Part shown: piece after piece, positions 1 to 64,000 of the stretch
How the letters are laid out: the number at the start of each line of letters is the position of its first letter
How positions within the stretch are numbered: the first letter of the stretch is position 1
Sequence record: MW250785
DNA length: 64,000 nt
From: Escherichia phage UPEC03
Direction: 5' to 3' (one strand)
Notes under the pieces: generated by a model
Database searches by the model: none
Told to the model about the DNA's origin: nothing
The model's input: the letters and a program-made list of their open reading frames with translations, nothing else
Program-made: the position numbers and the translations under genes

Positions 1-683
1 TTGATACGGAAGAGGAAATGTATCTAAAAGAAGCTGAACTCGTAACAGACGAGTATATTTCGCTTCCTCACACATACAACATCAAACCCGGTGGTAAAGG
101 CGGAACGGCCTACGAACAAAGCGAAGAACATCGACGCAAAAACAGTAATGCGCTAAAAGGAAGAGAAATCACTCCATTACATCGCGATCGGATCTCCCGT
201 GCATTGAAAAATCATGTCCGTAGTGAAGAACATCAACGGAAACTGAGTGAAGCATCAAAGATTGCTGTTAGTACACCCGAACATAAAGAAAAGATGTCTG
301 CTCATTTTACAGAACTGTATAAATCTCGTCCTGAATTGAAACAGCAAATATCATCTTCTGTCAAAGCACATTATGCTAATGAAACAGAAGAAGAGAAAAA
401 TCAACGTCGATTGCGTCATACAGGGAAGGTTCGGTCGGAAGAAACCAAACAAAAACTATCCATTGCTCATAAAGGAAAACATACAGGAGAGAAAAATCCT
501 ATGTTCGGCAAACCTGCATCGAATCGCCGTATGGTTTCTGGTGATGGTGTTGTGTATGGTTCCGTCAAAGAAGCTGCGGAAACACTGGGGTTGTCGCAAG
601 GAACAATCGTTGCTCGATGCAAATCACAGAAAAATGTAAATTGGTTCTATGTAGGTGTTGACTTGCCGAATCAAATCGATTAG
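1..683 (+). CDS. Seg-like GIY-YIG homing endonuclease, C-terminal part (ORF open at window start)
   Basis: Reading frame is open from base 3; repeated NUMOD3-like motifs (EEHRRKNSNALKGR, EEHQRKLSEASK, EETKQKLSIAHKGKH) and C-terminal HTH-like GSVKEAAETLGLSQGTIV resemble T4 Seg proteins. Confidence 0.6.
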   Translation, partial: DTEEEMYLKEAELVTDEYISLPHTYNIKPGGKGGTAYEQSEEHRRKNSNALKGREITPLHRDRISRALKNHVRSEEHQRKLSEASKIAVSTPEHKEKMSAHFTELYKSRPELKQQISSSVKAHYANETEEEKNQRRLRHTGKVRSEETKQKLSIAHKGKHTGEKNPMFGKPASNRRMVSGDGVVYGSVKEAAETLGLSQGTIVARCKSQKNVNWFYVGVDLPNQID

Positions 684-732
684 TATTTTCTACATCGAAG
701 CAAATCAATTTGAAATCAAATAAGGTAAAATT

Positions 733-1329
733 ATGTTCAAGAAAATCGTAGCATTCGTGACTGGTAAAGTTGAAACTGCAATCGAACAAAACACTTCCCC
801 AGAAGAAGCCTGGCGCAGTGCTGCACGTATCCTGATCAAAGAGATCGACCGTCTGCAACATACTCGCGTTTCTGCTGTTCAGGAAATCGTGAAGTTGAAA
901 AAGAAAGTCAAAGAACACAAAGACCTTCACACTGGTAAAGAGTCGGAGATCAAAAAACTGCTGGCGGCGGGGCAGGAAGTGTCCAACAGTCATTATGTGC
1001 TGGCGCTGCAACATCGTAACATCTGGCAGGGCTTGCAGACGAAGATCGAAGAACTGGAAGGGATGAACAAAGAGATTGATCTCTCTGTCGTTGAACTGGA
1101 TCGCAAACTGGCTGATGTCAAAATCAACCTGGAGATTATCGAACTGAACAAGCAAACCGAAAGTCTGGGTCTGACTGTACCGGAAGACGTGATCGCCGCT
1201 GTAGGCCACACCTCCGTAAGCGTCGATACCATTGTGACGAAGATTGATGTGTTGCTGGGTGGCAAAAATGCTGCTTCTGTAACCTCCGCTGACGTTAGCG
1301 CTTACATCGACTCCCTGAACGCGAAATAA
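733..1329 (+). CDS. coiled-coil protein, possibly PspA/IM30-like
   Basis: 198 aa ORF with RBS aaggtaaaattATG and a strong downstream terminator; heptad-rich sequence with N-terminal pattern loosely alignable to E. coli PspA. Confidence 0.55.
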   Translation: MFKKIVAFVTGKVETAIEQNTSPEEAWRSAARILIKEIDRLQHTRVSAVQEIVKLKKKVKEHKDLHTGKESEIKKLLAAGQEVSNSHYVLALQHRNIWQGLQTKIEELEGMNKEIDLSVVELDRKLADVKINLEIIELNKQTESLGLTVPEDVIAAVGHTSVSVDTIVTKIDVLLGGKNAASVTSADVSAYIDSLNAK

Positions 1330-1333
1330 GAGG

Positions 1334-1357
1334 AAGGGGCGCAAGCCCCTTTTTTGC
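1334..1357 (+). terminator. rho-independent terminator
   Basis: aaggggcgcaagcccctt hairpin followed by T-run. Confidence 0.7.
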
Positions 1358-1358
1358 T

Positions 1359-2312
1359 ATGTACGATTATACTATTGAATTTGATCGCGGTGAACATTGG
1401 TTGATTTCTCGTGCGAGAAACTTCTATGTTAAACTTCCAAAAAACTTTCATACTTTACCTGACGATGATACAGATCGTTTATTGAGAATTCTCATAGATG
1501 GGAATGTTCCACAGCGCGTTTTTCAGGAAATGGTTGATCATGCGTGTTCTGAATGGGATAAAAAGTATTGCGAAGAACTGACGCATGATAGTATAGTAAA
1601 CAGCAACCTTAAAGACGCTTACGAACGAAGAAGTGTATATGACATTTTTTATGAAAAAGAGAGGAAAAGTGAAATGATGTTCGAAGACGGCAACAGTGCA
1701 TTCAAACCAGCACGTAAAACTTATCCAGACTGGCGCAAACAGTACGCAGAACAGCTATGGCACATTGACATTCCCGAAGCGCTCATGAAAGCGATTAGCC
1801 CTGCGGTTGACTACTATTCAGGCTGGAAAGATGAATATGAGTTAGAAGTCGGTTCGTTTAAGGCGCACGTCATCAAAGCGACCAGAATTCTTGATTTCGT
1901 TGAAGCTGTTGCGTCATGTGATATCGTTGAAGATATTCGTATTCCATCAATCAACGTTTCGCGGTATAGTTCTCCGGGTAACATTCGCGGGGATCGTTAT
2001 GCGAACCTGGCAAGCACTACGGATAAGCTGAACTTCCACAAAATCAATGAAAAAGGGTTTGATGGTTGTGTTCTGATTTCAATGGTGGTCGCCACAACAC
2101 AAGGCGAATACAAGCTGATCATTGATTGTGACAAAGCAAACCGCGCAGTTCCCACAGTCAAACAATGCTTTGGTGAAGATTTCAAAGTGTTGATGAAAGC
2201 CCGCGCAATGGAAAAATTCATCCATTCGTGCAAAAAGAACGTGCTGGAGAAGTATGATCCGGCGCTCACATACACCAAAATTGATAAAGATCTGGTAGGT
2301 GATTTATGCTGA
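1359..2312 (+). CDS. hypothetical protein (317 aa)
   Basis: Long ORF in the coding-dense plus-strand block; no recognised motif. Confidence 0.6.
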   Translation: MYDYTIEFDRGEHWLISRARNFYVKLPKNFHTLPDDDTDRLLRILIDGNVPQRVFQEMVDHACSEWDKKYCEELTHDSIVNSNLKDAYERRSVYDIFYEKERKSEMMFEDGNSAFKPARKTYPDWRKQYAEQLWHIDIPEALMKAISPAVDYYSGWKDEYELEVGSFKAHVIKATRILDFVEAVASCDIVEDIRIPSINVSRYSSPGNIRGDRYANLASTTDKLNFHKINEKGFDGCVLISMVVATTQGEYKLIIDCDKANRAVPTVKQCFGEDFKVLMKARAMEKFIHSCKKNVLEKYDPALTYTKIDKDLVGDLC

Positions 2313-2590
2313 TTAACAAAACGCAGTGCAAAGCGATTAACTTTCTTCTACATGAACTGATTGAAAGCGGTATTCGTTTTGAATTCGTCGATCCGATTAA
2401 CAGTGATGATCGTCATCTTCTCCGCTGGGTATCTGGTAGCAATCCGCTGGATTCAGTATCCCAGGTGGTAGAGTCTGCACTTAAACATATGCCTTGTCGT
2501 GTTCTGTTGGGTAGCGTTAACGCCTCCACATGGAATGGATCTGATGCTTATTATGTCGGATTCAAAAAAGAGTTGACGGACGACGAATGA
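2306..2590 (+). CDS. hypothetical protein (94 aa)
   Basis: ORF overlapping previous stop by a few nt, typical phage coupling. Confidence 0.45.
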   Translation: MLINKTQCKAINFLLHELIESGIRFEFVDPINSDDRHLLRWVSGSNPLDSVSQVVESALKHMPCRVLLGSVNASTWNGSDAYYVGFKKELTDDE

Positions 2591-2635
2591 TGTTATAATA
2601 TGCCCCTGTAGACAACAAACTATAGGGGCTAAATC

Positions 2636-2830
2636 ATGAAAATCAAAAATACTGCTACTGAAAATCTTTGTAACGAAATCGCGGTGACTTACTGGAAAGA
2701 AGGTCACGTAAAAGCAATGAAGGATTTTCAACAGTGGTGTGATACCCAGAAGTTAGCCAACTGGGAATACGCCGTAATCGTGGAACGGATCAAAGAACTG
2801 ATCCTTGAGAAGAAAGGCACTATAAAATGA
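2636..2830 (+). CDS. hypothetical protein (64 aa)
   Basis: Short ORF with RBS-like ggggctaaatcATG. Confidence 0.4.
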   Translation: MKIKNTATENLCNEIAVTYWKEGHVKAMKDFQQWCDTQKLANWEYAVIVERIKELILEKKGTIK

Positions 2831-2888
2831 TTCAACTGAAATTAGACACCCATACGCTGAACAATCTGTTCCCAGAGGCAAAAGGCTG

Positions 2889-3380
2889 ATGAACTTTGAC
2901 CGCATCTACAACATGGATATGGTCAACGGTAAAGGAATCCGTGTAGTGTTGTTTGTCACTGGCTGCAATCATAAATGCGAAGGTTGCTATAACCGTAGTA
3001 CATGGAATCCCCGCAACGGTACACCATACACCGAAGAGACTGAAAACGAGTTGATTAAACTCCTTTCAAATCCCCATGTGGACGGATTGACGCTTACAGG
3101 CGGCGATCCGTTTTACCGCACCAATCATCCAACGCTCTTAAAACTGCTCCAGCGCGTCCGTGCGACGTTCCCTGATAAAGATGTGTGGGTTTGGACGGGT
3201 TACACCCTCGAAGCCTTACAGGGCGATACAGAACGCTCTAAGCTATTACCATTCATTGATGTTCTGATCGATGGACGGTACGAAAAGGATCAACCGACTA
3301 AGAAACCGTTTCGTGGTTCTGATAATCAGCGAATGATTGAGTTCAAAAAGAATTCCATCGAAATTAAAAATATCGCTTGA
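2889..3380 (+). CDS. nrdG: anaerobic ribonucleotide reductase activating protein (radical SAM)
   Basis: 163 aa; VVLFVTGCNHKCEGCYN cysteine motif and near-collinear match to recalled T4 NrdG (MNYDRIY...LTLTGGDP...WTGY...GSDNQR). Confidence 0.85.
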   Translation: MNFDRIYNMDMVNGKGIRVVLFVTGCNHKCEGCYNRSTWNPRNGTPYTEETENELIKLLSNPHVDGLTLTGGDPFYRTNHPTLLKLLQRVRATFPDKDVWVWTGYTLEALQGDTERSKLLPFIDVLIDGRYEKDQPTKKPFRGSDNQRMIEFKKNSIEIKNIA

Positions 3381-3436
3381 CCTGGTTTGTGGTTCTGTTA
3401 AGATATCCACATCGAAACAAACTTGAGGACGAGAAA

Positions 3437-3598
3437 ATGAAAAACGCAATCATCAAAGAAATCTGTGAACTGGTTGATGTGTATGGTTGGAGTTTAGGCG
3501 CTGCTAAAGCAGAAGCCAAATCTCGTCTGGAAGTTGTAATCAAAGCCCGTAGCAAAGATGAATTTGTTACTAAATTGCAAGCCCTCTATGAGAGATAA
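3437..3598 (+). CDS. hypothetical small protein
   Basis: Start moved to internal ATG with RBS gaggacgagaaaATG; 53 aa. Confidence 0.4.
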   Translation: MKNAIIKEICELVDVYGWSLGAAKAEAKSRLEVVIKARSKDEFVTKLQALYER

Positions 3599-3602
3599 TA
3601 TC

Positions 3603-4553
3603 ATGATCCTGAATTTTAAAACCCGTAAAGAAGCCCGTGACTATTGCTGGAAGTGGTCGATTCCGCTGAAAAATATCAACAAACAATCCGCTGGTTCGCA
3701 TCCGTGGACGGTGAGAACAAAAGAAACCCGCTTCGTAAGCGGTAAAGATTATAAACTGATTGATGTCGAAGGTTTCACCGATAACGGCAAAAACGTTGCT
3801 AACCGCATCCAGGCGCAACAGATCAACAAATTCATGAACGGTGTTGTAAGCATCACAAGCCGTGATGGTGATCGCTATACATTCAACGCTCCAGCAGGTG
3901 TTGCTATGAACACCCTTCGTGCATGGGAAGCGAAATACTTCACAGAAGTTATTCCTGGTAAAGCCCCAGCGCCAAAACGCGCTAAAAAGCCAAAACCAGT
4001 AGGCAAACCGTCTGTTGCTCCTGCACCAGCTAAACCGGATCTGGATTCTGAACTGGATGGTGGCGTTAACCTCGCTCCAACAACAGAACCAGTTGCGAAA
4101 CCTGCTGCACCACAGCCAGCGACAGTTGAAGCAATGCCGCATAACTTTGTTGCAAATCGTCCGTATGTTCTGGTAGATGAACTAGGTTTCTTGCGCTCTC
4201 ACACTGCGAACGAACGCATTGTGCAACACATCAAAAACAACAACGGTGTTCTGGTGTTTGACTCGGTTGACGGCGACGGTGACGCGACTATCGAACAAGA
4301 TCGTAGCCTCCAGTTTGTGATGCATCGTGAGCGTGTATTCTTCCGTGAACTCGGTACTGGTAATCCGGCAAACACTCCATCGGTTCAGACCGTTGATATT
4401 ACCAAACAGCAACGCGATAAAGAGATCATCAAAGCTGCACAGGCAGTAGAAGACGCACTGGCAGAACACCAAACGGCGATCGTAGTTGTTACACAGAAAG
4501 CTCGCGCAGTTCGTGAAGCCGCTGCAAAACTTGCACTGCTGGCACGTAAGTAA
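3603..4553 (+). CDS. hypothetical two-domain protein with Pro/Ala/Lys-rich linker
   Basis: Start chosen at MILNFKTRK immediately after the upstream stop; central low-complexity linker KAPAPKRAKKPKPVGKPSVAPAPAKP; followed by terminator. Confidence 0.55.
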   Translation: MILNFKTRKEARDYCWKWSIPLKNINKQSAGSHPWTVRTKETRFVSGKDYKLIDVEGFTDNGKNVANRIQAQQINKFMNGVVSITSRDGDRYTFNAPAGVAMNTLRAWEAKYFTEVIPGKAPAPKRAKKPKPVGKPSVAPAPAKPDLDSELDGGVNLAPTTEPVAKPAAPQPATVEAMPHNFVANRPYVLVDELGFLRSHTANERIVQHIKNNNGVLVFDSVDGDGDATIEQDRSLQFVMHRERVFFRELGTGNPANTPSVQTVDITKQQRDKEIIKAAQAVEDALAEHQTAIVVVTQKARAVREAAAKLALLARK

Positions 4554-4561
4554 TATAATTC

Positions 4562-4590
4562 GGGGGTGCTTACGGCATCCCCTTTTTTAT
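4562..4590 (+). terminator. rho-independent terminator
   Basis: GC hairpin cgggggtgcttacggcatcccc followed by tttttt. Confidence 0.65.
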
Positions 4591-4601
4591 TTGAGGTAAT
4601 C

Positions 4602-5336
4602 ATGGAATTATTCGCTGGAAAAACTTACGGTTTAACCGTATCCCCTGAAATCTTTGCAGAGAAAACCTGGAAAACAGGTATCGCAAACATCATTCGTGAA
4701 AAAGGTTACGTGACGATTGATCGCACCTCGATCGGTGAGTTCGAAGACCGCGCGTTTATCATGGACGGTGGTTACGAATATGAACTCCCTGCATCACTAT
4801 GGAAATGGTTCAAGGAAGTAACGCCGGAAAATGGTGAATTCACCTCAGAAGAACCAGAAGAAGTTAATCTGAGTAAAGGTGTAGAGGCTGAAAACGTTAT
4901 GCATATCGCTACGCCGGAAGAGGTTTCCGCTGGTGTTACCGGATCGGATCTGCGTCTGATGGAGATCCCTAAATTCACGTATCGCCCTGTACAGGAAAAT
5001 CCTCTGCGCGATCTCCGCATCGATCCATCATTCGGGGCTAACCTGGAAACGTTGAGCATCGCACCGATGCCTGTACGTAAATCTGATGCAATGCTTCGTT
5101 TCGCCTTGCAACATGTTTTCAGTGGTGGTAGCATCTATCAAATCAACATGGAATCTGAACTGAAAATGCAGGAAGACCAGATTGCAAACCTGTTCGAACT
5201 GCACACCCAGTTAACCGCTGTTGAGAATATCGAAAAACTGTTAGGCAAAGAGAAAAAGCGTATTTTGCAGGATCTCAAACCATACGGAAAGAAGAATGAA
5301 AGTCGAAATCTACGGAATTCCCGAAAGTCTTCATAA
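4602..5336 (+). CDS. hypothetical protein
   Basis: Start chosen at MELFAGK just after the terminator; 3-prime end overlaps the nrdC-like start. Confidence 0.5.
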   Translation: MELFAGKTYGLTVSPEIFAEKTWKTGIANIIREKGYVTIDRTSIGEFEDRAFIMDGGYEYELPASLWKWFKEVTPENGEFTSEEPEEVNLSKGVEAENVMHIATPEEVSAGVTGSDLRLMEIPKFTYRPVQENPLRDLRIDPSFGANLETLSIAPMPVRKSDAMLRFALQHVFSGGSIYQINMESELKMQEDQIANLFELHTQLTAVENIEKLLGKEKKRILQDLKPYGKKNESRNLRNSRKSS

Positions 5337-5574
5337 CTGTTACGGGTGTATACAAGCACAAAAGCTGTTGACAGAAAAAGGGATAGAATATACATTTTAT
5401 CCCGTTCTGAAAGAAGCGAAAAACGATCTGGGCTTTGAATACGATCGCCCACGTATCGAAGAGTTAGCAAAACGGGTAAGGCAACGTAGTTTAGCGTTTC
5501 AATACCCGCGTATTTTTGTCGATAACAAACTTATCGGCGGTTATCTGCAACTGAAACAACTTATTGGTGATTAA
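5296..5574 (+). CDS. nrdC: thioredoxin/glutaredoxin-like protein (NrdC-like)
   Basis: 92 aa with CYGC active-site motif; pattern KVxxYG...HxCxxC...LLT...IGG matches recalled T4 NrdC. Confidence 0.7.
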   Translation: MKVEIYGIPESLHNCYGCIQAQKLLTEKGIEYTFYPVLKEAKNDLGFEYDRPRIEELAKRVRQRSLAFQYPRIFVDNKLIGGYLQLKQLIGD

Positions 5575-5913
5575 ATGAGTCGTGAAATTTTACTCCCTGC
5601 TGCAAATGCTGTTCATGCTGAAACGATGGAATACATGGAGAAATTCGTTGAACGCGATAACACCGCGATCATCACTCCTACTCACCTGGACGCGCTCGAA
5701 GATCGTCTTCATAAGCAGATTAAAGATCAATTCCCTGAAAAGGTTAGCCGCAACTTCATTCGTCAGGAAATCGTTGCAATGATGCTGAAACATTACGGCG
5801 TTGAAATCTTCGGTGTCGAACCACTGAAACCGAAGAAAGCACGTCAAATGCCTAAACAGATCACCGACGAAGCAATCAAGAAATACCAGAAGAAATACGC
5901 TAAGAATAAATGA
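5575..5913 (+). CDS. hypothetical protein (112 aa)
   Basis: ORF tightly packed between nrdC-like gene and the NTPase gene. Confidence 0.5.
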   Translation: MSREILLPAANAVHAETMEYMEKFVERDNTAIITPTHLDALEDRLHKQIKDQFPEKVSRNFIRQEIVAMMLKHYGVEIFGVEPLKPKKARQMPKQITDEAIKKYQKKYAKNK

Positions 5914-7337
5914 TCTTTCATACGATTGAATGTGTTCCGTCAAGTGGTAAAACAAAGGCGATTCTGAACCATATCAATCAAACGGGCGAAAAAGCAATCA
6001 TCGCTTCGATTTCCATGATGTTATCAAAACAGTCTTATGACTACTACATCAACCAGGTAAAAGGGAAACGAGCGGTGATTGTGGACACGGATCACCGAAC
6101 CAAAAGAACCAATAATGATGCGCTGCGTGAGGTTGTCAAAGATTATGATGTGATCTTTATCACTCATGCAGCACTCAAAAACATTGATGACTTTGATTTG
6201 TATAAGGATTTTTCTCTGTACATTGACGAAGTTCCTGATTTGGTTGCGTTCGAAAGTCTGCGATTTAATAGCAATATCAAGCACATACGCGAGATTTGCT
6301 TGCCGTTTAGTTGCAATGCCGATGATATCGTTGATTTAAAACTTGACGAAGAAAAACGAGAACTGGTTACACGATTAGCCTATGATGGGCTTCGTAAACG
6401 TGATGATATCGCAATGAAGATGTTCCCGCTTTACCGTGCTCTGTTAGGGGCTATTCCGGTGAAGATGCAATGTAGCGATTCGGGATATGTCTGTTACTTC
6501 GTAGAGGATCATGACGTAAGCCAGTGGAAGTTCAAAAATGTAACCATTGCTTCATCCAACATCAAAGATACGATTACAGGGAAGATCCTACAAACGTTTC
6601 ATGATGTGGAGTTCAAAGATTCACCGCTTCAAACGCTGGTTGACTTTAAGCAATATAAAAACACGAAGCGCATTAAAATACATGTGCTCGCAGAGGGGGA
6701 TTATTCGCGTTATACGGGTGATCTCTCTCAATCTGGGACGACAGTATACACCCAGATTAAAAAACGCGTGGAGGCGCTTTTAGGGGGCGAACAGTTCATC
6801 TATTGCACCAACACGTATCGATCGAAGTTTAGCGAGGGGCAGGAAATCCCGTATAACTCGCACGGATTGAACTTCTATTCGAGCTATACTAACGTGGTAG
6901 CATTATTCAGTTACAACCCGTTACCCTGGCTTCGTCAAATGTTGCGAGCGGTTGCGGTGTCCTCTGGACTCGAAGAGGAAGAATTAGTTGATGCTTATGT
7001 TGTCAGTAAATATTACGAACCAGCCTTTCAGTTATGCGCTCGTTCTGATATCCGACACAACAACAGCAAAAGAAAGATTAATTTATTTGTGCCTGATATG
7101 CGGTTAGCGAAATACATGAAGGAAAAATATTTTCCCGATGCCATTATCGAAACCACAGAAGCAGTTCAAACGAAAAGGCAACGCAAATCATTTCAAACCC
7201 TTTTCCAAATGACGGACAAAGAGAAAAACGCTTTTACGCCATACAAGAAAAGAAACAAATTAGATTATGCGAATCCTCTTCATCACGCGATTGTTAAAGA
7301 TTGGCTGAACAATTACCGTGAGAAAAAGGCGACTTGA
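5910..7337 (+). CDS. P-loop NTPase, function unknown
   Basis: 475 aa; Walker A VPSSGKTKA near N-terminus and Walker B-like LYIDEVPD about 95 residues later. Confidence 0.7.
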   Translation: MIFHTIECVPSSGKTKAILNHINQTGEKAIIASISMMLSKQSYDYYINQVKGKRAVIVDTDHRTKRTNNDALREVVKDYDVIFITHAALKNIDDFDLYKDFSLYIDEVPDLVAFESLRFNSNIKHIREICLPFSCNADDIVDLKLDEEKRELVTRLAYDGLRKRDDIAMKMFPLYRALLGAIPVKMQCSDSGYVCYFVEDHDVSQWKFKNVTIASSNIKDTITGKILQTFHDVEFKDSPLQTLVDFKQYKNTKRIKIHVLAEGDYSRYTGDLSQSGTTVYTQIKKRVEALLGGEQFIYCTNTYRSKFSEGQEIPYNSHGLNFYSSYTNVVALFSYNPLPWLRQMLRAVAVSSGLEEEELVDAYVVSKYYEPAFQLCARSDIRHNNSKRKINLFVPDMRLAKYMKEKYFPDAIIETTEAVQTKRQRKSFQTLFQMTDKEKNAFTPYKKRNKLDYANPLHHAIVKDWLNNYREKKAT

Positions 7338-7352
7338 TGGTCGCCTTTTTTG
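7326..7352 (+). terminator. rho-independent terminator
   Basis: ggcgacttgatggtcgcc hairpin followed by tttttt. Confidence 0.65.
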
Positions 7353-7354
7353 TT

Positions 7355-7362
7355 TATAAATA
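7355..7362 (+). promoter_or_regulatory. T4-type late promoter TATAAATA
   Basis: Exact TATAAATA 32 nt upstream of the gp34 start codon. Confidence 0.7.
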
Positions 7363-7393
7363 TCAGTATTGAATAAGATAAAGGAAAACGATA

Positions 7394-10300
7394 ATGGTAG
7401 CTAAATCATTCCGCGCCACAAGTGGCCTTGATGCTGCTGGCGAAAAAGTTATCAACGTTGGTAAAGCATCACGCTCTGTGTTGAGCGACGGCGTGAACGT
7501 TGACTTTTTTAACGAATTTAACACGATCCAACAATACGATTCTACCCGTGGTTATGCTGCGTTTATGGCTATCATGTACGCGCGTCGTATTTGGTACGCT
7601 CGCGCAGATATTCCATCACCAGCGGGTGCTTTCGATGAAACAAAATGGATCTCAACCCGTAACGATCCAAAATGGGTATATAACAACGTAACGAGCAATG
7701 ACGGTCTCCCTGTTGAATCCGGTACGTACTTAATGGCTGACGGTCGTTTCTCTGAATTGACCTATATTCTGCCAGATGCCCCTGTTGAGGGTGATATTAT
7801 CACTATTAAAGATGGTGGCGGTCTTGCAGGGATCAACAACCTGTTAGTGCGTTCAAACACTCGTCAGATCCGTTTACGTGATATTCAGTCAAGCTCTTAT
7901 CGACTGACTCACCCATATATGACCGTTGCGTTTATTTTTAACGGCAACTTATGGCGTGTTGCTGAAATGCGTGATAACCGTGATTCGCAGTTTGTTAATG
8001 CGACTGGTTTAACCGCTTTCCAAATGCAAGCGGGTATGGTAACATTCCGTAACAGTGGAACGGGTAAAATTACGTTGCAGTTGCCTCGCTACGCAAACGA
8101 TGGTGACTCAATCACAACTTACGATCTGGATCGCCTTGCTTCGGTGAACGTTGCGACTCTGCAAGTTTATCCTGGTAGCGGACACACGATCAGTTATGAC
8201 GGTATCAATAACGTACCCTCTGTGACTTCACAGCGTTCCGGTTATGGTATTTTCATGTTCGATCAGGCTAATAACCGTTGGGTTGTTTATGACGGTGATC
8301 AGCGCGTTCGTCTGCGTCGTATCAGTGATGACCTGAACATGTTGCCGAACGATTACGTGTTCATTACTCCTGTTGCTGGTAGTCCTCCAACTGTGCGTAA
8401 CGTTACGCTGACTCTTCCGCAAGATGTTGCCGAAGGTGATCGCGTGTATATCAGTATGTACATGATGGGGAAAACGCAGAACTGCACGATCAAAGTTAAA
8501 GATGGTTCCGGTGAAAAGATCCGCACCAACAAAAACATGATGCAGTTCCCACAGCGTAAGGATTATCCGCCTAATGATTGGTTCAGTGTTGACACTCTGA
8601 CTTTCAATGCCGATACTGACTATCTTCCATACATGGAATTGTCGTATCTGAAAGCTACGAAAGAATGGGTAGTTGCACAGTATCGCCCGATCATTGAACG
8701 TGTCGATCCAACAAACCGTTCTCGTCTGGGTGTGATTGCGCTGGCTACACAGGCAGAAGTAAACAAGAACCATGAAGATACGCCGTCTGATGAACTGGCA
8801 GTAACCCCGCGTACACTGGCGAATAAAACCGCTACTGAAACGCGTCGTGGTATCGCTCGCCTGGCAACAACTGCGGAAGTTAACCAGAACACGACAGCAA
8901 CCTTCCTTGATGACGTGATCGTGACGCCTAAAAAGCTGAACGAACGATCAGCAACAGAAGATCGTCGTGGGGTGCTGGAAATCGCAACTCAGGCAGAAAC
9001 AAACGCTGGTACTGATGACACTACCGCAATCACGCCTAAGAAGCTCGACACACGCCGCGCGACCGAAACCCTAGCAGGTATCGGAAAACTCGTTACAACG
9101 GGCGCTACGACAGCGGAGGGGGCTTTACGTGGGGATGCTGGTACTAACGTCTACAACTTCAATAACGGTGTTGATCTGATCACTCCGAAATCATTGAACG
9201 AGAAGACGGCGACCGAAAAGTCAAAAGGTCTGGTTGTTCTGGCGACTGAAAACGAAGTGGTAACTGGTGCTGCTGCGGGATCTGCTTCAATGCCGATCGT
9301 AGTAACTCCTGAAATGCTGCATCGTAAAACGTCTACTGAAACGCGTATCGGATTGATTGAGATCGCAACCCAGACAGAAACAAACACGGGAACTGACGAT
9401 CTCCGTGCTGTAACGCCTAAGAAGCTGAACGATCGTAAAGCGACTGAATCACTTGATGGTATTATTGCCCTCGCTACCACTGCGGAAGTTGCAGCAGGTA
9501 CGGTAACGAATAAGGCGGTTGTTCCGGTTAAGCTGAAAGAGTTCTTCGACGTTACAAGTCATGTTGCGGTTGCTACCGATGACGGTTTAACTCAGTCCGG
9601 CACTATCTGGACAACGATTAACCTGGGGATTGCGTCTGCTACTGAAACACAGCGCGGTACTTTACGTGTTGCGACTCAGGGTGAAACTGATGCGGGTCTT
9701 CTGGATACCGTGTTCATTACGCCTAAGAAACTGCAAGCGAAGAAAGCGACGGATACCGCCGAAGGTATTATTCGTTGTGCGACTAACGCGGAAGCGGGTG
9801 CGGGTACTGCTACTAACCTGGCAATTACTCCGGCTACCATGCAGTTCTTGAACGGTACTGATCCGGCGTGGGGTGCGACGACAACTCGACGCGGTGCGGT
9901 GTTTATCACTACCCAATCAAACACTTTCATCGGTGATAATCTGGTTGGTTCTACTCAGGCCGTTGACGATTATCTCGAAGATTTCTATGCTGTATCGCCT
10001 CGCGGTCTGAACTTTGCTCTGCAAAACTTCTTACCGAAAATGGCAACGGCACAGAATAGTTTGAGTCTGGGCGGTGTGGTTGCTGCAAGCTGGATGCGTC
10101 GTGATGCAAACCAGACGGTAACTGGAAATAACACGTTTAACGGTACAAGCAACTTCGTTGGTAACGTAACCACTAACGGAACACTGACGGCTAACGCTGC
10201 GGTAACGGTTAACAACACCGTAACCACGAACAATAACATTAACCAGTCTGCGAAAGCAAACACTGTTTATGCAAATACTGTTCTGAGTGGTGAGGCTGCG

Positions 10301-11053
10301 GGAACCAAAAACTTGCTTCGTACCTTCCGTGGTGGTGTGGCGGATACGATCTGGCATGAAACTGTTCAGGCAAGCACGTATCGCCTGGCGACGGGTACAA
10401 CGGATCTGGTTGACGTTCTGACAGTAGGTGATGTCGGTAACGGCACAATGGCGTATTCCGGTACGAACATTCGTCTGAATGGTAAAGCTCTGGCTAACAT
10501 CAACACGGCGGGTGATTTGTTTGTTGCAAGTACAGCAACGCCTACGGTACAATTACGAACCGCTGCAACTAATGGTTGGAACGGTGTAACAATCAGTAAT
10601 GACGGCGGCACAACCACTGCAACCGTGATCAACACCCGAAACTTTACCCAGCATCTTGACAGTACCTATGTCAACGTAGCGGGTGATACTATGACTGGTG
10701 CGCTGTCAGTTAGCGTAAACGGTACGGGTGGACGCTTTACCAGTGTGAGCGGTACGGCACATGTTCAGGCGGGTGATTTCTCTGGGAACGTCCAGAAAAT
10801 GCGCTTAACTGGCATTGACGATAAGGTATTGACTGAGTTCAACATCAATATCACCGATTACAACAAAGCGATGATCAACGGAAACCTGATCTATCATGCA
10901 GGTCGTAAACCGACTCCGGCAGAAATCGGGGCGGTGGCGGTAGCGGGTTCAACCGTCGATACTCTGGTTGTACGTAACTATATCAAAATCGGTAACGTGA
11001 AAATCTTCGCAAACCCAGCAACTAAGACTTGTGAATTTGTGTGGGAGGAATAA
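7394..11053 (+). CDS. 34: long tail fibre proximal subunit
   Basis: 1219 aa; extensive collinear match to recalled T4 gp34, including the repeated ATQAE(T/V)N..TDDT.A.TPKKL motifs. Confidence 0.93.
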   Translation: MVAKSFRATSGLDAAGEKVINVGKASRSVLSDGVNVDFFNEFNTIQQYDSTRGYAAFMAIMYARRIWYARADIPSPAGAFDETKWISTRNDPKWVYNNVTSNDGLPVESGTYLMADGRFSELTYILPDAPVEGDIITIKDGGGLAGINNLLVRSNTRQIRLRDIQSSSYRLTHPYMTVAFIFNGNLWRVAEMRDNRDSQFVNATGLTAFQMQAGMVTFRNSGTGKITLQLPRYANDGDSITTYDLDRLASVNVATLQVYPGSGHTISYDGINNVPSVTSQRSGYGIFMFDQANNRWVVYDGDQRVRLRRISDDLNMLPNDYVFITPVAGSPPTVRNVTLTLPQDVAEGDRVYISMYMMGKTQNCTIKVKDGSGEKIRTNKNMMQFPQRKDYPPNDWFSVDTLTFNADTDYLPYMELSYLKATKEWVVAQYRPIIERVDPTNRSRLGVIALATQAEVNKNHEDTPSDELAVTPRTLANKTATETRRGIARLATTAEVNQNTTATFLDDVIVTPKKLNERSATEDRRGVLEIATQAETNAGTDDTTAITPKKLDTRRATETLAGIGKLVTTGATTAEGALRGDAGTNVYNFNNGVDLITPKSLNEKTATEKSKGLVVLATENEVVTGAAAGSASMPIVVTPEMLHRKTSTETRIGLIEIATQTETNTGTDDLRAVTPKKLNDRKATESLDGIIALATTAEVAAGTVTNKAVVPVKLKEFFDVTSHVAVATDDGLTQSGTIWTTINLGIASATETQRGTLRVATQGETDAGLLDTVFITPKKLQAKKATDTAEGIIRCATNAEAGAGTATNLAITPATMQFLNGTDPAWGATTTRRGAVFITTQSNTFIGDNLVGSTQAVDDYLEDFYAVSPRGLNFALQNFLPKMATAQNSLSLGGVVAASWMRRDANQTVTGNNTFNGTSNFVGNVTTNGTLTANAAVTVNNTVTTNNNINQSAKANTVYANTVLSGEAAGTKNLLRTFRGGVADTIWHETVQASTYRLATGTTDLVDVLTVGDVGNGTMAYSGTNIRLNGKALANINTAGDLFVASTATPTVQLRTAATNGWNGVTISNDGGTTTATVINTRNFTQHLDSTYVNVAGDTMTGALSVSVNGTGGRFTSVSGTAHVQAGDFSGNVQKMRLTGIDDKVLTEFNINITDYNKAMINGNLIYHAGRKPTPAEIGAVAVAGSTVDTLVVRNYIKIGNVKIFANPATKTCEFVWEE

Positions 11054-11058
11054 TTTAA

Positions 11059-12654
11059 ATGGCGAATAACGAATTTATGGCGTTATTCGGCCCTGATAGT
11101 TTCACGGCGAGTGTGTTTTCAGAAGCAAACGCCGTGAAATATCGCCTTGTTGTCCGTGGAACGAATAACGATTCTGCGGTCAACTCGGTTGAGGTATCTA
11201 TCAATGGGGCTGATATTATTAACCGAAACGTACAGCGCGGTCGAGGGATTAACCTTGCTGTAATTGACGGTACGAGTTTGGCTTTGCTGGATTTCAAAAC
11301 TTTTGATATGTATGGTGATCCTACTACGAATGGGACTGCGATTAGTGATTACCTATCTACACTTCCAGCAAACAGAATTGTATGTTTCTATACGTTCGAT
11401 GCTATAAAATCTACCGATGCGTTTTTGAGTTATATGCGCACAATCGGATCAGTTGCATGGCCTGAAACACGATTCTTTAACACGCCGTCATCATCAACAA
11501 ACAACCCGCACCGTTCATCCTATTCAGCAATCTATTCATCCACGATGAAAAAGATCTGTATGGAAAACTTCGTAGGTGGTTCTGGTACTGGACTCAAAGA
11601 CAACACGACGAGTTTTGTTGAGGTTGTATTCGATGAATTCAGTGATATCGGGGTAACTGGTATTCCTGAAAGAATGGTTGATGATGTTCAGGTATATCAG
11701 AACAGTGGCAGTGCTTACGGCTTCCATTTATATGGGATGTGGGATATTGGTTCTACTGTTTTCTTGGGGGACATCTTTAAGTTCACTGGTGATGTTTATT
11801 GCTCGCAAGAACTTCGCAATGCTGGCGGCGAATGTTATCTCTATATGTGGACACAGAACGCCTCTGGTCAATGGATATCCTCTGCGGTACTGCGAACAAC
11901 TGGGTTAGCTCCTGATGAATGGCATTCTCTGTCAGGATATTTCACTATCCCTACGGACGCGCTAAACGTGAAGATGGGATGTATGGTATATCACTACCCG
12001 TCTACCGTGAAAGTGGGGCTTGCTCAGTGTCGCAATGTCCAGATCAGTAAAGTTCCACGAATCGAAACCGATCGCAACGGGGCGGCAATTGGTGTAAATG
12101 GTATCAGGATGCAAACGCTTTCCGAAGTTGATGATGCTGGAACCCAAAACCCGATTGATAAATTGCTTTCTCTGCCTGTTTCGCCTACTGGGGTTATTAG
12201 TGACAAGAAAATCAGTTCGCATAACTTTGCTGAACTTGATTATATTGTTTCTGATCCGGTTGAATACACTTCGACAAATACAGCGGAGTACCAGTTCAAA
12301 GAATGGACTGCTACCCAGCAAGCGGCGGTAACGAAAGCATCACTAAGCAGTTACGGATTAAAAGCTGGTGATACGATCCGTATGCAATGCCAAATGAAAC
12401 GCGATGCAAATGCGATTGCTAACAATAAAGGCGCATATATTGTAATGCAGTTCTGGGACGCGAATAATACGTATATTTCAGGGATCAACATGCGTGATGT
12501 TGGTACGATCCCGAACGTATATTCATTCTACAAAAACGAAGGGGTTATTCCTGCTGGTGCGGTTACGTTTGATTTCGGTTTATATCGTTATCCAAACAAC
12601 ACAAACATCGGTACGATATCCGCTAAAGACGTTAATTTGTCAATCGTGAGATAA
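11059..12654 (+). CDS. 35: long tail fibre hinge connector
   Basis: 531 aa; N-terminus MANNEFMALFGPDSF...SEANAVKYRL and NRIVCFYT segment parallel recalled T4 gp35; position directly after gp34. Confidence 0.8.
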   Translation: MANNEFMALFGPDSFTASVFSEANAVKYRLVVRGTNNDSAVNSVEVSINGADIINRNVQRGRGINLAVIDGTSLALLDFKTFDMYGDPTTNGTAISDYLSTLPANRIVCFYTFDAIKSTDAFLSYMRTIGSVAWPETRFFNTPSSSTNNPHRSSYSAIYSSTMKKICMENFVGGSGTGLKDNTTSFVEVVFDEFSDIGVTGIPERMVDDVQVYQNSGSAYGFHLYGMWDIGSTVFLGDIFKFTGDVYCSQELRNAGGECYLYMWTQNASGQWISSAVLRTTGLAPDEWHSLSGYFTIPTDALNVKMGCMVYHYPSTVKVGLAQCRNVQISKVPRIETDRNGAAIGVNGIRMQTLSEVDDAGTQNPIDKLLSLPVSPTGVISDKKISSHNFAELDYIVSDPVEYTSTNTAEYQFKEWTATQQAAVTKASLSSYGLKAGDTIRMQCQMKRDANAIANNKGAYIVMQFWDANNTYISGINMRDVGTIPNVYSFYKNEGVIPAGAVTFDFGLYRYPNNTNIGTISAKDVNLSIVR

Positions 12655-12674
12655 AGGGGCGAAAGCCCCTTTTT
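12652..12674 (+). terminator. rho-independent terminator
   Basis: aaaggggcgaaagcccc hairpin followed by ttttt. Confidence 0.6.
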
Positions 12675-12682
12675 CATAAATA
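12675..12682 (+). promoter_or_regulatory. late promoter-like CATAAATA
   Basis: One mismatch to TATAAATA, 23 nt upstream of the fibre gene ATG. Confidence 0.45.
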
Positions 12683-12705
12683 CAGTCATTACAGGAGAAA
12701 TTTTT

Positions 12706-15028
12706 ATGGCTGATTTGAAATTAGGTACAACGCTGGGTGGTGCGGGTATCTGGAGTGCTTCTAACCTTCCTCTATTGCCCTCTGGTGGACAATTAACGTA
12801 TAAAGGCTGGAGAGTATACACAGAAAATGATCGTCCAACAGCGGAGGATATAGACGCACTATCGACGATTAACGGCGGTACTGTTGCGGTATAAAGGCTG
12901 GAGAGTATACACAGAAAATGATCGTCCAACAGCGGAGGATATAGACGCACTATCGACGATTAACGGCGGTACTGTTGCGAAGAATACTACATTCAATCAG
13001 AATTTGGTTGTGGGTGCTTCATTAACTGCTAACTTGATTCAATCGAATAGTGTTCTTACCATCCAACGTAGCGCAAACCCTGCGGAAATGATTTTCTATC
13101 GTCCCGATATTACGGCAACCCCGTCATCTGAAGCATGGGTTTTAAACATGTATGCGAAAGATGGTTTGAATCGAGGCATGGGTTCGTTGATTATTTCTGC
13201 TCGTACTGACGGTGGAAATAAAGTATATCTGCGGGCGAATAAAGACGGTTCCCCTAATACAAGTTTAACGCTGGATTCGCAAACCCAACAGGTAACAGTT
13301 GAGCAAGGATCTTTTCGCGTAATCGGTACTACGAATCTTGGTGTGACGAACGCCGCATCAATGGCGGTTAGCGGTGCGGTAACTGCGAATACAGTAACCC
13401 CGACAAACTGGGCTAACCATGATGAACGATATATGACGGGCATTCCTCGCGGTATGTCTGGAACAAGTTTCGGTGCTGCTGTTGTAACTGAAAAGAACGA
13501 TGTTCTGTCGGTAGGCGGTAACATCACCGACGGCCCATATGGTAACACTACGTATTACGGGCAGGTTGTCAACTATCGCCGTACATTGAATAGTGGGGTT
13601 TCATTAGTTCAAACATACTTCGGGAACGAAATGTGGTTTCGTCTTGGATCAGGTTCTCCGGGTGCGTGGTCATGGAACCAGGGCGATGCTAATGGTTGGC
13701 GGCGTGTTTATGATACGGTCAGTCCACCAACTCCGGCAGAAGTGGGGGCAGTAAACAAAGCTGGTGATACAATGACTGGTGGTTTAGCGTTACTTGGGGA
13801 TTTGACCTTTCGAAATTTGGTAAATCGTCATATTCGTTTCGAATACACCAAAAACGACGGTTCTACCGCTGTTGACGCTTACATCTATAAAGATGGTGTA
13901 GATAGCTCTACTCGCCGTGCTGGACTTCGCATTAACTGTGCCACACCGAACAAAGCGAGCGGGAATACTTTAAACTCAGGTGATTTTGTATTCGGGGAGA
14001 ATGGTAACTTCACACTGCCTGGCGGTGGTATGATTATTCAGGACGGCCTTAACTCTGGTGTTTATTGTATTTCTGCATTGAGTACATTATCAACAGGAAC
14101 GAAGAATTACCTTCGTCGTTTCCGTGGTGGTTCTGGTGATGTGATTTTTCATGAAACCGTACAAAGTAATACATGGCGTATAGCGTCGGGTGGTTCTGAT
14201 TCACAAGATGAAATGGTTCTTTCTACTGCTGGTTCTGGTTGGGTTCGATATCGTGGAGAGGTTGTTTCGCAATCAGCTAACGGGTTGCGGATTGCGTATA
14301 ACAATAAAGGATTCTTTATCCGAAATGACTCAAACACCACATATTTCTTGTTGACTAATGATAATGATCCCTATGGCTCGTACAACAGTCTTCGCCCTTT
14401 GTATATCAACAATGATACTGGTTCTGTAACGTTAGGTCATGCTGTTGGAATAGGCGGAAACCTCAGCGTCAACGGTACATTTACCACAGCAAACAGCAGT
14501 TTGAGCAATGGTCAATTAGTATTAAACGGTTCAGGCGATTCGCAAGTTTATTTTTCACGAAGTGGTGCTAACCCTCGCGATATGAGAATTTTCCATTCTG
14601 GTGATGCTTCTCGCGGGAACCGTGTTGAAATTGCTGATTCTACATCATATCTGGTTTATTTTGAGCGTCATCCGTCAAGTGGCATTCAGTTGTCCATGAA
14701 CGGTAACGGTATCTTTAACGATGTGTATATTCGTTCTGATGAAAGACTGAAAAGTAATTTCAGTAAGATTGAAAATGCATTGGATAAAGTTGATTTGCTT
14801 GATGGTATGGTGTACGACAAAGCAAACCATATCGGGGGTGAAGAAACTACCCGCGAGGCTGGTTTAGTCGCACAACAACTGCAAGAAGTATTACCGGAAG
14901 CCGTTAAGAAAGGTGTTGATGGTGAACAGAACGAGATCTTAACTGTTTCGTCTTCTGCTGTTATTGCGTTGCTGGTTAACGCGATTAAAGAACTCCGTGA
15001 GGAAGTCAGGGAACTTAAATCCCGCTAA
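12706..15028 (+). pseudogene. distal long-tail-fibre subunit (gp36/gp37-like) with C-terminal intramolecular chaperone domain, frame-disrupted by a 91-bp tandem duplication
   Basis: N-terminal 62-aa fragment MADLKLGTTLGGAGIW... (12706-12894) ends in a stop; the rest continues in the +1 frame from 12884 (714 aa). Removing one 91-bp repeat copy restores a single ORF of about 744 aa. C-terminus carries the S-D-x-R-L-K autoprocessing motif (IRSDERLKSNF). Confidence 0.8.
12798..12979 (+). repeat. perfect tandem direct repeat, 2 x 91 bp
   Basis: Bases 12798-12888 are identical to 12889-12979 (gtataaaggctggagagtatacacag...ggcggtactgttgcg). Confidence 0.9.
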
Positions 15029-15030
15029 TT

Positions 15031-15050
15031 AAAAGCCCTTCGGGGCTTTT
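15031..15050 (+). terminator. rho-independent terminator
   Basis: aaaagcccttcggggctttt hairpin with T-run. Confidence 0.7.
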
Positions 15051-15056
15051 TCTTTT

Positions 15057-15064
15057 TATAAATA
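15057..15064 (+). promoter_or_regulatory. T4-type late promoter TATAAATA
   Basis: Exact TATAAATA 26 nt upstream of the second fibre gene. Confidence 0.7.
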
Positions 15065-15090
15065 TCATAAAAGCATTTGAGGATCTAATA

Positions 15091-17304
15091 ATGGCAGATT
15101 TAAAAGCGGGTACTACCGTTGGCGGTAATACTATCTGGAGTCAGGCAAATTTACCTGTTCTTCCTTCTGGAAATACTTTAACATACAAAGGCTTTAAGGT
15201 ATATACCGAAAACGACAAACCAACAAAAGCCGAAATCGGGTTAGGCAACGTAACGAACGACGCACAGGTGAAGAAAGCTGGCGATGATATGACCGGATCT
15301 CTGAACATCACAGGGGCGAATAGTCAATTAACTGTTCCTTATCGCCTGTTGATGCAACGTGCGGTTGCTGGAGATCCATACGTCCTGTTTGTTCGTCCAG
15401 ACAACAACCCAATTACTAACGGATATCCTTCTACAACGCTTCGTGTAATGACTATCACTGCCCGTGCTGCGACAACTACTGATCCGGTTTCTGGCGCTCA
15501 ACTGGCAAACATTTTGTCAGATCAGACAGCACAGGGTAACGGGTCATTAACTCTGCAAGCGTTTGCAGCCCCGAACACATCTACGGGCGCAAGCGGTGCG
15601 CGTACAGCGGAAGTCTATTTGAACGGTAACGGACAGTTATCAATGATAGGTTCCGGTTTAACGATCGGGATGCAGACTGTTGTAAACGGTACGATTTTCG
15701 GTACACAAATGGCTATTAAAGGCGATTCGAACCGAAACCTGTTCTTCCAGGATGCTGGCGATAATGAATTGAGTTTGATTTATGCGGATACCGGAAAGAA
15801 CTTATATGTTCGTACTGGTGGCGGCGCATATGCTACTCGTTTCGCTTCTGATGGAACTTTAGTATTAGCAAATCATCTAACCGTTCCTGGTATTGCTACT
15901 TTTAACGGTCAAGCAGTGATGAATAGCCGTTTGTCTGTGTCTACTGATTTTGACTCTCAGGGAGTCAATAGTGCGGTTATTCGTGTTGACACAAGCGGCG
16001 ACGGAAACGCGGTTGGTGATGGTGTAACCCATTTAGGATATAAAGACGGCAACGGAAGATTCAACCATTATTTCCGTGGTACTGGATCGTTATTTGTTAA
16101 CACCAAACTTGGTATGAACATCAACGTACCATCTTATTATAACGATGTACCACAAACCACTCCAGCACAATATTTCTTGTCTACGGGTACGCAAGGCGCG
16201 AAAAATTATTTGCGTCAGTTCCGAGGCGGCAACGCGGATACGATCTGGCATGAAACTGTTCAGGGTGGCTTATATCGTTTAGCGTCTGGTAGCACTGATG
16301 CGCAAGAAGAATTCATGGTTTCTACTGCTGGCTATATCAGATCTCGCGTAGAAGTACAAAGTGCTTCGTGTGGTTCTGGCGGTCAGTTCCGCGCGGTTCA
16401 GGGTAACTTCGGCGTGATGCACCGAAATGATGGTGGTAACTATTACTTCCTGATTACTAACTCTGGCGATCCGTGGGGAACGTGGAACGGATTACGCCCA
16501 TTCACCATTGGTTTGACCACGGGTATTGTATCGATGTCCAGCGGTGTTAATATCTCCGGTGGTTTCAACATCAACGGTGCTGCTGAATTTAACAACGGTC
16601 TGGGTTGTGGTACTGCAAACGGATTGGGCGCAAACGCAATATCTCTGGGTGATACCGATACAGGTTTTGTTCAAGAAGGTGATGGTATTCTCAACGCCTA
16701 CGCGAACAGCCAACGAATTCAACGTTGGACAACAGGGGCTAGTGCAGTTTATAAGCAATTGCAGGTTCAAGGCGTTAACGGGCCAGCATTACTTCTGAAC
16801 AACACCGCAAGCAACCAGTCTGTATACATGCTTTTGCAATATGCAGGTACAAACGCTGGTTATCTGGGCTTTGGTGGTTCTGATAACACCATGACAATGC
16901 ACAACTACCAGTTGAATACAAACTTACAGTTGCGCGTAAGTGACATATATGTAAACCGTGCATTGTATGGTGAAAGCACAGGCAACTTTACTGATGTGTA
17001 TATTCGTTCAGATCGCCGTCTAAAATCGAACCTGGTTGAGATTAAAGATGCTCTGGTTAAAGTAGAACAGCTTACAGGCTATGTATACGATAAACAATCA
17101 AAAGATGCGGACGAAATTGTATACCATCGCGAATCTGGTCTGATTGCACAAGATGTTCAGGAAGTATTACCTGATGCAGTAAAAGAAGATAGTAACTCCG
17201 GTATGCTTACGATTTCACCTGCGGGTGTTAACGCGCTTCTGGTGAATGCAATCAACGAACTGCGCGAACGTCTGGAAGCAATTGAAAACAAATTAGGGGC
17301 TTAA
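15091..17304 (+). CDS. 37: distal long-tail-fibre subunit (gp37-like) with C-terminal intramolecular chaperone domain
   Basis: 737 aa; N-terminus MADLKAGTTVGGNTIW...LTYKGFKVYTENDKP resembles T4 gp36/gp37 N-termini; internal NYLRQFRGG...WHETVQ and FLITNSGDP...GLRP motifs shared with gp34/gp37; C-terminal IRSDRRLKSNL autoprocessing motif. Confidence 0.85.
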   Translation: MADLKAGTTVGGNTIWSQANLPVLPSGNTLTYKGFKVYTENDKPTKAEIGLGNVTNDAQVKKAGDDMTGSLNITGANSQLTVPYRLLMQRAVAGDPYVLFVRPDNNPITNGYPSTTLRVMTITARAATTTDPVSGAQLANILSDQTAQGNGSLTLQAFAAPNTSTGASGARTAEVYLNGNGQLSMIGSGLTIGMQTVVNGTIFGTQMAIKGDSNRNLFFQDAGDNELSLIYADTGKNLYVRTGGGAYATRFASDGTLVLANHLTVPGIATFNGQAVMNSRLSVSTDFDSQGVNSAVIRVDTSGDGNAVGDGVTHLGYKDGNGRFNHYFRGTGSLFVNTKLGMNINVPSYYNDVPQTTPAQYFLSTGTQGAKNYLRQFRGGNADTIWHETVQGGLYRLASGSTDAQEEFMVSTAGYIRSRVEVQSASCGSGGQFRAVQGNFGVMHRNDGGNYYFLITNSGDPWGTWNGLRPFTIGLTTGIVSMSSGVNISGGFNINGAAEFNNGLGCGTANGLGANAISLGDTDTGFVQEGDGILNAYANSQRIQRWTTGASAVYKQLQVQGVNGPALLLNNTASNQSVYMLLQYAGTNAGYLGFGGSDNTMTMHNYQLNTNLQLRVSDIYVNRALYGESTGNFTDVYIRSDRRLKSNLVEIKDALVKVEQLTGYVYDKQSKDADEIVYHRESGLIAQDVQEVLPDAVKEDSNSGMLTISPAGVNALLVNAINELRERLEAIENKLGA

Positions 17305-17329
17305 TGCCCCTCTTTAAGAGGAATATTTT

Positions 17330-18142
17330 ATGGCTGTTGTAGGCGTACCTGGTTGGATCGGGTCTTCTGCTGTAAGCGAAACGGGTCAAAGATGGATGTC
17401 CGCTGCTGCGGGACAACTTCGATTATCTGCTGCGGGTTATATGTCACGATTTGCGGGGATCTCCCGTGAACAATCAATAACAATTTCCGCGAGTAACGCA
17501 TACGCATGGTCAACCCTGGTCAACCAGATTAAATCATTGGGTGTATCCGGTGGTGCATTCAAAATTACTGTTGTCGGGAACATCGTTTCAAACAGTGCTG
17601 GCGCTCCGTGCCTTAACTTCACATCCGATCTTGCTGGTGTCGATTATATCGAACTGATCATTAACTCCGGTGTAGGTGTTATGGGTCGTGGTGGTGCGGG
17701 TGGTGGTGATAACACAGGTGGCCCGTATTCGTCCGGTGAAAATGGTGGTGTCGGTATTACTAACGCGATCGGAAACAAACTGCGAATAACGAACAATGGT
17801 TATATTGCGGGTGGTGGTGGTGGTGGTGGCCTGGTAAACATGCCAACTTCTACATCACGACGTGTACAGGTATCCGGTGGTGGTGGTCGACCTTTCGGTG
17901 CTGCTGGTACAGGTGGTTATGACGGTAACGGTACAGCGGCAACAATTTCCGCTCCTGGTTCCGGTGGTTCTTCGAGTCTATCACAAGCTGGTGCGGGTGG
18001 TAACTTAGGTGCGGCTGGTCAATATCCACCTAAAGCCGATGGTCGTCTGGAAGCTCAAGCGGCGGGTGCTGCGGGTGCTGCGGTTAACGGTAACGCGCCA
18101 ACGTGGAGAACTGTAGGGACAATTTACGGTTCGAGAGTTTAA
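17330..18142 (+). CDS. 38: T2-type tail fibre adhesin with glycine-rich motifs
   Basis: 270 aa; N-terminus MAVVGVPGWIGSSAV.ETGQRWMS.AAGQLRL matches recalled T2-family gp38; poly-Gly runs (GGGGGGG, GGGGRPFGAAGTGG); C-terminus PTW..VG.IYG.RV. Confidence 0.85.
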   Translation: MAVVGVPGWIGSSAVSETGQRWMSAAAGQLRLSAAGYMSRFAGISREQSITISASNAYAWSTLVNQIKSLGVSGGAFKITVVGNIVSNSAGAPCLNFTSDLAGVDYIELIINSGVGVMGRGGAGGGDNTGGPYSSGENGGVGITNAIGNKLRITNNGYIAGGGGGGGLVNMPTSTSRRVQVSGGGGRPFGAAGTGGYDGNGTAATISAPGSGGSSSLSQAGAGGNLGAAGQYPPKADGRLEAQAAGAAGAAVNGNAPTWRTVGTIYGSRV

Positions 18143-18195
18143 GTAAATTCCTAAATATAATCGGGGGTCGGCATCCCCGAACTTGAGGATTAAAC

Positions 18196-18840
18196 ATGGC
18201 GCTATTACAAGATAAATTGGCGGTGCTTGAACGGGTAATATCGTTCATCATGGCGGTCAAAACATGGAAACAGTTATTCATTAAATTGGTTCTTATCGTC
18301 ACTATTTTCATTATGTTCGTAACATGGTACAAGTGGGATGACTTATTTTCAGTCTGGAAAACATCTTCAATCGTTATAGACGTGCCGACGATGGAGATTG
18401 AAAAGGCAAAAAAGTTTGAATCCGCATCCATCGAACAGTTAAACATAGTGCATTTAACTACGGATGCGGATTTTTCGGCAATCTTTGGTTTCAGACCTAA
18501 GAATGTCAATTATTTTGTTGATATAATTGCGTATGAAGGGAAGTTACCGCAACAGATTAACCCGAAAAATCTGGGTGGCTATCCTATAGACAAGACATCG
18601 GAAGAGTATAATAGACATATAAACGGGCTGTACTATATCTCAGATATTGCAAGCCCGTATCTTCCAACAAAAGACCTTGTTCCGGTAGCATATACCTTTA
18701 GTTGTCCTTATTTCAATCTCGAAAACTACTATTCTGGATCGATTCTAATGGAATGGTATATACAGAAGCCCGAAGTCACCGATACGAAGTTGATGATCGT
18801 GTGCAATCAGGCCGCTAGAATTTTAGGCAGGGTTCGATGA
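18196..18840 (+). CDS. t: holin
   Basis: 214 aa; strong collinear match to recalled T4 holin T (FVDIIAYEGKLP, FSCPYFNLEN, ICNQAARILGR). Confidence 0.9.
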   Translation: MALLQDKLAVLERVISFIMAVKTWKQLFIKLVLIVTIFIMFVTWYKWDDLFSVWKTSSIVIDVPTMEIEKAKKFESASIEQLNIVHLTTDADFSAIFGFRPKNVNYFVDIIAYEGKLPQQINPKNLGGYPIDKTSEEYNRHINGLYYISDIASPYLPTKDLVPVAYTFSCPYFNLENYYSGSILMEWYIQKPEVTDTKLMIVCNQAARILGRVR

Positions 18841-19098
18841 TAATTTCAGTTTCAAACCGCTTAAAGCCCGATCGATGAAATCTTTTACTTTCGTCATCGG
18901 GCTTTTGTCGTATATGTCCCATACGCGCATGAGTTCGTAAGGTGTCGGAACATATTCATCGTTCCAGTATCCAACATTACCTATCGTAACGCGTCGGAAA
19001 CCAGCCTCTACGCTGTGATATACAAAGAACCCAGCCTTACCCACAGGGGAGACTTTAAAACCGCGTGTAGCGGCTTTCATGGCTTCGTCGTGTGTCAT
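18823..19098 (-). CDS. DUF2829-like small protein (possible Tad2-like)
   Basis: 91 aa; N-terminal MTHDEAMKAATRGFKV and C-terminal W/aromatic pattern (YELMRVWDIYD) resemble the DUF2829 signature as I recall it. Confidence 0.45.
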   Translation of the reverse strand: MTHDEAMKAATRGFKVSPVGKAGFFVYHSVEAGFRRVTIGNVGYWNDEYVPTPYELMRVWDIYDKSPMTKVKDFIDRALSGLKLKLSSNPA

Positions 19099-19397
19099 GA
19101 TAGAATCACTTCGCCTCTGTATTGATTGTGATAGATGTATGGACGAACACCCAGTGGGTGATTATCTATGACTAAGATCAGGTCAAGTTCGTCGTGGTTA
19201 TCATCTTCTGCAACTATATCCCAGTCGGTCGCTTTCTGTTCTTCAACACTGGCAATGAATACCTGGTTAATCTCAACCTTACGGTGAGAACGGCGAATGA
19301 TCGTATCCCCTTCGCGGAACACGATCATATCTGGGTTAATCGGGCGGTACGCGGTTTTACCCGCGCACACTTCATTAAGCATTTCTTCGTATGTCAT
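19095..19397 (-). CDS. DUF2829-like small protein (possible Tad2-like)
   Basis: 100 aa; N-terminal MTYEEMLNEVCAGKTAYRP and TDWDIVAED match the recalled DUF2829 pattern (MxFxEALxALKxGKKVxRP ... DWEIV). Confidence 0.5.
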   Translation of the reverse strand: MTYEEMLNEVCAGKTAYRPINPDMIVFREGDTIIRRSHRKVEINQVFIASVEEQKATDWDIVAEDDNHDELDLILVIDNHPLGVRPYIYHNQYRGEVILS

Positions 19398-20194
19398 TAT
19401 AATACCTTTACTCGCTGAACGATTGTTTGTTTAACTTCTTTGTATTCGTTGTGAAGTTTAGGTGTCGCTTTGAAGCGAATCACATCACCCTCTTCAACAA
19501 TTTTGTTTCCGTAGTAGATAACCACGTTACCATCTACGTTGATTTTGGTCATGAAACGTTCCACTTCGGTGTAATAAGAAACTTGGGTATATCCGAGAGA
19601 AATCACTTTCTCAACAACCCCGCTCATTTCCATACGCTTACCGATTTCCCCGATGTGCTGTGCTGCTGCGATCTTCGCCTGGCGCTCTGCTTCCCATTCT
19701 GCGCGGATCTCTTCACGTTTAGCGATGTAATCCTTCTCCAGCGCTACGCCCATGCAGTAAGAGCAAATAGCCTGAAATACTGGGCTATCGTTGCCGTTTT
19801 CTTTGCACTGATCAGCCCACCACAGAATCGTATACATCGGCATATCAGCAATCACTTCACCTTTACGCTTACCGATTGGCATGATGCCCTGTTCCAGCAG
19901 TTCCAGGTTTTCGGTATCCTGTACAGACAGTTTGCCGCGACGTTCAAACAGATCGAAATCTGCGAATCCCTGGAACACCATCTGGAAAGTGTCGGTCTGG
20001 TTCAGACGATCCACCATGCGATCGAAGTATTCACGCGCTTTCGCTTCTGCTTTATCTGGGTCGGTAGACAGGTTGCAGATATAGTTATCAGAAGTGAATC
20101 CACCTCCACGACGCTCTACACGCAGGGTGTACATAGCGTTTTTAGCGCCAGAAGAAATGAAGTATGTCGCGGTAACTTTAGTCAGGTTAGTCAT
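19397..20194 (-). CDS. hypothetical protein (265 aa)
   Basis: Start set at MTNLTKV preceded by AAGGAGA RBS; followed by terminator at about 20237-20268. Confidence 0.6.
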   Translation of the reverse strand: MTNLTKVTATYFISSGAKNAMYTLRVERRGGGFTSDNYICNLSTDPDKAEAKAREYFDRMVDRLNQTDTFQMVFQGFADFDLFERRGKLSVQDTENLELLEQGIMPIGKRKGEVIADMPMYTILWWADQCKENGNDSPVFQAICSYCMGVALEKDYIAKREEIRAEWEAERQAKIAAAQHIGEIGKRMEMSGVVEKVISLGYTQVSYYTEVERFMTKINVDGNVVIYYGNKIVEEGDVIRFKATPKLHNEYKEVKQTIVQRVKVL

Positions 20195-20236
20195 GGTGAA
20201 TCTCCTTAGTGGTTTCGTTTCGACAAGGCCAATATA

Positions 20237-20268
20237 GCAAAAGCCCTCAACCGAAGTCAAGGGCTTTT
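20237..20268 (-). terminator. rho-independent terminator
   Basis: aaagccctcaaccgaagtcaagggcttttt hairpin. Confidence 0.55.
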
Positions 20269-20270
20269 TA

Positions 20271-20498
20271 TCATGCGTTCGAATCTTTCATAACTTTATG
20301 AAGATGGATATCAAAAATTTTCCAGTATGCTTTTCCGCGAGGATAAATTTTTGCTTTATCAATGTCTTCGTTGCTTCCCCATGTATTGTTTGGGTTACGA
20401 CAACGATTTTTTGCATAATCCATGTGCCAGAATAAGCGCTGCACCGATGAATCTGTGCCTAATGGATCTTCTTTGCTGAACAGAATTTGTGAACTCAT
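20271..20498 (-). CDS. hypothetical protein (75 aa)
   Basis: ORF in minus-strand early block. Confidence 0.45.
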   Translation of the reverse strand: MSSQILFSKEDPLGTDSSVQRLFWHMDYAKNRCRNPNNTWGSNEDIDKAKIYPRGKAYWKIFDIHLHKVMKDSNA

Positions 20499-20824
20499 AA
20501 GAAGAAACCTGTTCGAACTACTAAATCGATCTGTTTTTCCGGTATCAGTGGCGCTTTATCGTCAACGTTGCACTGATAATACATCCCGACATACTCATGA
20601 GGAACGTTGGATTCGCTCGCCCATTTCAGGTTGTCATCTGTACGCGGCCCTAACATGAGGTTAACGATATTGACAGCGTGATCCTGTTCTGGGGTATTGT
20701 TGCATCCGTTCACATAATGTCCGTGAGCGGTTTTGAGGATTTCAATGATATCTTCGTCGGCTTCAACGAGATACAGCCCCGTGTTTTCTGGGATTTCCTC
20801 AAGAATAATCAAAGCGGTTTTCAT
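20495..20824 (-). CDS. hypothetical protein (109 aa)
   Basis: Start set at MKTALIIL with RBS aaaggtaag. Confidence 0.45.
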   Translation of the reverse strand: MKTALIILEEIPENTGLYLVEADEDIIEILKTAHGHYVNGCNNTPEQDHAVNIVNLMLGPRTDDNLKWASESNVPHEYVGMYYQCNVDDKAPLIPEKQIDLVVRTGFFL

Positions 20825-20929
20825 CACACTTACCTTTATGTTTCTGCTTACGTTTTGCTTCTTTAAGTGCTCGCTTGCGATCGCGGTGAGTAGAAGCGCG
20901 GTTGAAATCATGTTTCGCTACCAGGTTGT

Positions 20930-21160
20930 TCATCGAGGATATAATGGCACATGATGTTGAATACTGACTTCGCCATACAGTTTTACGATAGTTAAGCTAT
21001 CAGATCCTTTAACAATTCTGTATTTTTCTGGAACAACGCGGTCGATTTCTTTTTTGACAAAGTTAAGCAATCCGAAGTCATCTATATCTTTTGGTGCTTT
21101 GGAAATAGAAGACAACGATACTCGTTGACGTGAATCATAGTACGAAGAAATTACAAACAT
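20930..21160 (-). CDS. hypothetical protein (76 aa)
   Basis: ORF in minus-strand early block. Confidence 0.4.
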   Translation of the reverse strand: MFVISSYYDSRQRVSLSSISKAPKDIDDFGLLNFVKKEIDRVVPEKYRIVKGSDSLTIVKLYGEVSIQHHVPLYPR

Positions 21161-21204
21161 ATATTATTTTCCTTATTGGGGCTTTTCAGCCCCATTTTAG
21201 ATAA

Positions 21205-21459
21205 TTAATCCAGCAGTTTGCGGATTTTATCCGCGATACGTCCGGCGCGTGTTGCGCTTGCGGTATGATCGCTTTCTTTGGTAGCCAGTTCAGCCAGCTT
21301 ACGCTGATGTTCTTCTTCCGCTGCTTTGCGGTCTGCTGCTACCTGTGCGACCTGTTCGTTATCGTGAGCAATACGCGCTTCGAGTTCGGTCAGGGTTTTG
21401 TCAAAAGTTGCTACGATTTCGTCTACAGAACGGATTTTGGAAAACAGTTTCATATTCAT
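21205..21459 (-). CDS. hypothetical coiled-coil protein (84 aa)
   Basis: Charged heptad-like sequence. Confidence 0.45.
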   Translation of the reverse strand: MNMKLFSKIRSVDEIVATFDKTLTELEARIAHDNEQVAQVAADRKAAEEEHQRKLAELATKESDHTASATRAGRIADKIRKLLD

Positions 21460-21467
21460 TATCTCAA

Positions 21468-21905
21468 TTAGTATGGTTGGAATTCAAAGTCAAACAGATC
21501 ATTTAGTGCGCGGTTGTATTCAGTATAGTTCTCACCATCCCCGAACCGCATCTGAATCGCGCTTTCCGCTATTGTACCAGTAAGATTCGAGAAACCAAAG
21601 AGGTTTTTAATCTTATCGTGTGCAACGAAGTACAGAGAAGCACTATCCAGCAAGGCCACCATCGCTGATGGTTCATGTTCGCGGCGTTTGATGCGTAACA
21701 GAGTACGGTTTGCGCCAGTCTTACGGCGTTGATTTGGGGCTACGTAGAATCGAAATACTACTTTACCCGTTTTATCATCAACTACCAGGTAGAAGCCGTG
21801 TTCTTTCAGGTCAACCCCTTCGAACTTGGTGAAGTCACCGCGCTTCATGTCACCTATCTTAACAGCGTATTTGTGGATGTCAAGCCTTGTCAGAATTCTT
21901 TTCAT
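21468..21905 (-). CDS. ndd: nucleoid disruption protein
   Basis: 145 aa; GFYLVVDDKTGKVVFRFYVAPNQRRK...DLFDFEFQPY parallels recalled T4 Ndd (GFYFLVSEFDG...RFYVGNQRSK...FKFVLQAY). Confidence 0.75.
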   Translation of the reverse strand: MKRILTRLDIHKYAVKIGDMKRGDFTKFEGVDLKEHGFYLVVDDKTGKVVFRFYVAPNQRRKTGANRTLLRIKRREHEPSAMVALLDSASLYFVAHDKIKNLFGFSNLTGTIAESAIQMRFGDGENYTEYNRALNDLFDFEFQPY

Positions 21906-22293
21906 TTTTCTTTACCAGTTTATTTCCGAATTTTGTGTTTACACCAGTTTTCATATTCATAGTCAGTGCCAGTAAGAAGATAGGGCATGACAAAATCAAG
22001 ATCGTTGATCCGAACAGCAAACGAACTAAGCGAATCAATAACGTCCCGATCCATTTCATCGGTATCTCTACCCACTTCTGAACCGTTGCGAGTACCAGCA
22101 TAACATAACCCAGATTAAATGCAAGGGCTGTTGCGATAATACCGTAAGGTTTTTTGAAGTATGTCTGTTCGCCGTCTTCTGTACGTCCAGCGGTAACGTT
22201 GCCTCCGTTCCAGAGTTCTTTGGCGGTTTTAATGGCTGTTTCTGCCCCGCTCAAGTTCTGCCAGTAGTCAGGAATGCTCTGTAGGAATTTCAT
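21880..22293 (-). CDS. hypothetical membrane protein (137 aa)
   Basis: Two long hydrophobic segments. Confidence 0.5.
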   Translation of the reverse strand: MKFLQSIPDYWQNLSGAETAIKTAKELWNGGNVTAGRTEDGEQTYFKKPYGIIATALAFNLGYVMLVLATVQKWVEIPMKWIGTLLIRLVRLLFGSTILILSCPIFLLALTMNMKTGVNTKFGNKLVKKNEKNSDKA

Positions 22294-22338
22294 AATCGAA
22301 TCCTCCGCGCCTGAATCGCTCCAGGCGCTGTTTTGGGG

Positions 22339-23247
22339 TTAGTAGTGACTGAATCCCACAGTTACATCACGCATCACCTGATAACGGCATACACGCATCT
22401 TAGCGTTGTCGTAATCTGTCGGGATTGCTACAACATCGCGAGGATTAACCTTGACCTGAATAACTTTCCCGCGTCCTCCGCCATAGTGAGGCAGATACGA
22501 TTTTGCGGCAACATGCAAACCGCATGAACAGGTTCGGTTTTTATTCTCGTCTACCTGGTTACGTGGCATTTCAACCACAACACCAGGGGAGTTATCGAAC
22601 TTACCGGAAGCCAGATCGCGGAAGTCTTCGCGAACACGTTTCCATGCGTAGAAATCTCCGTCATCTGCCAGTTCGATATCGTTATGCACCATGAACCCAT
22701 AAAGCTGATACACAGCATCGCGTGAAGGGTTTTCCATCAACTTCTCAAAGAAGTTAACCAGGTGCTCGTAAGGGCGATCGTTGTACATTTCGCGAACGAT
22801 ACGTTGCGTGATACCGCTGTCAAACACAATATCTTTGTACAGGACTTTATGCCCGATGATTTTAATGTTGCCTTTGCTGTAAATCTTCAACGCTTGCGTT
22901 GTGTCCAACAGGGTAGCAACTCCCTCAATGTCACCCTTAACCATTAAAGCATGTGCTTTTTCGAAGTTAGGGTGTGACGAATCCGCTGTGATGATCTTGC
23001 CGTCCAGTACCAGAGTAATGAACGATTCAGAACCAATCATTTTAGATTTGACATCTGTTTGTGGAAGTGGTTTCGTCGCTTCCACATTATACTTAGCGTG
23101 TTGCTCGGTAATAACGCGCCCGATGGTTCGGACGCTTACACCAAATTGTTTAGCCAGTGCGGTTTTGTTTGCGCTGGTCAGAAAGCCCTCATAAACTGCT
23201 TTCTTTTGTACATCATCAAGGATCTTAACGTTTCTCATTATTTCCAC
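22339..23247 (-). CDS. rIIB: rIIB protein
   Basis: 302 aa; C-terminal region (FYAWKRVR, TCSCGLHVAAKSY, VKVNPRDVVAIPTDYDNAKMRVCRYQV) matches recalled T4 rIIB. Confidence 0.85.
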   Translation of the reverse strand: MEIMRNVKILDDVQKKAVYEGFLTSANKTALAKQFGVSVRTIGRVITEQHAKYNVEATKPLPQTDVKSKMIGSESFITLVLDGKIITADSSHPNFEKAHALMVKGDIEGVATLLDTTQALKIYSKGNIKIIGHKVLYKDIVFDSGITQRIVREMYNDRPYEHLVNFFEKLMENPSRDAVYQLYGFMVHNDIELADDGDFYAWKRVREDFRDLASGKFDNSPGVVVEMPRNQVDENKNRTCSCGLHVAAKSYLPHYGGGRGKVIQVKVNPRDVVAIPTDYDNAKMRVCRYQVMRDVTVGFSHY

Positions 23248-25487
23248 CGTATAAGGTTGACCAAATCCATCACAATTTTATCATCATTAAACATACTGCG
23301 GAATGTAGAATAAGATGAATGCAACAACATGTAATGAATTGATGGGTTGCGTTCTGCAAATAAATCGTAAGCAGTATCAACGCGTTCTTTCATATCTTTC
23401 CGCATTTTGTAATACTTCGTTGACATTTCACGAAGTAACGGGTTGCGCACCACAGTTTTTGATTTGTTTTTGCCCTCGATAACATCATAGGTAAACTTAC
23501 CATCAAGATAATCGAGCAACAGATATAATTCTGGATTATATCGGTTTTTAACCATGCGATCAAGGGTTACGCCCATAGAATCGCGCAGGGTTCGGATCTC
23601 GCTTCCGTGGTTTGATGAAATCCATGCAGGGAACCAGTTAGGTTTTATCTTCTTCGCTGCGTCCGCAAAACGTTTTACCAGATAATCATCAAGGCATTTC
23701 ATGTTGCTATCTGGAATGCGACTCCACAGAGAGTTTCGCAGAACCATCACTTCGTTCAGCCCTGTAACCGTTAACATGGTCATCATACTGCTGGCGATGC
23801 TACCCAACGAATAGTTCTGTGCTTCTCCGTCCAGTCGGCTATATTCATCAACCCCATAAAGGCGCATAGCGTACATTTCATCCAGTTTCACAAACTGTGC
23901 TTTAGTCAGGTACAGATCGTTTTTCTGTAAGTTGCCCTGATCATCCAGGAAGTAATGATATGCTGTAGGCGTTTTTGGACGCGGTTCTGAATCACCAGAA
24001 GATGATTCACGCGTTGCTTTCCAGCGCTTGCGATCTTCGGTATACGTTTCGAATTCTTTGGTCATTTCACTGGTTTTCAGTGTAACGATCTCAGATTCAT
24101 CGAAATACCCAGTTCTGATCAAGTCCTGAACAGGTTCACTATTAATCTCTTTGGTTACGAAACTGATACGATCCGAACCATTCAACATGCAGTAACCGAT
24201 CAGATATGGGCGGAGTGAACGCGCTTCATTATCGTTTTCAACAATGAACAGTTTCTTCTGTCGCCACGGTTGAATCATGCGCATAACGTCCTGGCGTTTG
24301 GTAGTTTCCGCTTTGTATGTCTCGTGACGGCGACCAGAACCCATACGTTCAAATACGCAATCTTTCCCGTCATATGGGTTAGCCCAGAAACCACAGATAT
24401 ATTTTCCGGTTGCAGTTTCACTACTTTTAAGATGCGTCAGAATTTCAGCCAACGATTCTTTACCCACACGGAAACGATTATCACGGGTTACGAACCCCTG
24501 CAACAAACCAGGCAGATTATTAAACCATACGAGTTTATCGCGGGTTGTCTTCTGCTTTTTATACTGTTCCATCAACTCTTCATCAAAGCGTTTGTTGATT
24601 TTGTCCAGTCGATCCGTAATCACTTTCTTCGTGACTTTATCAAGGCTCAACTCTTCACGCGACGGCATGAAGTCCAGCGATCCCAGAGGGAAATCCAGAA
24701 TATATGCGTAATTGCTGTTACGGTAGCAGTAGAACAGCGAGTTTTCGAACATATCCAGATCGATTGGATAACAAATGTTACCCATACGCGCGTATACGCC
24801 GGAATAGTTTTTAGACTGATAACGGATGATCCCGCGATCGTCTGCTTCTTTTGGTTGCCAGTTAACATCAACCTGAACACCGATAAAGCGCGGACGGATA
24901 CCCGTAAACGGTTCGTAAACACGCGCCGCTTCTCTTTCCCATTCTTCGATATCTTCGACTTTAACCGGAACGGTGATTTGAACGCCGTTAGGTTCGTCTG
25001 TTTCGGTTTCGTAGATTTGGTCAACGAAAGGTTCACCATTATCCATATAAGCCGTGTACGCACGTTTAACGCCGTCCTGGATGGATTCGATAGTGAATGT
25101 TTCGGTGTAGCAGAACGGGGATTTACTACCCAGTCCCAGCGCCCCGATCAGTTCGTCGGTGTCGGTTTTGGTGGATTCGAAATAGGTTGCAAACACCTCT
25201 TTAACCATCCAGTCACTTAACCCTGTGCCGTAATCACGGACGATGAAACGCGGATCGAGAACAGTTGGTAACTGAACATCGAACGGGTTCATGTTACCCG
25301 CTACCATATGACCATCAATGGCGTTACTGGAGATTTCGCGAATGATTGCGCGGATCTTGTATTTGTAAATGGTTGATGACATGATTTTGTATGTTTTCGC
25401 ACTGGTAGCCATTTTAAACTTCGTGCGTTCGCCTTTATCGAAGCCCGTAGTGTGAATGGTTTGTGGTGCTAACTGACGCAATTTCAT
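23238..25487 (-). CDS. rIIA: rIIA protein
   Basis: 749 aa; TGFDKGERTKFKMATSAKTYKI, KIRAIIREIS, LGLGSKSPFCYTETFTI, AYTAYMD match recalled T4 rIIA. Confidence 0.9.
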   Translation of the reverse strand: MKLRQLAPQTIHTTGFDKGERTKFKMATSAKTYKIMSSTIYKYKIRAIIREISSNAIDGHMVAGNMNPFDVQLPTVLDPRFIVRDYGTGLSDWMVKEVFATYFESTKTDTDELIGALGLGSKSPFCYTETFTIESIQDGVKRAYTAYMDNGEPFVDQIYETETDEPNGVQITVPVKVEDIEEWEREAARVYEPFTGIRPRFIGVQVDVNWQPKEADDRGIIRYQSKNYSGVYARMGNICYPIDLDMFENSLFYCYRNSNYAYILDFPLGSLDFMPSREELSLDKVTKKVITDRLDKINKRFDEELMEQYKKQKTTRDKLVWFNNLPGLLQGFVTRDNRFRVGKESLAEILTHLKSSETATGKYICGFWANPYDGKDCVFERMGSGRRHETYKAETTKRQDVMRMIQPWRQKKLFIVENDNEARSLRPYLIGYCMLNGSDRISFVTKEINSEPVQDLIRTGYFDESEIVTLKTSEMTKEFETYTEDRKRWKATRESSSGDSEPRPKTPTAYHYFLDDQGNLQKNDLYLTKAQFVKLDEMYAMRLYGVDEYSRLDGEAQNYSLGSIASSMMTMLTVTGLNEVMVLRNSLWSRIPDSNMKCLDDYLVKRFADAAKKIKPNWFPAWISSNHGSEIRTLRDSMGVTLDRMVKNRYNPELYLLLDYLDGKFTYDVIEGKNKSKTVVRNPLLREMSTKYYKMRKDMKERVDTAYDLFAERNPSIHYMLLHSSYSTFRSMFNDDKIVMDLVNLIRWK

Positions 25488-25497
25488 TGTTTATATC

Positions 25498-25734
25498 TCA
25501 CTTGGTGTTGAAGATGATGTTATCACATGAATATTTCATAGGCTTTTGATCAAGCCCATACTCAACAGGTGTACACATCCGGTCAAGGTATTCGTAAACC
25601 TGTTGCTTCTGACGTTCGCGGTCTTTCATATCCATGATACCGACCACGATAGCAGTTACAAAACATATTGCAATAGTACACAGCACAGCTATTGTAATAT
25701 ATTTTCCCGTTTTTGGTGCATCATATGGTTTCAT
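25498..25734 (-). CDS. small membrane protein (78 aa)
   Basis: Single transmembrane segment ITIAVLCTIAICFVTAIVVGI. Confidence 0.45.
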   Translation of the reverse strand: MKPYDAPKTGKYITIAVLCTIAICFVTAIVVGIMDMKDRERQKQQVYEYLDRMCTPVEYGLDQKPMKYSCDNIIFNTK

Positions 25735-26267
25735 TGAATCGCCTCTGCATATTGTTCTGGTGTCAATTTACGCGCTACTAAGCGCCCTTTGGTTGCTCGT
25801 TTGTTTCTTGAAATGTAGATGTTTGCAATGTTGCGTTTACCTTCCTGGATCTCATTGTACATCTTTTCGGTCATATTGCACTGATAAACTTCACCGTTCG
25901 GAGTTTTCAGGAAAAACGCGTATATGTCTTTTTCGCTTTCCTGAATTACTGATTTCTCACGGATACGGCTTTTGCATGGTGTAGGCTGTGCGCCCAACTC
26001 GATAGCTTTACGCTGCCATACGATCCCGTGTCCAGCCCCTTCGGTCAGAGCATGTGCAATTTCGTGCATGAGAGTATCTAAAACGTTCTCGTAGATATCT
26101 TCCTTAACGTGAGAACGGCTCAATTCAATTGACTTGCGACTGTAATTGCATTGTCCCAGAGTACGCTTGAAACGTCCGTTGATTTTGAAAGACCAATGAG
26201 ATAAGCCATGCTTCGCCATGATGCTTTTGGCCCAGATGGTTATTTCCATATCGCTACGAGTTTTGAA
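25731..26267 (-). CDS. putative zinc metallopeptidase (HExxH, SprT-like)
   Basis: Start set at MFKTRSD with GGAGG RBS; LMHEIAHAL motif. Confidence 0.5.
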   Translation of the reverse strand, partial: FKTRSDMEITIWAKSIMAKHGLSHWSFKINGRFKRTLGQCNYSRKSIELSRSHVKEDIYENVLDTLMHEIAHALTEGAGHGIVWQRKAIELGAQPTPCKSRIREKSVIQESEKDIYAFFLKTPNGEVYQCNMTEKMYNEIQEGKRNIANIYISRNKRATKGRLVARKLTPEQYAEAIQ

Positions 26268-26308
26268 CATTTTATATCCTCCCCAATCAGTGAGGACACT
26301 ATAACAAA

Positions 26309-26341
26309 AAAGCCTCCCGCAATGCAAGAGGCTTTTTGTAA
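26309..26341 (-). terminator. rho-independent terminator
   Basis: agcctcccgcaatgcaagaggct hairpin followed by a T-run on the minus strand, just after the gp52 stop. Confidence 0.6.
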
Positions 26342-26342
26342 A

Positions 26343-27632
26343 TTATTTCAATTTCTTCGAAAGTTCTTTCAAATCATTGAGATATTCAGTTTTCGGGGTC
26401 GTTTCTTCCCAGTATTTCAGTTGCTTACGCAGTTCGTTCGCTTCGTCTTCCAGCTTTTGACGTTCATCCGTGGTTAGATGATAGATGTTCATTGCAACCA
26501 GAATTTCGGCGTGGTTCTCGCAACCCGTCCACGTAGAGACAAGTTTAACCGCTTCGCTGCGACTAAGCCCCTTCAATGCGTCAGGCTGTGCGATCATCTG
26601 GTCGATGAAGTCAACCTTCGCCAGCGCTTTATCTAACGCTTCCTTAGTCTCCTGGATGCGTTTATCAATACGCTGTTGGTAAACACCAATACGGATATCA
26701 ACGAAGTCTTTCAGCAACGTTTCAGGACGCTCGTATGAATGCAGTTTCCCGTTAAAGATAACGTTGATGTTCGGGTTTGAGTTCTCAATCAATCCGAAAT
26801 CTTTCAGGATCTTCTCACGGGTAAGCCCGTTTGCGTACTCACGTTTAAGGGTGATTTCGTAGCGGAAATCTTCTTTCGATAGATCCTTATAGCTTACGAT
26901 ATACCCTTTTTCTTCCAGCTTATCCAGAATAGAGATATATTTCACGCGATCATACTTGACCGGAATCTCTGTGATCACCAGTTTGGTTTTACCCTGGAGT
27001 TCGTACTTGCCGTACATCGTACCGTTTTCGATGTCGCCTTTGAAATGCGGGTATTTCAGATCCAGCGTGAAATCTTTCCCGTTCAGGTAACTAACACATC
27101 CATTCAGAACCGAAACCGGATCGTGTGGTGGAATGTTGGTAGCGTATGCTTTCGCAATCCCGCTGAACCCGTTCACCAATACCATCGGAATGATTGGCAG
27201 GTAATAGGCTGGCGGTACGTGTTCAGGATCTTCATGCGGAATTGTTAAATCCTCGTCCATGTAGATAGCCTTGAACAGCGGAGACAGTTTACATTTAATG
27301 TAACGCGGTGCGCCCGGCTTCTTAACCAAACGGGAACCAAAGAACCCATCACGATCGAAAAGCGGGATGTTATTGCACCAATGCGCCGCCATAAGAGACA
27401 ATGCCTCTTCAACGGATGTTTCCCCGTGGTGATAACCATACATAGCAACACCGCCAGCGATAGAGGCTACTTTCTGGAAGCCTGTACCGCCTTTCGCTGC
27501 GGAATGCACGAAGAAACGGTGAACGGGTTTGAACCCGTCTACCAGGTGCGGGATCGCACGAGAATAAATTGTGTAGAGGGCAAACGTAAGCCCTTCTACC
27601 TGCACAACATCTTTAATACTTCTTTCCATCAT
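26343..27632 (-). CDS. 52: DNA topoisomerase II medium subunit (GyrA-like)
   Basis: 429 aa; DGFKPVHRF, SIAGGVAMYGYHHGE, PPAYYLPIIPMVLVNGFSGIA match recalled T4 gp52. Confidence 0.9.
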   Translation of the reverse strand: MMERSIKDVVQVEGLTFALYTIYSRAIPHLVDGFKPVHRFFVHSAAKGGTGFQKVASIAGGVAMYGYHHGETSVEEALSLMAAHWCNNIPLFDRDGFFGSRLVKKPGAPRYIKCKLSPLFKAIYMDEDLTIPHEDPEHVPPAYYLPIIPMVLVNGFSGIAKAYATNIPPHDPVSVLNGCVSYLNGKDFTLDLKYPHFKGDIENGTMYGKYELQGKTKLVITEIPVKYDRVKYISILDKLEEKGYIVSYKDLSKEDFRYEITLKREYANGLTREKILKDFGLIENSNPNINVIFNGKLHSYERPETLLKDFVDIRIGVYQQRIDKRIQETKEALDKALAKVDFIDQMIAQPDALKGLSRSEAVKLVSTWTGCENHAEILVAMNIYHLTTDERQKLEDEANELRKQLKYWEETTPKTEYLNDLKELSKKLK

Positions 27633-29530
27633 TTCACCGAAAATTTATGTTTTCCGTTCACCCAGTCTTTACGCGGATCGGATTCATCACCGAAACACAG
27701 TTCCAGAACGTCTTTGTGTTCGTCACCCAGTACGATTGTATCGTATTTTAACTGGTCGCCCAACACCCGATCGTAATCTTCTTTACGTAAAGAACCCAGC
27801 CCTTTGATATATCGTACCTCTTTCGCCTTATCGCGGAACGGTGCGAAATCTTCAAGGGAGTAGAACCATTTTTCATCTTTACCGACTTTCGCAATGATAA
27901 TCGGTGTGCGGATATAACGGATCTTTTTCTTCTCGAACAACTCAGGCCAGCGGCTAAAGAACGCAATCAGTAGGGTGAGAATATCGCCCCCGTCAACGTC
28001 CGCATCGACCATGATCCCGATGTTGTCGTAAGTCATTTCGGAAGAGTCGCCTGGATGGAGATTCAGGATCGCCATGAGTTCAGACAATTCTTTGTTTTTG
28101 AGCACTTCTAAGTTACTCATTCCCCAGGTGTTCAACGGTTTGCCACGTAGCGGAAATGCGCCTTGTGTCTCTTCGTTTCTGCACTCGATAAACTGCCCCA
28201 CAGCGGAATCACCCTCGGTCAGAAACAAAGTGGTTTCTACCCCGTCAGTGTCGATCCCTGATGCCGGAACATGTTTTGCAACCTTCGCCTTTTTCGCTTT
28301 CTTCTTCGCTTTGGTAATGGCTGCGGCTTCTGCTGCCTGTTTGCGAATCAGAGCGGACTCAATGATCGGAGTGATTATTTCAGAAGTATCCATAATCTGT
28401 TTCGCGATCTTTTTGTAGTTCAGTCCGGCGTGGTTGTTGAACTCCCCAGCGGTGTTAGTCAGTTTTTCTTTCGTCTGACTATCAAAAGCTGGTGCATTGA
28501 AGTTATGCAAAAACACAACCAAAGTCAAGCATTCTTTTACACGGGCTTTCGGGATCTCGATAGCGTGTGTTTTCTTGATCATCGGTTCGAGTTCGGAATA
28601 GATACCGTCGATCATGGTGTCAACATGAACACCGCCGTTTTTCGTATCCAGACCGTTAACGAAGGATTTCTGTTTGAAACCGTCTTCTGTGCTCGCCAAG
28701 ATGAAACTGATTTTGTTGTTTGTCTGGGTAATCGTTTTATCGCCGTACATCGCGCCATACATCGCGAATTTGTTCGGGAGGATATCGCCGTTATATGTGA
28801 ATTTAACGGCAGGGAAAGCCACTGCAAGCGCCATAAGGCGATCTTTGATGACTTCCTTTGTCTCTTCGTCGATACCGTCCACACCGAAGATAGAGAAGTC
28901 AGGGGTAAACTTAACGGTTGTCCCTTGCTCCTTCGTCGGGCTGGTGCGGTAATCCATGTTCTGCGCCCCGTCCGTACAGTTGATCGTGACTTTGCGTTTA
29001 CCGTTGGATGTTTCGCCGATAAAGATCGCGCTGTAACAGTTTGTCAGGAAAGAACCTACACCGTTCATCCCCATTGTTACGCGGTTTTCGTCATCGAAGT
29101 TAGAACCGGATTTAGCCATTGTCCAGGCTGCAACAGGTTTAGGAACAATCTTCCCTTCCGGCGTTCTCACGTCATCTTGTGGAATACCGCGCCCGTTGTC
29201 CGAAATCGTTACCAGATTGTGATCAATCTTCACTTCGATTTTGTTCGCATATTTGAAATCAGTTCGGATCGCTTCGTCGATGGAGTTATCCAGGATTTCG
29301 TTGATGATTTTCACCAACCCTTCCACGTATTCCACTTTGCGGAATTGCCCCATGATAAAACGTTCATGGGCTTCTTTGTTCACTGAACCCACGTACATAT
29401 TCGGACGTTTGCGAATGTGATCGCGATCGCTCAAGCAGAATGATTCATCCACCTTAGCGCCCTTTGCTGGGGCTTCTGGTGCTTTCTGCGGCTCGTTATC
29501 GTCCATTAAGAAATCTAAACTCATATTCAC
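27629..29530 (-). CDS. 39: DNA topoisomerase II large subunit, single ORF covering the T4 gp39 plus gp60 regions
   Basis: 633 aa; GyrB-like ATPase motifs (ILDNSIDEA, GRGIPQD) in the N-terminal half; size exceeds T4 gp39 alone. Confidence 0.85.
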   Translation of the reverse strand: MNMSLDFLMDDNEPQKAPEAPAKGAKVDESFCLSDRDHIRKRPNMYVGSVNKEAHERFIMGQFRKVEYVEGLVKIINEILDNSIDEAIRTDFKYANKIEVKIDHNLVTISDNGRGIPQDDVRTPEGKIVPKPVAAWTMAKSGSNFDDENRVTMGMNGVGSFLTNCYSAIFIGETSNGKRKVTINCTDGAQNMDYRTSPTKEQGTTVKFTPDFSIFGVDGIDEETKEVIKDRLMALAVAFPAVKFTYNGDILPNKFAMYGAMYGDKTITQTNNKISFILASTEDGFKQKSFVNGLDTKNGGVHVDTMIDGIYSELEPMIKKTHAIEIPKARVKECLTLVVFLHNFNAPAFDSQTKEKLTNTAGEFNNHAGLNYKKIAKQIMDTSEIITPIIESALIRKQAAEAAAITKAKKKAKKAKVAKHVPASGIDTDGVETTLFLTEGDSAVGQFIECRNEETQGAFPLRGKPLNTWGMSNLEVLKNKELSELMAILNLHPGDSSEMTYDNIGIMVDADVDGGDILTLLIAFFSRWPELFEKKKIRYIRTPIIIAKVGKDEKWFYSLEDFAPFRDKAKEVRYIKGLGSLRKEDYDRVLGDQLKYDTIVLGDEHKDVLELCFGDESDPRKDWVNGKHKFSVK

Positions 29531-29574
29531 CTCGTTATTAGTTCTCAGGCATTATATAGGGTTCTATGAAAAAG

Positions 29575-29595
29575 AAAACCCCTTTCGGGGTTTTA
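29575..29595 (-). terminator. rho-independent terminator (hairpin with T-runs on both sides)
   Basis: aaaaccccttt cggggtttt. Confidence 0.6.
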
Positions 29596-29757
29596 CTTGT
29601 TGTACGGGAATCCGTCTTTCACCATCTGCGGCTTATCAACCGTTCGTTTCGCCTCGCCCCCGCAATCACAATCTTTCGGTTCGTCGCGGCTTGCGATGCT
29701 GGACATTTTCGGAAATTCTTTTTCGCACTTGGTGCATTTATAGGTATATGTTGGCAT
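29593..29757 (-). CDS. zinc-ribbon protein (54 aa)
   Basis: Start set at MPTYTYKCTKCEKEF; CxxC...CxC arrangement. Confidence 0.45.
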   Translation of the reverse strand: MPTYTYKCTKCEKEFPKMSSIASRDEPKDCDCGGEAKRTVDKPQMVKDGFPYNK

Positions 29758-30188
29758 TAATAAATCTCTGACAATGGAATAAAACGGATCGGGGTTGCGG
29801 CTTTGCTGAAAACACATTGCTTGTTCCCTGCAAACATGAGATCAGTTTCGTACACCATACAAATATATCCCTGATTCTCCAAAATTTGCCGCTCCCAGCT
29901 ATCGAACCATTTAGACAACTTCTGCAATGAAGAGAAGCCGAAAATATAGCTACGATAATTTTTACCATGTTTTTTGAGGTTACGCATTAAACGAAGGTCT
30001 TCGCATGGTGCGGGGTGACGAGTCTCGGAGATACCGAAGTTTAAACCGAACTCGATTCCATGAATATCGAGATACTCATAGAGATCGTCTTCATCACCGA
30101 CACAACCCGTGTACGGGCCTAATTGCTTACACCATCCATCATATTTGGATAATATAGACGCTTTCAATTCAACGCGATAAACCAACAT
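29757..30188 (-). CDS. hypothetical protein (143 aa)
   Basis: ORF in minus-strand early block. Confidence 0.5.
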   Translation of the reverse strand: MLVYRVELKASILSKYDGWCKQLGPYTGCVGDEDDLYEYLDIHGIEFGLNFGISETRHPAPCEDLRLMRNLKKHGKNYRSYIFGFSSLQKLSKWFDSWERQILENQGYICMVYETDLMFAGNKQCVFSKAATPIRFIPLSEIY

Positions 30189-30208
30189 GATCCGATCCTC
30201 GTAATTGA

Positions 30209-30808
30209 TTAACTACAAGTAGAGTACCACTTATCTAATTTCTTATCAAGCAGTTTATTGATCACTTGCGCGATTTCTGTTGTTCCGTGGGTTGTACCCA
30301 GTTTCAGATAAATCACATCCAACGCACACACGATCGCATCAACGCTTTCTTCGACGATATCACCGCCGCGTTGAGGCTGAACGAGACATTCGGAGATCTC
30401 CCCAACCTCTGCGGACAGGTGGTGAACCACGTCGCTAACGGTTCGTTTTTTGACGCTATGAGCGGTCTTGAAAAACTTATCCAGAACTACAGCGGAATTT
30501 TCGCGCGGTACTTCCTCACCTTTATTGACGTGGATCGTAATTTCAGTTTCTGGTTCTGGTGCAACCCATACCGGATTGAAAAGCCCTTTCATATCGTTGA
30601 ACTTGATAGGAACGGGAATACCTTCAAGATAAAGAATCCCTGTTTCTTCATACACCATACTGATCCGGCGTGGTGAATTGAAGTCCATCGGGTTCTTACG
30701 CAACGCATCATACATACGACGAATCGGGTCGGCTTCGGATGCCATTTGACACACAGCCATTAACATAGATTTCGGGGCGTACATATCACCAATTTTATAC
30801 TTGCTCAT
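30209..30808 (-). CDS. hypothetical protein (199 aa); C-terminal region weakly resembles all-alpha NTP pyrophosphatase motif
   Basis: AEVGEISE...EESVDAIVCALDVIYL pattern; assignment tentative. Confidence 0.45.
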   Translation of the reverse strand: MSKYKIGDMYAPKSMLMAVCQMASEADPIRRMYDALRKNPMDFNSPRRISMVYEETGILYLEGIPVPIKFNDMKGLFNPVWVAPEPETEITIHVNKGEEVPRENSAVVLDKFFKTAHSVKKRTVSDVVHHLSAEVGEISECLVQPQRGGDIVEESVDAIVCALDVIYLKLGTTHGTTEIAQVINKLLDKKLDKWYSTCS

Positions 30809-31094
30809 TTACAATACCTTTATGATAACCAACAATAAAACAGTTCACTTCTGGACGTTCGCCGGGAAAATGCACACATTGCATGACGCGTTCAGCCATG
30901 AGTTCTTCGCCCAAATAAACAGAGGTTGTTTCTTCGTTGTAATGGCAATCATACGAAGTTTTAACACTCATACCAGGCAATCCGGCAATATGCATAAACT
31001 TTGAGTTCGTGCATGGTTTTCCCTCGATGCTTTTTCCGTTTACATCAAACGTCATATGCATTTCGGTTTTGCTGTTCTTTGGGCGTCTGCTCAT
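30795..31094 (-). CDS. hypothetical protein (99 aa)
   Basis: ORF in minus-strand early block. Confidence 0.45.
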   Translation of the reverse strand: MSRRPKNSKTEMHMTFDVNGKSIEGKPCTNSKFMHIAGLPGMSVKTSYDCHYNEETTSVYLGEELMAERVMQCVHFPGERPEVNCFIVGYHKGIVNEQV

Positions 31095-31681
31095 TTATTC
31101 ACAACCTCATTATATGTTTTCAGGTTCCATTCATGCACTTCCGGCACTTTGGAGTAATGATCCAGGAATACTAACTGGACTTGCATAACACTAGCACGAT
31201 CCATATTGAAAAGGAAGCGTTGCGGGGAAGTAATACACAGAAAATCTTCGGTACTTCCTCTGCTTGCGCTAAACTCTTTTGTTTCTCCGCCGTCAAATTT
31301 AGCATATACAGGCGTAGAAAAATACGGGGCGAATAGTTCGCGTTTGGAATCGTCCGTAATCGCACTGAAACACACGTCTACGAGCTTTCCGGTTCCTTCC
31401 CGTCTGATGGTGAGCATTGTCCCTTTCGTGCGCCCTAAGACGTTTACAGAGCGCGTAGTGACATCACCAAAAGCGTTTGTGTAACTCACAGTCTCCACAA
31501 AGCCCATATCACGACGCTGTTGTAGCATTGCTTCGTGTTGTGCTTCTGCATCCTGTTCTACTACTCGTTGTGCGGCTTCATACGCCGCTTTGTTCGGATC
31601 TCTTGATTGCCATGCGAAGAATAAAACCCCTGCGGCTATCAGTCCGAAGATTGACCAACTTGCGGTCGCTGATAGTTTCAT
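31091..31681 (-). CDS. predicted secreted or membrane-anchored protein (196 aa)
   Basis: N-terminal hydrophobic segment ASWSIFGLIAAGVLFFAW resembling a signal peptide or anchor. Confidence 0.5.
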   Translation of the reverse strand: MKLSATASWSIFGLIAAGVLFFAWQSRDPNKAAYEAAQRVVEQDAEAQHEAMLQQRRDMGFVETVSYTNAFGDVTTRSVNVLGRTKGTMLTIRREGTGKLVDVCFSAITDDSKRELFAPYFSTPVYAKFDGGETKEFSASRGSTEDFLCITSPQRFLFNMDRASVMQVQLVFLDHYSKVPEVHEWNLKTYNEVVNK

Positions 31682-31696
31682 TTTAATATTCCAAAG

Positions 31697-31710
31697 GGGC
31701 CGAAGCCCCG
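31697..31710 (-). terminator. hairpin, probable terminator
   Basis: ggggccgaagcccc. Confidence 0.45.
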
Positions 31711-31713
31711 ATT

Positions 31714-32046
31714 TTAGCGAAGATAGCGAACGTACCCGCTACGGTCGATCGCGTTCTCTGGGTTGTTGAAGATATTACCGCGAATACCCTTAGCAGGTGC
31801 TTTCCATCCTGCGGCTTTCAGGATATTGCCGTCATTGTCGATGAAGCCAGCAACTGAACGCTGATTGAACATTTCACCAGTTTCTTTGTTGCGGGTATCC
31901 TGCACGATACGGTGATACTTACGGCCTTTTTCCAGAACGAACACAGTTTCGGTGTAATCGCTGAACCACATGCCAGTGTTACGGCCTTTATGCATCGCGT
32001 CCAGTAAAGGCTGTGCTGCGGCTTTCAGTTCGTCAAAAGTATACAT
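31714..32046 (-). CDS. hypothetical protein (110 aa)
   Basis: ORF in minus-strand early block. Confidence 0.5.
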   Translation of the reverse strand: MYTFDELKAAAQPLLDAMHKGRNTGMWFSDYTETVFVLEKGRKYHRIVQDTRNKETGEMFNQRSVAGFIDNDGNILKAAGWKAPAKGIRGNIFNNPENAIDRSGYVRYLR

Positions 32047-32132
32047 GGTAAAATCTCCTAAGTGTGTTTCGTTTCTATGGGATAACTATATCAAAGCTAT
32101 CCCATGAAGTCTTTAGCAAAAAGTGCTATTTG

Positions 32133-32336
32133 TTAAACCCGTTTCCCTTGATACCATTTCGGGAAAACAACCCGCTCGATAAAAGTTCTTCCCAGGTTGA
32201 AACTATCACCGAACAGGAGAACACCGAACAGCGGATCGCGTTTGATGTCATTTTTCCCAACAGTTTTCATTTTCCCTTCATGGATCACGGTGTCGCCCAC
32301 CGTGATATCCTTGATGCTTACTTTTACATGATGCAT
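32133..32336 (-). CDS. hypothetical protein (67 aa)
   Basis: Short ORF, minus strand. Confidence 0.35.
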   Translation of the reverse strand: MHHVKVSIKDITVGDTVIHEGKMKTVGKNDIKRDPLFGVLLFGDSFNLGRTFIERVVFPKWYQGKRV

Positions 32337-32485
32337 ACGATCACCTCTGCGAGTTTAGCAGGTTTTGCTTCTGGTCTAACTTTCAACGCATCATTCAGAT
32401 TCTTTTCAACCATAACTACTGCGTCGTTTTCGTTGAAACCGTTCTTAACCAGGACTTTAACTACTTTGGCTTCTAAGTTTTTCAT
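32324..32485 (-). CDS. hypothetical small protein (53 aa)
   Basis: Start set at MKNLEAKVV with AAGGA RBS. Confidence 0.35.
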   Translation of the reverse strand: MKNLEAKVVKVLVKNGFNENDAVVMVEKNLNDALKVRPEAKPAKLAEVIVCIM

Positions 32486-32559
32486 GATGCGTTCCTTTTG
32501 TCTGTTTCGTTTCGATGTGTGTAATATACTGCATATCGAAATTTGGGTCAATACCCAAA

Positions 32560-33045
32560 TCAAAGAAAATCGTATTTTTCTTTTAATTTTTCGTAATACG
32601 TATCCCATGCGGTTTCGTCGTTGATGATCTCAGTACCGAACCGATAAGCACGTTTGCGCAGTTCGAAACGTTCACGAATGCGCTCAACATTGATTTTCAC
32701 TGATTCCGGCGTTGGTTGCCAATCTGCGCACAAATGACGATGAAACAGGGAGTTTGACAGCGGACTAAGATCGAAATCTTCGTATGCACCGTCCATGTAT
32801 TCTTTACCATTACGCGCGAGGTATTCAGCACGTAATGCAGCATGACGATCGCGAAGGTATCCCAGCTTATTGTAAAAGAAGGTTACGTGTCCGGTTCCCA
32901 GCGTATACACAGCAGGGATTTTTGACAGGTTGATTTTTGCCTTACCGGATAAAACGGCGTTGGGAATGCGAGGGAGTTCGCGCAGTTCTGCAATCAGGTG
33001 TTCGTTCAGCAGAAGAGAAGGATCGATTGTGTTAATACGTGTCAT
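32560..33045 (-). CDS. denV: endonuclease V (pyrimidine dimer DNA glycosylase)
   Basis: Start set at MTRINTID with GGAGG RBS; LIAELRELPRI, GTGHVTFFYNKLGYLRDRH parallel recalled T4 DenV. Confidence 0.8.
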   Translation of the reverse strand: MTRINTIDPSLLLNEHLIAELRELPRIPNAVLSGKAKINLSKIPAVYTLGTGHVTFFYNKLGYLRDRHAALRAEYLARNGKEYMDGAYEDFDLSPLSNSLFHRHLCADWQPTPESVKINVERIRERFELRKRAYRFGTEIINDETAWDTYYEKLKEKYDFL

Positions 33046-33074
33046 AGTTGCCTCCGTTTGGTATGTGCGCAATA

Positions 33075-33103
33075 TACAAAAAAGCCCCTTGCAATGCAAG
33101 AGG
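33075..33103 (-). terminator. rho-independent terminator
   Basis: gccccttgcaatgcaagaggc hairpin followed by tttttt on the minus strand. Confidence 0.6.
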
Positions 33104-33112
33104 CCATTAAAA

Positions 33113-33421
33113 TTATTTTGCCAGTGGTATAAGCATCTTTCGCATACCGCCGTTTTGTGTCGCATCATACACGCGTTTAGCTTCAATAAGGGAAAGTTCG
33201 ATATGGCATGATTTTCCTTTAACATCTATATCGAAAGTTACTATACCACTTGCTACGCTTACATGAGTAAAGATAAACTCACCCGCGAAATGTTTTTGAA
33301 ACGCTTTTTCGTGATCCAGGAACCATTCAAACGCTTCCCCGTGCTGGTACAGTCTGACGATAATCATTGAAACTATGACGAAAATCAGAACTGCTGCGAC
33401 GATCGTAAGCTCTTTCATCAC
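33113..33421 (-). CDS. hypothetical membrane protein (102 aa)
   Basis: N-terminal hydrophobic segment. Confidence 0.4.
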   Translation of the reverse strand: MMKELTIVAAVLIFVIVSMIIVRLYQHGEAFEWFLDHEKAFQKHFAGEFIFTHVSVASGIVTFDIDVKGKSCHIELSLIEAKRVYDATQNGGMRKMLIPLAK

Positions 33422-33627
33422 TTGCCCCTGTTCACAGATTGACGGTGTAACGCACGGTTAATGCGTGGCGCTTGATATGGTTTCATTTTGTACGGTGTCG
33501 GATCAGAGTATTCGATCCGGTTAGGTAATGAATACATTTCAACATTTGGCTGAATCCAGCGGATTGAGTCGATTAACCCTTGAGTTAACGCACGACCGAA
33601 ACCTACACCAACTAAACATAAACGCAT
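33418..33627 (-). CDS. hypothetical protein (69 aa)
   Basis: Short ORF, minus strand. Confidence 0.35.
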   Translation of the reverse strand: MRLCLVGVGFGRALTQGLIDSIRWIQPNVEMYSLPNRIEYSDPTPYKMKPYQAPRINRALHRQSVNRGK

Positions 33628-33636
33628 AATATCCCC

Positions 33637-33780
33637 TTACTGTGCCAGAATGTGAAGCCATTCACCCAACCACACGATCGCCTGATAAGACAACCACACC
33701 GCGCCGGACACACAAGCAATCACACCAATGATCGCGAATCCAATTAAAATGTTCAAACCTTCTTTCAAATCACCAAACAT
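33637..33780 (-). CDS. small hydrophobic membrane protein (47 aa), below the ORF-track cutoff
   Basis: ATG preceded by GAGGA RBS; translation MFGDLKEGLNILIGFAIIGVIACVSGAVWLSYQAIVWLGEWLHILAQ. Confidence 0.45.
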   Translation of the reverse strand: MFGDLKEGLNILIGFAIIGVIACVSGAVWLSYQAIVWLGEWLHILAQ

Positions 33781-33814
33781 GTTTTATCCTCTTTTGTTTC
33801 AGTCCCTACAAAAT

Positions 33815-33847
33815 AACAAAGCCCCTGCACGAATGCAAGGGCTTTTT
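33815..33847 (-). terminator. rho-independent terminator
   Basis: agcccctgcacgaatgcaagggct hairpin. Confidence 0.55.
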
Positions 33848-33848
33848 A

Positions 33849-34130
33849 TCATAATTCGACTAACTGAGGCAATTTCAGAACCATCCCCGGAAGGATATAG
33901 CTTGCATTGCTAACGGTTTTACGGTTCAACTTAGCGATGGACTGCCAGCGCTCACCACGACCGTATAATTTTTCAGCGATTGAATACATGCTATCGCCAG
34001 GCTGAACAACATATTCATCGTATTCGACTTTAACGAACGCGGGGTTCATGAGAATGTCAAACATCTGCGCTTTTGCTTCGTTCAGTGTTTTTGCATGTAC
34101 AGTTTTACCTACAAATGATAATTTAATCAT
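33849..34130 (-). CDS. LysM domain protein
   Basis: 93 aa; YVVQPGDSMYSIAEKLYG...WQSIAKLN...PGMVLKLP fits the LysM motif. Confidence 0.6.
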   Translation of the reverse strand: MIKLSFVGKTVHAKTLNEAKAQMFDILMNPAFVKVEYDEYVVQPGDSMYSIAEKLYGRGERWQSIAKLNRKTVSNASYILPGMVLKLPQLVEL

Positions 34131-34798
34131 CTTTTCCTCGGCAGACTCAATGGATCGGTTTCTTCTTCACTTGGGGGTTCTTCCAGCCCCAGCGCATATC
34201 TCAATGAATAGACTATCATCAAAACATCTTTCGCGCAATCGTGAATTGAATTATGCATCACAAAACCATCAAGCAACCCTTTCCGAAGAGGACAGGTCGA
34301 AGCATCACGCGTTAACAGGCGGTTTTCGATACATGTACGCACATCGCGACTATTCCAGAACACGGTCGGCATATCTTCGAAGATGTCGATCTTGCCAACC
34401 ATCTTACGCACGATATCAACCAGGATACCGCGATCGAATTCAGGGCCACGAACATAATCGAGTGATTGCCAACGGCTCACACCGTCCGCTTTCAGGTCTT
34501 CAAAGAATTGTCTGTGTCCTGCATACAGTTCCAGATCTTCCGGCGACGGTTTCAGGATTTGACGGGCTTCTTCGCTTTGTTGTTTCCACCAGGCGATTGT
34601 TCCCTGATCAGCAATACGATCAGGCTGATTGCGTAAATCAAATTTGTACTTGCGCCCCCGTGCAACCAGTTCCGCGAACGTTGGCGGGTTATGTGGATCA
34701 TCAACAAATGGAACGTATGAGAGTTCAATCACCTTCCCGTTCGGGGAAGGGCCAACCGTTTCATAATCCCATACGTAATCTACAGGTAAATGACTCAT
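34127..34798 (-). CDS. dexA: exonuclease A
   Basis: 223 aa; near-identical C-terminal block TCPLRKGLLDGFVMHNSIHDCAKDVLM...DPLSLPRKR versus recalled T4 DexA. Confidence 0.85.
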   Translation of the reverse strand: MSHLPVDYVWDYETVGPSPNGKVIELSYVPFVDDPHNPPTFAELVARGRKYKFDLRNQPDRIADQGTIAWWKQQSEEARQILKPSPEDLELYAGHRQFFEDLKADGVSRWQSLDYVRGPEFDRGILVDIVRKMVGKIDIFEDMPTVFWNSRDVRTCIENRLLTRDASTCPLRKGLLDGFVMHNSIHDCAKDVLMIVYSLRYALGLEEPPSEEETDPLSLPRKR

Positions 34799-35106
34799 GA
34801 AGTTCTCCGCTTATACTCTTCCATGAAGTACGCCAGCGTAAGCGCAACTTCTGGGTTGATATCAAAAGTTTCAAACTCTTTGCTTTGCAAAGTCATCATA
34901 CCGAACTGACGCAGACCGGAATGATAAATTGCCTTTTCCAGACGGTTCGCGTTTTCAACAGCTTCTGTGAATTCGTCCAACACATCACGATCGATGAAAT
35001 GCGGAAGTTCTTGAACAGGGGTTTTGAAAATTAGATCTGCAATCGCTTCCGCGTGGAGGCGTGGGATCTGGATAGATATGTCTTTTTTCATGATATTAAT
35101 GTCCAT
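34795..35106 (-). CDS. hypothetical protein (103 aa)
   Basis: ORF coupled to dexA. Confidence 0.45.
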   Translation of the reverse strand: MDINIMKKDISIQIPRLHAEAIADLIFKTPVQELPHFIDRDVLDEFTEAVENANRLEKAIYHSGLRQFGMMTLQSKEFETFDINPEVALTLAYFMEEYKRRTS

Positions 35107-35402
35107 ATGTCTTTATCTTCACGAATGTTTCGTGCCATTCGAAGGATCAGCACGATAACGCCATATTCATCATAAGTCAGTTCGACTTCTTTTGCAATAG
35201 GACTCCATGAATAACTTGGACCGTTCGGAGAATACAGAATATCGTTAGATTTTTCAATGAAGCGCAAACGGTGAATAACTTCTTGCGGATCTGCTGCGCT
35301 ATACATCCCGAACACATTGACCGCATGTGGATCTTTTTCTCGAATTTTATCGAGTGCTTCAAGAATTCGGGGAATGTCTTTTACAAGGATAGTCAATTTC
35401 AT
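35088..35402 (-). CDS. hypothetical protein (104 aa)
   Basis: ORF, minus strand. Confidence 0.45.
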   Translation of the reverse strand: MKLTILVKDIPRILEALDKIREKDPHAVNVFGMYSAADPQEVIHRLRFIEKSNDILYSPNGPSYSWSPIAKEVELTYDEYGVIVLILRMARNIREDKDIWTLIS

Positions 35403-35413
35403 AATAACCTCAA

Positions 35414-35430
35414 AAGGGGCAAAGCCCCTT
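35414..35430 (-). terminator. hairpin, probable terminator
   Basis: aaggggcaaagcccctt. Confidence 0.5.
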
Positions 35431-36760
35431 ATACATAATCAACGGTGTAACGTGCGCGGGTTACGCCCACATAGATTAACTGCTTACACAGATCGTAATC
35501 TGCGAACGCATACGCATCGCGCGTGTACATATACGCATGGTCATACGTGCTCCCCTGTGATTTGTGATACGTGCAAACCGGAAGAGGCTTAACATCCTGG
35601 AACTTGTTTTTAATCGCCCAGAACGAATGCCACGGGGCTTTATAGCCTGTTTGCTGCTTGATGCGCTTATAAGTGCTCGCAACGTAGGCCAGATAGTTAC
35701 CCAGACGGTCTTTCATCACCGGATCAACAACAACCTGAATCTGTGCTTCGGTTTCCTCTTCGAGCGATACCGTTTTCAGAAGATAGAATTCAAGTTCGAT
35801 CTTCTCGTCGCACTTCTCCGCCTTGATAACTTCCCGACGCGGGATGATCTCTAAGACTCGGATTTTTTCGTTGTTGTTATAAACAATCTCGGTGAAGATC
35901 TGCCCGTTCAACCGCATTTCCTGAACTAACGGTTCCTGCATCACGATCACTTCATCGAGAATGAACGGTTCTGTTGTTTTGTACAGGTGTTTACGGATCG
36001 TTGCGTTCAGCTTGTCTACGTTGTCGTTAGTATACGCGAACATGCGGTTCTCGATCAAGTCATCCGGCGTTTTAACACGGCGGAAATACTGACGGAGGAA
36101 GTCAACAGCGTTAGCATGTTGGAACACACCCAGATCACCGACAGACATCGGTTTCAGCATCTTACCATCACGTACAGCCCGTGAAACCTGAATAATCGGG
36201 TTCCCTTCTGCCTGACGCATGATTTTATCCATACGGATAACATCAAAGATTTCTTCATCAAAGAACGGGGAGAGTTCAACACGTCCATCGGCGTTTACCG
36301 GACGGATCTGATCTTTATCACCCAGTCCCAGAATAACAGCGTTGCTTGGAATACTGCGCCGGATGATTCGGAACAGATCCATATCAACCATCGAGACTTC
36401 TTCAACAACGAACACGCGACAGGTAGACAGATCAGGCGCTTTCTTGCCTTTCTGCTGTTCGAACACACGCAGTTCTTCGTTAGTCACAGGGCTAATCTTC
36501 AATGCAGAATGAATCGTTGTTGCGTCCATTCCCGTAGCCGCTGCTAACACGTTTTTAGCCTGGTGTGTTGGGGCAGTTAACCAAATACCGCTAATCCCCA
36601 ACCCTTTCAGAGTGTTAAAGACAAACTTAACCAGTGTTGTTTTACCAACACCAGGGCCACCCGTAATAGTTGTATGAATGGCGTTCTGGATGTTGTGGAT
36701 CACGCGATCATGCGCGGACTTCTGATCGTCGCTCAGATCATCAAATGTTAACTCGCTCAT
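35429..36760 (-). CDS. dda: Dda DNA helicase (SF1)
   Basis: 443 aa; Walker A GGPGVGKTT; collinear with recalled T4 Dda to the C-terminus (LIYVGVTRARYTVDYV). Confidence 0.9.
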   Translation of the reverse strand: MSELTFDDLSDDQKSAHDRVIHNIQNAIHTTITGGPGVGKTTLVKFVFNTLKGLGISGIWLTAPTHQAKNVLAAATGMDATTIHSALKISPVTNEELRVFEQQKGKKAPDLSTCRVFVVEEVSMVDMDLFRIIRRSIPSNAVILGLGDKDQIRPVNADGRVELSPFFDEEIFDVIRMDKIMRQAEGNPIIQVSRAVRDGKMLKPMSVGDLGVFQHANAVDFLRQYFRRVKTPDDLIENRMFAYTNDNVDKLNATIRKHLYKTTEPFILDEVIVMQEPLVQEMRLNGQIFTEIVYNNNEKIRVLEIIPRREVIKAEKCDEKIELEFYLLKTVSLEEETEAQIQVVVDPVMKDRLGNYLAYVASTYKRIKQQTGYKAPWHSFWAIKNKFQDVKPLPVCTYHKSQGSTYDHAYMYTRDAYAFADYDLCKQLIYVGVTRARYTVDYV

Positions 36761-37044
36761 AATTTGAGTAATACCCCTTGAATTTTCGAATTCTCAATAA
36801 ACCAACGCATCTCTTTTTTCTGTTCTTCGGTTGCTGGTAGTTGCTCGGTTTTGCGGAAGAAACTGAAACGCGGTTCGTCCGGTACGTAGTTGAGTTTGCT
36901 TTCGTAGCACTTGCGGATAAAGTCTAACTTATCCTTTGCTTCTGCTGGAGTTGCAAACAGTTCCGGCGTTTTCCCGTTTTCAACGTATGGAATAGTAAAG
37001 CCGTCTTTGTCTTTCGTAACAATGATATAGTATTTGTCAATCAT
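36757..37044 (-). CDS. hypothetical protein (95 aa)
   Basis: ORF coupled to dda. Confidence 0.45.
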   Translation of the reverse strand: MIDKYYIIVTKDKDGFTIPYVENGKTPELFATPAEAKDKLDFIRKCYESKLNYVPDEPRFSFFRKTEQLPATEEQKKEMRWFIENSKIQGVLLKL

Positions 37045-37223
37045 TTTCGCCCCTCATAGATGACGTAGAAAAAACCTATAACCCATAGCAATGATAATAC
37101 TATCAAAGCGGCTTTTCTGTCAACACCGTTAACGTGGAAAACGCACCATCCGAAGAGATACGTTATCACCGCGCAAACGATATAAGACAAAGCAAATACG
37201 GCATGTAGCGCGGTGAGTTCCAT
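37041..37223 (-). CDS. small membrane protein (60 aa)
   Basis: Two hydrophobic segments. Confidence 0.4.
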   Translation of the reverse strand: MELTALHAVFALSYIVCAVITYLFGWCVFHVNGVDRKAALIVLSLLWVIGFFYVIYEGRK

Positions 37224-37756
37224 TAGTAGTTGTTAGCCCAACGACGCAGGTTTTCCGCCTGTTTCAGAGCATACAGCTTGTAGATGGTTTCCGCATCAAG
37301 TCCCAGCGCGAGGAACTTACACATGAAGAAGTGCCACTGGTCAATCAGTTCAAACAGGATTTCCAGTTTGTCTTCTTCTTTCATTTCTGCGAATACCTGG
37401 CTACGCAGTTCCTGGTGATTTGCTTTCCACGGTTTCCAGACACCGGAAGCCGCTTTTGCACCGCGTGACATACCGCCCAGAGCGGTGTAAAGTTCGCGGG
37501 TTTCGTCTGCGATTGCATCATCTTGCAGTTTCAGCCAGTCCAGGATCTCACCGCACGTTTTCAGGTTATCAGGGCGCGGAACCCATGAAAGGGTATCAGA
37601 CAGGCTTTGTTGTGCGTGGTTCTGGAGATCCAGCATTGATTGCAGAGGATCGCCGTTACGTGCCAGAACCTTTTGATATTCGGTATCAACAAATTCCAGA
37701 TCAGCAGGGTTAACCAGGTGCGCACAGCTATTAAAAACAGGAGTTTTATCAGTCAT
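37223..37756 (-). CDS. 56: dCTP pyrophosphatase (dCTPase/dUTPase)
   Basis: 177 aa; LGGMSRGAKAASGVWKPWKA and FELIDQWHF parallel recalled T4 gp56. Confidence 0.8.
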   Translation of the reverse strand: MTDKTPVFNSCAHLVNPADLEFVDTEYQKVLARNGDPLQSMLDLQNHAQQSLSDTLSWVPRPDNLKTCGEILDWLKLQDDAIADETRELYTALGGMSRGAKAASGVWKPWKANHQELRSQVFAEMKEEDKLEILFELIDQWHFFMCKFLALGLDAETIYKLYALKQAENLRRWANNY

Positions 37757-38250
37757 TTATTTGTCTCTTCATTATGAAAATTGCCGAAAATCTCTTTTGC
37801 GGCATCATTGTAAGCGGCTTGTGCTTCTTCAACAGTTGCAAAAGAACCCAAATGTTTTCGTTTGCCCTTATATTGAATACTTGCAGAAAATCGGTTTCCG
37901 CGAGGGTATACACCAATGGAACCGCTTGTGTTGTTTTTACGTTTGTTAATGTGATTTGCATTGTTTTCCGCTGTACTTGCTGGACGCAAGTTATCAGGAA
38001 AGTCACCAACATCAACGCCTTTGATATGGTCAATCATATCAGGGAGATACCCAAAACGCGAGTAAAATATAACACGATGACGCATATATTTCACACCTTT
38101 TGTTTCGATGCGGGTATATCCCTTTTTGGTTTTTGTCCCAGCTTCCATACCATTTTTAAGCCAGTAAACCTTTCCGGTATTGTAATCTATTCTAACCTTA
38201 GTCAGAAGATCCTTTATACCATCTATTTCTTTTTCGGACTTCGATCCCAT
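37753..38250 (-). CDS. HNH homing endonuclease with AP2-type DNA-binding domain
   Basis: 165 aa; HNH_3-like GKVYWLKN...RHRVIFY...GYLP...IDHIKG...NL followed by AP2-like GVYPRGNRFSASIQYKGKRKHLGSFATVEEAQAAY; 3-prime end of gene 61 overlaps its start. Confidence 0.75.
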   Translation of the reverse strand: MGSKSEKEIDGIKDLLTKVRIDYNTGKVYWLKNGMEAGTKTKKGYTRIETKGVKYMRHRVIFYSRFGYLPDMIDHIKGVDVGDFPDNLRPASTAENNANHINKRKNNTSGSIGVYPRGNRFSASIQYKGKRKHLGSFATVEEAQAAYNDAAKEIFGNFHNEETNK

Positions 38251-39251
38251 TGGTTGAATCTCAACTTTGCAGTTAAACCGGACACTGTATTTTCTTTCAG
38301 ATACTTAGCAATGTCTGCTTTGGTAGCACCATCACTTTTAATCATTTCGTTGATATCTTTTGACGGCCAGGGGCATTTATCCCATAAAACGACCTTTTCT
38401 CCAGCATCAATCAATTTTTTTAACCTTGCGGTAGTATCTGGATGATGTCGTTCATTGTCAAGAACCCAGACACGCATATTTTTATACGGAACATCGGACA
38501 GCGCCATTTGTCCGCCCGTAATCGCACCAGCATTATCTACAAACAGGCTATCCAGCGGCCCTTCAAGCAGGTAGACAGGTTTCAACGGATCGATGGTATC
38601 TTGACCATACACTTTCGTTGAGTGTTCACATGCTTTGATTGTCATGTATTTTGCGTTGGCATTGTCACGCAAGGCGCGTCCCTGGAATGACTCGATTTTA
38701 CCCTTTTCATCAAAGATAGGGATCACCAAACGCGGTTCATCCTTCGGTAAAGGGTATGCGTCCGCATTCACAGAGTTAACCAGGTGTTGCCATTGACGCG
38801 TAAACCAGAGGCGATCATATTTGTCTTTAGGTATGTGACGACCTGCAACATACTTAACGATAGGGTGATTTTCTGGCAACGTGTCCAGACGTTCGCAGAA
38901 CTGCAATTCAGGAATATATTTCTTTTCTTCCTTCGGCGGTTCTTCGTGCGTCTGTTTTAAATCTTTACGATCCTTGAAAGATTCCATCAAATACGCGGTA
39001 TAATCATCCGGGTAATAGTCTTTCAGAAACACAGAAAACGGCTTGCTGTAGTTGCAGTTAAAACAACCACACATCATGTGTGTGCCTCGTTTTGACGGGA
39101 ATATCCAGAAACGTTTTTTGTGCTTATCCTTCATGGAGTCGCCACAAATCGGACAACGGGAATGGATACTGAATTCTCCACCCCGTCGAACGATTTCGCT
39201 TTGTGGTAATGATCCCATGATACGAGTTGCGAACTCTATATCAAGATACAT
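38223..39251 (-). CDS. 61: DNA primase
   Basis: 342 aa (same length as T4 gp61); zinc motif CPICGDS...CFNCNY and blocks EPRLVIPI, FQGRAL, VWVLDNE.HPDT match T4 gp61. Confidence 0.9.
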   Translation of the reverse strand: MYLDIEFATRIMGSLPQSEIVRRGGEFSIHSRCPICGDSMKDKHKKRFWIFPSKRGTHMMCGCFNCNYSKPFSVFLKDYYPDDYTAYLMESFKDRKDLKQTHEEPPKEEKKYIPELQFCERLDTLPENHPIVKYVAGRHIPKDKYDRLWFTRQWQHLVNSVNADAYPLPKDEPRLVIPIFDEKGKIESFQGRALRDNANAKYMTIKACEHSTKVYGQDTIDPLKPVYLLEGPLDSLFVDNAGAITGGQMALSDVPYKNMRVWVLDNERHHPDTTARLKKLIDAGEKVVLWDKCPWPSKDINEMIKSDGATKADIAKYLKENTVSGLTAKLRFNQWDRSPKKK

Positions 39252-39259
39252 GTTTACCT

Positions 39260-39481
39260 CTATCGGCTAACTTCTTTCTCTGTGCCGTCTAAAGTGATTT
39301 TCCATTCATAGAATATCTTATAAAACGGATAAGGTCTAGGAATATCAACACCCGATGAAGTTTTTCTTTCGTTCGTGTACACGATCGCTGTGTCGCTCAT
39401 GTACTTGATACGGATAGGAAACCAGGTGTAATTGTTCGCAGTAACCCAGATCCGATAATTCAATGGCGGTAATGGTTTCAT
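39260..39481 (-). CDS. hypothetical protein (73 aa)
   Basis: ORF, minus strand. Confidence 0.45.
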   Translation of the reverse strand: MKPLPPLNYRIWVTANNYTWFPIRIKYMSDTAIVYTNERKTSSGVDIPRPYPFYKIFYEWKITLDGTEKEVSR

Positions 39482-39969
39482 TCTTCACTCTTCATGATTT
39501 TACGTTTGCGTTTATGCGGACGTGTAGAACCCAGAACCTTCGGCCCTTTGTTCGTGATCGCGCCTGTAGTCACACCCGAAGCAATATTATCCACACTTCC
39601 GCCTGAATCACCTGCAACCATTTCTTCGTTGAGTCTTTCGCGAAGTTCTGGGAGGTTCATCATGATTTCTTCGTGATCTTGCTCGGTCAGGTTCCAGCGG
39701 CTCCGTAACGAGTCATAAGCACTTGTAAGGTTCATGAACCCAGACATATAAGGAACCGCGTTTAAACGGCGCTTGATGTGTCTCACAGAGCGATGGAATG
39801 GGGAATATGCTTCCAGTTCTTCCTTCGTTTTCGGGTTTTTCAATACTTCCCCTTGACCGTCGATGATACCCAGCTTGTAAGCCGTCCATTCAGTCCAGGG
39901 CTTTTTCAGTAGGCGAATCATTCGCACACTGTAGGTTAAATCCATGTTTTTGATTAATTGATCGCTCAT
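39478..39969 (-). CDS. hypothetical protein (163 aa) with basic C-terminal tail
   Basis: C-terminal RPHKRKRKIMKSEE. Confidence 0.5.
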   Translation of the reverse strand: MSDQLIKNMDLTYSVRMIRLLKKPWTEWTAYKLGIIDGQGEVLKNPKTKEELEAYSPFHRSVRHIKRRLNAVPYMSGFMNLTSAYDSLRSRWNLTEQDHEEIMMNLPELRERLNEEMVAGDSGGSVDNIASGVTTGAITNKGPKVLGSTRPHKRKRKIMKSEE

Positions 39970-39974
39970 AGTCT

Positions 39975-40760
39975 TTACTCTATTGTGAAAGTGAAAAGGT
40001 TTTGCGCGGGTTCTGGCTCCGGTTCGGGGAATTCCATACAGACAACTTCACACATCGGTTTCACGCCTTTCCATTCTTCCAGATAATATCCGGTATCAAT
40101 GCCGCAACCTGGTTGCATTTCAAGGCCAGTTTCATCAAGAAACTTTTTGCATTTCGATGTTGTCGTTGATTCGTCCTGTTGGAAATAACGCCGTCCAGAG
40201 TAACGAAAATTCGCGGACATCTGCGGGAGAATGAACGTACCCGCACGGGCAATCTGTGAAGCACGTTCAATCACTTTATATTCAAATTCCGCGCCCGTAT
40301 ACTTACCCTTAAAATTGGATGTCTTTATCTTGCCGAAAGGTGGATTGCTGATCGCCATATCAAACAGAGTATCAAACTCCGTCGTTAACGCGTCTGCGTT
40401 AATCCAGGTCGCTTCCGGTACGATACGCTTACCCAACTTATAGTATGTATGGTTTAACTCAACACAGACGATTTCACGCGGTTTGGCGTACATCATCATA
40501 TGAAGCATCGCGAAGGATAGTCCACCGATACCCGCGCACAGGTCAACAACGCTTCCACTGGTACAAGCATCAATCGTGAAATCGCGAGCAAGTCCGATCG
40601 GGGTAAAGAATGCACCCAGTTCAGAGTTATTCGTAAATGCACCTTCATGGAAGTTTTCGATAATGAATAATTTTTCGTCGTAGGTTAGCGCCTTGTCAGA
40701 CTCCACCAGATCCATTATCTTGTTGTGTTGTTTGGTTTCCGCTTTCGTTAACTTCGCCAT
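39975..40760 (-). CDS. DNA amino-methyltransferase, gamma class (probably N6-adenine)
   Basis: 261 aa; motif X FFTP, motif I VVDLCAGIGG, motif IV ISNPPFG in the gamma-class order. Confidence 0.75.
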   Translation of the reverse strand: MAKLTKAETKQHNKIMDLVESDKALTYDEKLFIIENFHEGAFTNNSELGAFFTPIGLARDFTIDACTSGSVVDLCAGIGGLSFAMLHMMMYAKPREIVCVELNHTYYKLGKRIVPEATWINADALTTEFDTLFDMAISNPPFGKIKTSNFKGKYTGAEFEYKVIERASQIARAGTFILPQMSANFRYSGRRYFQQDESTTTSKCKKFLDETGLEMQPGCGIDTGYYLEEWKGVKPMCEVVCMEFPEPEPEPAQNLFTFTIE

Positions 40761-41091
40761 TGGCTTTTTCCGGTAATAAGAACAGAGGGGTAGATTCTAC
40801 CACATCAAAGCCCCAGTCATCAACAATATTGCTTTCCCAGTCGCGGGTTTCCCACGGGCTGCAAATCCACTTATACACCCCAGCAGGATCTTCAACCTGT
40901 TCAGGCATACCCAGCATTTCCGCATTGATACCTTCGTCCAAATAACCAGGATGAATATTAGGCCAACGCATGATATCAACATAGCCTTTGTCATCAACCG
41001 ATACGATCCATTCTGAACGATACGGGCTTTCGAACTCCGGTTCTTCGTCTGGGTATGCTGCAACTAAAATATCGTGTAATAAATCACTCAT
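40696..41091 (-). CDS. hypothetical acidic protein (131 aa)
   Basis: ORF, minus strand; 3-prime end overlaps the methyltransferase start. Confidence 0.45.
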   Translation of the reverse strand: MSDLLHDILVAAYPDEEPEFESPYRSEWIVSVDDKGYVDIMRWPNIHPGYLDEGINAEMLGMPEQVEDPAGVYKWICSPWETRDWESNIVDDWGFDVVESTPLFLLPEKANGEVNESGNQTTQQDNGSGGV

Positions 41092-41354
41092 TTCACTAAC
41101 CCCTCTTTAACGCCCTCTTTCATGGCTTTCAGAACACCGATAAAAGCGTCTTTGCCACCGATAGCGCCGATGATAAGCATCAGGACACCAACACAACCCG
41201 CTAAACCGATTCTGAACAGGTTCCAGGCAAACGGGATAGCCAGAAGCACTAACCACGGGAACGGAAAGCCCATAAGTGCGTTTAGAACCAGTAAGATAAA
41301 AGCGATTGCAAGTTTCATGATGTCCTCCTTTGTTTGTTTAGAATAAGGTATCAC
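41088..41354 (-). CDS. membrane protein (88 aa)
   Basis: Two to three hydrophobic helices. Confidence 0.45.
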   Translation of the reverse strand: MIPYSKQTKEDIMKLAIAFILLVLNALMGFPFPWLVLLAIPFAWNLFRIGLAGCVGVLMLIIGAIGGKDAFIGVLKAMKEGVKEGLVK

Positions 41355-41387
41355 CTTTCGAGAAGGATTGCAATACCTACAGATACA

Positions 41388-41412
41388 AAAAAGCCCCTTT
41401 CGGGGCTTAATT
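41388..41412 (-). terminator. rho-independent terminator
   Basis: aagccccgaaaggggctt hairpin followed by tttttt on the minus strand. Confidence 0.65.
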
Positions 41413-41413
41413 T

Positions 41414-41668
41414 TTATGCTTTGTTGATTAGATACCGAAGAACGTTTTTGGCCTGAACTTCGTTACAGCAGAGTTTGAATTCTGGGTCGATTGGGAGGAA
41501 GCCCCAGAGGAAATCAACGCTACCTTCAACATCTGCTTTCCCGCTTTTCAGCATTTCAACCAGCAAACCTCTGTTTACTACGCTGTTCACTACCGCATCG
41601 AAATAACCCGCGCTGAAATCCAGTTCTGGGTTCATCACTTCGTCGTATGGGTTGTTCAGTAAGTTCAT
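41414..41668 (-). CDS. hypothetical protein (84 aa)
   Basis: ORF, minus strand. Confidence 0.45.
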   Translation of the reverse strand: MNLLNNPYDEVMNPELDFSAGYFDAVVNSVVNRGLLVEMLKSGKADVEGSVDFLWGFLPIDPEFKLCCNEVQAKNVLRYLINKA

Positions 41669-41747
41669 TTGGTATCTCCTAATCAGTTTTGTTGTCTACG
41701 GGAGTCATATTATCACAATCAGAACTCCCGTCAACCCCTAATCAGGA

Positions 41748-41957
41748 TTATTTTGCGTTTTTTGCAATCCAGAGAGAAAGTTTAGGGAACACGTTTGCCA
41801 TTGCTACCACAAACAGAACCCAGAAAGCCAGCTTAATCACACCGATCACGATCAGAGGGGAGAACACAATCCACCAGGAAGCATTTGCCATAACCCCGAT
41901 TGCTGCCAGTTTCAGAGACAGGAGGATCAGGAACACAATAACGAGAATCTTTTTCAT
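41748..41957 (-). CDS. small membrane protein (69 aa)
   Basis: Two hydrophobic helices. Confidence 0.4.
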   Translation of the reverse strand: MKKILVIVFLILLSLKLAAIGVMANASWWIVFSPLIVIGVIKLAFWVLFVVAMANVFPKLSLWIAKNAK

Positions 41958-41975
41958 TTCACTATACCTTTGATT

Positions 41976-41989
41976 GGGGCCGAAGCCCC
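41976..41989 (-). terminator. hairpin, probable terminator
   Basis: ggggccgaagcccc. Confidence 0.45.
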
Positions 41990-41990
41990 G

Positions 41991-43430
41991 TTAAAATTGA
42001 ATGTCTGTACTATTTGCTACTTCGGCTAACTTACTGCTTCGGTTAGTCTCAGCTTGTTTTACCATAGCACCTTGTGCTTCTTCAAGCGTTTTCGGCATCT
42101 GACGACCTTTATAATCAGATTGGAACCCGATATCGCTGTTGTCGGTATCCATCCAGCGTTGATTACCCTTGCGCACTTCGAGTTTGAAGTGGTTAAAGTG
42201 GTTCTTATCGCCGTAACGGGATTTGATCTGCTTGAACAACTGCAATCCCTGATCAGCTAACTCGTCGGTCTCGATCACAGCTAACATAAAGTCAGCGGTA
42301 GCTGGAAGACCAGCAGATTCGGCAACGTCGCCCATGCTGATATCAGAAGCATCCCACGCGGCGCGGGTAGTCTGCGCACCAGTCCACATTACGGTATTTG
42401 TTTCAACAGCCAAACCGCGAAGTTCTTCGGCAATCGCTTTAACCAGGATGTATGTGTTTTCCGCCCCGCGTACACGGGTAGAAGCACAGATCCCCAGGTA
42501 GTCAACAATAATCACATCAGGTACGAAACTCTTCTTCAATTTAAGCTCTTTAATCAGCGCTTTGAAGTGGTTCGCGTTCGCCCCTGCTGTTGGGTATTGC
42601 TTAACGATTAAACGCCCGACCTTCGACTGTTTGAGGCGTTCCATACGGTTCTTATAGTCCGCATAGGTGATGTTCCCGTTGTCGATATCGTCCATCGCAA
42701 CATCAAGCAGGTTAGCGTCAATACGTTTAGAACAAACGTGTTCAGCCATTTCCATACTGATATACAGGACGTTTTTACCTGATTGCAGGTAATCAGCAGC
42801 GAGAGAACAAAGCCCCAGAGATTTACCAACGTTAACACCAGCCATTAAGATGTTCAATGTTCCACGTTCTGCGCCGCCTTTGGTAATGGCGTTCAGGATC
42901 GGGATATTGAAAGCAATCTTCATCGCTTTGGACTGGTAAAGCATCCAGCGTTTTTCGTAGTCTTCGAAGTAATCATGACCGACCGAACTATCGAAGCTAA
43001 TCGCTAACGCTTCCGCCATGATGTCAGGGATTGCCCCAACGTCAGGGATTTTGTTGTTGCGTTCGCCAGCAGGTTTTTCAGCATTCGCCTGGATCTCAAT
43101 TGCACGGGACAGAGCGCGATACATTGCCTTGTCGCGACAATAGGTTTCCGTTTCTTTCATCAACCATTCCAGATCTTCCGGCGCATTTTTCATGCTGCGG
43201 ATCATCTTTTTGGTATCTTCGTAGACTACATCACTCAGGCTCTTTTTGTCCAGAGCTACTTCTAAAGCAGTTTGTGAAGGAATGCTGTTGAATTCCTGTA
43301 CGTGCTTATCCATCAAATCAAAGAGAATCTGCGCGTTCCCTTCGAAATATTCACGGCGTAAATGGGGCCACGCCTGAACAAAATACGTACCATTAAAAAC
43401 CAGATTTGAAAATATTGTTTCGACGATCAT
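41991..43430 (-). CDS. 41: replicative DNA helicase (DnaB-like)
   Basis: 479 aa (T4 gp41 is 475); Walker A in MAGVNVGKSLGL and overall DnaB-family layout. Confidence 0.9.
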   Translation of the reverse strand: MIVETIFSNLVFNGTYFVQAWPHLRREYFEGNAQILFDLMDKHVQEFNSIPSQTALEVALDKKSLSDVVYEDTKKMIRSMKNAPEDLEWLMKETETYCRDKAMYRALSRAIEIQANAEKPAGERNNKIPDVGAIPDIMAEALAISFDSSVGHDYFEDYEKRWMLYQSKAMKIAFNIPILNAITKGGAERGTLNILMAGVNVGKSLGLCSLAADYLQSGKNVLYISMEMAEHVCSKRIDANLLDVAMDDIDNGNITYADYKNRMERLKQSKVGRLIVKQYPTAGANANHFKALIKELKLKKSFVPDVIIVDYLGICASTRVRGAENTYILVKAIAEELRGLAVETNTVMWTGAQTTRAAWDASDISMGDVAESAGLPATADFMLAVIETDELADQGLQLFKQIKSRYGDKNHFNHFKLEVRKGNQRWMDTDNSDIGFQSDYKGRQMPKTLEEAQGAMVKQAETNRSSKLAEVANSTDIQF

Positions 43431-43439
43431 TGTTACCTC

Positions 43440-43745
43440 TTAAACCAGATTAGCGAACATCTGAAAGAAATTATACAGCTTTACTTTCAACGCCGCCCAT
43501 AAGGTCTTTTCAGGCTTTGGGAGATTAGGCTTGATCTGCGCGTAGATTGCATCGTGAACCAGCGGAATCAGTTTTTCTTTGTCTTCTTCCGGCGTACTGA
43601 ATTCGACTTTCAGGCCGTTATCCCAATACACCTTATGGATGTACACTAAGTGTGCAACATCGTTTTCATCGTTGATCAACAGTTCTTGAATAACGTCCTG
43701 CATTGCTTCATCAAGAATGTTTTTTGTTTTTTGTTCAATGTCCAT
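43440..43745 (-). CDS. hypothetical protein at the position of T4 gene 40
   Basis: 101 aa ORF between gp41 and uvsX; assigned by position only. Confidence 0.4.
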   Translation of the reverse strand: MDIEQKTKNILDEAMQDVIQELLINDENDVAHLVYIHKVYWDNGLKVEFSTPEEDKEKLIPLVHDAIYAQIKPNLPKPEKTLWAALKVKLYNFFQMFANLV

Positions 43746-43761
43746 GATTCACCTATTAAAA

Positions 43762-43776
43762 GGGGGCAAAGCCCCC
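43762..43776 (-). terminator. hairpin, probable terminator
   Basis: gggggcaaagccccc. Confidence 0.45.
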
Positions 43777-43785
43777 AGTTGTTTA

Positions 43786-44934
43786 TTACTCTTCTGACAT
43801 ATCCACATCATCAGGGATATCGTCATCGAGATCAAATTTATTTGACGGTTCTACTTCATCGTCAGAATAAAGATCTTCGAGTGCTGCCCCGTCAGTGATC
43901 TCTTTGTCAGGAATACGGTACTTATCCTGAATAGCATCAAGGAATGGTTGGTGAGTGAACAGAGGTTTCCAGAACTCAATAGAGTTGGTTTCCGATTCAC
44001 GCCATTTCTTTTCTTCCAGTTCAAGTTCGCCCGTTTCCGTGTTCAGGAACGCACGACCGCGCCAGCCTTTCGTTGGAGTCTGAACGAAGTTCATTTCCAT
44101 AGCCAGATCCAGAAGACCAGAGAACATACTGATACCGCCCTCATAGGTAACATGAAGCGGGAATTTGGATTTCTCTTTCACGAAACGAGATTTCTCGATG
44201 TTCATGATGAAGTCATAACCGACAACTTCCGTACCTTCTTTCACCTGCTGTTTGCCCAGGATGATCGCGGTATCTGCGGAATACATCAGACCAGTACCAC
44301 CAGAAATGACTTTCTTGCTGTACATTTCTTGTGTGTCGTATGTGTGACAGATACACACCATTGGAATATCCAGATCCGCCAGGTAAGGCGTAACCATACG
44401 GAACATACCTTTAAGTGCTTTAGCGCGGGTCATGTCCTGTTTGTCGTTGTCAGACAGGGCATCAGCCAGTTCTTTTTTACTCGCGGTGTTGCCTACAGAG
44501 TCCACGAAAATGATCACTTTGTCGCCACGTTCCAGCGCGTTAAGCTGGCTCACAACGTCATTTCGAAGTTGCTCAACTGTCGTGATACGAGTATACACCA
44601 CACGATCGGGGTCAACGCCCATTGATTTCAGGTAAGACTTAGTTACGCCTTTCTCTGAATCGTAGAACAGACACACAGCATCCTCATTCGCTTTGAGGTA
44701 CGCCGCAACCGTCACCAGCCCCAGATTCGATTTAAAGTGTTTTGACGGACCAGCAAACAGAGTTAAGCCGGAAGTCAGACCACCATCGAAAGCGCCGGAC
44801 AGCGCCAGGTTCAGGATCGGTACACGGGTTCGAGTTTTGGTGATGTTATTGAAAACATCGCTTTCAGACAGAATTGACGCAGATTGACTATTCGAGTTTT
44901 TGATCAGTTTTTTCAGGAGTGCTTTATTAGACAT
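43786..44934 (-). CDS. uvsX: UvsX recombinase (RecA-like)
   Basis: 382 aa; GPSKHFKSN, DAVCLFYDSE, VDSVGNTASKKE, HTYDTQEMYSK match recalled T4 UvsX. Confidence 0.92.
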   Translation of the reverse strand: MSNKALLKKLIKNSNSQSASILSESDVFNNITKTRTRVPILNLALSGAFDGGLTSGLTLFAGPSKHFKSNLGLVTVAAYLKANEDAVCLFYDSEKGVTKSYLKSMGVDPDRVVYTRITTVEQLRNDVVSQLNALERGDKVIIFVDSVGNTASKKELADALSDNDKQDMTRAKALKGMFRMVTPYLADLDIPMVCICHTYDTQEMYSKKVISGGTGLMYSADTAIILGKQQVKEGTEVVGYDFIMNIEKSRFVKEKSKFPLHVTYEGGISMFSGLLDLAMEMNFVQTPTKGWRGRAFLNTETGELELEEKKWRESETNSIEFWKPLFTHQPFLDAIQDKYRIPDKEITDGAALEDLYSDDEVEPSNKFDLDDDIPDDVDMSEE

Positions 44935-45013
44935 TTATTTTTCCGGTTTATATACACGCATAATATTTTCCTCACAAATTTATATAAATGGGGCATTTCT
45001 GCCCCGTCAGGTC

Positions 45014-47719
45014 TTACCAGTCATCACCAAACAGAGTGTTCAGGGATGTGCGTTTTTCGTAATCAATTTTACATGCTTCCGTGATGTTTTGCAACGGACT
45101 AATCACATGTTTTTCAAATAATCCGCCGTAGTCTACCCACTTCAAAATATCTTCTTCGATCTCAGTTGGTAAACGCGTACCGGATTGCCATGCGATGCAA
45201 TCAGCTTGCCACGGGTTTTTATCTCGCAACGGCAGAACCATCACCTTTTCACCTTCCATGATCGGGGTGATTCCTTGAATACCCTTCGTATGGCGGTTAA
45301 AGAACAGAACGCCTTTGATGTGGTTTGGTGTCCCTTTGATTGGGAAGCCAGCACCATCATTATATTTTGAGATATTATTAGCAGATGATACACCAGCTAT
45401 TTCTCGGTAGTCAAGTGCCTTATACTCTTCTTCAAATACTTTGAAGTGTTCGTGTAAGGATTCTTCACCTTCTTGCAGGATGCGACGGATCGCTTCTTTC
45501 AAGAACTTTTTAACCGCTGTCGGTGTACTGCTTCGCTGGGTTTCCATTCCCATGATCTTTAATTTAGGCTTCTCGTAACGGGTTCCTTCGGAGTCCCATA
45601 CGTTAGCCGCATATCGTTTCTTCGCCGTCCAGAAACTACCCAAACCTTTCGATCCCAGAGGTGGCCCAGAAATGATTTCGCGATCCATAAACATCAGGTG
45701 TTCGACGTTGTTCATGTACTCGCAAAGTTCACGGTAGCCCTTATCAATGATAGGTTCCATGCGTTCTTTACTGAACTTATCCAGGAAGTCAACCCAATGG
45801 TTGTTATCCCTGAACTTACTTTCACCGCCGACTTTCGCGATCACGTTGTCCATGCAAACATAAATGGAGTCGGTGTCACAGTAACGCACGTATGCGTAAT
45901 CCGTGGTGTTGCACAGTTCGTTAAGGTATTCGTTAACCTTACGCTCAATCCACTGAATAGCCAACTGCCCGAACATGGTGATCGCGCTGGCGTTTCGAAT
46001 ATCGAAGTAACGGAAATGTTCGTTACCCAACGCACCATAAAGGGAGTTGATACTGATTTTACGGTTAAGCTGTGCGGTGTTCGCCTGTGCGATTTTCTTC
46101 TCACACACTTTCTTCACGGCTTTAAGCATTTGCTTAGACAGCGTTTTCAGTACAGCTTTTGATTCATCACCGAAATCTTCGTAGAACTCGAAATCAGGGT
46201 TGATCATTTGGTTGTGCGCGTCTGTCAGGTGTTCGAGTTCGTGCTTAATCAGTTCGAGATTTCGCTCACCCGCCATCATTCGTTTTTTCCACGCCTTACG
46301 CTGATCAAATACTTTCTTGATCTCGACCGGAATCACGCCTTTAACATCGCGTCGGAACATCCACCCGTTAGGAGAGCAGCTAAATTCGTCGCTAGGACGC
46401 GGCGCAGTCTTATTGATGTATTCATGCATCGGACGCACTGCAAAGCTGTTAGCGATTGTCTCAGGGCTTATATTCACCTGTCGGATGATAGATGGATACA
46501 GACTGGTTAAGTCGAACGATACAATGTAACGGTATGGAGCGACAACCGGATCTTTAACGTATGCACCATCATACGGCGTTTTAGTATGGCGTTTGTTTTC
46601 TGGGATTACTTTCTTCTCTTCACGTAGAGAGTTGTAAATGATTGCGTCCCACGTTTTAAGCGGCGACATAACCCCAGGGAAGTTGATTTTCGCGTAGTAC
46701 GCTACAGACAGAACCAGTTCGATAAAGTTTCGTTTACCGTCGATATCCAACACGCGGATAACGTCAACGATGTTGTACGTGATGTATTTCTGGTGATCCG
46801 CTTGACGAAGTTCAGACAGCGAACCTTCATAATCAACTTTGCTTTTACCTGTTTCGAACTCAGCGATCGCACCCAGAGAGTAAGACGGTTGCGGGGTGAA
46901 ACTGAATTTCTTATAGAGATCCATTCCATCCATTTGAGCAACGCCGTAAATCTCATAGCCCAGTTGTTCGTTCCCGTAATGGTCGGTTGTTGTCTTCGCA
47001 GTCACTTTCCCGAACGGGCTGAAATGACGAACAACGTTTTGCCCGAAGATGTTCAGGTAACGGGTGATGATATACGCAATATCGAACTTGTTTGAGTTCC
47101 AGCCCGTAACAATAACAGGCGTCCGCTCTTTCCAGTCTTTGATATAAGCCGACAACAGCGACTTTTCGGTCTGGAATGAACGGTAAACAATTTTCTTCAA
47201 GTCTTCTTCGCTGATCTCGTTTTCGGTATCAACTTTCGACGCTACCCATTCATCTAACCCGCCCTCGACCAGATCGTACACAAAGAATTTATCTTCAACG
47301 CTGTCATAGTGTGTGATTGCGTCGATAGCATATTTTGCTTCGCGGGGATCAGGGAATTCAGGCGCGGTAACTTCGATATCAAGTGAAGCAATGCGGATCT
47401 TGTCGCGGTCGTATTCGATTTCCTTTCTGTAGGCATCGGATATATACGCCAGCCTGAAATCATCCATGCCTAGCGCTTCCATGCCTACATCTTTCATTCG
47501 CTGCATCCAGTTTTTTGCTTCTTTGATGCTTTCGAAGTTCTTTTTGATGCAGGTCTTGCCGTAAATGTCGCGATATGGCGAGTCTACACCCGCCATAGCG
47601 TGTTGAAACATTGTAGGCGCATATTTTGTTTTGCGAACCTGTTCGCGTCCCTCAGAGTCAATGAAGCGCTCGTAGATGTGATCGCCCATTTGCTCAACGG
47701 ATAGATAAAATTCATTCAT
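45014..47719 (-). CDS. 43: DNA polymerase (family B)
   Basis: 901 aa (T4 gp43 is 898); exonuclease and polymerase motifs including SLYPSII and YCDTDS. Confidence 0.95.
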   Translation of the reverse strand: MNEFYLSVEQMGDHIYERFIDSEGREQVRKTKYAPTMFQHAMAGVDSPYRDIYGKTCIKKNFESIKEAKNWMQRMKDVGMEALGMDDFRLAYISDAYRKEIEYDRDKIRIASLDIEVTAPEFPDPREAKYAIDAITHYDSVEDKFFVYDLVEGGLDEWVASKVDTENEISEEDLKKIVYRSFQTEKSLLSAYIKDWKERTPVIVTGWNSNKFDIAYIITRYLNIFGQNVVRHFSPFGKVTAKTTTDHYGNEQLGYEIYGVAQMDGMDLYKKFSFTPQPSYSLGAIAEFETGKSKVDYEGSLSELRQADHQKYITYNIVDVIRVLDIDGKRNFIELVLSVAYYAKINFPGVMSPLKTWDAIIYNSLREEKKVIPENKRHTKTPYDGAYVKDPVVAPYRYIVSFDLTSLYPSIIRQVNISPETIANSFAVRPMHEYINKTAPRPSDEFSCSPNGWMFRRDVKGVIPVEIKKVFDQRKAWKKRMMAGERNLELIKHELEHLTDAHNQMINPDFEFYEDFGDESKAVLKTLSKQMLKAVKKVCEKKIAQANTAQLNRKISINSLYGALGNEHFRYFDIRNASAITMFGQLAIQWIERKVNEYLNELCNTTDYAYVRYCDTDSIYVCMDNVIAKVGGESKFRDNNHWVDFLDKFSKERMEPIIDKGYRELCEYMNNVEHLMFMDREIISGPPLGSKGLGSFWTAKKRYAANVWDSEGTRYEKPKLKIMGMETQRSSTPTAVKKFLKEAIRRILQEGEESLHEHFKVFEEEYKALDYREIAGVSSANNISKYNDGAGFPIKGTPNHIKGVLFFNRHTKGIQGITPIMEGEKVMVLPLRDKNPWQADCIAWQSGTRLPTEIEEDILKWVDYGGLFEKHVISPLQNITEACKIDYEKRTSLNTLFGDDW

Positions 47720-48029
47720 TACGGTTTTCTTTCTCCGTGTTTAATCGTGACAGGAATGATACCCCAGCCAGCTTGGTCAGATCAAGCGAGCGTTGCGCTA
47801 ATTTGTGATAGCGTTGGGTGTCAGGCCGATTTAGTTGTTCAACTAGCACGGTATATTCTTCCATGATGCGAGTATAGAACTTAGGGAAGTGATCCCGCGC
47901 GTATGCGTAGGTGCGCAGATCAGAGAGATTGCAAGTAAGAGACAGTTTGATGTCTTCGCTATGCAGACGGTTGATCAAGTGATCGCCGGATTCAATAGCT
48001 TTGATGATTTCTTCAATACGAATTTTCAT
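47712..48029 (-). CDS. hypothetical protein (105 aa)
   Basis: ORF between regA and gene 43. Confidence 0.45.
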   Translation of the reverse strand: MKIRIEEIIKAIESGDHLINRLHSEDIKLSLTCNLSDLRTYAYARDHFPKFYTRIMEEYTVLVEQLNRPDTQRYHKLAQRSLDLTKLAGVSFLSRLNTEKENRNE

Positions 48030-48061
48030 AATTTAGTCCTCACAAGTGGTGTACAACCAAT

Positions 48062-48092
48062 ATAACAAAGCCCCTGCATTTCTGCAAGGGCT
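48062..48092 (-). terminator. rho-independent terminator
   Basis: agcccctgcatttctgcaagggct hairpin followed by ttttg. Confidence 0.55.
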
Positions 48093-48097
48093 TTTGA

Positions 48098-48466
48098 TTA
48101 ATGACCGATCCGGTACTTGTATTTCAAAGTCCATTCAGCTTTTTGTGCGTGAGTCAGTACGCGGAAGTTGTTCTCTTCGGAGAATTTCAGATCCGGCGTA
48201 AGGATGGAAACCATACCCCACTCTTCCAGAAGTCGCGCAATGTTATTGCGGCGCAGTTCGTCATCTTCGGTCATGTCAACCTGGCGACCGTCCAGCTTCA
48301 ACAGTTCTTTGAAGTGTACGATAAAATAACGCCCTTGTTTCTGTAGGATGTGGCAAGACTGCCACAACATTTTCTTTTTGTTATTTGCGATCCCGATGCG
48401 GGTCAGCGTTTCGCGAATTTTCAGGAAACTGTCATCGCTGGACAGTTTAATTTCGAGCATGTTCAT
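48098..48466 (-). CDS. regA: translational repressor RegA
   Basis: 122 aa; ETLTRIGIANNKKKMLWQSCHILQKQGRYFIVHFKEL closely matches recalled T4 RegA. Confidence 0.88.
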   Translation of the reverse strand: MNMLEIKLSSDDSFLKIRETLTRIGIANNKKKMLWQSCHILQKQGRYFIVHFKELLKLDGRQVDMTEDDELRRNNIARLLEEWGMVSILTPDLKFSEENNFRVLTHAQKAEWTLKYKYRIGH

Positions 48467-48469
48467 ACA

Positions 48470-49057
48470 TCACCATTTCTTTATTAGTTGTTCAACCTTT
48501 TTCTGGTCGGTTTTATTTTTCACAACATCAGCCAACACAGATAAAGCAACTTTCATATTTTTCCGCTTCCACTCGTCCAGTTTTTCAAGCTGTTTGAGTT
48601 CTTCGTAATATTCCATTGCTATACATGTATTTACACCGTATCGTTTTTGGAGAACATGAAGGATAACTTTCATTTCGTTATCTTCGGTGAGTTTAGCCCA
48701 CGCCCCGAACCGCTTACCTTTGCGCACCGTATGCAGGTAATAATCAAAGTGCGCCTGGTCTGGTAAACCGGAACCGATCATATTCATCGTGTATGCAGGA
48801 ATCAGCGTTTCGATATGCTGGCTCATTGCATTGTCGATGAAAAACTTATCGTATGAATCAAGGGCAGAGATCCGTAATGGTGTCTTCCCGTTGTTCAGTT
48901 CTTCGAGCACCATAAACAAGGTGTTTTCCTTGTCTTTGGTGTACTCTTTCACAAGTTCTTCGATCTTGTCCCAGTCTTTAGAACGCCAGGCCGCTTCATG
49001 TTCGTTCAGTTCTTCTTCATCGAGAAAAGCAGCCAGTGACATTTTTAAGCCTCCCAC
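48470..49057 (-). CDS. 62: clamp loader small subunit
   Basis: 195 aa; position between regA and gene 44 as in T4. Confidence 0.75.
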   Translation of the reverse strand: MGGLKMSLAAFLDEEELNEHEAAWRSKDWDKIEELVKEYTKDKENTLFMVLEELNNGKTPLRISALDSYDKFFIDNAMSQHIETLIPAYTMNMIGSGLPDQAHFDYYLHTVRKGKRFGAWAKLTEDNEMKVILHVLQKRYGVNTCIAMEYYEELKQLEKLDEWKRKNMKVALSVLADVVKNKTDQKKVEQLIKKW

Positions 49058-50043
49058 GCGAGGGTAAGCATTAAGCCCATGAACAGGTATTGCAGGTGAA
49101 TCTCTTTGTTCACTGCCAGCCCGTACTGTGCGTTGTTTTCGCCTACTGCCTGAATGAGTGCAACCTTAGATTCGTTGGTGACGATCGGGTATACCGCATC
49201 CAGAAGTTTAGCCAGGAAAGTTTCATACTCAGGCGCGTACTTGATTGCTTCGGCTCGCAGTGCTTTGAAGTTCTTCGCTTTAAGCCCCTCAATTACTGGT
49301 GTGATATCCGAACCAACAATCTCAGACAGAATACCAGCATCAATTTTGCCGCGCTTAGAATAGAACCCAAGAGCTTTAACGATGGATCGCGCGTCTGGGT
49401 AGTGCTTCTTAACGAATCCGGCGATCACCTGCTGGTCATATTCGATTTTCTCGATTTCGAGGATACCGAAACAGCGTTTGATCATTTGCTTCATCAGTTC
49501 AACGCGTTCTTCCTTCGACGGGGAACCGAACTTGACTACCGGACAGCGGGAGATCAGCGCAGGGTGAATCCCGTTGATGTTGTTCGCGGTGATCATAACA
49601 GTAACGTTCTTGCTGTACGCTTCGATAAAGCTACGCATGTGCTTCTGTGCTTCTGCCATGCCTGGGCGATCGAATTCGTCAATCAGAATGATTTTACCGC
49701 CTTTCTTCTGCGTCATAGAGGACGCGTAACGATCCAGTTCGTTACGGATGAAGTTCACACCACAATCGGAACCGTTGACAAACATCACTTCCGCATCAAC
49801 TTCGTTAGCCAGAACCAGCGCCAGCGTTGTTTTACCCGTACCTGGGGAATCAGAAACCAGAGTCATGTTGTCGATTCGTCCAGACTTGATGAAGCCGCGC
49901 ATCGTCGCTTTATCAGCAGCAGGGAGAATGCATTCATCGATCGTCGTCGGGCGATAGCGCTGATCCCATGCGAATTCTTCGGGAGACTGGGAGATTTTGC
50001 CGTATTTGGTTTCGATTAACTGTACGTTTTCACTAAGTTCCAT
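49045..50043 (-). CDS. 44: clamp loader large subunit (AAA+)
   Basis: 332 aa; Walker A SPGTGKTT, Walker B IILIDEFD. Confidence 0.9.
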   Translation of the reverse strand: MELSENVQLIETKYGKISQSPEEFAWDQRYRPTTIDECILPAADKATMRGFIKSGRIDNMTLVSDSPGTGKTTLALVLANEVDAEVMFVNGSDCGVNFIRNELDRYASSMTQKKGGKIILIDEFDRPGMAEAQKHMRSFIEAYSKNVTVMITANNINGIHPALISRCPVVKFGSPSKEERVELMKQMIKRCFGILEIEKIEYDQQVIAGFVKKHYPDARSIVKALGFYSKRGKIDAGILSEIVGSDITPVIEGLKAKNFKALRAEAIKYAPEYETFLAKLLDAVYPIVTNESKVALIQAVGENNAQYGLAVNKEIHLQYLFMGLMLTLAWEA

Positions 50044-50068
50044 AATATTACCTTCAATTGATTATCAA

Positions 50069-50088
50069 AAAGGGGCTTAACGCCCCTT
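50069..50088 (-). promoter_or_regulatory. hairpin in the 45-44 intergenic region
   Basis: aaaggggcttaacgcccctt; possible attenuator or processing/regulatory site. Confidence 0.4.
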
Positions 50089-50107
50089 GTGTACTACTTT
50101 GTTTATC

Positions 50108-50779
50108 TTACTTGAACTGGCTGGTTGCTTCAAGTACCACTACATACGCAACGCCGTTTTCGGACGAGAATTTCGCAGCGCCGCGAGAAGAGATTTCAAC
50201 TTTGTAATCGCTGTTGATGAACTGCATGTTGTCAATCTTCATATCGAAGTTGAACATGTTATCACCTTCGTAATCGCCCACTTCCACAGAGAAGGTTGAC
50301 TGGCTTTCTTTACTTTTCGCGGTGATTACCAGCTTGCCGTTGATTGGCTCAACAGACAGGTCGGTCAGTTTCATCATGCGTGACGCTTTGATCAGTTTTT
50401 CGAAATCGTTCGCGCTAATCTGGAAAATCAGATCCGCAACTGGCATTTCCAGACGCTTCTTAGGCTGTACGATTGTGGTTGGATCGCTTGAACGCTCAAC
50501 GATTTTCATTTTCTCACCACGAATGACGATTTCGCCAGTGGACAGATCGTGAGTTACTTCGGCATCAGTGCCTACAACGTTCAGCATGTTCAGGAATGAG
50601 TTCAGATCGTAGATACCTACATCTTCGTCAATTACGTCAGAAATCGTTGCTTCTGCGTAAACTACGCTGTTGATGGATTTCGTCATAATGAACGAACCCT
50701 TTTTCAGCATTACAGACGGGTTGATCTGGGAGAAGTTTTTCAGGATGTCGATCGTTTGTTTAGAGAATTTCATATTCAA
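50108..50779 (-). CDS. 45: sliding clamp
   Basis: 223 aa (T4 gp45 is 228); position upstream of genes 44 and 62. Confidence 0.85.
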   Translation of the reverse strand: MNMKFSKQTIDILKNFSQINPSVMLKKGSFIMTKSINSVVYAEATISDVIDEDVGIYDLNSFLNMLNVVGTDAEVTHDLSTGEIVIRGEKMKIVERSSDPTTIVQPKKRLEMPVADLIFQISANDFEKLIKASRMMKLTDLSVEPINGKLVITAKSKESQSTFSVEVGDYEGDNMFNFDMKIDNMQFINSDYKVEISSRGAAKFSSENGVAYVVVLEATSQFK

Positions 50780-50793
50780 CCTATAGTTTTCAA

Positions 50794-51078
50794 TTAGGCA
50801 AAAGTGCCGTTAATCAGGGATTCTACAACGCGATCCGCCGCATTGTCAAGGAATTCTTTGCTTTTGGATTCTGTGATTTTCGTACCCGCTTCGCGAGCGT
50901 CGTGAATCAATCCGGTATGTACTGCGCTTACTGCTTCGTCGATCCGTTTGTAATGCTCAAAGCGTTCAGCTTGAGGCATCGCACGGAAAATCTCTTTGAT
51001 GTTTTCCGGCACTTTACCTACCCAGGATTTGCGAACGTTGTTCAGATGCGCTACATATACGTTTTGTTCTAAATTCAT
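50794..51078 (-). CDS. hypothetical protein (94 aa)
   Basis: ORF between gene 32 and gene 45. Confidence 0.45.
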   Translation of the reverse strand: MNLEQNVYVAHLNNVRKSWVGKVPENIKEIFRAMPQAERFEHYKRIDEAVSAVHTGLIHDAREAGTKITESKSKEFLDNAADRVVESLINGTFA

Positions 51079-51091
51079 ATCTACCTCAAAC

Positions 51092-51107
51092 TTTCAAATT
51101 GGGGGCT
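51092..51107 (-). terminator. hairpin after gene 32
   Basis: gggggctttcgccccc. Confidence 0.5.
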
Positions 51108-51123
51108 TTCGCCCCCGTAAGCA

Positions 51124-52104
51124 TTACAGATCCAGCAGTTTATCCAGGTCGTCATCACCGGAACCACCTTCCAGATCAAACGGAGGGGTATTATCATCTT
51201 CCGGTACGCTTCCGCCTACGTTCAGTTGACTTACGCCACCAGATTCTTTAGCACCTTTGGACTGGTTGCCATTATCGAAGTTTTTCAGTTCGTTGTCAAA
51301 TGAGTTCAGTTCTGAATCCAGATCCGCACCAGCGCTTGCGCCAGCACCCATTGCAGCACCACCGAATACTTTGGTGAACTTCGCGGTCAATTCCGCAGTC
51401 GGTTTGAACTGGTCTGGTGCAGTGATTGGACGCAGATCGCTCATACCTTCGAAGATTTCTTTCTGACGCGCTTCGTCTTCGATGCCTTTGATTGGGACAG
51501 GAACACCAAATTTGCTGTCGTCGTAGTTAGGCCAGTCGCCTACTTTCTTCGCGGTCAGGGTGAAGTTAGCGCCACCAAACGGACAGGTTACAGCAACACC
51601 TGGTTCATCCAGATCTGGGTTCCCCGCGATAGCCGCAGTGATTTTATCCATGATCTTTTTACCGAAGCGGAACTTAAACACCTTACCTTCGTTTTCTGGG
51701 TGCATTGGATCTTTAACCACCAGAATGTTCGCCCAGAACGATTGTTTACGTCCGATCATACCCAGTGTTTTTTCGGCTTCGCTGCCTTTCACTTTCGCTT
51801 TTTCGAACAGATCGTTTTCAGAGATATACTGACACACAGGGCAAGCATCGTAATCGCCGTGGGTAGACGGGCAGTTTTCGATGAACCACTGGTTATTCTT
51901 TTTGAATGAATGGTTGACGATACGCACGAACGCCAGTTCATCATCAGATCGGTTAGGCAGGAAGCGGATCACCGCAGAACCGTTTTTCTGTGCATCGACA
52001 CCGAGTTTCCACTCTTTTTCATCTTTCTGGAAGCCGGATGAACCTTTCAGAGCGGCGACTTGTTCTTGCAGTTTGGTTGGATCTTGACGTTTAAAGAATG
52101 ACAT
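51124..52104 (-). CDS. 32: single-stranded DNA-binding protein
   Basis: 326 aa; KEWKLGVDAQKNGSAVIRFLP, FWANILVVKDPMHPENEGKVFKFRFGKKI match recalled T4 gp32; acidic C-terminal tail. Confidence 0.92.
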   Translation of the reverse strand: MSFFKRQDPTKLQEQVAALKGSSGFQKDEKEWKLGVDAQKNGSAVIRFLPNRSDDELAFVRIVNHSFKKNNQWFIENCPSTHGDYDACPVCQYISENDLFEKAKVKGSEAEKTLGMIGRKQSFWANILVVKDPMHPENEGKVFKFRFGKKIMDKITAAIAGNPDLDEPGVAVTCPFGGANFTLTAKKVGDWPNYDDSKFGVPVPIKGIEDEARQKEIFEGMSDLRPITAPDQFKPTAELTAKFTKVFGGAAMGAGASAGADLDSELNSFDNELKNFDNGNQSKGAKESGGVSQLNVGGSVPEDDNTPPFDLEGGSGDDDLDKLLDL

Positions 52105-52107
52105 ATG

Positions 52108-52773
52108 TTATTTCTCGTTTAAGTTAATTAAAGTTTGTTTCATTAAGTTTCGGTATTTTACGATTTCTTCGTTACTGATTTCAACTAATTTTCTGTATGC
52201 GTTTAGTTTTTTACTAAATTCATTCCAGACGAAATCCGTTGCGATTTCATCGTGTTTATTTATGATGTCTAAAAACGAGTCGAGGATCAAGAATGATTCA
52301 TAAGAAATCACCCCAGACTGTACGAGTTTGCTGATATACGAGGTTGATGATTTGACGCTATACTGAAACACCGTTGAGAGGGGAATACCTTTCATGCGGG
52401 AAAATTCATACAGGTTTTTTACATCGTCCACGAAAATATTATCAATTCGCCTCAACTTGCCTATGTATTGACGATAAAACACGATCGTATCTTCGTCTAC
52501 ATCCCCGACCCAGAAGTCGGGGTTAGCTACCATGTTGGAGAGAAGTATAAGATATATTTCTTTAAATGTAAACCTTTCGGCTAACTTTTTGAAAAAATAC
52601 TTATCTCTTCTCTTTTCGAACGCTTTTTCAGTGATCTTTATTTCCCATTTGTACTTGATCGCGTCATACTTCCCAGCAAAGTGATTTTTCATCACCAGAT
52701 ACAGTTTGTATACCGCGATCGGTTTCAAACGGGAATTAGCGTCTGAACTGTCAAACGGGGTTTTAAATTTCAC
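52108..52773 (-). CDS. 59: helicase loader
   Basis: 221 aa; VYKLYLVMKNHFAGKYDAIKYKW, KRRDKYFF, LILDSFLDIINKHDE parallel recalled T4 gp59. Confidence 0.88.
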   Translation of the reverse strand: MKFKTPFDSSDANSRLKPIAVYKLYLVMKNHFAGKYDAIKYKWEIKITEKAFEKRRDKYFFKKLAERFTFKEIYLILLSNMVANPDFWVGDVDEDTIVFYRQYIGKLRRIDNIFVDDVKNLYEFSRMKGIPLSTVFQYSVKSSTSYISKLVQSGVISYESFLILDSFLDIINKHDEIATDFVWNEFSKKLNAYRKLVEISNEEIVKYRNLMKQTLINLNEK

Positions 52774-53021
52774 ATGAAATCATCCAGTGTTTGCGTCGTC
52801 GCGTGGTCTTTAGCCACAGAAGGACGCAGCAGATTGTTTTTAATGGCTTCGTCGCTAATCTTGTCGATGATCGCTTTCGGTACGGTTTTGGACAGCATAG
52901 CATAATCAATGCTGTTTTCGTCCATCCATTGTAACGTAGCTTCCATGTAGGTTGCCCCCTCAGAGGCAACCAGATTTTCGATATACAAGCCGACTTCGGT
53001 TTTGTTTCCGATTTCGCTCAT
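52770..53021 (-). CDS. 33: late transcription co-activator
   Basis: 83 aa; YMEATLQWMDENSI...EAIKNNLLRPSV parallels recalled T4 gp33. Confidence 0.75.
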   Translation of the reverse strand: MSEIGNKTEVGLYIENLVASEGATYMEATLQWMDENSIDYAMLSKTVPKAIIDKISDEAIKNNLLRPSVAKDHATTQTLDDFM

Positions 53022-53022
53022 A

Positions 53023-53286
53023 TTACGCCTTATCGATCACATCGTACAGTTCGATAAGTTCGTTGTTCTGTTCTTCGAACGCGGTACGTGCCTGTTCGTG
53101 ATACAGTTTGAACAGCTTGCCGAAGGTTTTACCGTCGATACCATAATCCGTTTTCGCTTTGGATTTGATGTCTTTGAAAGAACCCTGGAAATGTTCGATC
53201 TGAGTTTTAACGTTCGACGCTTCTTTGATCAGTTCTTTAACCGCTTTAGCGATGTCTGGGTTTTCTTGCAGTAATTCTACACTCAT
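53023..53286 (-). CDS. dsbA: DsbA-like double-stranded DNA-binding protein
   Basis: 87 aa; LIKEAS, GIDGKTFGKLFKLYH, ELYD parallel recalled T4 DsbA. Confidence 0.65.
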   Translation of the reverse strand: MSVELLQENPDIAKAVKELIKEASNVKTQIEHFQGSFKDIKSKAKTDYGIDGKTFGKLFKLYHEQARTAFEEQNNELIELYDVIDKA

Positions 53287-53295
53287 TTTGTTACC

Positions 53296-54231
53296 TCAAA
53301 AGTCACTTAGTTTTTCATACATACGGGTAAGTTTGCATTCCATGAAGTATTTCTCCATTTTTGCTTTGTTCCCGATTTTTGGAGCATTGTACGCTTCTTC
53401 GATTGCCGTTGCAACATCTTTCGGAATAAAATCAAAGTCGCGAAGTTCTTCGTTTTCTCTGTAGCGGATCGCCCACTCTTCGGGCATACCCACGGTCGGA
53501 TCGTCCGCTTCCAGCCAGGCTTCGAGTTCAGCAGCCCTGATTTGTGGGGCGCGTTCTCCTTCAACCTTCGTAACAATATAGTCATTTCGCATTTTAATGC
53601 AAGCGATACTATCTTTTTTATCGCCCTTGATGATCTTCATGCGCAAATCGTTACGAGGTGAACCATATTTCGGTGTAACCCATTTCTTTTGGGTTGGCGA
53701 CCACTGACGCACACCCTGATATTTTTGAAGGGCTGCAAAGTCACCATCAGCAGAAACGATCAGGACACGTTTACCTTAGGATACCGCTTTACGCGTCACC
53801 ACACCGATCACGTCATCGGCTTCTGCGAAGTCAACACGGATACCTTTGTACGGTAAATTAGCACGGATTTCATCGTATGTCGGGTGAAGGAAACCATTCA
53901 GGCGATCCCAGTCCCAATCCGATGCTTCTTGTTCCATTTTTCGTTTCTTTTTGTAGTACCAGGCTTTACTTCTGCGCCAATACTTGTTATCATCAAAGGC
54001 TAGAACAATTTCAGGGTACTCACCTTTGAATTTAACCACATTGTGACGAATGGTGTCAAGCACTATGTGACGAACAATTTGTTGGTTGATGTCATTCTGG
54101 TCTTTCGGCTTGAAGTTGTTCATCAACGTTGCTACCGAAAGGTTTGAAATATCTATACACATCACATCAACAGGATCATCGTCATTGCTCATTAAGCTGT
54201 TCAGGTTGAACATACTTGCAAATGAAGACAT
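53296..54231 (-). pseudogene. rnh: RNase H (5-prime-3-prime exonuclease) interrupted by an in-frame TAA
   Basis: N-part (53779-54231) and C-part (53296-53712) lie in the same frame and together align collinearly with T4 RNase H; TAA at 53776-53778 sits where T4 has E in FSLEGHK; start set at MSSFASMF with RBS. Confidence 0.8.
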
Positions 54232-54263
54232 TTCAATACCTCGTTGTTGTTGAATGAAACTGA

Positions 54264-54291
54264 TTATAGTGATCACTTTTTCAAAGTCAAT
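54264..54291 (-). promoter_or_regulatory. sigma70-type early promoter driving rnh
   Basis: On the minus strand: TTGACT, 16-nt spacer, TATAAT, about 30 nt upstream of the rnh RBS. Confidence 0.6.
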
Positions 54292-54308
54292 AGATCATTT
54301 CAAAAATC

Positions 54309-54450
54309 TGAGCGAAGCGAAGGACACGAACGTAGTGAGTGTCTATGTACTGAATGTACGTTTTAATATTTTTATATTTTATATATAGAGAAAACAGTAC
54401 ATTTCCGTATACTTTTTAACCAGTTTTAACTATCCGTTTCGCTTCGCTCA
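54309..54450. repeat. 13-bp perfect inverted repeat (tgagcgaagcgaa / ttcgcttcgctca) flanking a 116-bp AT-rich core
   Basis: Left arm 54309-54321, right arm 54438-54450; additional palindromes gtactgaatgtac and gaagcgcttc nearby. Confidence 0.8.
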
Positions 54451-54500
54451 CGGAAGCGCTTCGCGCTGATTTTATTAAATAATATAGATTGGAAGTAGGT

Positions 54501-54529
54501 TTGAAACACCTGATTCAATCGGCTATAAT
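54501..54529 (+). promoter_or_regulatory. sigma70-type early promoter driving gene 55
   Basis: TTGAAA, 17-nt spacer, TATAAT, 25 nt upstream of the gene 55 ATG. Confidence 0.6.
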
Positions 54530-54554
54530 GAATGTATTCAATTTGGAGAATATA

Positions 54555-55070
54555 ATGACTACAAAGATTTATGCAGATAATGATAAGCTGTATCCAGTTA
54601 TGTGTAAGTGGAAACAGCAAATCCGTGAAACTGGTGATCGTAAGATGCCGGATGAACTCGGTATTGCGATTATGAACATTGCTCACGGTTTGGCACGTCG
54701 ATACAACTTCAACCGTTATTCCGAAGACTGGAAAATGGATATGATCGATGATGGAATTTCGGCAACGATTTCCGGCCTTCATAACTTTGACGAAACCAAA
54801 TATACAAACGTCTACGGTTACATCAACAAGGCTTGCTGGCAAGCGTTTGTAACTCGTATTCTCTACGAGAAGAAAGAGAACGCGAAGAAATACAAATACT
54901 TCCTGGAACATGTCTATGACAGCGATGATACTGATATGACCACGATAGCCGATGAAACTTTCATTCAGGATATCCATGACAAACTTAATCAGTATGAAGA
55001 GTCCGCGAAAAAACCCAAAGATAAAATCGAGGTTGTGGACGAATCGCCAACATTGGAAATGTTTCTATGA
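54555..55070 (+). CDS. 55: late-transcription sigma factor
   Basis: Start set at MTTKIY with GGAGAA RBS; GIAIMNIAHGLARRYNF, GLHNFDETKYTN, ADETFIQDIHDKL..YEES match recalled T4 gp55. Confidence 0.9.
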   Translation: MTTKIYADNDKLYPVMCKWKQQIRETGDRKMPDELGIAIMNIAHGLARRYNFNRYSEDWKMDMIDDGISATISGLHNFDETKYTNVYGYINKACWQAFVTRILYEKKENAKKYKYFLEHVYDSDDTDMTTIADETFIQDIHDKLNQYEESAKKPKDKIEVVDESPTLEMFL

Positions 55071-55294
55071 AAATTAAAATTGACCTGAACAAAATTTTAG
55101 CAGATGCTAACGACGAAATTGATCTGCTTCCTTACCTTGTGAAATTAGAGTTGCAGAGCTTAGGGATTCCGATTATCATCGACCCTACAGATGTACGAGA
55201 TCCAGACTTCCAGATAACAGAAGGTCGTCTGGACTATGTAATAAACGCCGAAACAATGATCATGGAGATCACTTACTATGAACGTGCAGCATGA
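55067..55294 (+). CDS. hypothetical protein (75 aa)
   Basis: ORF coupled to gene 55. Confidence 0.45.
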   Translation: MKIKIDLNKILADANDEIDLLPYLVKLELQSLGIPIIIDPTDVRDPDFQITEGRLDYVINAETMIMEITYYERAA

Positions 55295-55622
55295 AGTAAT
55301 CGACGAAGTACACCAAAAATCAGCGCTGGATCTTCGTGAAGAAGAACTGGACTCCATCAAGGGTACACGCATTGAACAGGAAGCCCTACGCAAAGCGCAA
55401 AAGTTCATGCGGAAGAACAAAGCGGAATGGAAGCGACTGCATAAACACGCAGAGAACGCACTCTTCGAAGGTAACAAAGAGCAGTACGTATACGCGATCA
55501 AAAAGATGCGTGATATGCTCAAGCAACCATACAACGATGAACTGATTGAAACGATGTGGATCACTTCGAACCAACAGTTGAAAGACCTGTTCATCATGGC
55601 TTCTGAAAAATACGGCAAATAA
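55278..55622 (+). CDS. hypothetical protein (114 aa)
   Basis: ORF followed by terminator. Confidence 0.5.
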   Translation: MNVQHEVIDEVHQKSALDLREEELDSIKGTRIEQEALRKAQKFMRKNKAEWKRLHKHAENALFEGNKEQYVYAIKKMRDMLKQPYNDELIETMWITSNQQLKDLFIMASEKYGK

Positions 55623-55638
55623 ACCCCTTCGGGGGTTT
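55621..55638 (+). terminator. rho-independent terminator
   Basis: aaccccttcgggggtttt. Confidence 0.65.
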
Positions 55639-55648
55639 TGAGGTTTAT

Positions 55649-56668
55649 ATGAACTATGTTTTAATTGGGGATACCCATGCCGGACTTCGCCAGGATAACC
55701 CATGGAACGAAGAAAACCTGTATGCGGTATTCAAACAGATCGTAGAGTATTGCAAAGAACACGGGATCACGCGCGGCTTCCATGCTGGCGACTTCTTCGA
55801 CGTTCGAAAAGCAACCACACAAACGACAATGAATTTTGTTCGTGAAAAGCTGGTTCCTCTTCTGATTGAGGCGGGGATCACTCTGGATGTTCTTGTCGGC
55901 AACCACGATTGCCAATTTAAGGACAAAATACACCCCAACGCGCCACGCGAGATACTAAGTCAATACGAATGCTTTAATGTCATCGACGAACCGACCACGG
56001 TTGATTTAGGTGGCGGAAATTCGATTGACCTGATCCCGTGGATTTGTCAGGAAAACAGCCAGCGTATTTTTGACTACATCAAACAATCGAAAGCTAACTT
56101 TTGTTTGGGACACTTCGAACTGTCTGGTTACTATTTCTACAAGAACAGCAAAGCCGATCATGGGCTGGAACCTGATTTCTTGAAGAAGTACGATCGTGTT
56201 TACTCTGGACACTATCACCACGCTAACGAAGGTGACAACGTGTTTTACATCGGTACGCCTCTGACTATGAGCGCGAACGACGAAGACGAAACACGCGGTT
56301 TCTATGTGTTTACGGGCAAGCCTGAATTGACTTTCATCGCTAACCCTGTGTGCCACCATCGCCGGATCATGTATCCAGCACAGAAAGATGTTGATCTTGA
56401 ACAGTTCCGCAACTGCGCGGTGCGTCTGATTGTTAGTGAAATTGATCAGGGGCTTGCAAAGTTCCAAACCAAAATCGAAGAAATTGCCTATGAAATCAAC
56501 ATCATAGACAAAGTTAAAACAGATTCAGATGTCGATACCGACTTTGAAATCAAAACCGTTCGTGGGCTTATCACTGAGTATGTCGCCAACATGCAGATCA
56601 CCGACGATGAAAAAGAGGAAGTGAATAAGCTGATCAGCGAACTATACGCGGAGGTGTCAAGTGCATAG
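55649..56668 (+). CDS. 47: recombination endonuclease subunit (Mre11/SbcD-like)
   Basis: 339 aa (same as T4 gp47); phosphoesterase motifs GDTHAG, GDFFD, GNHD, GHYH. Confidence 0.9.
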   Translation: MNYVLIGDTHAGLRQDNPWNEENLYAVFKQIVEYCKEHGITRGFHAGDFFDVRKATTQTTMNFVREKLVPLLIEAGITLDVLVGNHDCQFKDKIHPNAPREILSQYECFNVIDEPTTVDLGGGNSIDLIPWICQENSQRIFDYIKQSKANFCLGHFELSGYYFYKNSKADHGLEPDFLKKYDRVYSGHYHHANEGDNVFYIGTPLTMSANDEDETRGFYVFTGKPELTFIANPVCHHRRIMYPAQKDVDLEQFRNCAVRLIVSEIDQGLAKFQTKIEEIAYEINIIDKVKTDSDVDTDFEIKTVRGLITEYVANMQITDDEKEEVNKLISELYAEVSSA

Positions 56669-56942
56669 CCGTTATGATGAATATTTCGGGGCGAACCCCC
56701 GATATTCTCACCTGTTGCGTATGTTGGGAATGAAACACATCATTTCCACATCCAACGAAGCAGGGGAAACCAGCGCAGTTTGTTTGACCATCATGAAGGG
56801 TGCATGGCATTCATCACGAACATGGTCAATATTCATGCTTGATACACTGGACGACGATACTCTATCATATAGTATTGATTCATCAGTTGTTCAAATGATC
56901 ACTGAATTATGTGAACGGATTTTAAATGAAACTAAAAACTAA
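56661..56942 (+). CDS. hypothetical protein (93 aa)
   Basis: ORF between gene 47 and the HNH gene. Confidence 0.4.
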   Translation: MHSRYDEYFGANPRYSHLLRMLGMKHIISTSNEAGETSAVCLTIMKGAWHSSRTWSIFMLDTLDDDTLSYSIDSSVVQMITELCERILNETKN

Positions 56943-57456
56943 ATCACATGGAGGTGGAAACCGAACAATTGATGATGAAATTTCTTCAATAAATGAACTA
57001 CTTCCTATGTTGGATGTTGATGTTGTATTAGGAAAGATATACTGGAAAAACTCACCTCGTAAGAGCGTCCCTGCTGGAACTGAAGCAGGGAGTAAGACAA
57101 AACATGGTTACGTTGCTATCGGGTATAAAAAGACGTATTATAGACGACATCGAATAATATTTTACGTCGCTAATGGTTATCTTCCTCTCGTAGTAGATCA
57201 CAAACACGGTGTTGAATCTGGTGATGGAATAGATAACCTGCAAGACATCACGCAACAACAAAACTCCGTTAAAATGAGAATGAGTAGAAGGAATTCTTCT
57301 GGGTTTAGAGGGGTTTCCTTTCACCAAAAATCAGGAAAATGGCAATCATGTATTGTGTATAATAGAAAAACAATATATCTTGGTTTGTATGAAACACCAG
57401 AACTTGCACATAGTGCATATACAGACAAGCGAAAAGAATTATTTGGTGAAATATGA
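56926..57456 (+). CDS. HNH homing endonuclease with AP2-type DNA-binding domain
   Basis: 176 aa; GKIYWKN...RHRIIFY...GYLP..VDHKHG...NL then AP2-like GFRGVSFHQKSGKWQSCIVYNRKTIYLGLYETPELAHSAY; paralog of 37753-38250. Confidence 0.75.
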   Translation: MKLKTKSHGGGNRTIDDEISSINELLPMLDVDVVLGKIYWKNSPRKSVPAGTEAGSKTKHGYVAIGYKKTYYRRHRIIFYVANGYLPLVVDHKHGVESGDGIDNLQDITQQQNSVKMRMSRRNSSGFRGVSFHQKSGKWQSCIVYNRKTIYLGLYETPELAHSAYTDKRKELFGEI

Positions 57457-59144
57457 AATTAAATTTCCGTAAAATTAAGTATCAAAATATTCTGTCGGTC
57501 GGGAACACCCCGATCGAACTGGAATTTGATACGGCAAAGAAAACCCTGATCACGGGGAAAAACGGTGGCGGTAAATCGACACTGATCGAGGCGTTAACCT
57601 ATGCCCTGTTCGGTAAATCATTCCGCGATCTAAAAGTCGGGCAGTTGGTGAACAGCGTCAACAAAAAGAAATGCCTGGTTGAACTGGAAATCGAATACGG
57701 GAAAGACTCGTACAAAGTGGTGCGCGGACAAAAGCCGAAGGTGTTCGAGATCTGGAAGAACGGTGAGAAGTTGCCGGAAGACTCCGCAGCAGGTGATTAT
57801 CAGGCACAGCTTGAATCTATGCTGAACATCAACCTTGTGGGCTTCAAACAGGTTATCGTTCTGGGTACAGCGGGTTACACCCCATTCATGGAACTGAAAA
57901 CCCCAGAACGCCGGAAACTGGTTGAAGATTTGCTGTCTCTGTCCGTCATCAGTGAAATGGATAAGCTGAACAAGTCATACATTCGCGGTGTTAATCAGCA
58001 GTTGGATACGCTCTCAATGCAGGGTAATCACATCCAGCAGCAGATCGCAACACATCAGCGCTTCATTGACGAACAGCGAGCGAAAGCGAACCAGAACAAC
58101 GCCCGATACAAAGAGATCTATGATAGCCACGTAGAAACCGCAAAGAACATCAAAGCACAGCTTATGCAGTTGCAAGCGGAGATTGCGGAATCGGTGATCA
58201 CTGGAGAAGACCGGACGGAAGATATCAACAAACTCCGTGACGGTTATTCGCGGCTCTCAATGACTGTAGAACAGTTTAAAAAGCTGGAGGTGATGTATCA
58301 GAAAGGCGGTGAGTGTCCGGCCTGTAAGCAAGCGATTAAACCCACTCCTGAGCGTATGGCGGAGATCGCAGAGAACATCAAAGCGGGCACACAACGTTTA
58401 ACCCTGATCAAAACCAAACAGGACGAGTTACAAGGGATCATGAATGACTTGCTGCAACAGCAACGCGCACTCAATGCCCTGAAAACCAAATATGAAGCCC
58501 TGAAAGGTACTCTGCAAAACGAAGTTGCCAATGCTAAACGAGCACAGGCGATCATGGAACAGGCAAGCGCGGAAGTAGTCATTGATGAAGAACCCGTGAA
58601 GCAGTTGCAACAGCAGGAAGCAGAACTGAACGAAAAACGACAAGGCTACGTCAAGGAAAAATACATTCGTGGTATTGTTACTGATATGTTGAAAGATTCC
58701 GGCGTTAAGGCCAGCATTGTTAAGCGCTATATTCCGTACTTCAACAAACAGATAGCATATTATCTGGATCTGTTGGGTGCGGATTACCAGTTCACTTTAG
58801 ATGACGAGTTCAACGAATCGATCAAATCACTGGGGCGCGATGATTTCAGTTATGCGTCATTCAGTCAAGGCGAACGTGCTCGCATCAACTTGTCTATTCT
58901 GTTCACATGGCGTGACGTGACAAGTAAAGTATCAGGCGTGGATCTGTCTCTGCTGATTATGGACGAAGTTTTCGATAACGCTCTTGATAAAGAAGGTGCG
59001 TTTGCTGTAGGGGCTGTTCTGAATGGTATTGATGGTAATATCATGGTGATTAGCCACAACGATTTAGACCCTGGTGATTTCGATCGTCATATCGTCATGG
59101 CTAAATTGGGGCGCTTCTCGAAGATGGAAATCAAGAAGTCTTAA
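57453..59144 (+). CDS. 46: recombination endonuclease subunit (Rad50/SbcC-like ATPase)
   Basis: 563 aa (T4 gp46 is 560); Walker A GKNGGGKST, central coiled coil with CPAC zinc hook, C-terminal LLIMDEVFD. Confidence 0.9.
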   Translation: MKLNFRKIKYQNILSVGNTPIELEFDTAKKTLITGKNGGGKSTLIEALTYALFGKSFRDLKVGQLVNSVNKKKCLVELEIEYGKDSYKVVRGQKPKVFEIWKNGEKLPEDSAAGDYQAQLESMLNINLVGFKQVIVLGTAGYTPFMELKTPERRKLVEDLLSLSVISEMDKLNKSYIRGVNQQLDTLSMQGNHIQQQIATHQRFIDEQRAKANQNNARYKEIYDSHVETAKNIKAQLMQLQAEIAESVITGEDRTEDINKLRDGYSRLSMTVEQFKKLEVMYQKGGECPACKQAIKPTPERMAEIAENIKAGTQRLTLIKTKQDELQGIMNDLLQQQRALNALKTKYEALKGTLQNEVANAKRAQAIMEQASAEVVIDEEPVKQLQQQEAELNEKRQGYVKEKYIRGIVTDMLKDSGVKASIVKRYIPYFNKQIAYYLDLLGADYQFTLDDEFNESIKSLGRDDFSYASFSQGERARINLSILFTWRDVTSKVSGVDLSLLIMDEVFDNALDKEGAFAVGAVLNGIDGNIMVISHNDLDPGDFDRHIVMAKLGRFSKMEIKKS

Positions 59145-59841
59145 ACTTGCAGTTGTCAAAATGCCATCGTTTCATATTGGTGGCATCACCAACTTTAGCG
59201 CAATGGGGGCAAGTTAATTGCTCCCTTTTCTTTTGTATTTTTCTGTCTGGGTTCTGGGTACAATATGGAATATGGCTGTTCAAGTAATGCACTGTCGATT
59301 CTGTACCACAATGAGGACAAGAACCGCGATCTGATACTACGTTGCTGTTTTTATGTGCTCGCATGACTCCTGCAAATGCATTCACTTTCCCTTCATTGCC
59401 TGGCTTGTGCTTGCAGTTGTCGAAGTGCCAGCGGTTCATATTACCTACTAAGCCGGACGTATTGCAATGAGGACACGTAACCCTGTTCTGTTGAAGTTTG
59501 GCCTGTCTCATGCGTAAGCGTGTCTCTTCGCTGAACTCTTTTTGTTTCTGGGCTTCAAGTGCTTTTTCTTTTAACCATCCATAGCGGCGGTTTGCTGTAC
59601 GCGCAGACGATCGAGAAGTGCCGACTGTAAGCATGTTAGCAGCATAAATTAGTTTATGGTTGCCTGGATACATCTTAACCAATAGCAGATGTGCTATGAA
59701 ATGTTGACGTGCTGACAGTTCAACCAGATTTTCGGGATCGTCCGATCCTCCCATACATTTTGGAACGATGTGATGTTTCTCTTTGTACTTTGCATCCGTT
59801 CCGGTAGTCATGAGTTGTTCGTAAATCTTATGATAATTCAT
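59131..59841 (-). CDS. HNH homing endonuclease with triple zinc-finger repeats
   Basis: 236 aa; HHIVPKCMGGSDDPENLVELSARQHFIAH HNH core and three CPHC...WHFDNCK repeats; convergent with and overlapping the gene 46 stop. Confidence 0.75.
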   Translation of the reverse strand: MNYHKIYEQLMTTGTDAKYKEKHHIVPKCMGGSDDPENLVELSARQHFIAHLLLVKMYPGNHKLIYAANMLTVGTSRSSARTANRRYGWLKEKALEAQKQKEFSEETRLRMRQAKLQQNRVTCPHCNTSGLVGNMNRWHFDNCKHKPGNEGKVNAFAGVMRAHKNSNVVSDRGSCPHCGTESTVHYLNSHIPYCTQNPDRKIQKKREQLTCPHCAKVGDATNMKRWHFDNCKFKTS

Positions 59842-59889
59842 GATGATGAACCCTGTTTGATAGTCCGTTAGATACCCCTATTTAGGAAC

Positions 59890-60087
59890 ATGATTATGTT
59901 AGAACGTGAATTTGATTTAAAGACCTCTCCCGAAGTGGAGAGGTTTTATCTCCATAATGAACTATTGGAAGAAAAACATGTAGTTACAATGGCAGATGTT
60001 GAGGAAGCATTCAAAGATAACCCCATTGAATTGACACGCATCAAGAATAATAAATCTTCGGTGTGGTTCCTCGAAAAAATCTATTGA
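59890..60087 (+). CDS. hypothetical protein (65 aa)
   Basis: Short ORF, plus strand. Confidence 0.4.
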   Translation: MIMLEREFDLKTSPEVERFYLHNELLEEKHVVTMADVEEAFKDNPIELTRIKNNKSSVWFLEKIY

Positions 60088-60158
60088 CAGCAAAACATAA
60101 ATACCTTAAAGTTGCCCGTGTACTGAGTTACATGGGCTTTTATTTTGAGGAACGGAAA

Positions 60159-61859
60159 ATGATTAACGAACAAATGTCACACAGCGAAGCATTGAAGATT
60201 TTGGGCGCTACTGGCGACGAATCTAAAGCTGAACTGTCAAAGCTCTTTAAACGTGCTTCTCTGCGCAATCACCCCGACCGTGGTGGTAGCACTGAACTCA
60301 TGCAGAAAATCAACCAGGCGTATGACGTTGTAACCAAAACAAACAGCGCTGGTAAAACTTACAGTGATGTTCGCGCAGAACACGCAGCAAACAAAAAAGC
60401 ATGGGAAGAAAAATTTGCAGCGTATTTCGTGGTTGCGAAAAACTATTTCAGCACGAAATTCAACGCGCAAGAGTTCGCGGAATACTTCACGAAATTCACC
60501 GGACAACCAACAACCTATACTCAGTCAATCAGCGAAGTTCGCGGTCATACTGTTCACGCGACATATCGTTTCACCTCTGGTGATGCGTTCTTTGACTTCT
60601 CTTTCTCTTGTCAACCGCCGAACGGTCAAGGTTTAGCAGCGCCGGACGCGTCCGCACTGGGTAGCGTATCGGTTAATACTCTGGTTCTGGTTGGTACGAA
60701 GAAACACAAAATGGCAAGCCGTGATTACCAATGGGGCAAGAACCCAGACAAAATCACGCCGGAAAGCCTGTTCCCTGCTAAGAAACTGGAATCCATCTTT
60801 AGCCCGACTAAGAAGGATCTCAAGTTCAAACGCGCAGACTACATGACATCCTTTGCCCGTATCTTGGGTGCGAAGGTTAGCGGTAACGATGTTATTGTTG
60901 ATGTTGGACACTATAAAGTTCACTTCTACCGTCACGTATTCATGCGTAAAGGCGCGTATGTGTTCCAGTATGTTGTTGACCCAACTGTGAACAAATTCAA
61001 ACCTGCTGAACGTCTGAAAGGTACTATGCTGGAAGATGAAGACGGTGCATGTCTGGATATGATCATCGACACTTTCAAAGAAATGCAGAAAGTGAAACCA
61101 GACGCAAGCGGCATCGCAGCGGTAATCGACCGGATGAACGCAGAGTTTGCAGCGGGGCATCGTTCAGCATCTTTTGTTAAACGTACCGCACAGCAAGCAG
61201 CAGCACCAGCGCCGGAAGAGAAACCAAAACGCACCGTTAACCGCATCAATAAAGATGACTATTTCAACGCACTGAAACAAGCAGGGGCAACATTCCGCAG
61301 TAACTACGGTGAGTTTGATAACGGCGCGGGTTTGACTTTCCACTTCAAACGCGAGATCAGCAACCGCAAAGGTTTCTGGAGTTTCAGCAGCTTTGATTTC
61401 ATGCACTCCGGTCAGAAACATGTGGAATGGTTGAAAGATATCGACATTGATGAGGATAGCAAAGGCGCAAGTATCGGTTTGCTGGTTGATACCCTGAAAC
61501 AACTTCGTGGTGTTGCTGACTGGTACACAGCCCGTAAGATCCTTGAAGGTATGCGTGATAACTTCAAGGCTGGTAAATTCTCCGCACCTCATGTGAAGAA
61601 AGAAGCCGAACAGAAACGCACTGAAACGCAAGCTAAGGACGAGTTAGGCGCACAGCCTACGAAACCACAGGCAGCGAATAAAGAATCCCCAGCGGTTGAT
61701 AAGGCGCATCAGGCACAGATGGATCGTGAGAAGTCACAGATGAATGCAACCATTCGTTCTATGCTCTCTGCCCTGGTTAAAGCCGGACGCAAAGACACGC
61801 CGGAAGAAATTAAAAAAGCAGTCGATGAAGCAATCGCTCTTTGGCGCTTGAAACACTAA
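60159..61859 (+). CDS. J-domain (DnaJ-like) protein with large C-terminal domain of unknown function
   Basis: Start set at MINEQ with GAGGAA RBS; J-domain signature SEALKILGATGDESKAELSKLFKRASLRNHPDRGG with HPD tripeptide; about 566 aa. Confidence 0.7.
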   Translation: MINEQMSHSEALKILGATGDESKAELSKLFKRASLRNHPDRGGSTELMQKINQAYDVVTKTNSAGKTYSDVRAEHAANKKAWEEKFAAYFVVAKNYFSTKFNAQEFAEYFTKFTGQPTTYTQSISEVRGHTVHATYRFTSGDAFFDFSFSCQPPNGQGLAAPDASALGSVSVNTLVLVGTKKHKMASRDYQWGKNPDKITPESLFPAKKLESIFSPTKKDLKFKRADYMTSFARILGAKVSGNDVIVDVGHYKVHFYRHVFMRKGAYVFQYVVDPTVNKFKPAERLKGTMLEDEDGACLDMIIDTFKEMQKVKPDASGIAAVIDRMNAEFAAGHRSASFVKRTAQQAAAPAPEEKPKRTVNRINKDDYFNALKQAGATFRSNYGEFDNGAGLTFHFKREISNRKGFWSFSSFDFMHSGQKHVEWLKDIDIDEDSKGASIGLLVDTLKQLRGVADWYTARKILEGMRDNFKAGKFSAPHVKKEAEQKRTETQAKDELGAQPTKPQAANKESPAVDKAHQAQMDREKSQMNATIRSMLSALVKAGRKDTPEEIKKAVDEAIALWRLKH

Positions 61860-61875
61860 CTGGTTATGCTATAAT

Positions 61876-61906
61876 GGGAACTGTTGAAAAGCAGTTCCCT
61901 TTTTTA
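61876..61906 (+). terminator. rho-independent terminator
   Basis: gggaactgttgaaaagcagttccc hairpin followed by ttttttat. Confidence 0.7.
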
Positions 61907-61916
61907 TGAGGTGAGT

Positions 61917-62144
61917 ATGATTATTCAGGTATCGGTTCAGGGTAACACTCTGACAGTAACCAATTCCATTATGACCGCTATGGCTGCATGTCGTGATTAT
62001 GTGATGTCAAACCCTCCGGTAACGGAAATTCTGGAAATTGATGTATGGGAAGACGGTGTGATCGAAGAATCCTTTGGGTTCACTCCGTTAGAAGAAGATT
62101 TACGCAAAATGGAACAATGGTTATGGCAAACTGTACCCCAATGA
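61917..62144 (+). CDS. hypothetical protein (75 aa)
   Basis: Start set at MIIQV with RBS gaggtgagtATG. Confidence 0.45.
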   Translation: MIIQVSVQGNTLTVTNSIMTAMAACRDYVMSNPPVTEILEIDVWEDGVIEESFGFTPLEEDLRKMEQWLWQTVPQ

Positions 62145-62398
62145 AACTACCAAAACACACAACCCTGTTAACCCGCGAAAAACTCCATTCTGTTGAATGG
62201 AGTCCGTTAGATGTGATGGTTTTCGATCTGGAATCCAAAATCATTAACGAGCATGTTAACGGATTGAGTATCTTTTCTGTTGAATTTGGAAAGATTCGCG
62301 GGTATAATGAATCCTGTAAAGACAAATTGCGTGTCATGGTTGAAGCTATGGGCTACATCGTGACTATTGAAGACAACAAAATGTGGATCGCGCTATGA
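62141..62398 (+). CDS. hypothetical protein (85 aa)
   Basis: ATGA start/stop overlap with previous ORF; start at MKLPKHT. Confidence 0.45.
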   Translation: MKLPKHTTLLTREKLHSVEWSPLDVMVFDLESKIINEHVNGLSIFSVEFGKIRGYNESCKDKLRVMVEAMGYIVTIEDNKMWIAL

Positions 62399-62976
62399 GC
62401 AAAGTAAAAGCAGTTTTCGCCGTTGGTCATGATATGTACGAAGTGGACTATGCTTTCGGTTATGAACAGGGTTTGCCGTGGGGCCACTGCAAAGAGGATT
62501 TGCAGAACTTCAAAGCAGAAACCGCAAATAGCGTCCTGATCATGGGTGCGAACACTTTTACTTCTCTGCCTGGTAAATTGCCAGGGCGAGTTCATTGCGT
62601 TCTGTCTGCGTCCGGTCAACGTCTGGTAACGAAGAACGGGAATACCGCTGATTACATCATCCACGGCGGCGGGTTGTCTGCTGCAATCGACGTGATGAAA
62701 GCAACGCATCCAGATAGTGATGTGTGTATCATTGGCGGTAAGGGGTTGCTTCTGGAAGCAATCAATAATAAACTGGTTGATGAAGTGGTTGTGACCCACA
62801 TTTACGGACATCATGCATATAATGCACCCGCGTTTAAACGTGATGTTTCGTTCACTGTTCCTGAATTCTGCGAAGCGGTTCTGAAATATGAACTGACCGA
62901 TTTCAAAATTCAACAGATCGAATCAAACGAACGCGTCAGAAAAATTATCGTCGATCGACATACGAAAAAGGCATAA
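62395..62976 (+). CDS. frd: dihydrofolate reductase
   Basis: 193 aa; start at MSKVKAVFAV by ATGA overlap; GLPW and IMGANTF motifs typical of DHFR. Confidence 0.85.
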   Translation: MSKVKAVFAVGHDMYEVDYAFGYEQGLPWGHCKEDLQNFKAETANSVLIMGANTFTSLPGKLPGRVHCVLSASGQRLVTKNGNTADYIIHGGGLSAAIDVMKATHPDSDVCIIGGKGLLLEAINNKLVDEVVVTHIYGHHAYNAPAFKRDVSFTVPEFCEAVLKYELTDFKIQQIESNERVRKIIVDRHTKKA

Positions 62977-62977
62977 A

Positions 62978-63832
62978 ATGAAACAATATCTTGATATCGT
63001 CAACACCGTTCTAACACACGGTACTGAATCAACCGATCGTACTGGTGTTGGTACACTGCGCATCTTCGGGATGCAAGCACGTTGGAACCTCGCAGAAGGT
63101 TTCCCAGCTACTACCAGCAAACAGCTATTCTTCAAACCGTGTAAGCATGAATTACAATGGTTCCTCGAAGGTTCTACCAACGTGGAAACACTGCGTAAAA
63201 TGACGTGGGGTGAAGATAGCGATAAGCGGACGATCTGGGACGATAACTACGAAAATCAGGCTAAAGCGCTGGGTTATACGCATGGTTATCTGGGGCCGAT
63301 CTACGGGCATCAATGGCGCTCGTTTGGTGAGGAAGGTTCTTTTTATGGTGTTGACCAGATTGCAAAAATCATCGAACAACTGAAAACCACACCAGACGAT
63401 CGCGGGATCATCGTTTCCGCATGGAACCCTGTTGATCTGGATGATATGGCTCTGCGTCCGTGTCACTGTTTCTTCCAGTTCGTCGTAATCAACGGTAAAC
63501 TGTCTCTACAGTGGTATCAGCGTTCAGTTGATGTCTTCTTAGGGTTGCCGTTCAATATCGCCTCCTACGCTCTCCTGACGCATATTATCGCTGATATTTG
63601 CGGGTATGAAGTGGGCGATCTGGTTTGGACTGGCGGTGATGTCCATATCTACAAAAACGCAGTAGAACAAGCGAAAGAGTTGTTGAAGCCGGAACGCGCA
63701 CCGCTTCCACTTCCGACCCTCGTAATGCCGAAGGTAAATAGCTTACTTGATTTGGATCAAGAATTCTTTGACTCCATCCATTTGAAAGACTATAATCACC
63801 ACGGCTCGCTAAAAGCAGCTATGGCAGTATAA
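62978..63832 (+). CDS. td: thymidylate synthase, uninterrupted
   Basis: 284 aa single ORF; TGVGT, PCH active-site cysteine region (MALRPCHCFFQF), C-terminal MAV. Confidence 0.9.
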   Translation: MKQYLDIVNTVLTHGTESTDRTGVGTLRIFGMQARWNLAEGFPATTSKQLFFKPCKHELQWFLEGSTNVETLRKMTWGEDSDKRTIWDDNYENQAKALGYTHGYLGPIYGHQWRSFGEEGSFYGVDQIAKIIEQLKTTPDDRGIIVSAWNPVDLDDMALRPCHCFFQFVVINGKLSLQWYQRSVDVFLGLPFNIASYALLTHIIADICGYEVGDLVWTGGDVHIYKNAVEQAKELLKPERAPLPLPTLVMPKVNSLLDLDQEFFDSIHLKDYNHHGSLKAAMAV

Positions 63833-63834
63833 AC

Positions 63835-63857
63835 AAAGGGGGCGAAAGCCCCTTTCT
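63835..63857 (+). terminator. rho-independent terminator
   Basis: aaagggggcgaaagcccctttc. Confidence 0.65.
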
Positions 63858-63872
63858 TAACAAGGTAAGATA

Positions 63873-64000
63873 ATGAGTGATATTAAAACAGTAGTGAAGT
63901 CTTCTGGCGTAAGTCAAACGTTCGAAAAAGAAAAACTGTTCAAAGTCCTTAATTGGGCGAGTATTGGAAGAAATATTGATGTTAACGCATTCCTTGAAAG
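63873..64000 (+). CDS. nrdA: ribonucleotide reductase alpha subunit, N-terminal fragment (runs off window end)
   Basis: MSDIKTVVKSSGVSQTFEKEKLFKVLNWAS resembles the recalled T4 NrdA N-terminus (VIKSSGVSQSF...KVLSWA). Confidence 0.75.
   Translation, partial: MSDIKTVVKSSGVSQTFEKEKLFKVLNWASIGRNIDVNAFLE

Follow-up and report, generated by a model that had tools for sequence, protein, structure and literature searches.

The window analysed here is a stretch of 64,000 nucleotides from Escherichia phage UPEC03 (sequence record MW250785), an RB43-type (Pseudotevenvirus) T4-like phage. Among its replication genes lies a methyltransferase gene, located as follows with respect to its two landmarks:

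39975..40760, minus strand: orphan methyltransferase ORF, 261 aa from ATG to stop, with the stop codon at 39975-39977
38223..39251: gene 61 primase, flanking the methylase
41991..43430: gene 41 helicase, flanking the methylase

The frame between genes 61 and 41 had been reported in the first-pass annotation, and both the frame and its flanks are present as claimed; the strand, which had been left unstated, is the minus strand. The gene order runs dda, gene 56, an HNH/AP2 homing-endonuclease-like ORF, gene 61, two small ORFs and the methylase, and continues beyond it with four small ORFs, gene 41, gene 40, uvsX, gene 43, regA, genes 62/44 and gene 45. The description of the gene as embedded in a replication block is likewise borne out, with dda, gene 56, uvsX, gene 43, the clamp loader and the clamp all nearby. 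The placement between genes 41 and 61 is also seen in a relative of 68% identity. No restriction endonuclease or specificity subunit adjoins the methylase in the window, as had been noted at the outset; its neighbours are small phage ORFs lacking a Pfam match, the primase and the helicase. A nuclease partner is equally absent beside the prophage copies of the methylase. A conserved partner gene was also considered and ruled out, since the T4-like and prophage copies have wholly different neighbours. The methylase belongs to no restriction-modification system.

The ORF is certainly a genuine and intact gene, rather than a chance reading frame. Over this region, the window shares 98% identity with Enterobacter phage EC-F1 and with the Cronobacter phages leB and leE (genus Pseudotevenvirus), and the leB protein is 100% identical to the window methylase. 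Matches occur in 286 phage records (tblastn), over 1000 relatives are found in a large protein collection, and the family comprises at least 680 clusters at 50% identity (E<=0.001). The protein matches the phrog_3820 profile with an E value of 1.2e-130, whereby aa 1-260 cover profile positions 1-254 of 255; the label of this profile, "DNA methyltransferase", is an annotation only. The window gene adds one to an already annotated phage family, whose members are labelled "putative DNA methyltransferases". The leE orthologue has been given a shorter N-terminus by RefSeq, yet the first 25 residues (MAKLTK..H....DLV.SDK) are conserved throughout the family, and the start that yields 261 aa is therefore correct.

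Three motifs of amino-methyltransferases are present in the protein, and the invariance of their residues was scored in a 121-sequence alignment of the family:

40599..40616, minus strand: motif X, GAFFTP, aa 49-54; G49, A50, F52, T53 and P54 are invariant in the 121 sequences
40521..40550, minus strand: motif I, VVDLCAGIGG, the SAM-binding loop, aa 71-80; D73, C75, A76, G77 and G79 are invariant
40332..40352, minus strand: motif IV, ISNPPFG, the catalytic amino-methyltransferase motif, aa 137-143; S138-N-P-P-F-G143 is invariant
40029..40760, minus strand: catalytic core, aa 1-244, composed in the AlphaFold model of N-terminal helices, a Rossmann fold and, towards the C-terminus, a small subdomain (aa ~180-243)

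The order X, I, IV is the mark of the gamma-class amino-methyltransferases, and the motifs by which the protein had originally been placed in this class (FFTP at aa 51-54, VVDLCAGIGG at aa 71-80 and ISNPPFG at aa 137-143) do occur in that order. Among the ORFs of at least 120 aa in the window, motif IV is the sole occurrence of the pattern [DNS]PP[YFWH]. In a type I system, the HsdM subunit likewise has NPPF as its motif IV (bioRxiv 10.1101/2023.04.06.535777), and motif I of the window protein aligns to motif I of PH1948. The contrast drawn earlier with T4 Dam stands as well, the latter having the alpha order and DPPY, and the two proteins are not homologous.

The window gene is one of three orphan methylases in its lineage. 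At loci outside the window, the related phage leE encodes a C5-cytosine methylase (307 aa) and a T4 Dam homologue (283 aa, DPPY, 54% identical to T4 Dam). The gp56 dCTPase had been offered as a hint of cytosine modification, a suggestion that did not survive, as gene 56 is found in nearly all T4 relatives (Petrov et al., PMC2993671), and gene 42 and b-gt are missing from their usual place. T4 carries b-gt and gene 42 in the interval from uvsX to gene 43, and dam in that from gene 56 to gene 61; in the window, uvsX directly adjoins gene 43. According to the same survey, gene 42 occurs only in the T-even phages, JS98, RB69, CC31, the Acinetobacter phages and some Aeromonas phages, with the RB43-type unlisted (PMC2993671). 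A ThyA (thymidylate-synthase) paralogue is present neither in the window nor in leE 8.5-126 kb, and a dCMP hydroxymethylase was not found in the lineage over these same two stretches. On the grounds of the uvsX-43 junction, the lack of a ThyA paralogue and the near-universality of gene 56, a gp56-linked cytosine modification was rejected; the C5 methylase itself implies that the DNA of the lineage contains ordinary cytosine.

The alignment of the family reveals a second feature, which lies beyond the catalytic core. The core ends in ...CE(I/V)V.C.F, and is followed by a variable, low-complexity linker and then by a short conserved peptide. In 40 of the 120 tails from the closest clusters, this peptide conforms to the strict pattern Q[LMFIV]x[LMIF][FLW], with examples such as QLSLFDAA, QLDLFGEAA, QLDMFAEAA and QLALF, while 2000 shuffles of the tails gave on average 0.3 strict tails and three at most. 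QL[SD]LF is the canonical bacterial beta-clamp-binding motif, the consensus for which reportedly stems from Dalrymple et al. in 2001. The strict motif is found in none of the cores of the 120 relatives; it is preceded by linkers of 8-158 aa, and only 0-8 residues follow it. Relaxed forms (QADLF, QAGLF, TMDLF and others) appear in a further 32 tails. An independent and diverse sample of 150 representatives of 50%-identity clusters yielded 26 strict motifs and 11 of the form QxxLF, and many tails in this sample terminate in ...QLxLF-COOH. As many as 25 of the 120 relatives are tail-less, among them the RB49-type and Aeromonas T4-like phages, which indicates that tethering is not essential.

Tails of the beta-clamp type (QLxLF or the relaxed NLDLF) are found in the early operons of prophages which use host replication. 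The copy in a Pseudomonas aeruginosa prophage, for instance, stands beside ERF and ends in QLDIF, and a metagenomic contig with a cI/Cro switch carries a relative with the tail NLDLF. A Salinisphaera prophage copy, which adjoins VRR-NUC and Lar genes, has the tail DQMDSLEVVA, in which no clamp motif is recognisable. As a prediction for the family at large, tethering to the sliding clamp is well supported.

In the window protein, the corresponding segments, the proposed partner and the peptides that serve for comparison are the following:

40002..40028, minus strand: linker PEPEPEPAQ, aa 245-253, flexible, acidic and proline-rich (pLDDT ~65); its length and sequence vary in relatives
39978..40001, minus strand: NLFTFTIE, aa 254-261, C-terminal short linear motif at the position of the clamp motif in relatives; candidate gp45-docking peptide
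50108..50773, minus strand: gp45 sliding clamp, proposed partner of the tail (Pfam gp45-slide_C 2e-22, DNA_PPF 1.4e-11)
45017..45046, minus strand: C-terminal peptide SLNTLFGDDW of the gp43 DNA polymerase, comparator of known gp45-binding type
52773..52790, minus strand: C-terminal peptide TLDDFM of gp33, comparator of known gp45-binding type
55050..55067, plus strand: C-terminal peptide TLEMFL of gp55, comparator of known gp45-binding type
Candidate gp45-binding peptides: EPEPAQNLFTFTIE

The beta-clamp pentapeptide QLxLF is absent from the window methylase, whose end reads AQNLFTFTIE, and from all T4-like members of the family. What is kept in the window protein and in the 15 closest clusters, all of which belong to RB43-, KP15- or Pantoea/Pectobacterium-type T4-like phages, is [LNE]F[TD]F[TRKV]IE-COOH, while the linker in front of it drifts. 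F-x-F-x-I-E is the terminus of no other protein in the window. In the AlphaFold model the tail is of low confidence and undocked from the core. Against the [ST]LxxΦΦ consensus, NLFTFT matches by its L at position 2 and its F at position 5, but fails at position 6, and orthologues lose the L, as in NFTFRIE and EFTFKIE. The C-terminal peptide of RB69 gp43, which has reportedly been crystallised on RB69 gp45, reads SLFDMFDF, and its likeness to NLFTFTIE (L-F-polar-hydrophobic) is a loose one only. A closer fit is provided by P0031, a T4-like metagenomic member of the family, whose gene lies between a gp33-like gene and gene 32. Its tail is ITLETFL, in which TLETFL agrees fully with [ST]LxxΦΦ, and which has the same form as PTLEMFL of the window gp55. 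The clamp motif at the C-terminus of gp33 and gp55 has been described in a review (PMC9690074).

The Dam homologue of leE provides a parallel. It bears a 17-aa C-terminal extension, missing in T4 Dam, which ends in PLTLNDLM. When 167 kb of leE were scanned in six frames for ORFs of at least 60 aa with [STN]L..[LFM][FLM] among their ten C-terminal residues, only gp43, gp33, gp55, the Dam homologue and two antisense ORFs were retrieved. Two unrelated methylases in one lineage thus have C-terminal peptides of clamp-client type or position.

The imperfect match leaves room for a reading in which the protein is a DNA methylase, but NLFTFTIE does not tether it to the clamp and would rather bind another replisome or phage protein (e.g., gp32 or gp59), serve in self-association or turnover, or have no function. 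The tail does misfit the [ST]LxxΦΦ motif shared by gp43, gp33, gp55 and the Dam homologue of the same lineage, its alternating F-x-F-x-I resembles a beta-strand more than a known motif, and many T4-like relatives do without a tail. Nevertheless, its position equals that of bona fide beta-clamp motifs in homologues and of a T4-type motif in P0031, its motif is conserved while the linker drifts, and it has four hydrophobic residues in seven, like the RB69 gp43 peptide. This alternative is one to be taken seriously, albeit rather unlikely. Tethering of the window methylase to gp45 by its own tail is plausible from its sequence, with chances that we judge to be about even.

As to the substrate, sequence profiles alone are ambiguous, because the best Pfam match is MTS (PF05175), which is common to RNA and protein methylases. 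It is the sole model above threshold for the window methylase (24.1 bits against a cut-off of 23, aa 64-146) and is matched by 116 of the 121 family members (E<=0.01); this match denotes the fold and motif class and says nothing of the substrate. The DNA-methylase models do not reach threshold for the window protein, with Eco57I (PF07669) at 15.4 bits against 25.3 and N6_Mtase (PF02384) not listed. At E<=0.01, however, N6_Mtase matches 39 and Eco57I 24 of the 121 family members, a single relative lies barely over the N6_Mtase cut-off (20.5 against 20.4), and one distant relative is fused to a fragment of N6_N4_Mtase. For Nolan et al., the RB49 orthologue was simply a novel ORF bearing a "methyltransferase small domain" (PMC1524935). 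Searches of PDB sequences, with the single protein and with the family profile, returned as best matches the METTL5-like PH1948, Ta1320 and RsmC, all weak and limited to motifs I-IV; such matches, mostly to small methylases of RNA type, leave the substrate undecided at the level of sequence.

The predicted fold is more informative. The AlphaFold model, built from the family alignment, has a mean pLDDT of 91.9 and a pTM of 0.88, and is low only at residues 41-50 and in the last 17 residues. In Foldseek comparisons the query-normalised TM score was 0.54-0.56 for StySJI HsdM, 0.55 for M.BseCI and 0.52 for CamA, versus 0.40-0.48 for PH1948, and the HsdM-type DNA enzymes aligned over 205-213 residues versus 155-175 for the RNA enzymes. 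The gamma-class DNA adenine methylases HsdM, M.BseCI and M.TaqI provide the best structural coverage of the model. Beyond motif VIII there is just a conserved subdomain of ~60 residues (aa ~180-243), and both the model and the alignment lack a large target-recognition domain comparable to that of M.TaqI or M.BseCI. By this model, the protein appears to be an adenine-N6-type methylase of gamma architecture, intermediate between the HsdM-like enzymes acting on DNA and the small enzymes acting on RNA.

An RNA methyltransferase, of the rRNA or tRNA adenine-N6 or guanine-N2 kinds (METTL5, RsmC, RsmD or Trm-like), which would modify host or phage RNA, is the reading towards which the weak PDB matches would lean. 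Against it stand the GAFFTP motif X and the N-terminal helices, which are covered by the HsdM-type DNA enzymes, and the presence of the family, in phages whose hosts are unrelated, within modules for replication and recombination. The clamp-binding peptide on at least a third of the family, moreover, makes sense only for an enzyme that acts on DNA. We regard the RNA reading as improbable. That the enzyme is a protein methyltransferase (a PrmC/HemK-like glutamine or other N-methylase) whose target would be a protein of the host or of the replisome, perhaps even the clamp, is very improbable, even though the PrmC motif is likewise NPP[FY], NCBIfam gives weak matches to PrmC and L3 glutamine methylases (nothing being close to any curated cut-off for the window protein), the profile search lists HemK with an E value of 0.06, and the GenBank record of phage E26 calls its own copy a "release factor glutamine methyltransferase".

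The strongest argument for DNA is the tail found in the family, as a conserved clamp-binding peptide at the end of a flexible segment is hard to square with an RNA or protein substrate. The coverage of the fold, the N6_Mtase and Eco57I matches in relatives and the clamp-binding motifs on their C-termini combine to favour DNA, with the adenine N6 as the most likely target atom. The first-pass annotation had called the protein a gamma-class DNA enzyme on the basis of motifs alone; the orphan SAM-dependent amino-methyltransferase is upheld, and DNA is the best reading of its substrate. Assignment by profile searches to an RNA or protein methylase family, which was then named as a finding that would count against a DNA enzyme, came near (MTS just over its cut-off; PH1948, Ta1320 and RsmC in the PDB), and it is the fold, the N6_Mtase and Eco57I matches of relatives and the tails that tip the balance to DNA.

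The interpretation that we consider probable, if far from secure, is that of a compact, SAM-dependent, orphan DNA adenine-N6 methyltransferase of gamma order, tethered to the clamp (for which we infer gp45) and serving in anti-restriction. The enzyme would be produced together with the replication genes. Motifs I and X would hold SAM, and NPPF would take a flipped-out adenine, by analogy with HsdM and M.TaqI. The subdomain at aa ~180-243 would be the only candidate for target recognition, and the recognition sequence is therefore probably short or relaxed. The C-terminal peptide may dock the enzyme on the sliding clamp that remains on newly replicated DNA, whereby daughter duplexes would be methylated while being made, and would thus be shielded from host restriction. 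In the relatives from temperate phages, the docking peptide would be the canonical beta-clamp motif, and the clamp that of the host; in a T4-like phage with its own gp45, the tail would have been swapped for NLFTFTIE as a presumed gp45 binder. What the analysis establishes directly is the ORF with its motifs, the fold, the tails with their conservation and statistics, and the genomic settings, whereas the DNA substrate, adenine N6 as the methylated atom, the clamp binding and the anti-restriction role are inferred.

A broader generalisation may be drawn for the family, for which we see the arguments as evenly balanced. The widespread orphan DNA methylases of phages (at least 680 clusters at 50% identity) may be coupled to the replisome by a C-terminal clamp peptide, which would have been exchanged in the course of evolution to suit the clamp used. 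Temperate phages would employ QL[SD]LF to engage the host beta clamp, and T4-like phages a T4-type peptide or FTFxIE to engage gp45. The Dam homologue, which is unrelated, would have gained its gp45-type tail independently.

What is new in this gene is the predicted clamp-binding tail, a proposal made from sequence and weakest for the window's own protein. In a full-text literature search, no methylase of bacteria or phages with a clamp-binding motif came to light. Orphan methylases of phages are usually seen as free-floating enzymes, racing host restriction enzymes for new DNA. A clamp tether, if true, could allow a small enzyme without a large recognition domain to win this race right behind the fork. 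It would constitute a prokaryotic-virus counterpart of DNMT1-PCNA, with replication-coupled methylation as an anti-restriction strategy, and DNA methylation would join the functions that are organised by bacterial and phage sliding clamps. The type of tail would then provide a rule for predicting which clamp is used by a phage methylase.

The family also bears on phages considered for therapy. A survey of DNA modification in Slopekvirus reported only Dcm and a Dam methylase and no other methyltransferases (PMC5219037), yet Slopekvirus genomes encode an 85%-identical copy of the window methylase, and the family was overlooked in that survey. The overlooked enzyme may have to do with two traits of these candidates for therapy, their unexplained resistance to restriction and their wide host range. 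An adenine methylase of Slopekvirus, a group which also has a Dam homologue, is mentioned in the KlebPhaCol preprint. The literature on RB43-type, Slopekvirus and RB49 phages provided gene lists and no methylome data on family members.

Compared with known systems, the window methylase shares with HsdM, M.TaqI, M.BseCI and CamA the order X-I-IV, the G-x-F-F-T-P and NPPF motifs, and a Rossmann fold with N-terminal helices, but it is less than half their size and has no large target-recognition domain, HsdS or restriction partner. METTL5 is an rRNA m6A enzyme; together with PH1948, Ta1320 and other MTS enzymes it covers 170 of the 261 residues, and in these enzymes there is no GAFFTP-type region of motif X, no C-terminal subdomain and no clamp tail. 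T4 Dam (alpha, GATC) is also an orphan phage adenine methylase encoded in the replication block, though non-homologous to the window protein.

With respect to the tail, gp43, gp33, gp55 and the C protein of phage Mu are recruited to the sliding clamp by a C-terminal peptide behind a flexible segment, the Mu C protein by means of a beta-clamp motif (PMC9690074; bioRxiv 10.1101/2025.01.04.631326). These gp45 clients and Mu C are polymerase or transcription factors, however, and not methylases, and the window tail misses the consensus of the former. The likeness to DNMT1-PCNA lies in a DNA methyltransferase with a short sliding-clamp peptide (PIP box), by which it is targeted to newly replicated DNA. 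DNMT1 differs in being a large, multidomain C5-cytosine enzyme with another clamp and another motif, and the phage link is predicted from sequence alone. DNMT1-PCNA is the only methylase-clamp link named in a review of clamps (PMC9690074). The nearest functional analogues are M.EcoGIX and M.BceJIII, orphan m6A methylases of mobile elements which need the replication machinery for their action and shield incoming DNA against restriction (PMC7736820). Unlike the window methylase, these are plasmid-borne, beta-class enzymes with DPPY, single-strand specific and associated with Pol I, with no clamp motif described (PMC7736820).

The lineage carries orphan methylases besides the one encoded between gene 61 and gene 41 of the window, and in Cronobacter phage leE, a close relative of the window phage, they lie at the following positions (L009 and L005 being stretches of the leE genome):

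L009 28343-29194 (leE 154342-155193), upstream of where the window begins by about 5 kb: T4 Dam homologue, 283 aa, with the DPPY motif
L005 48630-49553 (leE 74629-75552): third orphan methylase, of the C5-cytosine type, 307 aa, with the FPCQ motif

The Dam homologue bears a 17-aa C-terminal extension that is not present in T4 Dam, and it ends in TLNDLM, the same form as that of the tails by which gp33, gp55 and gp43 bind gp45, the T4-type phage sliding clamp. A genome-wide scan showed this tail pattern to be limited to four genes, namely those of gp33, gp55, gp43 and the Dam homologue. A clamp-type tail is absent from the C5-cytosine methylase of leE. Another hydrophobic C-terminal peptide was found in the same phage:

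L005 30153-31676: leE DNA ligase, C-terminus ...VIFADLF

This peptide might be a clamp-docking site.

Two observations concern relatives of the window methylase outside the window. P0025, P0067, P0087, P0095, P0096 and P0100 form a subgroup in which a clamp-like (D/G)LF motif is followed by an extra C-terminal segment that is basic and conserved (...TRRQRLDRKAAVERKARMAL). In P0122 (389 aa), the family core is joined to the final 50 positions of the Pfam model N6_N4_Mtase, a part which represents the SAM-binding segment of beta-class DNA methylases.

The start of the window methylase overlaps the end of an upstream 131-aa ORF (40696..41091) by 65 nt (40696-40760). The RefSeq annotation of leE avoids such an overlap by choosing a later start; conservation of the N-terminus favours the long methylase form.

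The RNase H gene of the window is interrupted by a stop codon:

window 53776-53778 (-): in-frame TAA in rnh (53296..54231)

The 311-aa protein is consequently split into two ORFs. The rnh gene of leE, which is 99.7% identical, reads GAA (E152) at this position. The TAA may reflect a genuine nonsense mutation, variation between strains or an error in sequencing.

Two sites of the window differ from T4 in gene content. The first holds a homing-endonuclease-like ORF:

window 37753-38250 (-): HNH + AP2-like ORF, 165 aa, between gene 56 and gene 61

Its Pfam matches are weak (HNH_3, 21 bits; AP2, 20 bits), it shares 28 nt with the end of gene 61, and leE lacks it at this site; in T4, the same slot is filled by dam. 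At the second site, gene 43 directly follows uvsX (window 44934-45014), whereas in T4 b-gt, gene 42 and imm are located between them, and the lack of these three genes at the junction is consistent with unmodified cytosine in this type of phage.

Follow-up and report, generated by a model that had tools for sequence, protein, structure and literature searches.

The genome record of Escherichia phage UPEC03 (MW250785) raises the question of whether a gene encoding a T4-type RNase H (rnh) has been broken by a single base and, if it has, whether the break is real and what it would mean for the phage. We analysed a window of 64,000 nucleotides from this genome. A preliminary description of the window had proposed that two minus-strand open reading frames (ORFs) are parts of one rnh gene interrupted by an in-frame TAA, and three readings of the stop had been offered: a nonsense mutation in a non-essential replication gene, a stop that is read through, or a sequencing error. 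UPEC03 came from Kampala sewage, with avian E. coli isolate 19-1331 as isolation host, and went through three rounds of plaque purification; the genome was sequenced on a MiSeq (149,362 paired-end 151-bp reads), with Q30 trimming, SPAdes assembly and PHANOTATE annotation (PMC8928767). The genome announcement makes no mention of rnh (PMC8928767). In the annotation of MW250785, the rnh fragments are entered as unrelated hypothetical proteins, so that the record appears to be without rnh.

When 54231..53296 of the minus strand was translated in one frame, we obtained 311 codons with a single internal stop, at codon 152 (Table 1). The two ORFs share this frame, lying 519 nt, or 173 codons, apart, and the coordinates given for them in the preliminary description proved exact. 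With the stop masked, the product was similar over its full length to T4 RNase H (PDB 1tfr_A, 305 aa) in a phmmer search of the PDB (E = 5.3e-68), and the alignment read through the stop from query residues 14-311 to chain residues 6-305, which bears out the identification of the gene as a T4-type RNase H. The domain RNaseH_C (PF09293, the C-terminal domain of T4 RNase H) was detected in the downstream remnant at 102.8 bits (cutoff 25). The domain 5_3_exonuc_N (PF02739) covers residues 64-178 of an intact relative, straddling the stop site, with a score of 43.9 bits against a cutoff of 34.3, and the 151-aa fragment by itself, at 26 bits, stays below this cutoff. The neighbourhood is also that of rnh, with the late sigma factor gp55 divergent upstream and dsbA, gp33, gp59, gp32 (QUL76974.1 in the window) and rpbA downstream on the same strand; these assignments are based on the annotations of relatives and on one-to-one mapping of the proteins of Enterobacter phage EC-F1, and the Pfam labels on a Logan contig agree with them. 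In relatives, these 936 nt are annotated as ribonuclease H, and the UPEC03 frame is identical to the intact EC-F1 protein at 310 of 311 positions. Judged from these comparisons, the locus descends from an rnh gene. Because the stop divides its catalytic residues, the product is predicted not to be a functional member of the T4-type RNase H group.

Table 1. Features of the interrupted rnh locus in the UPEC03 window
Feature	Position	Strand	Details
Whole rnh frame, interrupted	53296..54231	-	311 codons followed by TGA, the natural stop; T4-type RNase H / FEN-family 5'-3' exonuclease
Premature ochre stop TAA, rnh codon 152	53776..53778	-	mutated base 53778: A on the + strand, C in relatives
N-terminal fragment, 151 aa, only product expected	53779..54231	-	ATG 54231; QUL76980.1, deposited as hypothetical protein
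Downstream remnant ORF, 138 aa from GTG 53712	53296..53712	-	RNaseH_C kept; without D162 and D164
Sigma-70-like promoter (TTGACT, 16 nt, TATAAT; 11/12 matches)	54263..54290	-	about 30 nt upstream of the rnh ATG; consensus match only

The minus strand at 53800..53740 reads GGTGACGCGT AAA GCG GTA TCC TAA GGT AAA CGT GTC CTG ATC GTT TCT GCT GAT GGT GAC TTT, and the codons directly 5' of the stop are CGT AAA GCG GTA TCC. It had been suggested that the stop sits where T4 has a glutamate and that one GAA-to-TAA change explains it. Both points held: in the 1tfr alignment, the residue opposite the stop is Glu145 of the T4 string KKFSLEGHKILIISSDGDF, and codon 152 is GAA in all four of the relatives that we read directly (EC-W1, leE, GAP161 and Margaery), from which UPEC03 differs at this codon solely by a C to A substitution on the + strand at 53778 (G to T on the coding strand).

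The region falls in the genus Pseudotevenvirus, with megablast identities of 99.0-99.8% to 37 records among the matches listed, which are phages of Enterobacter, Cronobacter, Citrobacter and Klebsiella; over 40-64 kb, no genome is closer than that of EC-F1 (99.7%). Read base by base, EC-W1, leE, GAP161 and Margaery all possess an uninterrupted rnh of the same length, and a chance interruption was rejected because these four relatives keep the 936-nt gene with GAA. An 81-mer centred on the TAA matched 43 phage records, none of them identically and 30 of them with exactly one base different, and the same 81-mer repaired to GAA was 100% identical in exactly 30 phage records. A 47-mer with TAA had no exact match in IMG/VR, JGI metagenome contigs or GTDB genome contigs, and the GAA 47-mer was present in 2 IMG/VR contigs. 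At the protein level, a collection of 15 billion proteins contained the exact 151-aa product only in the UPEC03 record and in one Logan contig, and the exact intact 311-aa protein was found in 93 contigs. The absence of the TAA allele from the scanned collections indicates a private allele and does not speak for a lineage in which the gene is split. The preliminary description had pointed to relatives split at the same site as a possible outcome; the 81-mer records and the direct reading gave a negative answer, with the stop carried by no relative.

The surroundings of the stop bear on its age. The rnh protein is identical to that of the relatives except at codon 152, and the 4 nt differences between GAP161 and the window downstream of the stop are all synonymous. 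This lack of decay after the stop points to a recent origin of the mutation, which may date from enrichment or plaque purification. At 54022, rnh has another substitution that none of the four directly read relatives shares, GGT in place of GGC (Gly70, synonymous). Across 38278-64000, the window and EC-F1 are separated by 137 substitutions, which are mostly synonymous or located in three mosaic patches; outside these patches, there are three isolated non-synonymous changes in about 25 kb, and the stop is one of them.

The three patches lie at 38292-38450 (the 3' end of the primase gene), 50829-50908 and 51497-52002, with rpbA and gp32 across the latter two. The genes flanking the patches encode proteins 100% identical to those of EC-F1, gp32 is identical to that of GAP161, and the three patches represent typical recombinational mosaicism. 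Elsewhere in the window, weak or no match to EC-F1 was found at 1-703, 12887-15091 and 37756-38278. At the left end, three EC-F1 ORFs are absent; the tail-fibre region has diverged, with proteins 24-87% identical; and the dUTPase and primase genes are separated by about 0.5 kb of differing sequence. These divergent stretches are probably host-range and accessory modules. We also observed an ORF on the + strand (56926-57453) whose product is 100% identical to an HNH-endonuclease-motif protein of EC-F1 and which lies between two genes annotated as recombination endonuclease subunits, T4 gp47 and gp46; its product is probably a resident homing endonuclease.

A single-base change seen in one isolate only might be an artefact of sequencing or assembly, or a minority variant, in which case the real UPEC03 would carry GAA and an intact rnh. 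Oxidative damage during library preparation gives G-to-T artefacts, and the change at codon 152 is of this type. However, damage errors are rare per read and do not reach the consensus, and four further observations argue against an artefact. First, the reads give a nominal Illumina depth of about 125-250x over the 178 kb genome (record, 178,307 bp) with Q30 trimming, and a consensus substitution error at more than 100x is very unlikely. Second, the same base was obtained by two assemblers. Logan applies its own assembly pipeline to SRA runs, and the first 3,625 nt of its contig SRR16019039_41 (38,166 bp) are exactly those of window 50776..54400, encoding the same 151-aa and 138-aa pieces as the SPAdes record; run SRR16019039 is very probably the read set behind the GenBank record, which makes this an independent assembly rather than independent data. 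Third, the context of the stop, GTATCC-T-AAGG, places it outside any homopolymer. Fourth, all of the 88 EC-F1 proteins mapped on the window align over their full length without a frameshift, and an internal stop occurs in rnh only, leaving the other 87 genes unbroken. Because of the agreement of the assemblers, the depth, the context and the integrity of the other genes, the suggestion of a sequencing error found little favour, and we regard an artefact or minority variant as improbable. It is highly likely that the stop is a true mutation, carried at least by most of the sequenced stock; this stock may be mixed, with TAA in the majority. The Logan contig ends exactly at window position 54400 (its base 1), within the AT-rich stretch that separates rnh from gp55.

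With the mutation taken as genuine, its effect on the enzyme can be read from the alignment with 1tfr. All seven active-site aspartates are encoded in the frame. Three of them precede the stop (D27, D80 and D139, the equivalents of T4 D19, D71 and D132), and four follow it (D162, D164, D204 and D207, the equivalents of T4 D155, D157, D197 and D200). The stop at codon 152 thus parts the first three from the last four, which are missing from the fragment. In T4 RNase H, the metal at site I is bound by D19, D71, D132 and D155 and that at site II by D132, D157 and D200, and a change from Asp to Asn at any site I position abolishes nuclease activity; the H3TH motif binds duplex DNA, and a C-terminal cap binds gp32 (PMC3012046). 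The fragment is without the RNaseH_C domain and hence, by homology with T4, would also be without these two DNA- and gp32-binding elements. The loss of four of the seven carboxylates together with the whole RNaseH_C region implies that the 151-aa product should be inactive.

The possibility that the two pieces act as a split, two-subunit enzyme was considered and rejected. The rnh frame contains no ATG, GTG or TTG from the stop to codon 174, so that the first possible restart is GTG174, residues 152-173 are lost and D162 and D164 would be present in no second polypeptide; rescue by such a polypeptide is thereby precluded. In addition, no properly spaced Shine-Dalgarno sequence was found before GTG174, ATG198 or any later in-frame start, and the downstream remnant is probably untranslated. 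The GenBank call for this remnant is a 114-aa protein starting at ATG 53640 (QUL76978.1). A naturally split gene was rejected also because no relative is split at the codon 152 site. QUL76980.1 and QUL76978.1 are halves of a broken rnh, and annotation as a pseudogene is warranted.

A split enzyme is one form of a wider explanation, in which the truncation is functional or selected, whether as a split enzyme, through a role of its own for the N-terminal fragment, or because loss of rnh is favoured on an E. coli host. The N-terminal part of T4 RNase H carries a clamp-binding peptide. The genus is mostly known from Enterobacter, Cronobacter, Klebsiella and Citrobacter, and UPEC03 was isolated on avian E. 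coli; moreover, the stop is among the few isolated non-synonymous differences from EC-F1 outside the mosaic patches. These points would fit selection. However, a single allele in a single isolate does not amount to evidence of selection, a functional split is opposed by the positions of the possible starts and their want of a usable ribosome-binding site, and the N and I domains of T4 RNase H are described as not separable (PMC3012046). We therefore give this explanation as a whole only a very small chance, and we consider it just as doubtful that loss of rnh was selected during propagation on avian pathogenic E. coli or that a clamp-binding N-terminal fragment has acquired a new role. If selection were involved, the intact phage FEN-type nuclease might harm that host or trigger a host defence; no link between any defence system and the rnh protein was found in this analysis.

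The other reading that would preserve the enzyme is a leaky or suppressed stop, by which an ochre suppressor tRNA of phage or host, or the context of the stop, would still allow useful amounts of full-length RNase H to be made. The 159 codons downstream of the stop are perfectly intact, and T4-like phages can carry tRNA genes, both of which are compatible with read-through. However, intact downstream sequence is equally expected after a very recent mutation, and the features of programmed read-through or recoding were not found. First, the stop is conserved in no relative, with GAA in four of four and the TAA 81-mer in no record. Second, more genes in the window end naturally in TAA than in any other stop codon (47 of the 88 mapped genes, 7 of these 47 with TAAG, like the rnh stop), so an efficient ochre suppressor would extend half of the proteome; terminator usage in the 88 genes gave no sign of TAA reassignment. 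Third, ARAGORN detected no tRNA gene within the 64-kb window, and the only tRNAs of the complete EC-F1 genome are tRNA-Met(CAT) and tRNA-Gly(TCC), neither of which is one mutation away from a UUA anticodon. Neither a suppressor tRNA nor disuse of TAA as a terminator was thus seen in the window and the EC-F1 genome, and the read-through that had been proposed is most unlikely given the frequency of TAA as a terminator and the lack of a suppressor tRNA in the window or the closest relative.

Expression of the broken gene and its neighbours was assessed from predicted promoters. The strong sigma-70-like match upstream of rnh (Table 1) suggests that the broken gene is probably still transcribed, and early. 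Matches of this type inside or downstream of rnh were only weak, no MotA-box middle promoter was found on the minus strand of 51000-54400, and no T4 late promoter (TATAAATA) was found on either strand of 50500-54400. The roughly 480 untranslated nt after the stop could give some Rho-dependent polarity on dsbA, 33, 59 and 32; the fact that UPEC03 grows implies that these four genes are adequately expressed.

Among the three readings offered at the outset, a true nonsense mutation in a dispensable gene is therefore the one we favour. The likely explanation, in our judgement, is a genuine, recent and isolate-private ochre knock-out of rnh, a non-essential replication gene, in UPEC03. A coding-strand G to T change has turned GAA (Glu152) into TAA, so that translation would end after residue 151. 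The resulting fragment, with three of seven aspartates and no RNaseH_C, would leave the phage without a working RNase H. If the phage behaves like rnh- mutants of T4, Okazaki primers would be removed instead by the 5'-3' nuclease of host DNA polymerase I (Pol I), and the phage would be viable; this substitution is an extrapolation from T4 to a different genus. The mutation would be neutral or mildly deleterious and could have been fixed by drift or by the plaque-purification bottleneck.

If the mutation is real, UPEC03 provides a natural example of the dispensability of T4-type RNase H beyond T4, in Pseudotevenvirus. UPEC03 was isolated as a candidate for phage therapy. A phage that lacks rnh may give smaller bursts and rely on host Pol I, a point to consider in the choice of production and target strains. 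The significance of the finding is modest: rnh was already known from T4 to be dispensable, its loss of function here through a point mutation is nothing out of the ordinary, and no new biological question is raised.

Three sets of phages offer a comparison. The first consists of close relatives with an intact rnh, namely EC-F1, EC-W1, leE, GAP161 and Margaery, which share the same 936 nt and are 99.1-99.8% identical to UPEC03 in nucleotide sequence over 1.2 kb; their proteins differ from that of UPEC03 at codon 152 alone, where they have GAA (Glu) and UPEC03 has TAA. The second set comprises two Slopekvirus phages, Klebsiella phage CPRSB (OM971649.1, 373-1308) and vB_KpnM_Prick1_ER44 (PP738780.1, 374-1308), in which rnh is annotated in 4 and 2 pieces, respectively. 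Like UPEC03, they are deposited T4-like genomes with rnh in pieces, but their lesions are indels at another site, not a substitution. Compared with the intact gene of RCIP0020, the A6 run at rnh nt 544 (CAGAAAAAATGG) is one A short in both records, and another three indels of a single base occur in CPRSB, so that these splits look like homopolymer sequencing error rather than biology. Recurrent loss of rnh was accordingly rejected, because these homopolymer indels elsewhere in rnh are not comparable with the UPEC03 stop. The third set, which is the closest precedent, consists of rnh- mutants of T4 made in the laboratory. Their gene is a homologue of the UPEC03 gene (E = 5e-68) and lies in the same neighbourhood of dsbA, 33, 59 and 32. 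T4 rnh- phage is viable since the 5'-3' exonuclease of host Pol I substitutes for the enzyme (Hobbs and Nossal 1996, as cited in PMC3012046), and this account, as given there, is compatible with a viable UPEC03. In contrast, the T4 lesions were engineered, whereas the UPEC03 allele is a spontaneous point nonsense mutation in an environmental isolate of the genus Pseudotevenvirus.

Follow-up and report, generated by a model that had tools for sequence, protein, structure and literature searches.

A candidate replication origin formed by an AT-rich core and inward-facing DNA mini-hairpins between rnh and gene 55 of RB43-like phages

What does the long non-coding stretch between the divergent genes rnh and 55 of a T4-like phage do? 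We analysed this question in a 64,000-nt stretch of DNA of Escherichia phage UPEC03 (MW250785), referred to as a whole as the window. The window belongs to a Pseudotevenvirus (RB43-like) genome: the region is 99-100% identical to phages of this genus, such as Enterobacter phage EBPL and Cronobacter phage Invicta, and local BLAST aligned the window with about 15.9-77.5 kb of the Invicta genome. The left neighbour of the gap is rnh, the end of a leftward block of replication genes (43...32, 59, 33, dsbA, rnh), and the right neighbour is gene 55, the start of a rightward block (55, 47, 46...). A first-pass annotation had offered four roles for the gap without ranking them: operator sites for a regulator, a replication origin or recombination hotspot, a homing-endonuclease target, or a structured RNA. 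The evidence below favours the second of these. We suggest, with a confidence that stops a little short of even, that the element in the gap acts at the level of DNA as a site of initiation, and that RB43-like phages most likely have three replication origins of which this is one.

Limits of the gap and anatomy of the element

The gap had been described as 278 bp long and non-coding. It is non-coding, but its size and limits had to be revised. The starts of rnh and gene 55 implied by a 278-nt gap fall within the promoters, and the starts given in the RB43 annotation each have a Shine-Dalgarno sequence (rnh, ATG 54231, GAGG; gene 55, ATG 54555, GGAG). Therefore, the non-coding gap is 54232-54554 (323 nt). 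A small ORF called in the gap by some annotators (44 aa, 54254-54388) was rejected because indels between copies of the element break its frame. In a crude scan, the gap is the longest ORF-free stretch of the window, and it is the largest gap in the annotation of a relative over the range of the window. In practice, the element helps to fix the over-extended start codons of rnh and gene 55 in many deposited genomes.

Outward sigma70-like promoters had been proposed at both ends of the gap, and both were found. The early promoter of rnh (TTGACT-16-TATAAT) lies on the minus strand at 54290-54263, matches at 11 of 12 positions and is conserved in RB43. That of gene 55 (TTGAAA-17-TATAAT) lies on the plus strand at 54501-54529 and also matches at 11 of 12 positions.

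The element itself is about 165 nt long and consists of an AT-rich core between inward-facing mini-hairpin arms. Its outermost inverted repeat is formed by an A-run (AAAAT, plus strand, 54303-54307) and a T-run at 54469-54473 (17 nt, 88% complementary). The perfect 13-nt inverted repeat reported earlier, TGAGCGAAGCGAA (54309-54321) and TTCGCTTCGCTCA (54438-54450), 116 nt apart, is present; when the gap was shuffled, 3 of 2000 shuffles contained a perfect repeat of at least 13 nt. The left arm of this repeat belongs to mini-hairpin H1 (CT-GAGCGAAGCGA-AG, plus strand, 54308-54322), which is made up of a GAA triloop, a G-C and a C-G pair, a tandem G.A pair and two closing pairs. It is followed by mini-hairpin H2 (GACAC-GAACGTAGTGA-GTGTC, plus strand, 54323-54343), in which the same 11-nt motif carries a GTA loop and the closing stem covaries. 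Two direct copies of a species-specific 6-8-mer (ATGTACTG and AATGTAC, plus strand, 54345-54359) provide the left half of an inner stem. The right half, CAGTACAT (plus strand, 54395-54402), is complementary to 54345-54352 and completes helix 4.

Between the two halves of the inner stem lies the AT-rich core (54360-54394), a candidate DNA-unwinding element with the conserved sequence TATATTTTATATATAGAGAAAA and invariant alignment columns. No other 40-mer of the window is as rich in A+T as 54360-54399 (87.5%, compared with 55% overall). To the right of the inner stem, a conserved TAnnnT / TTTTTAACC block (plus strand, 54408-54421) has invariant T and C/A columns and contains a weak internal -10-like site; the internal promoter-like site (TAGAGA-16-TATACT) matches at 9 of 12 positions. 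The minus strand of this block reads GGTTAAAAA and contains GTT, the template triplet of T4 primase, with a presumed role at this position.

The right arm mirrors the left on the opposite strand. Mini-hairpin R1 (bottom strand CCGT-GAGCGAAGCGA-AACGG, minus strand, 54434-54453) contains the right arm of the 13-nt repeat, and mini-hairpin R2 (bottom strand AGCGC-GAA-GCGCT, minus strand, 54455-54467) shows compensatory stem changes. Two further palindromes noted earlier, gtactgaatgtac (54347-54359) and gaagcgcttc (54453-54462), are present, but the latter is not conserved as such. What is conserved is the hairpin AGCGC-TTC-GCGCT that overlaps it, with the compensatory stem AACGC/GCGTT in RB43 and JC221, ATGACC/GGTCAT in copy 3 of JC221 and CCGGC/GCCGG in copy 2 of Phynn.

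Three copies of the element at fixed sites

Within the window, we found no further copy of the element or of the 12-mer. The motif GAGCGAAGCGAA, which the first-pass annotation had marked for a search elsewhere in the genome, has no other occurrence in the window, but the element as a whole recurs at two genome sites outside it. Local BLAST placed the three copies in the Invicta genome at 69.07-69.23 kb (copy 1, that of the window, between rnh and gene 55), 139.36-139.52 kb (copy 2, between gene 3 and ORF200) and 174.91-175.07 kb (copy 3, between gene 24 and uvsY). The copies share the layout CACGAACGnAGTGAGTG ... ATGTACTG - TTTATAATATTTATATTTTATATATAGAGAAAA - CAGTACAT - TTCCGTATACTTTTTA, bounded by GAGCGAAGCGA / TCGCTTCGCTC. 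A T4 late promoter, TATAAATA, was considered in the core; it occurs only on the minus strand of copies 2 and 3 in one species and was discarded as not conserved.

Whether the element is conserved in related phages had been left in question, and it is kept at three sites across the genus. These sites are occupied in 64-65 Pseudotevenvirus-group records matched per query, and the arms are 95% and 90% identical to those of RB43, which is the level of the flanking coding DNA. Outside this group, Morganella phage Mm5 has a copy between rnh and gene 55, and Pectobacterium phage POP12 has degenerate motifs and an AT-rich repeat array upstream of uvsY. Among metagenomic T4-like contigs, L162 carries a copy between gene 24 and uvsY and L135 one between gene 3 and ORF200, while in L129, a lineage with a very different gene order, the copy lies between the tail-tube gene and uvsY. 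We found no description of the element in the literature, including the RB43 genome paper and the reviews of the T4 family that were consulted, and searches on the motif strings, on RB43 origins and on Pseudotevenvirus transcriptomes returned nothing relevant. The self-folding arms, the three-copy family, the position near uvsY in distant T4-like phages and the mis-set gene starts had all been missed by the first-pass annotation.

The inner stem, 7-8 bp around the core, is identical in the three copies of one genome and differs between lineages by compensatory changes. It reads ATGTACTG/CAGTACAT in this species, AACTACAT/ATGTAGTT in RB43, ATGTCCAC/GTGGACAT in JC221 and Phynn, and GTACCCT/AGGGTAC in Mm5, and its left half is usually duplicated. 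In the alignment, 95.5% of helix 4 is paired, and double-sided changes affect 5 of the 8 pairs. This pattern fits base pairing together with gene conversion, and it fits a lineage-specific DNA-binding protein equally well. In copy 2 of Citrobacter phage Margaery, exactly the inner stem and core are lost and the arms are intact. Therefore, at least one core is dispensable, as is any single T4 origin, a point that also speaks against an origin function. The deletion is compatible with redundant origins and with hairpins in vivo, and its endpoints at the base of the stem are as expected of hairpin-mediated slippage.

The distribution of the copies bears on explanations in which the element is foreign to the phage. 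A homing-endonuclease target, as suggested earlier, found no support: the same three sites are used genus-wide, no endonuclease gene adjoins any of the gaps and there is no presence/absence pattern. The element could instead be a selfish or neutral palindromic repeat of the MITE or REP type that has spread to three intergenic sites and has no phage function. It has terminal inverted repeats and several dispersed copies, its inner stems are more alike within a genome than between orthologues, suggesting gene conversion, and one core has been lost in Margaery. However, such a repeat would not be expected at the same three sites throughout the genus, with the sites at rnh|55 and upstream of uvsY also occupied in distant T4-like lineages; the flanks contain no target-site duplications and no transposase was found; the arms are conserved to the same degree as coding DNA; and compensatory changes indicate purifying selection on structure. 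We consider a selfish repeat hardly likely at all, and a MITE in particular was rejected on the fixed sites and the lack of duplications. The promoter-stem-loop cassettes (PeSLs) of T4-type phages are another kind of dispersed repeat: short units, present by the tens, that lie in hyperplastic regions and coincide with indels that distinguish close relatives (PMC4122927). Taken together with the gene 55 promoter, the right edge of the element resembles them in placing a GC stem-loop beside a strong sigma70-type early promoter. A PeSL cassette was nevertheless rejected on copy number and location, with three copies at fixed sites of the core genome. The length of about 165 nt, the AT core and the convergent hairpin arrays also set the element apart.

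A self-folding 11-nt motif as the conserved unit

Each arm of the repeat consists of two copies of the self-folding 11-nt motif GA-N-C-GNA-G-N'-GA, a mini-hairpin of the d(GCGAAGC) type; GAGCGAAGCGA and the adjoining GAACG(A/T)AGTGA are one and the same motif. It comprises a GNA triloop closed by a C-G pair, one variable Watson-Crick pair and a tandem G.A pair, with a variable closing stem beyond. In the element of the window, two motifs lie on the plus strand to the left of the core and two on the minus strand to the right. The Invicta genome contains the base-paired motif 14 times, where 1.7 occurrences would be expected, and the three elements account for 10 of the 14.

The orientation of the hairpins follows a strict rule. 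We scanned 27 copies from about ten lineages. In 26 of them, the GNA hairpins number 95, and every one faces the core (50 on the plus strand to its left and 45 on the minus strand to its right), with none reversed. The automatic core call failed in the 27th copy (L129), whose arms were read by eye and stand outside the count of 95. The loop is GAA in 79 hairpins and GTA in 16, with no others, and the C and G of the loop-closing pair are invariant, which fits the rule for the d(GCGNAGC) class that G and A are fixed and N is free (PMC13037366).

The orientation rule is relevant to a function in RNA. The element could encode a small RNA or act as a terminator-promoter cassette of the PeSL type, and TAGAGA-16-TATACT could drive an RNA of about 55 nt. 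On the plus strand, R2 reads as a terminator-like hairpin followed by a T-run, which as RNA would be AGCGC-UUC-GCGCU and a U-run just upstream of the gene 55 promoter; the R2 stem covaries, the T-run is retained in RB43 and JC221, and RNA folding gave a z of -4.6. However, since the GNA loop is on the core-facing strand in all 26 copies, a left-arm "terminator" would read on the opposite strand. Copies 1 and 2 lie between divergent genes and need no terminator, and a T-run is lacking in copy 3. Neither JC221 nor Phynn has kept the internal -10. Moreover, transcripts from the flanking promoters would not include the purine-strand hairpins, since both promoters point away from the element. A search of 54100-54700 against Rfam 15 with E up to 10 gave only noise (best E = 0.62-9.9, unrelated snoRNA models, far below gathering scores). 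The structured RNA proposed earlier thus has little support, and we regard it as highly unlikely.

Base pairing in the element was assessed in an alignment of 14 copies. Paired cells amounted to 94.7%, compared with 77.8% in shuffles, although the copies are related and the structure was derived from the same copies, so that the shuffle statistics overstate the significance. Double-sided changes were found in 11 of 18 pairs, and pairing fell to 20-51% in controls with slid partners. In H1, pairs 8-14 and 9-13 are invariant, and the closing pair 5-17 varies between UA (9 copies) and CG (4 copies); pair 21-40 of H2 is AU in 7 copies and UA in 6. In this species, the closing stem of H2 reads GACAC/GTGTC in copy 1 but TCAC/GTGA in copy 3, and in copy 3 of JC221 the latter extends to TTCAC/GTGAA, with complementarity kept throughout. 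For the right-hand hairpin, the lineages show no fewer than four different stems. In copy 3 of RB16 and Lw1, the two right-arm motifs are swapped and each local hairpin is intact. Because the stems vary yet pair, and because the swapped motifs remain intact, the alignments lead us to conclude that the conserved unit is the local mini-hairpin and not the long-range 13-nt repeat. Furthermore, the GA...GA flanks are non-complementary yet invariant, which points to a hairpin formed by a single purine strand rather than to a duplex palindrome.

These properties also bear on control of transcription, in which the inverted motifs and the species-specific inner repeats would be operators for a DNA-binding protein of phage or host, or would form an insulator, so that the outward promoters serving rnh, 55, uvsY, gene 3 and ORF200 are regulated together. 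All three copies lie directly between or beside outward promoters, TAGATCA motifs containing GATC recur in the flanks, and inner 7-8-mers that are the same within a genome and different between species are expected of co-evolution with a sequence-specific protein. The operator sites proposed in the first-pass annotation may thus lie in these inner repeats. Closing stems of H2 that vary between the copies of one genome and stay complementary indicate base pairing and not duplex recognition, and neither the invariant non-complementary flanks nor the strict strand orientation is expected of duplex operators. In addition, the promoters serve genes expressed at different times, gene 3 being a late one, no gene is served by the leftward promoter of copy 3, and we found no regulator. 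Control of transcription is therefore, in our view, an unlikely explanation.

Another possibility is a programmed break or recombination hotspot. The quasi-palindrome would extrude, or fold during replication, and be cut by a structure-specific nuclease, either endonuclease VII or the SbcCD-like gp46/47, which would seed recombination-dependent replication or rearrangements among the three copies. Copy 3 is a long quasi-palindrome with a folding energy of -77.4 kcal/mol as a single strand (z = -12), Margaery shows a clean loss of the inner palindrome, and copies 1 and 3 lie at gene-order breakpoints relative to T4. The T4 origins reportedly coincide with recombination hotspots, according to Kreuzer and colleagues. 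However, the long-range pairing of the arms is not conserved, as seen in the swaps of RB16 and Lw1, and it is much weaker in copy 1. A hotspot overlaps with an origin and does not exclude it; as the primary function, we consider it quite unlikely, somewhat more so than control of transcription.

A generic nearest-neighbour model for DNA gave arm stabilities indistinguishable from those of shuffles (left arm, z = -0.03; right arm, z = -1.1). With no signal from this model, the special stability of GNA hairpins is taken solely from published measurements, according to which only G-N-A triloops give the mini-hairpin d(GCGNAGC), with a Tm of 70-76 C (PMC13037366). GNA mini-hairpins are found at the primase start sites of G4, St-1 and alpha3, in ssiA of RSF1010 and at N4 early promoters, and they bind SSB poorly (PMC13037366).

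Genome context and a possible mode of origin function

To our knowledge, the only characterised T4 origins are of the MotA-driven R-loop type. MotA is missing from T4 relatives such as RB43, RB49, Aeh1 and many others, for which the element provides three precise, short and mutable candidate start sites. We found no MotA or AsiA in the Invicta genome by tblastn (best E = 2.5 and 0.95), and the element contains no Mot box. RB43 has neither motA nor middle promoters (PMC1524935). Given the lack of MotA, origins of the T4 R-loop type cannot exist in RB43-type phages.

The copies occupy distinctive positions in the genome. Copies 1 and 3 have outward promoters on both sides; at copy 3, the leftward one runs antisense to gene 24 and has been kept in RB43, RB16 and JC221. 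The promoters beside copy 2 are of two kinds: to the right there is an early-like promoter, and to the left a site resembling a late promoter, for gene 3. The Invicta annotation shows four large transcription blocks, and its only two major divergence points are copies 1 and 2. The two minima of the cumulative GC skew (69 kb and about 140 kb) also coincide with copies 1 and 2, although skew minima and divergence points are confounded with transcription direction in T4-like genomes. In T4, oriE, oriF and oriG sit near regions of transcription divergence (PMC3016281). In the T4 record, oriF is located at the start of uvsY, and oriG lies within gene 34, to which its primer RNA is antisense, at a distance of 2.2 kb from rnh.

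We compared the copies with these T4 origins. Copy 3 lies directly upstream of uvsY, as does oriF, and copy 1 is next to rnh, the gene that T4 has 2.2 kb from oriG. A promoter antisense to a late gene is found both at oriG and at copy 3, and several redundant origins near transcription-divergence regions would be common to both phage types. BLAST found no sequence similarity between the three copies and the oriF and oriG regions. The T4 origins differ in having a MotA-dependent middle promoter and a downstream unwinding element that forms an R-loop, whereas the AT core of the element lies behind both strong flanking promoters, and only the weak, non-conserved promoter-like site points into AT-rich DNA.

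From the precedents of other origins and hairpin signals, we infer how the element might work. Early in infection, host RNA polymerase would fire outward from the two flanking promoters. The negative supercoiling that arises between them, together with gyrase, could melt the 35-bp core (about 90% A+T). Each arm, once single-stranded, would fold into two GNA-triloop mini-hairpins, on the plus strand at the left and on the minus strand at the right, and these strands would be the templates for outward synthesis. The hairpins would resist single-strand binding protein and, by their structure, may show where priming or the loading of a helicase is to take place. From the edge of the core, two leading strands would then start and diverge, each co-directional with transcription on its side. 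As to a protein that might read the hairpins, no candidate for an initiator, a dedicated primase or another reader was found among the large hypothetical proteins and the neighbouring ORF. That ORF (ORF200/gp250) was rejected as an initiator, having no Pfam match and belonging to a PHROG family of unknown function. A scan of eight large hypothetical proteins revealed no polymerase or primase domain, and no RNA polymerase is annotated in the Invicta genome.

Among the closest precedents are two origins with inverted signals. At oriV of RSF1010, ssiA and ssiB form inverted repeats of 40 nt, one on each of the complementary strands; unwinding exposes them, and each primes a leading strand a single time, so that two leading strands result (PMC8567376). 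Of the two, ssiA contains the GNA mini-hairpin CCGAAGG (PMC13037366). The likeness to RSF1010 and IncQ plasmids lies in hairpin signals inverted on complementary strands beside an AT-rich region, and this feature is present in the element. RSF1010 also has 20-bp iterons, to which RepC binds, and encodes a helicase (RepA) and a primase (RepB') of its own; in the phages, species-specific 7-8-mers are repeated two or three times around the core and could be iteron-like. The element differs from RSF1010 in carrying two 11-nt motifs with tandem G.A pairs per arm and in occurring in three copies in a 178-kb genome.

In OriS of HSV-1, an AT-rich spacer lies between inverted boxes, and unwinding leads to a GAA-triloop hairpin bound by the origin-binding helicase (PMC12543377). 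The hairpin in OriS*, the activated form of the origin, has a 12-nt stem and a Tm of 71 C (PMC12543377). In copy 1 of RB43 and JC221, the right hairpin, read on its bottom strand, has exactly the sequence of the OriS hairpin, AACGCGAAGCGTT. This identity covers 13 nt of a low-complexity palindrome. The host kingdoms differ, and the resemblance is convergent. OriS is read by the origin-binding helicase UL9 with ICP8, which sets it apart. We know of no homologue of UL9 or ICP8 in RB43-like phages.

Two groups of phage hairpins show other parts of the design. The mini-hairpins of G4, St-1 and alpha3 (GCGAAAGC, GCGTTAGC) stand at primase start points on SSB-coated strands and exclude SSB (PMC13037366), but those genomes are single-stranded and use the signal once, whereas here the DNA is duplex and would have to open first. 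The P1 hairpin of N4 (GTTGC-GAA-GCAAC) is extruded from duplex DNA by gyrase-driven supercoiling (PMC13434306). The element shares with N4 a hairpin of a 5-7-bp stem and a GNA triloop on the template strand. In N4, however, the hairpin is read by a 3500-aa virion RNA polymerase, an enzyme that RB43-like phages do not encode, and single hairpins precede genes, whereas the element has convergent hairpin arrays around an AT-rich core.

The element is built from known parts, in a design that has not been described for T4-family phages. Our best reading, at a little less than even odds, is that it works like paired ssi signals, OriS* or the hairpin promoters of N4, although it does not belong to the ssi or OriS* families. 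More tentatively, T4-family phages without MotA may use a distinct class of origin, in which a transcription-opened AT core is combined with convergent, supercoil-extrudable arrays of GNA mini-hairpins that mark the templates of two outward leading strands. Such a class, held by us with the same reserve, would be the duplex-phage counterpart of ssiA/ssiB of RSF1010 and OriS* of HSV. It would place origins at the uvsY locus, as the equivalent of oriF, and at two transcription-divergence points, a placement that is possible but that we rate somewhat below an even chance. Margaery is a natural variant without one core and makes the question of an origin directly testable.

The 11-nt motif extends beyond these phages. 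Scanning IMG/VR for the H2 motif, we found it in many unrelated contigs, with differing closing stems; a gapped scan of IMG/VR gave mostly chance matches, of which the strand-symmetric ones alone were kept. In one contig with the H2 motif, the N4-like L022, four hairpins of this kind precede early ORFs by 40-60 nt, all on the template strand. This contig shares an identity of 26 nt with copy 2, and given its distance from isolates (at most 37% amino-acid identity to any of them), we took this as convergence and not transfer. A single 11-nt motif, widespread in phage genomes, links DNA mini-hairpins, the hairpin promoters of N4 and ssi priming signals.

Reading frames around copy 1 and between genes 47 and 46

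The start positions of the two genes that flank copy 1 of the element were compared at 54231/54276 (rnh) and 54528/54555 (gene 55) of the window. In several deposited genomes, such as that of the Cronobacter phage Invicta, the annotated start codon is a GTG for rnh and an ATG for gene 55, each of which lies inside the -35/-10 regions of the gene's own promoter. The Shine-Dalgarno sites agree with the RB43 starts, ATG 54231 for rnh and ATG 54555 for gene 55. Furthermore, rnh is cut into two ORFs (53776-54231 and 53296-53712) by an in-frame TAA at codon 152 (53776-53778, minus strand), where Invicta has GAA (Glu). The RNase H may be truly truncated, or the stop codon may stem from a sequencing error.

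A 176-aa ORF with HNH/AP2-like sequence features was found at 56926-57456, and the stretch that holds it (56936-57453) has no alignment to Invicta. The ORF, which lies between genes 47 and 46, was probably inserted there as a homing-endonuclease gene.

Copy 2 of the element and its neighbouring gene

Copy 2 of Citrobacter phage Margaery (L202 150-420) was compared with that of Invicta (L004:39300-39620). The inner stem and the AT-rich core were cleanly deleted in Margaery (~65 alignment columns), and both hairpin arms are intact. Copy 2 directly adjoins Invicta gp250/RB43ORF200w (L004:39539-40381), an early-promoter-driven gene that sits within the late gene 3-gene 2 cluster, on the strand opposite to it; the same pairing was seen in the metagenomic T4-like contig L135. 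The gene belongs to PHROG 7322, whose function is not known, and has no Pfam match.

The uvsY-upstream gap in other phages

Copy 3 lies between gene 24 and uvsY. In Pectobacterium phage POP12, the gap upstream of uvsY (L009 2100-2794, 695 nt) opens with a ~130-nt array of AT-rich direct repeats of ~13 nt each, which look like iterons. Degenerate copies of the mini-hairpin motifs are also present in this gap. The GNA hairpins are absent from the gene 24-uvsY gap (L097 470-800) of KpF2, a member of Slopekvirus, a genus with the RB43 topology. This gap is extremely AT-rich and contains five GATC-containing repeats (TTAGATCA), which the TAGATCA motifs flanking the element in Pseudotevenvirus resemble.

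Mini-hairpins in T4 and other viral sequences

A perfect GAA mini-hairpin, TACAC-GAA-GTGTA, was located in T4 (L012 153061-153073, minus strand), ~25 nt upstream of the oriG promoter's Mot box. It may be a chance occurrence; the expected frequency of hairpins of this kind is ~1 per 10 kb.

The 11-nt motif of the element arms (GA-N-C-GNA-G-N'-GA) occurs in four hairpins of L022, an N4-like IMG/VR contig, at 1400, 2539, 3029, and 5367. These hairpins are on the template strand with early ORFs 40-60 nt downstream, and are presumably virion-RNA-polymerase promoters. In one of them, a run of 26 nucleotides (ACACGAACGAAGTGAGTGTTATGTAC) is identical to part of the T4-like element's copy 2.

Hairpins with GAA/GNA triloops were also observed in dense clusters in L044 (13200-13750), L110, L116, L136, and L142. 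A 94-kb viral contig carries one such cluster as a large palindrome, and in giant-virus MAG contigs the clusters appear as tandem GTGCGAGCGAAGCGAGCAC units.
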